Positions 1 to 28,883 are shown, counted from the first letter of the stretch. The stretch is 28,883 nucleotides of DNA from Candidatus Heimdallarchaeota archaeon AB_125 (GCA_001940755.1 MEHH01000005.1:1-28883), one strand, 5' to 3'. Made by a program: numbers and translations. The notes: generated from the sequence alone by a model not told the origin.

Positions 1-2
1 GT

Positions 3-893
3 TCTGCACAAGATGTCGATGAAGTTTTGTGGATCGCTGACAATCATAATGTCACCATAACTACTTTTGGTGATATGATGCGAGTTCCAGGTTCCAAAGA
101 ATCTCTCTATCAAGCTCAAGGGAGAGGAGTCGATGTTCAAGTAATTTATGGGATTTCTGATGCAATTAAACTAGCGGAAGAAAATCCTGAAAAAGAGTTT
201 TTATTCTTCAGTGTTGGTTTTGAAACTACTTCCTGCGTAACAGCTGCTGAAGTTATCAGAACAAAACTTCCTAATTTTAGTATCTATGCTTCTCACAAAC
301 TTATTCCTCCTGCAATGGAGCTTCTTATGCAAAGAGATGATTTAGAATTTCAAGGATTTTTAGCTCCAGGGCATGTTTCTACAATCATAGGAGCTAAGCC
401 ATATGATTTTATTCCGGAAAAGTATAACTTTCCTGTTGCTGTGGCAGGATTCGAACCTGTTGATATCCTTCTTGGAATTTATGCTTTATTAAAACAGTTC
501 AATGAAAATACTTCGAGGGTTGATAACATGTATAAACGCTATGTTAGACATGAAGGCAATGTTGCAGCTCTGAAAACTTTGGAAGAAGCTTATGTTGTTG
601 CTGATGCTAGATGGAGAGGATTAGGAGTTTGGCCAAATACTGGACATGAAATAGCTGACAAATACAGTCACATTGATGCCAAGAAGAAATACGAAATCCC
701 TGAACTTGAAACTACAGATCTTCACAGTGGTTGTATTTGTGATGAAATTTTAGTGGGTAAATCCAAACCCCATCAATGTAAATTGTTTAACAAGGCTTGC
801 AGACCTGATCATCCAATAGGAGCTTGTATGGTTAGTCATGAAGGAACATGCAATGTTGCTGCTACTTATGAAGAGATAATTTGGGAAGATTAA
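3..893 (+). CDS. hypD: [NiFe]-hydrogenase maturation protein HypD, 5'-truncated by the window edge
   Basis: The frame is open from base 3, and the TTG at 27 is only an ORF-finder start. The translation carries HypD-type motifs: TFGDMMRVPGS, FFSVGFETTSC, and C-terminal GACMVSHEGTC. hypC lies directly downstream. Confidence 0.9.
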   Translation, partial: SAQDVDEVLWIADNHNVTITTFGDMMRVPGSKESLYQAQGRGVDVQVIYGISDAIKLAEENPEKEFLFFSVGFETTSCVTAAEVIRTKLPNFSIYASHKLIPPAMELLMQRDDLEFQGFLAPGHVSTIIGAKPYDFIPEKYNFPVAVAGFEPVDILLGIYALLKQFNENTSRVDNMYKRYVRHEGNVAALKTLEEAYVVADARWRGLGVWPNTGHEIADKYSHIDAKKKYEIPELETTDLHSGCICDEILVGKSKPHQCKLFNKACRPDHPIGACMVSHEGTCNVAATYEEIIWED

Positions 894-945
894 TTGCTAG
901 ATGAAAACAGTTAATTAATGAAGTAAAAATGGTGATGTGAGACTT

Positions 946-1167
946 ATGTGTTTGGCAATTCCTGGATTGGTCTGTGAGATAATAAGCGAAAAGAGAGTAA
1001 TGGTTGACATCACAGGTGTTAGAAGAGAAGCTGATACTTCACTCTTAGAAGAACCTCTTGATGTTGGTGATTATGTGTTAGTTCATACAGGTTTCATAAT
1101 TCAAAAACTTGATCCAGAACAAGCAAAAGAAGATCTCAAGCTCTGGGATGAAATACTTAGCAGTTGA
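946..1167 (+). CDS. hypC: [NiFe]-hydrogenase maturation chaperone HypC
   Basis: The ATG at 946 gives the canonical HypC N-terminus MCLAIPG, with the essential Cys at position 2. It is preceded by GGTGATG at SD distance. The ORF-track start at 937 (GTG) would add 3 residues ahead of the conserved Met-Cys. The product is about 73 aa, typical for HypC. Confidence 0.9.
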   Translation: MCLAIPGLVCEIISEKRVMVDITGVRREADTSLLEEPLDVGDYVLVHTGFIIQKLDPEQAKEDLKLWDEILSS

Positions 1168-1237
1168 ATTTTTCTCACAATTCCTTAAAGGAATAACGAA
1201 TAAGTTATATATATTATTTTGATTATTTCTTATTATA

Positions 1238-1921
1238 ATGGTACTCAGAGAAACCGATGCGAATGCTCTAATTTTGAGAAATTTCATAGATTTTTCAACT
1301 AAAACAAATCAATACTTCTTAACCAACCTAAATAAAACAGTACCAGATATTTTTGATGATATAGAGTGCATGGGTGAAGCTAAAAGCAGAGTAAATGCAA
1401 TTGAAGGGCTGAAGTTAGTTAAAAGAAGGTTTAAGACAAACAACATAGATATATCATATATCTTAATCTTAGCTGCAAGAGGATACAAATTTAGAAATAT
1501 TACAGACAGAGTTTTTCTTTGTGAAGAAAATGCGATATTCCCATCCTTTGAATCCTTTCCTCCAATAAAACCAAAAATGGCTCAAGATTTTGGAATCAAG
1601 ACTGCGATTCTAAAAGGATTAATCGAAAGCTTTGAAATTGAAAGTGATGAAATTGCTCAATCTATAACTGAATCAATACCTGAAATGCTTGAGAAATCCT
1701 ATGGTGTTCGATACACTGGAAGGTTTCTTTCTATTAATGAATGGATTGACCTCAAGGAAAAAGATGGAGAATGGACCTCAGAAGGTAACTTCAAACTAGG
1801 TGTTAATAATTTGACACCACAAATTTTTGGTAATCTATTAGTGTTGCAAGCTAGAGGTTGGTACTTACAAGAAATTCCCGAAAAATTCAAAGGAAACGAT
1901 TATCTTCTTATCAAGGGTTAA
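1238..1921 (+). CDS. hypothetical protein (227 aa) between hypC and the hydrogenase structural genes
   Basis: Long ORF with an ATG start, same strand as its neighbours, and an AT-rich promoter-like region upstream. I recognise no motif, Cys cluster or TM segment. Confidence 0.6.
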   Translation: MVLRETDANALILRNFIDFSTKTNQYFLTNLNKTVPDIFDDIECMGEAKSRVNAIEGLKLVKRRFKTNNIDISYILILAARGYKFRNITDRVFLCEENAIFPSFESFPPIKPKMAQDFGIKTAILKGLIESFEIESDEIAQSITESIPEMLEKSYGVRYTGRFLSINEWIDLKEKDGEWTSEGNFKLGVNNLTPQIFGNLLVLQARGWYLQEIPEKFKGNDYLLIKG

Positions 1922-2038
1922 TCATTCAATAAATAGATATTTGTTAAGATATTTACTTATTATAATAGCAACTCCCCAGCACAACCTTTTTTTATGACTG
2001 ATTCTTGATTAAACTAAAATGTTAAGAGAGGATTTCTT

Positions 2039-2566
2039 ATGAGTGATGCGCTCAAAGAATTAGAAGAAATTTTAAATGTAACTTTACCTGGAAACCTTGT
2101 TGAAGAAGTGGTAAAAGTAGAAGAAGGTCATTTCAACGTTTTTAGTAACGCAACAAATGCTTTTGAACTTATGAAAATACTGCGTGAAGATGCGGGTATT
2201 TATCACCTTACAACAATATCAGGTGTTGAAAAAGATGATGAATTCAACGTTTGTTATCATATACAACACAGAATAGAAGATGAATTTAGGGAAGTACCGA
2301 TAAATTTCACTGTAACTAAAATCGATAAAAATAAACCAAAAACTCCAAGTATGATTGATTTTTTTGTTGCAGCTGATTATTATGAAAGAGAAATTTACGA
2401 CTTTTATGGTGTATATTTTGAAAACCATCCATTCCTGCAAAGGTTAATCTTACCAGAAAGATGGCCAGATGATGTAAAACCAATGCGTAAAGAATATGGT
2501 TGGGAACAGATAAAAGAAATCACCATGAAGATTGCTAAAGAAGCTTTGGAGGAGGCTAAAGAATGA
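2039..2566 (+). CDS. group-4 [NiFe]-hydrogenase NuoC-like (30 kDa) subunit
   Basis: The translation has the NuoC/EchD/MbhK-type core ADYYEREIYDFYGVYFENHP...RLILPERWP. An SD (GAGAGG) lies upstream. The stop overlaps the next gene's start by 4 nt (ATGA at 2563-2566). Confidence 0.85.
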   Translation: MSDALKELEEILNVTLPGNLVEEVVKVEEGHFNVFSNATNAFELMKILREDAGIYHLTTISGVEKDDEFNVCYHIQHRIEDEFREVPINFTVTKIDKNKPKTPSMIDFFVAADYYEREIYDFYGVYFENHPFLQRLILPERWPDDVKPMRKEYGWEQIKEITMKIAKEALEEAKE

Positions 2567-3819
2567 CAGAACAATATCGATCTAGATTTAGAACTTTAAC
2601 TGATGGTAGTGATTCACCTCCTGGTGCAGATCATCATATATTTATCGGACCACAACATCCATGGGCAGAAGAACCAGCACACTTTATTATCCATTTGAAA
2701 GGAGAAAGAGTCGTTGAAGCTGATATCAGAATAGGTTTCAATCTCAGAGGGATTGAAAAAGCAATGGAAAATAGAACATGGAGACAAAACACCATGTTAG
2801 TTCCTAGAGCCTGTGGTATTTGTAGTGCTGTTCATCAAAATGTTTATGTTCGAGTTGTAGAGAAACTTGCAGGCGTTGAAGATCAAATATCCGAAAGAGC
2901 AAGATTAATACGTATGTTCAGCTTAGAAGCCGAACGTGTTCATTCGCATATTTTGTGGTATGGAATACTTGCACATGATGCAGGATTTGATACAATGCTA
3001 CACATCTCATGGAGAGATCGTGAAATTATCATGGACATTGTAGAGGACTTTAGTGGAAACAGAGTTAATCCAGCTTTGATGCTACCTGGTGGTGTTAAAA
3101 GAGACATTCCAAAGGACAAAGCAGATAAAGCACGACCAATGCTAAACAAATTGATAAAACAAGTTGAATATCATAAGAAGGTATTCACTGAAGAAGCTTC
3201 AATAAGGAATCGTTTAGAAAATGTCGGTGTTTTGACTAAGGATGACGCAAAGATAACGACACCCAATGGACCAACAGGAAGAGGATCAGGTTTACCCTTT
3301 GATATGAGAAAATCATTCCCATATGAATTATATGATAAAATTGATTGGAACTTGGTTTGTTATAACGAAGGAGATATCCTAGCAACTACTTTGGTCAGAA
3401 TTGATGAAACCCTAGAATCTTTACAAATGTGTAATCAGATTTTGGATCAACTTGAATCTACTCAAGGTGAATTGTTAGCAAGAGTCAAACCAAGAGTACC
3501 GGAAGGGTCCTATATGGCCAGAGGTGAAGCCCCAAGAGGTGAAGATATTCACTATGGTATTGCCAATGGTACAGATAAACCCGAGAGGTATAAAATCAGA
3601 GCACCATCATTAGGTAACATAGATGCTACACTAAAAAGAATGGATGGTGAATATGTGGCAGATATGCCAGTAATTCTGAGAAGCTATGATCCATGTTTCT
3701 CCTGTACAAACAGAGTTATGTTGATTAACGAAGTAACTGGAGAAAAAATAATCATGAATCAAGATGAATTTGCCAGAAAAGCTATAAAGGCCAAGAGATA
3801 CAATAGGCCATTTTTCTGA
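2563..3819 (+). CDS. group-4 [NiFe]-hydrogenase large (catalytic, NuoD-like) subunit
   Basis: N-terminal GPQHP...RGIEK...PRACGICSAVH contains the L1 CxxC Ni-Fe ligands (Cys84/Cys87, nt 2812-2823). C-terminal DPCFSCTNR contains the L2 CxxC (nt 3694-3705). At 418 aa the size fits Ech/Mbh/Hyc-type large subunits. Confidence 0.92.
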   Translation: MTEQYRSRFRTLTDGSDSPPGADHHIFIGPQHPWAEEPAHFIIHLKGERVVEADIRIGFNLRGIEKAMENRTWRQNTMLVPRACGICSAVHQNVYVRVVEKLAGVEDQISERARLIRMFSLEAERVHSHILWYGILAHDAGFDTMLHISWRDREIIMDIVEDFSGNRVNPALMLPGGVKRDIPKDKADKARPMLNKLIKQVEYHKKVFTEEASIRNRLENVGVLTKDDAKITTPNGPTGRGSGLPFDMRKSFPYELYDKIDWNLVCYNEGDILATTLVRIDETLESLQMCNQILDQLESTQGELLARVKPRVPEGSYMARGEAPRGEDIHYGIANGTDKPERYKIRAPSLGNIDATLKRMDGEYVADMPVILRSYDPCFSCTNRVMLINEVTGEKIIMNQDEFARKAIKAKRYNRPFF

Positions 3820-3831
3820 GGTGATAAAAAG

Positions 3832-4302
3832 ATGAAAAAAGTATTAGTAATGGGTGGAGAAGCACTAAAGAATCATGCAAAAGGACCTGTGACAAAACAT
3901 GTACTAAAGCAAATTTCTGATCATCCCCCACCAGAAGATATCAGAACCATTCCAAGAATCATTGAAGATAGATGTATCATGTGTGGAACATGTGTAAAAG
4001 TCTGTCCATCACACTGTTTGGAAATGGAAAAAGATGACAAAGAAAATGGAATGATATGGCTATTGAAACCTCAATGTATGTGGTGTGGTCATTGCCAAAC
4101 CTATTGTCCCGTTGATGCAATTCATATTGATAGAGATCCTAACTTGTCCGTATCTTTATTCTCATTTAATGTCAGACAAGACTATGAAATGCTTGTTGCC
4201 AAAGGCAGCTACAAAGGTGATGTAGCTGATAAGAAACTCCAAGAGCTAATCGACGAAGGTGGCAAGAAGATTAAAGAAATCGATGAATTCCGAGGTGCCT
4301 AA
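3832..4302 (+). CDS. 2x[4Fe-4S] ferredoxin-like subunit (NuoI-like) of the hydrogenase
   Basis: Two CxxCxxCxxxCP motifs are present: CIMCGTCVKVCP and CMWCGHCQTYCP. An SD (GAGGTGA) lies upstream. The gene sits between the large and small subunit genes. Confidence 0.85.
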   Translation: MKKVLVMGGEALKNHAKGPVTKHVLKQISDHPPPEDIRTIPRIIEDRCIMCGTCVKVCPSHCLEMEKDDKENGMIWLLKPQCMWCGHCQTYCPVDAIHIDRDPNLSVSLFSFNVRQDYEMLVAKGSYKGDVADKKLQELIDEGGKKIKEIDEFRGA

Positions 4303-4303
4303 A

Positions 4304-4771
4304 ATGGGTTGGTTGAAGAAATTTGGTGTAAACTGTGCAGTAAGATCTCCATGGATTATCCACATGAATGCAGGTGGATGCAATGGATGTGATATTGAAA
4401 TTGTAGATGCTTTAACTCCAAGACATGATCTTGAACAATACGGAATCACCCTTCGTGGTACTCCTCGTCAAGCTGATGTTCTTGTTATTACAGGACCAGT
4501 AACTGTTCAAGTAGCAGAAAGAGTTAAACGAGTCTATGAACAAATGCCTCTACCTAAATTCGTAGTTGCTGTTGGTAACTGCTGTACTACCGGTGGTGTA
4601 TTCCAGGAATGCCCATTTGTTTTAGGTGGAATTGATCATGTTCTTCCTGTAGATGCCTGGGTTTATGGATGTCCTCCAAGACCAGAAAACATTGTTGTAG
4701 CTGTTGCTACTTTGTTAGGTAAATTGAAAGAAGATCTTATTGGTATCGAGAAAAAAGAAGTTCCTGTTTAG
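4304..4771 (+). CDS. group-4 [NiFe]-hydrogenase small (NuoB-like) subunit
   Basis: SPWIIHMNAGGCNGCDIE ... GNCCTTGG ... YGCPPRP is the hydrogenase-type proximal-cluster Cys pattern. The in-frame ATG at 4304 (MGWLKKF) lies 1 nt after the upstream stop. The ORF-track start at 4259 would overlap the previous gene by 44 nt. Confidence 0.88.
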   Translation: MGWLKKFGVNCAVRSPWIIHMNAGGCNGCDIEIVDALTPRHDLEQYGITLRGTPRQADVLVITGPVTVQVAERVKRVYEQMPLPKFVVAVGNCCTTGGVFQECPFVLGGIDHVLPVDAWVYGCPPRPENIVVAVATLLGKLKEDLIGIEKKEVPV

Positions 4772-4778
4772 GAATAAC

Positions 4779-4807
4779 TTTTCCTTTTCTTTTTATTTTA
4801 TTTTTTA
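4779..4807 (+). terminator. oligo-T tract after the hydrogenase catalytic operon
   Basis: The sequence ttttccttttctttttattttatttttt follows immediately after the stop at 4771. Archaeal termination typically occurs at oligo-T. The tract lies in the 36-nt gap between convergent genes. Confidence 0.4.
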
Positions 4808-5845
4808 TTACCACTCTTTTGCTCTTTGTCTCAAGTCTTTCTCTACCTTTATCATATTTGGAAGAAAGGGGATTACATCCTCATCTAATCCTTGAAAATC
4901 ACTTTTAACTTGCATGGGATCAGATTCTTCAAATAGAATTCGATAAACCCAGTCAGTTAAGTCTGCTAATACTCTTTCGTAGAATAAATAAACTACAATT
5001 TCTTCATTAAGATTTGCAGATTCTCTTATTTCTTTGTATTTTTGTTTAAAAGAAGGAAAATTCTTCTGATTGAGATAGAACCAGATATCTTTTTCAAAAG
5101 GAGCAAAATAAGCACTGTCCCAATCTACTAAAAAGATCTCATCTTGTTTATTTAAAAGAATATTATGTCGGATTGGATCATTGTGACAAACCACATAGTC
5201 TTGAGGAGATTCATTTTTGAGATTTTGAGTGATTTCTTCTAGATATGTTAGTGATTGTAAAATATCATTCATTAATGGTGTAATTAAGTTCTTAAGCCTT
5301 AGAAATGTTTTATCTGTCGACTTTGTACAAGCTGCAATTTCTCTAAGACACAATAATAGATCGTCCTTAAATGATAAATCTAAGTTAAATAGAAATTTAT
5401 CTTGAAATTTAAGATATTCTGTGGAATCGTGAATTTGAGCTAATAATGCTGATATTTTATTTAAAAAAATAGTAGTTTTACTTTTTTTCTCTGAAGTAAT
5501 CTTACCTTCAATGTAATTCCATAGTACCATTTCAGCTTCCTGAAATTGCGATTTTAGATTTCCTTTAACAGTTTTAATAGGATAGGAAATATGTTTTATC
5601 CCTTGAGCATGATATAGTTGATGGACTACTTCTAACGAAAAATCAAGTTTATGATTTTCTTGATTTTTCAATCGAGAGGGAAAATATAACTTCAAAAAGT
5701 ATTTACCTTTCTCTTCTGTTGTTACAATGTATGAAGATGCGAATTCCCCCACTGGAACAAATTTTAAGTTTTTTACATTTATATTGTAAACATCTTGTAT
5801 CTTTTGTTTCAATTCCATTTTGTCAATAGAGGGCTCAGTCTTCAA
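4808..5845 (-). CDS. aminoglycoside/choline-kinase-like phosphotransferase (APH family)
   Basis: The catalytic-loop motif CHNDPIRHNILL (HxDxxxxN) and the metal-binding motif LVDWDSAYF (DxD) are present. The ORF-track start at 5845 is TTG; an ATG alternative at 5818 (MELKQK) cannot be excluded. Confidence 0.75.
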   Translation of the reverse strand: MKTEPSIDKMELKQKIQDVYNINVKNLKFVPVGEFASSYIVTTEEKGKYFLKLYFPSRLKNQENHKLDFSLEVVHQLYHAQGIKHISYPIKTVKGNLKSQFQEAEMVLWNYIEGKITSEKKSKTTIFLNKISALLAQIHDSTEYLKFQDKFLFNLDLSFKDDLLLCLREIAACTKSTDKTFLRLKNLITPLMNDILQSLTYLEEITQNLKNESPQDYVVCHNDPIRHNILLNKQDEIFLVDWDSAYFAPFEKDIWFYLNQKNFPSFKQKYKEIRESANLNEEIVVYLFYERVLADLTDWVYRILFEESDPMQVKSDFQGLDEDVIPFLPNMIKVEKDLRQRAKEW

Positions 5846-5877
5846 ATTGAATCACATCAATTAATTCTTCAGAAAAG

Positions 5878-7284
5878 CTATTTTGAATGTTGTGACGCTT
5901 CATCTTTTATTGACTTATTTCTGTTCCCTATGAAATAGTTAGTAAGATAGATTAAACAAACTGCAGAAATGATAGCAATTGATGTGAAAAGGAAAATTTT
6001 TGGTAAAACAAAACTCCAATCAATAGCTCCATTGACTTCATTTGAGTTAACGCTAATCGGGATGAAGCTTACTGTTGAAATTGATCTTGACAATGAAACA
6101 TAAAATCCTAAAGCACCAAGAGCCATTCCTCTTTGAGTAATTATTGCTTCTCTTGTCGTTCCAGTATTTACACCAATATAACTTGTCAGGCTACTTGCAC
6201 TGTAAATCATATAGACCACTATTAACCATGGCAAAGATTTCACATAGATGAAAAGAATCAACATACTAGATGAAATAAGTAATGTAAAGAAAATAGGTCC
6301 TTTATAACCAATCTTATCAACAATTTTCCCCAAATATGGTTTAAAGAATATTAGTACACCTGATGTAATCCATGCTATCTGTGCAACAGAATCATAAGGG
6401 AGTCCTTTAACTTCGGATACTAATATTGGCCAAAAAGCCGTTATAGTATATTCAAGAAAAGCTACAGTTAATTGTATCATATAAATAAAACGTAATTTCT
6501 TCTGTTTCGTTACTATAGCAAGAGACTTGAACATTGAAACAAAGGATATACCCAGTGCTTTCATTTTGGATTCTGTTTTTAGTCTCTCCTCTTTTTTGAG
6601 AACTTCTGGCATGAATAATGCCATACCAATTACACCAATGAGGGATATCCCTGCTCCCCATGCAAAAAGTATACGGAGTGGTGACAAAGTACTTACTATT
6701 TCTGGCATTATTGCTATGCTTTCGATTTGTAAAACTAATGTTTTATTAATGTGAAGGTTAGAAATTTTTAAGAGTAAAAATGCTAATAAAGCTCCTGATA
6801 TAGCCCCTAAATCAGTCCCTTGAAACAATCTTCCTTGGACTTCGCCAAGATTTGTATCTTCTTCAACATCTCCAATATATGCAAAAATTATTGGCCAAAA
6901 ACAAGACATTCCGATAGCCATGAAAAACATTGCCACAATTACTAAAGCCCAATGTGAAGATACAGCTAGAAAAAACAAACTTATTGTGTAAAAACTAATA
7001 CCTGCTATAAGTAATGGTTTTCTTCCAATCATTTGAGATAAGTTCCCCAATGGAACTCGTAGGAATAGCTGAGGAATATTCCTCAACGCAAAAATAAACA
7101 GTATTAGCCAAAAAACTGTATTTATGTTTTCAAGATGCAAACCTACATAGGACATGAAAATTGTCATCGAAAAACTACCAACTATACCTAGAAGTATGGG
7201 GGAAAGTCGTCGACGGTCATCTAAATACAACCTTGTCTTAACTCCATTTAGAGTCTTGGATAAAAGGTTGCTTTCACCACTCAA
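5878..7284 (-). CDS. MFS-type transporter
   Basis: The 468-aa protein is hydrophobic throughout, with about 12 predicted TM segments and a central hydrophilic loop (KKEERLKTESK). The start is a TTG. The first in-frame ATG would fall inside TM1, so a non-ATG start is likely. Confidence 0.7.
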   Translation of the reverse strand: MSGESNLLSKTLNGVKTRLYLDDRRRLSPILLGIVGSFSMTIFMSYVGLHLENINTVFWLILFIFALRNIPQLFLRVPLGNLSQMIGRKPLLIAGISFYTISLFFLAVSSHWALVIVAMFFMAIGMSCFWPIIFAYIGDVEEDTNLGEVQGRLFQGTDLGAISGALLAFLLLKISNLHINKTLVLQIESIAIMPEIVSTLSPLRILFAWGAGISLIGVIGMALFMPEVLKKEERLKTESKMKALGISFVSMFKSLAIVTKQKKLRFIYMIQLTVAFLEYTITAFWPILVSEVKGLPYDSVAQIAWITSGVLIFFKPYLGKIVDKIGYKGPIFFTLLISSSMLILFIYVKSLPWLIVVYMIYSASSLTSYIGVNTGTTREAIITQRGMALGALGFYVSLSRSISTVSFIPISVNSNEVNGAIDWSFVLPKIFLFTSIAIISAVCLIYLTNYFIGNRNKSIKDEASQHSK

Positions 7285-7448
7285 TATTTTCAGATCCTAT
7301 CTCTTGTAGGTATTTATAAGTTAGATTTTAAACATAATGGATTAAACATCAGAATCTCAAGGTTTAATCAAGGTTTGTCTTTAAAAAATTTCGTTTTCCT
7401 TTTCCACAATTTTAAAATAATCTCACAACATACTTGATATAGGTTCAT

Positions 7449-8144
7449 ATGTTTCCACATTCACCTCAATCAGCAGTACCACCAGATAAACTTGTTCAGC
7501 AAATGATAGTTCAAGCATTACAAGCTTTCTATATCAATGACCACGAAACTGGAGTATATTTTCTTCAGCAAATCAGAGCTAATCTACCTCGTTACATGTA
7601 TCAGTTAAATCCACAAATGAGAAATCTAGCTAAAGAAGTTGTTAAGTTGTTACAAGATGGAAGCTTAGTGCCAGATAGATCATCTGAGTCTGCAGAAGCT
7701 TCTGCAATGGATACTCACCCAGGATTGTCAGGTGAATCTAACGAATATAAGGCTCCAGCAGAAACAGTTAATCAAGAAATGCAACAACAAATACAACAAC
7801 AATCAGATTTGGTTGGCGCTCCTGAACTCACAGAAACTGATCTGGAAGGTCAAGAAGTTGATACTTCACAAGATATAGTTTTTGAACCCAAAACAGAATC
7901 GGTTGGAACTCCTGCAGAAGAAATATTCGCTCATCATCCAGAAACACCACCCCAACACCCAGAAACACCAATTACCGAACCCCCATATGAGGAAACTGAA
8001 GCTCCAAGAGGTTCATTACCTAGTGATTTTATCTCTGAATTATCTACAGCAGTAAGTACTGTAAGAGACAAAAAGAAGAAGAAGAAGAAGAAAGATGAAA
8101 AATTAGTTGGTTCAATGAATGAACTAGAAGATTTTGATTTCTAG
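7449..8144 (+). CDS. hypothetical protein: short helical N-domain plus acidic, low-complexity tail with a K8 tract
   Basis: ATG start and long ORF. Composition is E/Q/P/T-rich. A tandem HPETP repeat lies at nt ~7932-7970. The K8 tract is encoded by AAA(AAG)6AAA at 8070-8093. The C-terminus is NELEDFDF. Confidence 0.55.
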   Translation: MFPHSPQSAVPPDKLVQQMIVQALQAFYINDHETGVYFLQQIRANLPRYMYQLNPQMRNLAKEVVKLLQDGSLVPDRSSESAEASAMDTHPGLSGESNEYKAPAETVNQEMQQQIQQQSDLVGAPELTETDLEGQEVDTSQDIVFEPKTESVGTPAEEIFAHHPETPPQHPETPITEPPYEETEAPRGSLPSDFISELSTAVSTVRDKKKKKKKKDEKLVGSMNELEDFDF

Positions 8145-8599
8145 GCTTTTGGATTAATTACTTTGACTACTGTCCAATCCTGTTTAATTAAATGATCTAC
8201 AGCAATTTCCACATTTTCCATAGTTTCTTTTAATTTGTCTTTCAAAACTTCTTGTGGAATTGCAGAATACATATTCTTTATTCCACCATTTTCTAAAGGC
8301 TCCTTTTCCATAGTAATCAAGCCTTGTTTAATCATACTTTGAACTAGACGAACTGCTGTTGTACGATCTTTATTAACCCTATTTGCAATGTCCATAATTG
8401 ACCTTCTTTCTTGCAAAGCGTAGAAGTAGATATTCACATGGGTACATTTCAATCCAAATACAAAATCAAAAATTGGACAAACTTTATAGTTACACTCCAA
8501 GAATTCACATCTACAACTACCATGATCCAAGCTCTTGATTATTGTTTCTGGTAAATCAACCAAACAAGGTTGTGCTCGTTTTTCTTTTTTTACGGACAT
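8141..8599 (-). CDS. winged-helix (MarR/TrmB-like) transcriptional regulator with Cys-rich N-terminal region
   Basis: The segment SIMDIANRVNKDRTTAVRLVQSMIKQGLITMEKE fits an HTH plus wing. The first ~60 aa contain six Cys (PCL, CRCEFLEC, VCP, KCTH). The ATG at 8599 (MSVKKEK) is preceded by GAAGGGG at SD distance. The ORF-track start at 8626 is an upstream alternative. Confidence 0.65.
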   Translation of the reverse strand: MSVKKEKRAQPCLVDLPETIIKSLDHGSCRCEFLECNYKVCPIFDFVFGLKCTHVNIYFYALQERRSIMDIANRVNKDRTTAVRLVQSMIKQGLITMEKEPLENGGIKNMYSAIPQEVLKDKLKETMENVEIAVDHLIKQDWTVVKVINPKA

Positions 8600-8688
8600 T
8601 ACAATACCCCTTCGCATGTGTGACAAAAATACACAGTCTAATAAATCTTATGTTCTTACGAATTGCCAAAACAGAAGAATTTATATGG

Positions 8689-8707
8689 TGTGCAAATTAA
8701 TTACACA
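8689..8707. promoter_or_regulatory. imperfect palindrome TGTGCAAATTAATTACACA in the regulator/thioredoxin divergent intergenic region
   Basis: Seven of 9 symmetric positions pair. Related half-sites ATGGTGTGCA (8685-8694) and ATGGTGCACA (8722-8731) flank it. It lies 28-46 nt upstream of the trx ATG. Confidence 0.3.
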
Positions 8708-8734
8708 TAGATAAATCTATAATGGTGCACAGAA

Positions 8735-11679
<2,945 letters not shown>

Positions 11680-11683
11680 CTAA

Positions 11684-13810
<2,127 letters not shown>

Positions 13811-14076
13811 TTAGCCCAAAATGGGTACCAGATTTCTGCCATTTTACGGTTATTGTCGGGTTATTTCCCGAAAATAACATACTATAAAAAAATAAAGTTT
13901 ATCATTTAAAAATACATTGGTTGGCACTATTAAAAAGCCTAAAAATATGGTAAAGAAGCCATTTTAAGGCCTTCAATTAGATAATTGTTTAATTTAACAA
14001 GAGTACTACTTAATTCTTATGAAATTATAGTCTTTTTTTCTATAGAATTTCAGCTTATATTAAAAGAAGAAGTATT

Positions 14077-15402
<1,326 letters not shown>

Positions 15403-15554
15403 TTACTTAAAAAAGGCTATGTTTGTTGAGAAATTATTTATGTATATATTGTTAAAAATAATATGTAAATTAGTCAAATATGTCTTCAAAAAATCATTTC
15501 AAAATGCAATTGTGATAGAAAGATTTTTGGATAGAATATTTTACTGCAATGTAA

Positions 15555-16220
<666 letters not shown>

Positions 16221-16228
16221 TTTTGCAT

Positions 16229-16588
<360 letters not shown>

Positions 16589-16730
16589 TTAAACCAGAAC
16601 GATTCGAAGCAATATTGCTAATTTTTAAGTTTTGTGTTCAAAAAATGGAGAACCATCCAAGAACTGAATCTAATGCTGGATTAGGTCGGGATAAGGATTT
16701 TTGTATCACAAAAACTTATATCCATAGTAG

Positions 16731-17156
<426 letters not shown>

Positions 17157-17165
17157 AAATCTTTC

Positions 17166-17444
<279 letters not shown>

Positions 17445-17456
17445 TATATAGTCTAC

Positions 17457-17491
<35 letters not shown>

Positions 17492-17516
17492 AATAGGGAG
17501 ATTATAGAATTAACCA

Positions 17517-17600
<84 letters not shown>

Positions 17601-17653
17601 TTTTTATTTAATCGTTAAGGAACTGATTTTCTTTATCAAATCTCCATCTTTAA

Positions 17654-21088
<3,435 letters not shown>

Positions 21089-21213
21089 TCAAATGGGTTT
21101 TTCCTATAGTTTTGATTTTTATATTTAATCATATGTTATTTTGTTAACATTTTCGTCCAACTACCCACGATAAACCTTAAGAATTAGCTAATAATCAATA
21201 TCAATGTCGCGAC

Positions 21214-22719
<1,506 letters not shown>

Positions 22720-22720
<1 letters not shown>

Positions 22721-23220
22721 TGAGTTTAGTAATCATATATATATTCATGATTCTTGCGATTCTAGCAGCAATCTTTGCATTGGAATGCAGACGACTAATG
22801 TTCTCAATAATTGGTTTGATTGCTATGAATCTATTTCTCTGGGTATTGTTACTGACACTTAACGCTACATTTCTAGCGTGGGTACAACTCATAATATATG
22901 GTGGTGGATTTACAGCACTATTCGTTGTAGTTGTAGCTTTAACAGAAAAACAGAGAGATGAATCATTCGATTGGAAAAGATCTGTAATCGCTCTTGGTAT
23001 AGTAGCTGCACTAATGGGTGTAGCAATATGGGCAGTTACAGCTTCAGGTCTAAGTGTTACAATTGGAACAAGCACTATAGGGGATTCCCTACGTGCTCTA
23101 TGGAACGAAAGATTAACTGATTTGATACTACAAGCTGTTGTATTCTTCGCAACAACTGTAGGAGTTGGATCATTGTTTATACATCATAAGAAGAAACAAA
23201 AGAAGGAGGCAAAAGCATGA
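22720..23220 (+). CDS. NuoJ-like membrane subunit
   Basis: The 166-aa protein has about 5 TM segments, and the central WVQLIIYGGGFTALFVVVV resembles the NuoJ core. Its position between the A-like and K-like genes supports the call. The start overlaps the upstream stop by 1 nt (TAATG). Confidence 0.7.
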
Positions 23221-23531
23221 TAGAACAATTACACTTACTGATTCTTGGCATTGTCTTATTCGGTGTAGGCTTGTATGCATTACTTGGTAAAAGAAATATC
23301 ATCAAGATTCTTATGGGTATTGAAATAATGACAATAGCTATAAATCTGGTATTTATCTCATTGGGAGCCAACAGCACAAATGAGATGTTTACTCAGTTTG
23401 CACAGATCTTTCCGTTGATATCAATCGCTATTGGTGCAGCAGTACTTGCTGTAGGATTAGCAATAGCCATCAATAACTATCGTCACGCTCACAGCTTGGA
23501 TACAGATGAGATGGCTACATTGAAGAGGTGA
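23217..23531 (+). CDS. NuoK-like membrane subunit
   Basis: The 104-aa protein has 3 TM segments, with a membrane-embedded Glu in LMGIEIMTIAINL typical of NuoK/MbhG/MrpC. It overlaps the upstream gene by 4 nt (ATGA). Confidence 0.8.
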   Translation: MIEQLHLLILGIVLFGVGLYALLGKRNIIKILMGIEIMTIAINLVFISLGANSTNEMFTQFAQIFPLISIAIGAAVLAVGLAIAINNYRHAHSLDTDEMATLKR

Positions 23532-23537
23532 TAAAAA

Positions 23538-25373
23538 ATGGTACAAACAATAATACTATTCGCAATAATTTCTGTCGCAGTGCCTATAATTGGTTCTTTT
23601 CTATCATTACTATTAAAGAAATTCCCAACAGTTAGAGACTTCTTCAGTGTATCTACAATAGCAGTATCAGCAATAATGTCAATCTTGATATTTGGAACTT
23701 ATAGCGGAGAAACCAGTTATACCTTAGATTGGTTAAATTGGGGAAGCAATAAATCAGGAATTTTCCTTGATTCTTTGTCTGTTATAATGGTACTAATAGT
23801 ATCGATTTTGAGTATGCTAATTGCATTCTTCTCAATTGAATACATGAAAGATGATGAACACAAAGCAAGATATTGGTTCTTCATTCAAATGTTTGTTGGA
23901 GGTATGCTCCTATTAGTTATAGCACAAGATTTGGTATTATTATTCCTTGGATGGGAAATAGTAGGACTTTGTTCTTGTTTCCTGATCGGTCACTACTTCA
24001 TGAAGAAGGGTGAAGAAGGAGAAAAACCTGCAAAGAGCGGAATTAAAGCTCTAATTATGACTGGTATTGGTGATGTTGGATTACTAGCATTCTTAGCTTG
24101 GGTTTATTACGAGAATAAGAAGCTTGGAATGAGCAATCCGTTACTCTTGGATACATCAACCCCACTTGGGGGAACTTTCCCAATTGTAATGAGCATTCTA
24201 TTACTCTTAGCTCCAATTACAAAATCTGCACAATTCCCATTACAATCATGGTTAAGTGCGGGTGATACGGTTGATATAGACGCAATGCAAGGTCCAACTA
24301 CAGTTTCAGCATTAATACATGCAGCAACAATGGTTAAGGCTGGTGTCTACCTAGTTGCAAGATTCTCACCCATCTGGGATAATGAGTTCTTCTACATTGT
24401 GTTAATGATAATCGCTGGAGTTTCATGTGTGCTTGCTGCATTCGGAGCATTAGTTACGACAGATCTCAAAAGAGTTCTTGCATACAGTACAATCTCACAG
24501 CTCAGTTACATGTTCCTAGCCTTTACAATTAGAGAAGATCACGGAGCTGGTTTAATCCCAGGACAAATGCATCTATTTTCTCACTCAATCTTCAAAGCTC
24601 TACTGTTCTTGTCAGCAGGTGCAATAATTCACTCTGTTGCAGAAGAAAGAGATATGAAGAAAATGGGTGGTCTCAGAAAAGAACTACCCTGGATCTACGG
24701 ATTCATGCTAATCGGTGTTCTAGGTTTAATGGGTATACCTATTATAACAAACGGTGGTTATTCGAAAGAGATGATAATAACTGCTGCTTATGAAGCTGCA
24801 GTTGTTGATGGAGCTGTTATGCACTGGTTTACATTCGCTGTAGGTGTTTTAGTAGCGTTCTTAACTACTCTATATGCTGCAAGAATGTTCTTGATGATCT
24901 TCCATGGTAAGAATCGAGGAGCTCATGTACATAAACCAAAATATATCATGAGAATAGTTGTAGGTATTTTAGCAGTTCTAGTAGTAGCTACTGGTTTCTT
25001 AATTGAAGGTCCAATTAGCAACTTCTTCACTGGAGATACAGGATATAGTCTAATACACGTTGTATTAGTTCCATTCTTATGTGCAATTGGTGCAATCATT
25101 CTTGGTTTAGGCCTAGCTTATCTGTTATACGGCAAAGGACAAACTGAAGTAGGCTTTGTTGAAAACATTGGTGTTTTCAGAGCTCTTAGAACCTATGTAG
25201 CAAACGGATTCTACATAGATCATTTCTACAACAAAGTATTTGTCAAACCAGTTTTCTGGATTGGTAAGAAACTATCATTCTTCAAGACTGGTAAAATTAA
25301 CTGGAACATGATCTTTGGAGGAGTTGTAGCGCTATTTGTAGTAGTGATTACATTAGTGGTGGTGATTGTCTAA
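23538..25373 (+). CDS. NuoL-like antiporter-type subunit (Mrp/MnhA-D family) with C-terminal extension
   Basis: The translation has GWEIVGLCSCFLIGHYF, TKSAQFPLQSWL and HAATMVKAGVYL motifs. At 611 aa it includes a long C-terminal segment ending in one more TM, comparable to the NuoL lateral-helix arrangement. An SD (GAGGTGA) lies upstream. Confidence 0.88.
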   Translation: MVQTIILFAIISVAVPIIGSFLSLLLKKFPTVRDFFSVSTIAVSAIMSILIFGTYSGETSYTLDWLNWGSNKSGIFLDSLSVIMVLIVSILSMLIAFFSIEYMKDDEHKARYWFFIQMFVGGMLLLVIAQDLVLLFLGWEIVGLCSCFLIGHYFMKKGEEGEKPAKSGIKALIMTGIGDVGLLAFLAWVYYENKKLGMSNPLLLDTSTPLGGTFPIVMSILLLLAPITKSAQFPLQSWLSAGDTVDIDAMQGPTTVSALIHAATMVKAGVYLVARFSPIWDNEFFYIVLMIIAGVSCVLAAFGALVTTDLKRVLAYSTISQLSYMFLAFTIREDHGAGLIPGQMHLFSHSIFKALLFLSAGAIIHSVAEERDMKKMGGLRKELPWIYGFMLIGVLGLMGIPIITNGGYSKEMIITAAYEAAVVDGAVMHWFTFAVGVLVAFLTTLYAARMFLMIFHGKNRGAHVHKPKYIMRIVVGILAVLVVATGFLIEGPISNFFTGDTGYSLIHVVLVPFLCAIGAIILGLGLAYLLYGKGQTEVGFVENIGVFRALRTYVANGFYIDHFYNKVFVKPVFWIGKKLSFFKTGKINWNMIFGGVVALFVVVITLVVVIV

Positions 25374-26872
25374 TGAACCCATATCTATCCTTAATACTGA
25401 TAATACCAATTGCTGGTGCAGGGCTTTTAGCACTGTTTGAGCAATTGAAGAAATTCTTAGCAAAATGGAAAATCTGTACTGATTGTATAAACCACGCTTT
25501 AGCAAGTATAATTGCTTTAGGAGTCTTTGGACTTTCTATTGTTGCAGCTTTCGTACCTTCATTCTTAACATGGCTTGAATCATTTTATAATGGAGGACTA
25601 CTAAGATTTGGACAACTTGAAGCAGTGCTTATTGCAATATTCAGTTTCCTTGTCTTGATGGTAACAATATTCAGTGTTAACTACATGAAAGGCAAAAATG
25701 GAATTGGTTACTACTATGCTCTAATCTTTACACTTCTCACTGGTTTAAGTACTGTAACTATGGCAAACAACTTCATCACACTATTTGTTGGATGGGAACT
25801 GTTTGCTTTAAGTGCATATGTACTTGTATCTTTTGAGAGAGCAAAGAGAGGTGCAGTAGAAGCTTCAATGAAATACTTCATTATGTCTACTGCTGGTAGT
25901 ATGCTAGTTTTACTTGCTACAGCTTTAACTTACGGAATTTATGGAACTGTTGAATATACAGCTATTGCTGCATCTACAACTCCAATTGCCGCTATAATCA
26001 TGGCATTGTTTGTTGTTGGTTTCGCAGTAACAGCAGCTATGCTTTTACTAAATGCTTGGTTGCCAGATGCCCACAGCTCTGCCCCATCAACTATTTCAGC
26101 ATTACTTTCTGGAATCGTTGTTAAAGCAGGTGCAATAGGTATCTATAGAACCTTATACTTTGCATTCTCCCCAGCTGCGTTAAGTGCTGCAACTGGAGCA
26201 GTTGTCTCCTGGTTAGGTATCTTGACTATGATTGAAGGAAATTTCTTAGTATTTGCTCAATTCAAGCGTAAAGATATTGTTGATTTCAAGAGAATCTTAG
26301 CTTATTCAACAACAGTACATCTTGGTTACATCATACTAGGAATCGGATCCATGGCTCCTGATGCTTTAGGAGTTCAAGCTTCAGTATTCCACATACTAAC
26401 TCATTCTCTAGGAAAGGGTGGTCTGTTCTTGCTCAGTGGAGTTTTGATTACAGCACTTGGTTCAAGAGATATGAGAAAGATGATTGGTATTGGAAGAAGA
26501 TCACCATTTATTGGTATAGTCTTAACAGTTGGTTTACTTTCATTAGGAGGTATTCCTATAACTGCTGGATTTGCATCAAAACTAATGGTAATTCTTGCAA
26601 CATTCAATGGTGGAGCTAACGCTGTTAATCCTTTAATGTTTATCAACAGTATTCTGTTAGTAATTATGGCTATCATTAACTCCTTGCTAGCTTTAGGAGG
26701 ATATCTGTATATTCTAAAGAAAATGCTCTTTGATGAACCAGATGGTGAAGATACAGGCAAGATAAAAATACCAATATTCCAAAAAATAGCTTTAGCTATA
26801 ATTGTAGTTGTTCTAATAGTTCTTGGTTTATGGCCAGATCTTATTGTGAGCAAAATAGCACTTATAGTATAA
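25373..26872 (+). CDS. NuoN/NuoM-like antiporter-type subunit
   Basis: The translation has GWELFALSAYVLVSF, a MKYFIMSTAGS-type motif, LPDAHSSAPSTISALLSGIVVKAG and KRILAYSTTVHLGYI. The start overlaps the upstream stop by 1 nt (TAATG). Confidence 0.88.
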   Translation: MNPYLSLILIIPIAGAGLLALFEQLKKFLAKWKICTDCINHALASIIALGVFGLSIVAAFVPSFLTWLESFYNGGLLRFGQLEAVLIAIFSFLVLMVTIFSVNYMKGKNGIGYYYALIFTLLTGLSTVTMANNFITLFVGWELFALSAYVLVSFERAKRGAVEASMKYFIMSTAGSMLVLLATALTYGIYGTVEYTAIAASTTPIAAIIMALFVVGFAVTAAMLLLNAWLPDAHSSAPSTISALLSGIVVKAGAIGIYRTLYFAFSPAALSAATGAVVSWLGILTMIEGNFLVFAQFKRKDIVDFKRILAYSTTVHLGYIILGIGSMAPDALGVQASVFHILTHSLGKGGLFLLSGVLITALGSRDMRKMIGIGRRSPFIGIVLTVGLLSLGGIPITAGFASKLMVILATFNGGANAVNPLMFINSILLVIMAIINSLLALGGYLYILKKMLFDEPDGEDTGKIKIPIFQKIALAIIVVVLIVLGLWPDLIVSKIALIV

Positions 26873-26904
26873 TCTATTTTTCTTTTTCCTCTTTTTCTTT
26901 TATC
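26873..26904 (+). terminator. oligo-T/pyrimidine tract after the membrane-arm operon
   Basis: The sequence tctatttttctttttcctctttttctttta follows directly after the stop at 26872. Confidence 0.4.
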
Positions 26905-26990
26905 TTAATCTCAAATGATGATGACAGAAGATTTTCAAACTCTATGTATTTTAAGAAAATAATATAACAAAGTAGGTTACTCAAACAATC

Positions 26991-27362
26991 ATGATTTTAG
27001 AAATAATATCAGGAGTTTTTTCAATTAGTGCAGGTACTATAACTGCTTTACTCTGGATAATAGTGCTTCTAAAAAAGAAAGCCAACTTGTTTATTGAACA
27101 TCCGTTTGAAAGATTATTTCATATCACAGCTGAGTTTATAATGGCGACTCTAGCAATTGTTGGAGGGATTGCATTAATACTAGAGTTAACTTGGGGATTG
27201 TATATGTTCTTATTTGCAATGGGACTAATTTTATATGCAATAGTGAATGCTATAGGAATTTATGGAAAAAAGGAGTACACATTACTACTTGTTGTACTGG
27301 TTTCTTCTGCAATAATAACACTTACTCTAGCAATTGTAGATTTTGTAATATTAGTATTCTAA
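26991..27362 (+). CDS. small integral membrane protein (about 4 TM), unknown function
   Basis: ATG start. The 123-aa product is almost entirely hydrophobic. A ~118-nt gap and a T-tract separate it from the nuo-like operon. Confidence 0.55.
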   Translation: MILEIISGVFSISAGTITALLWIIVLLKKKANLFIEHPFERLFHITAEFIMATLAIVGGIALILELTWGLYMFLFAMGLILYAIVNAIGIYGKKEYTLLLVVLVSSAIITLTLAIVDFVILVF

Positions 27363-27371
27363 ATACTTACA

Positions 27372-27827
27372 TTAATCTTCATGCTTAATATCTTCACCAA
27401 TACTATACAAGTATATCATGGATGTTTTAGGTCCCATTCGCTCAAAACGTTTGGATAACTCCTTCTTAACGTGTTTATAGTTTTCAGATGTGTCTAGATT
27501 GTCCATAAAATCCCTGAATGACCCATACTCTTCATGAATTTCAGAAAAGACCATTGCATTAATTATTGCAGCTTCAATTTTTGCTCTGTTGCGGATTATT
27601 CCTTTGTCTTGGAGCAAACGTTCAATATCATCTTCATCAAACTTACTGACTGTTTCTATATCAAAATCCTTGAAGGCTTTCTTAAAATTAGACCACCTAT
27701 CAGAAATAAGCTTCCAGCTTAACCCTGCTTGAAAAACACATCTAGCCATGTTTTCAAAATGAGCATTATCGTTAGGAGGTACTGAATCTCTGAAAAACCA
27801 TCCAGTTCGAACATTGTCTTCAGGCAT
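27372..27827 (-). CDS. tag: DNA-3-methyladenine glycosylase I (Tag) family protein, short form
   Basis: The segment FQAGLSWKLISDRWSNFKKAFKDFD...DDIERLLQDKGIIRNRAKIEAAIINA parallels E. coli Tag (QAGLSW...FD...ED.ERL..D.GIIR.R.KI.A.I.NA). Confidence 0.75.
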   Translation of the reverse strand: MPEDNVRTGWFFRDSVPPNDNAHFENMARCVFQAGLSWKLISDRWSNFKKAFKDFDIETVSKFDEDDIERLLQDKGIIRNRAKIEAAIINAMVFSEIHEEYGSFRDFMDNLDTSENYKHVKKELSKRFERMGPKTSMIYLYSIGEDIKHED

Positions 27828-27916
27828 GTGCTAACACTTCAATCCTAGATTATTATTGTTGTCATTTCTCAAAAATTAAAAAATATTTCTCCTATAGAGG
27901 TTTTAAATTGTGGTTT

Positions 27917-28660
27917 TTAGCTATCCACTGTTTCTGCAATATAAGAAACTCTAGTTTGTTTTTTGTAATCCTTTATCTCTCCTCTATCGATTACATCCTC
28001 ATCATTCCAGTTTATCTGTTTGAATTTGAACCCATAATCTAGCAAAAGAGATTCTACAAGCGATTTGTTAGGCATCCCTACTAGGTTTGATGAACCAAAT
28101 GATGCCATATCAAAATCTTGATCTTCATGATAAAAAACCATGTATCCGGCAATTTTTTTGGTTTCCCTTCGACGAATGCCGTGAAGTTCAGCTTCAGGTA
28201 GTTGAAAATCTTCAACAAAGGTATCCAGTATCAAATATCTGGGTTTAATATCTGTTATTAAATCAAGTAATTCTGTTTGATTTTTTATGTGATAAAAAAA
28301 TCCAAAGCAAAGAATTGTGTCAAATTGTTCTTCTTCAACTTCTGATAAATAATCAAATGCGTCATCTATTACAAACTTATATTGAGTTTCTGTACAACCC
28401 AAAGATTTCAGGTTTTCATTAGCATCACTAACTAGATTAGATCGTGGCTCAACACCTACTACATACTGTGCGCCCAGTTTTAAGCAAGCATATGTAAATA
28501 AACCATCATGACTCGCTAAATCAAGAACTCTTTTATTACGGATTGCATGACTATTACGGGTTAGAAGCATTTCACAGCGATAGTTTAGCCGATTAATATC
28601 CTTTTTTACGCGACAAGTCTTTAAGAAGGGGGTATTTTGATACTCTATAGTAAAATTCAT
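27917..28660 (-). CDS. class I SAM-dependent methyltransferase
   Basis: Motif I-like VLDLASHDGLF, post-I VVGVEPR and motif II-like FDTILCFGFFYHI are present. The ATG at 28660 (MNFTIEY) has a better-spaced GAGGA upstream than the TTG at 28669 used by the ORF track. Confidence 0.7.
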   Translation of the reverse strand: MNFTIEYQNTPFLKTCRVKKDINRLNYRCEMLLTRNSHAIRNKRVLDLASHDGLFTYACLKLGAQYVVGVEPRSNLVSDANENLKSLGCTETQYKFVIDDAFDYLSEVEEEQFDTILCFGFFYHIKNQTELLDLITDIKPRYLILDTFVEDFQLPEAELHGIRRRETKKIAGYMVFYHEDQDFDMASFGSSNLVGMPNKSLVESLLLDYGFKFKQINWNDEDVIDRGEIKDYKKQTRVSYIAETVDS

Positions 28661-28883
28661 TTCTTTCAAGAATCCTCTTCAAATTTAGATTAATAACAAT
28701 TTCCCCAAATAAATACAAATTATCCGTAGCAATACCTCATAAATAAGTGATCTTCTCTTAGTTCTTGAGATTTTCATAGATTTGATTAATCTCGAAGCAC
28801 AGAAATATATGCTTATATGGCTTCCTGTGCAAATTTTTAAAGGTTAATTTGGGATGACCAAAAATGCTGATTTTTGCGCTCTT

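Follow-up and report, generated by a model that had tools for sequence, protein, structure and literature searches.

A complex-I-like [NiFe]-hydrogenase of a Heimdallarchaeaceae archaeon, probably encoded in two modules parted by a single inversion

Heimdallarchaeia carry complex-I-like group-4 hydrogenases, assigned to subgroups 4j, 4m, 4p and 4q (Appler et al. 2024, bioRxiv 10.1101/2024.07.04.601786). These enzymes combine a NuoBCDI arm, lacking NuoEFG and retaining the [NiFe] ligands in NuoD, with NuoH/A/J/K and a set of antiporter-like subunits smaller than that of complex I; Heimdallarchaeaceae are explicitly among the taxa, and gene order, a two-module layout or a split are not discussed in that work. 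The window (the whole stretch of 28,883 nucleotides analysed here) encodes the same set, with fewer than three (two) antiporter-like subunits in a Nuo-type membrane arm. Orthologous to it is the 'MBH' of Ca. Heimdallarchaeum aukensis and endolithica (Wu et al. 2022, PMC8813620), with a large subunit 80% identical and ten subunits alike, reported in one copy per closed genome as the only membrane-bound hydrogenase. There, however, the modules are convergent neighbours with only hycI and an LRR gene between them, and hypC, orf227 and hypD are scattered upstream. A Hodarchaeales complex-I-like hydrogenase (L041) has the same subunit types (large subunit 47–48% and NuoH 37% identical) and an adjacent hycI, but differs in being a single contiguous operon of canonical nuo order, (A?)-B-C-D-H-I-J-K-L-N, without interleaved hyp genes.

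The closest solved relatives of the large subunit are MbhL of Pyrococcus furiosus MBH (6CFW; 6cfw_L, E 6e-71) and HycE of Escherichia coli formate hydrogenlyase (FHL; 7Z0S; 7z0s_E, E 1e-58), with group 1–3 hydrogenases matching at E ~1e-17 or weaker. By analogy, the logic shared with these systems would be that ferredoxin or formate drives H2 evolution, with ion translocation coupled to it. Like HycE, the large subunit is extended at its C terminus, and there is also a gene for a HycI protease. The membrane arm is instead Nuo-type (NuoL nearest to complex I NuoL; NuoA, J and K; two antiporter-like subunits), in contrast to the Mrp-like MbhA–G set. Cyanobacterial and chloroplast NDH-1 is a further ferredoxin-dependent complex-I relative without NuoEFG, differing in that plastoquinone rather than protons is reduced and the [NiFe] ligands are missing from NdhH. 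Several separate loci (ndhCKJ, ndhAIGE, ndhH, ndhB and ndhD/F) encode it, giving precedent for the split encoding of such complexes.

The initial annotation had described two plus-strand half-clusters with hyp genes, about 16.5 kb apart, and profile matches confirm both, at 3–4771 and 17681–26872. Locus 1 (3–4771, plus strand) reads hypD-hypC-orf227-nuoC-[NiFe] large subunit-nuoI-nuoB. The hypD gene (3–893; PF01924, E 4e-111, profile positions 61–350 of 351) is cut at its 5' end by the window edge; the full-length protein in L004 has 367 residues, and a flavodoxin gene adjoins hypD. After hypC (937–1167; PF01455, E 5e-23) comes orf227 (1238–1921), a conserved soluble protein always found between hypC and nuoC, holding the same place in every relative (38–100% identity). 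Pfam and PDB searches with orf227 gave no match, and an AF2 model from the single sequence is too poor to use (pLDDT 33).

The NuoC-like subunit (2039–2566; PF00329, E 9e-27) overlaps by 4 nt the gene for the NuoD-like [NiFe]-hydrogenase large subunit (2563–3819), which matches both PF00346 Complex1_49kDa (E 5e-59) and PF00374 NiFeSe_Hases (E 1e-12). Both metal-binding motifs are kept, RACGICSAVH towards the N terminus and DPCFSCTNR towards the C terminus. Beyond the latter lies a 34-residue C-terminal extension, which fits with a HycI protease gene lying ~2.2 kb upstream of the window start in L004. The NuoI-like subunit (3832–4302; Fer4 families, top NCBIfam match the FHL iron–sulfur subunit) carries two CxxCxxCxxxCP motifs, CIMCGTCVKVCP and CMWCGHCQTYCP, for two [4Fe-4S] clusters. 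In the NuoB-like small subunit (4304–4771; PF01058, E 3e-30; NF005012 141 bits, cut-off 116), the pattern GGCNGC...GNCC...GCPP provides four cysteines for one proximal [4Fe-4S] cluster.

Locus 2 (17681–26872, plus strand) runs hypE-hypF-nuoH-A-J-K-L-N, beginning with hypE (17681–18709; AIRS and AIRS_C) and hypF (18722–21088; Acylphosphatase, zf-HYPF, Sua5 and HypF_C domains). The NuoH-like subunit (21267–22316; PF00146, E 3e-66), the NuoJ-like (22720–23220; PF00499, E 4e-13) and NuoK-like (23217–23531; PF00420, E 2e-22) subunits and the NuoL-like antiporter-like subunit (23538–25373; TIGR01974 439 bits, cut-off 407.5) bear out their original labels. The last has a C-terminal extension (lateral helix region) and finds E. 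coli NuoL (3rko_L, residues 11–576) and Thermus thermophilus Nqo12 (residues 54–595) as top PDB matches. The remaining two labels of the set hold less firmly. NuoA (22322–22720; ATG start at 22322 checked) is a weak match (PF00507 Oxidored_q4 E 3.9e-4 and 21.0 bits, short of the 23.3-bit cut-off; NF005022 E 1e-3), as are its orthologues in relatives to Oxidored_q4, and the second antiporter-like subunit (25373–26872; PF00361, E 1e-53) is best described as NuoN/M/MrpD-like, N, M and MrpD not being separable by NCBIfam. Downstream lies orf123 (26991–27362), a small four-helix hydrophobic membrane protein corresponding to DUF8058 in relatives; at least 14 of these have its homologue beside nuoN or nuoB, and it is a candidate accessory subunit.

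The top matches of the large subunit and NuoH are Heimdallarchaeaceae MAGs (64–100% identity), and all close homologues come from Heimdallarchaeaceae or Heimdallarchaeota MAGs, Ca. Heimdallarchaeum included; judged by these homologues, the host is a Heimdallarchaeaceae (Asgard) archaeon. The enzyme is very probably one of the complex-I-like [NiFe]-hydrogenases of group 4, a kind already described for Heimdallarchaeia. Features of membrane-bound [NiFe]-hydrogenases of group 4 are found at both loci: the metal-binding motifs and NuoB-like, NuoC-like and two-cluster NuoI-like subunits at one, and NuoH-like (PF00146) and two PF00361 antiporter-like subunits at the other, 16.5 kb off here and adjacent in relatives. 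NuoE, F and G were absent from the window and from the 20-kb flanks of relatives. Two other assignments were rejected: respiratory complex I (NADH:quinone oxidoreductase), given four retained Cys ligands, no NuoEFG and only two antiporter-like subunits, and Pyrococcus-type MBH (group 4d), given NuoA, J and K in place of any MbhA–C or MbhF-type ORFs in either module.

We conclude that the two modules (hypD-hypC-orf227-nuoCDIB and hypE-hypF-nuoHAJKLN-orf123) very probably encode one complex, as the initial annotation had proposed, and are parted by a single inversion. Each module supplies exactly the subunits that the other lacks: B, C, D and I in one, H, A, J, K, L and N in the other. This reading draws on the adjacency of the modules (0.05–1.6 kb apart) in relatives whose large subunits are 80–91% identical, and on the single membrane-bound hydrogenase reported for closed relatives at 80% identity (PMC8813620). 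It also draws on co-inheritance: across 13 genomes, pairwise identities of NuoD correlate with those of NuoH, L and N at r = 0.75–0.80, no less well than within modules. In such a complex, reduced ferredoxin, or the flavodoxin encoded beside hypD, would feed the NuoI-like subunit's two [4Fe-4S] clusters, and the NuoB cluster would pass electrons to the [NiFe] site, where protons would be reduced to H2. The energy would be relayed via NuoH/A/J/K to the two antiporter-like subunits, with H+ or Na+ translocated; for electron donor and ion alike, the assignment comes from homologous systems (MBH, FHL and complex I).

Synteny was compared across ~40 related loci, and the two modules are separate transcription units in all of them. 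Contiguity, which the initial annotation had pointed to as informative, varies: the modules are adjacent in at least 12 genomes and 13–20 kb apart in ~14 loci. At least ten of the former have convergent modules (L009, L015–L020, L029, L030 and L032; two of them closed), and two have tandem modules with an opposite-strand gene between (L001 and L035). Separate transcription of the arms is thus the norm in this family, and adjacent modules never form one operon. Other lineages show different inversions, the modules having been re-oriented by at least three to four independent inversions across Heimdallarchaeaceae.

Comparison of gene orders shows that a single ~22.6-kb inversion, not an insertion, accounts for the 13–16.5 kb module separation. 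The inverted block (4808–27362, 22.6 kb) spans APH, gyrAB, the 5S-like region, tRNA-Ser and hypEF-nuoHAJKLN-orf123, and is flipped relative to what we term type-A relatives. Breakpoint 1 (4772–4807) is a T-rich spacer in which nuoB and APH converge, stop to stop; in type-A nuoB abuts orf123/DUF8058 instead. Breakpoint 2 (27363–27371) is a spacer that likewise separates the stops of two convergent genes, orf123 and an adenine glycosylase gene (AdeGly), the latter abutting APH in type-A. The 345-kb type-A contig JAUVXV010000004.1 (L019, L040 and L044) has the window order with 4808–27362 flipped: hypDC-orf227-CDIB (+), then across the junction orf123 (−), N to H (−), hypF (−) and hypE (−), continuing to MiaB (+), gyrB (+), gyrA (+), Trx (−), TrmB (+), an orf (−), MFS (+) and APH (+), with AdeGly (−) beyond the second junction. 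The APH/AdeGly junction was forecast from the inversion model and then found on this contig. In the ancestral layout the modules would be convergent neighbours, broken in the short nuoB/orf123 and APH/adenine glycosylase spacers; that the adjacent state came first is suggested by a neighbour-joining tree without support values, and the outgroup L033 (64% identity), tandem-like and without membrane genes nearby, counts against it. Neither breakpoint retains inverted repeats.

Rearrangement of an ancestral cluster, one of the origins originally put forward, therefore agrees with the flipped block in type-A relatives, whereas its companion, insertion, read here as foreign or mobile DNA having entered a once-contiguous operon and parted its halves, is largely contradicted and extremely unlikely. 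A tRNA-Ser gene does sit at the edge of locus 2, tRNA genes being common integration sites, and extra DNA lies beside nuoB in L021 and L008. The genes between the loci are nevertheless core housekeeping ones (gyrAB, MiaB-like, 5S-like RNA and tRNA), composition is uniform (32–38% GC), type-A relatives have this gene set, its order unchanged, on the other side of the membrane module, and the far junction expected from inversion (APH/AdeGly) exists. A metagenomic mis-assembly, with the contig wrongly joined at a repeat, might be imagined for a window that is probably from a MAG and whose breakpoints are both short AT-rich spacers; it has almost no chance of being correct. The nuoB/APH junction is present in four independent assemblies with an identical large subunit (JGI, ENA and Logan; different samples), so it is not an assembly artefact. 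It also recurs in at least ten species-level MAGs, the orf123/AdeGly side is repeated in L037, and the junctions lack long repeats. The window layout is found too in species-level MAGs L010, L011, L014 and L031, and in L024 with L037.

We also weighed whether the two loci serve different complexes, CDIB on another membrane anchor and HAJKLN with another peripheral module or itself acting as an Mrp-like antiporter. Separate transcription in every arrangement and the repeated reshuffling of module positions among relatives would suit such combinatorial use, for which the modular exchange of antiporter-like subunits in cyanobacterial NDH-1 is a precedent. Yet at least 12 related genomes have the modules directly side by side, and Heimdallarchaeaceae-labelled NuoH and NuoD homologues form one orthologue group each in protein searches. 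NuoH/A/J/K, moreover, are not known to have any role in the absence of a NuoB/D pair, judging from complex I, MBH and FHL structures. With closed relatives reported to have only one membrane-bound hydrogenase (PMC8813620), we regard different complexes as very unlikely. Separate regulation or combinatorial use had been suggested from the outset; the separate transcription units stand, but nothing supports the combinatorial part. Also very unlikely is that the arms are expressed and assembled independently, the membrane arm working alone or with another partner under some conditions, and that recurrent flipping reflects selection on uncoupling rather than neutral change. Were that so, the clean partition into peripheral and membrane arms would be functionally meaningful; each arm's operon carries half of the hyp maturation genes. 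The split is less remarkable than first supposed.

From the nuoB stop it is 12.9 kb to the hypE start and 16.5 kb to the nuoH start. The intervening genes are APH kinase (−), MFS (−), orf231 (+), TrmB-like (−), thioredoxin (+), gyrA (−), gyrB (−), MiaB-like (−), orf219 (+), DUF5752 (−), YccF (+) and tRNA-Ser(GCT) (+). A 5S gene had also been annotated here. As a canonical 5S it does not hold, Rfam giving none between the loci at the gathering score and, below threshold, only two half-matches, both on the minus strand; with strong covariation behind it, the region (about 17196–17382, minus strand) is a 5S rRNA gene in circularly permuted form. Published work did not find 5S in Heimdallarchaeum genomes, a failure of detection that a permuted gene fits. 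This is a side finding, and probably the more novel one.

The hydrogenase genes of the window form two plus-strand loci. Locus 1 comprises hypD (3–893, truncated by the window edge), hypC (937–1167), orf227 (1238–1921, without a family match) and a catalytic module, CDIB, made of nuoC-like (2039–2566), [NiFe] large subunit (2563–3819), nuoI-like (3832–4302) and nuoB-like (4304–4771) genes. Locus 2 carries hypE (17681–18709), hypF (18722–21088) and a membrane-arm module of nuoH (21267–22316), nuoA (22322–22720, a weak match), nuoJ, nuoK, nuoL and a second antiporter-like gene ending at 26872. Neighbouring genes of a module overlap or lie less than 15 nt apart. ORF listing and Pfam/NCBIfam scans agree with the initial annotation on the content and strand of both loci. 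The large subunit has RACGICSAVH and DPCFSCTNR, the two [NiFe]-binding motifs; the four-Cys pattern is present in NuoB, and NuoI has two CxxCxxCxxxCP motifs. The 12.9 kb separating the loci hold genes for an APH kinase, an MFS transporter, a TrmB-like regulator, thioredoxin, gyrA, gyrB, a MiaB-like enzyme, DUF5752, YccF and tRNA-Ser(GCT).

The nearest homologues of the large subunit are from Heimdallarchaeaceae metagenome-assembled genomes (75–94% identity), followed by a tier of Hodarchaeales and assorted bacteria (44–48%); NuoH homologues follow the same taxonomic pattern. Among solved structures, P. furiosus MbhL and E. coli HycE match the large subunit best. NuoL is nearest to its complex I counterparts in E. 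coli and T. thermophilus, with alignments reaching the C-terminal extension. The enzyme therefore combines a hydrogenase head with a membrane arm of Nuo type that has two antiporter-like subunits. This class of enzyme is already published: Appler et al. (bioRxiv 10.1101/2024.07.04.601786) describe such an architecture for Heimdallarchaeia, Heimdallarchaeaceae included. There, as here, NuoBCDI is present and NuoEFG absent, the [NiFe] NuoD looks active, and the membrane arm does not reach the length of its complex I counterpart. Wu et al. 2022 (PMC8813620) class the orthologue in two closed Ca. Heimdallarchaeum genomes as an MBH, one per genome.

We gathered 45 loci through contig look-ups, a genome-collection scan and a metagenome scan, and mapped the window proteins by tblastn onto an earlier part of this set, repeating the mapping as loci were added. 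The modules are adjacent in at least 12 related genomes and split in others, across five layouts. Type A has convergent neighbours, hypD-hypC-orf227-CDIB on the plus strand being followed on the minus strand by orf123, nuoN-L-K-J-A-H and hypF (L009, L015–L020, L032 and the closed Ca. Heimdallarchaeum genomes L029/L030, where hycI and an LRR gene separate the modules). Type B is a tandem, with hypF-HAJKLN (plus), a flavodoxin gene (minus) and hypD-hypC-orf227-CDIB (plus; L001, L035). Type C is split as in the window, nuoB being followed by minus-strand genes (APH where present, MFS and, further on, gyrA, gyrB and MiaB); it is found in the window, L004–L007, L010–L012, L014, L021 and L031, and also in L022–L024 and L027. 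In type C′ (L008; L028 with L036) orf123 remains beside nuoB and the membrane module is distant. The remaining split (L002 with L039) has both modules on one strand, separated by about 20 kb. No single operon holding both modules occurs among the surveyed Heimdallarchaeaceae loci, whereas the homologues in the Hodarchaeales locus L041 make up a single operon that follows the canonical nuo order (B-C-D-H-I-J-K-L-N); a small unannotated ORF ahead of it may be nuoA. The window layout recurs in four independent assemblies with an identical large subunit. Scanning metagenomes with the MFS protein returned only two, near-identical loci, and on an 18-kb contig (distinct from the 114-kb type-B contig) MFS–APH does not adjoin nuoB. 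Two loci carry lineage-specific insertions, of about 2.2 kb between hypD and hypC (L010, 6164–8393) and about 4.5 kb between nuoB and MFS (L021, 12204–16719).

The origin of the window's layout can be read from one 345-kb type-A contig, tiled by L019, L040 and L044. Upstream of the membrane module, L040 has the same neighbours as the window (gyrB, MiaB, orf215, DUF5752, YccF, tRNA, hypE, hypF), which suggested that types A and C differ by a flip of the APH-to-orf123 block. If so, MFS–APH in type A should adjoin the adenine (3-methyladenine) glycosylase (AdeGly) gene that follows orf123 in the window. Looking up the MFS orthologue revealed precisely this junction on the type-A contig, in the order MFS (plus), orf141 (minus), APH (plus), AdeGly (minus), AdeGly (minus). 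The window is therefore type A with 4808–27362 inverted. The breakpoints are tiny spacers between convergent stop codons (4772–4807 and 27363–27371), and the genes at both are intact. A repeat search found no inverted repeats linking them, only low-complexity T-rich matches, so a repeat-mediated mechanism is not demonstrable for this inversion. The rearrangement proposed in the initial annotation is thus specified as an ordinary, simple inversion.

Several lines of evidence support the accompanying proposal that the two loci encode one complex whose genes were separated by rearrangement: the two sets of subunits complement each other, the genomes counted above have the modules side by side, the hyp genes are shared out between them, NuoH and NuoD each form one orthologue group among the Heimdallarchaeaceae matches, and closed relatives have a single MBH (PMC8813620). 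Pairwise divergence correlates across modules (r = 0.75–0.80) as strongly as within them; this is weak evidence, as the same would hold for any two genes inherited together. The puzzle of a split cluster is thereby removed, leaving what is probably one enzyme, and a simple inversion. The result adds a useful footnote to the idea that complex I arose by the joining of modules: Heimdallarchaeaceae keep the two arms in two repeatedly re-oriented operons, in contrast to the single nuo-order operon of Hodarchaeales. It also calls for caution in annotation, as the enzyme of about half the Heimdallarchaeaceae genomes escapes a count of ‘complete MBH operons’.

Other lineages have rearranged the same genes. 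The breakpoints in L028 with L036 lie at orf123/nuoN and between two AdeGly copies that now flank the flipped block in inverted orientation (L028 12719–13171, L036 15677–16129). In one type-A genome AdeGly is duplicated in tandem at the boundary of the inversion (L044 13000–13943), and AdeGly copies are a plausible recombination substrate for the inversion of the L028/L036 lineage. The inversion in L008 is larger, taking in a DUF1684/RNase_T/acetyltransferase block; in the L022–L027 clade APH was left outside the flipped block; and type B is type A with the catalytic block alone flipped. In a CDIB neighbour-joining tree the type-C clade of the window is nested in type-A lineages, and type A is also basal (L029/L030). 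As the tree carries no support values and the 64%-identity outgroup L033 is tandem-like (lacking membrane genes within 9 kb), type A, with its modules adjacent, is only inferred to be ancestral. Between hypF and hypD, L033 has an archaeal SRP RNA gene (6159–6469, minus; Rfam 101 bits), at the position that nuoHAJKLN takes in type-B relatives.

By homology, ferredoxin, or a flavodoxin encoded beside hypD, would reduce the NuoI clusters; the NuoB cluster would relay electrons to the [NiFe] site, where H2 would be evolved; and NuoH/A/J/K would couple H2 evolution to the two antiporter-like pumps. The flavodoxin gene lies directly upstream of hypD on the opposite strand (L004 6281–6841; L001 6308–6859; L009 6472–7020) and travels with the catalytic module in every arrangement, making a dedicated electron donor possible. 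A second flavodoxin gene, absent from the window, is found near YccF in L036 and L040. After DPCFSCTNR the large subunit has a 34-residue C-terminal tail (3718–3819) starting where MbhL ends, and in all layouts the cluster has a gene for a HycI-type maturation protease nearby (L004 4662–5195; in the window's genome this lies about 2.2 kb ahead of the window start); from these two features, C-terminal processing is probably needed.

Two further genes accompany the modules. The orf227 product is a soluble protein of 227 residues, with two similar (L/I)LxxRG(Y/W) motifs and 35 invariant residues; its gene separates hypC from nuoC in every Heimdallarchaeaceae relative. Pfam, NCBIfam and PDB searches gave no match, and a single-sequence AlphaFold2 model (pLDDT 32.9) was not used; maturation factor, regulator and extra subunit are all conceivable roles. 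The other gene, orf123 (26991–27362), encodes a small protein for which four membrane helices are predicted, assigned to DUF8058 in relatives and a candidate accessory membrane subunit. The gene always adjoins nuoN or nuoB, its companion module depending on the inversion breakpoint. Read by eye, TATA-like boxes and T-runs lie upstream of nuoC, nuoH, orf123 and a 5S-like gene.

This last element is more surprising than the hydrogenase split, may matter more and deserves treatment as a finding of its own. The initial annotation described the protein and tRNA genes between the loci correctly; its 5S rRNA gene fails at the Rfam gathering score, the RF00001 matches in the window reaching 19 and 17 bits where the gathering score is 38. 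On the minus strand, 17263–17391 matches the 3′ part of the 5S model (AAGUUAAG ... GUACUG ... UGGGAA), and about 17214–17255 matches model positions 9–51 (CCAUAG ... CCCAUUCCGAAC). The order of the half-matches places the 3′ half of the 5S upstream of its 5′ half. By alignment, the element (17196–17382, minus) is kept at the same spot in five relatives with 78–86% identity (L040 5191–5422; L036 5519–5748; L037 4014–4214; L033 1528–1691; L039 219–366).

We drew the structure in permuted order and tested it for covariation. In the model the new termini pair in an 11-bp helix, there is an extra hairpin, and helix II joins the two pieces. Helices V and IV have a GAGA loop, a UNCG tetraloop closes helix I, and loop C belongs to helix III. 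In this structure 93.5% of cells are paired, versus 29–43% in slid registers. Both sides change in 22 of the 49 pairs, against a shuffle mean of 8.5 (0 of 500 shuffles reach 22) and 0–5 in slid registers. An SRP RNA was considered for this GC-rich RNA because L033 has one nearby, and was rejected, as the window gives no SRP match and the element matches the 5S halves. A reading as two 5S pseudogene fragments was rejected because helix II pairs both pieces with compensatory changes. Covariation strongly supports a circularly permuted 5S rRNA gene. By eye, a TATA-like box (17404–17411) stands 29 nt upstream of the first paired base and a T-run follows the last. In the closed Heimdallarchaeum genomes, according to Wu et al. 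(PMC8813620), 5S ‘could not be predicted’, which permutation likely explains. In the searchable literature permuted 5S is known from organelles only (PMC4267664), and our searches returned no archaeal case. Judged by the literature searched, this would, if true, be the first case of a circularly permuted 5S rRNA beyond organelles; its lineage stands close to where eukaryotes originated.

Within the interval between the loci, the window gyrA (9169–11667) is free of inteins. In L014 (about 17766–19440), L024 and L028 the gyrA match stops about 120 codons from the N-terminus, with about 1.3 kb extra before gyrB, which suggests that an intein occupies the classical position at the GyrA active site.
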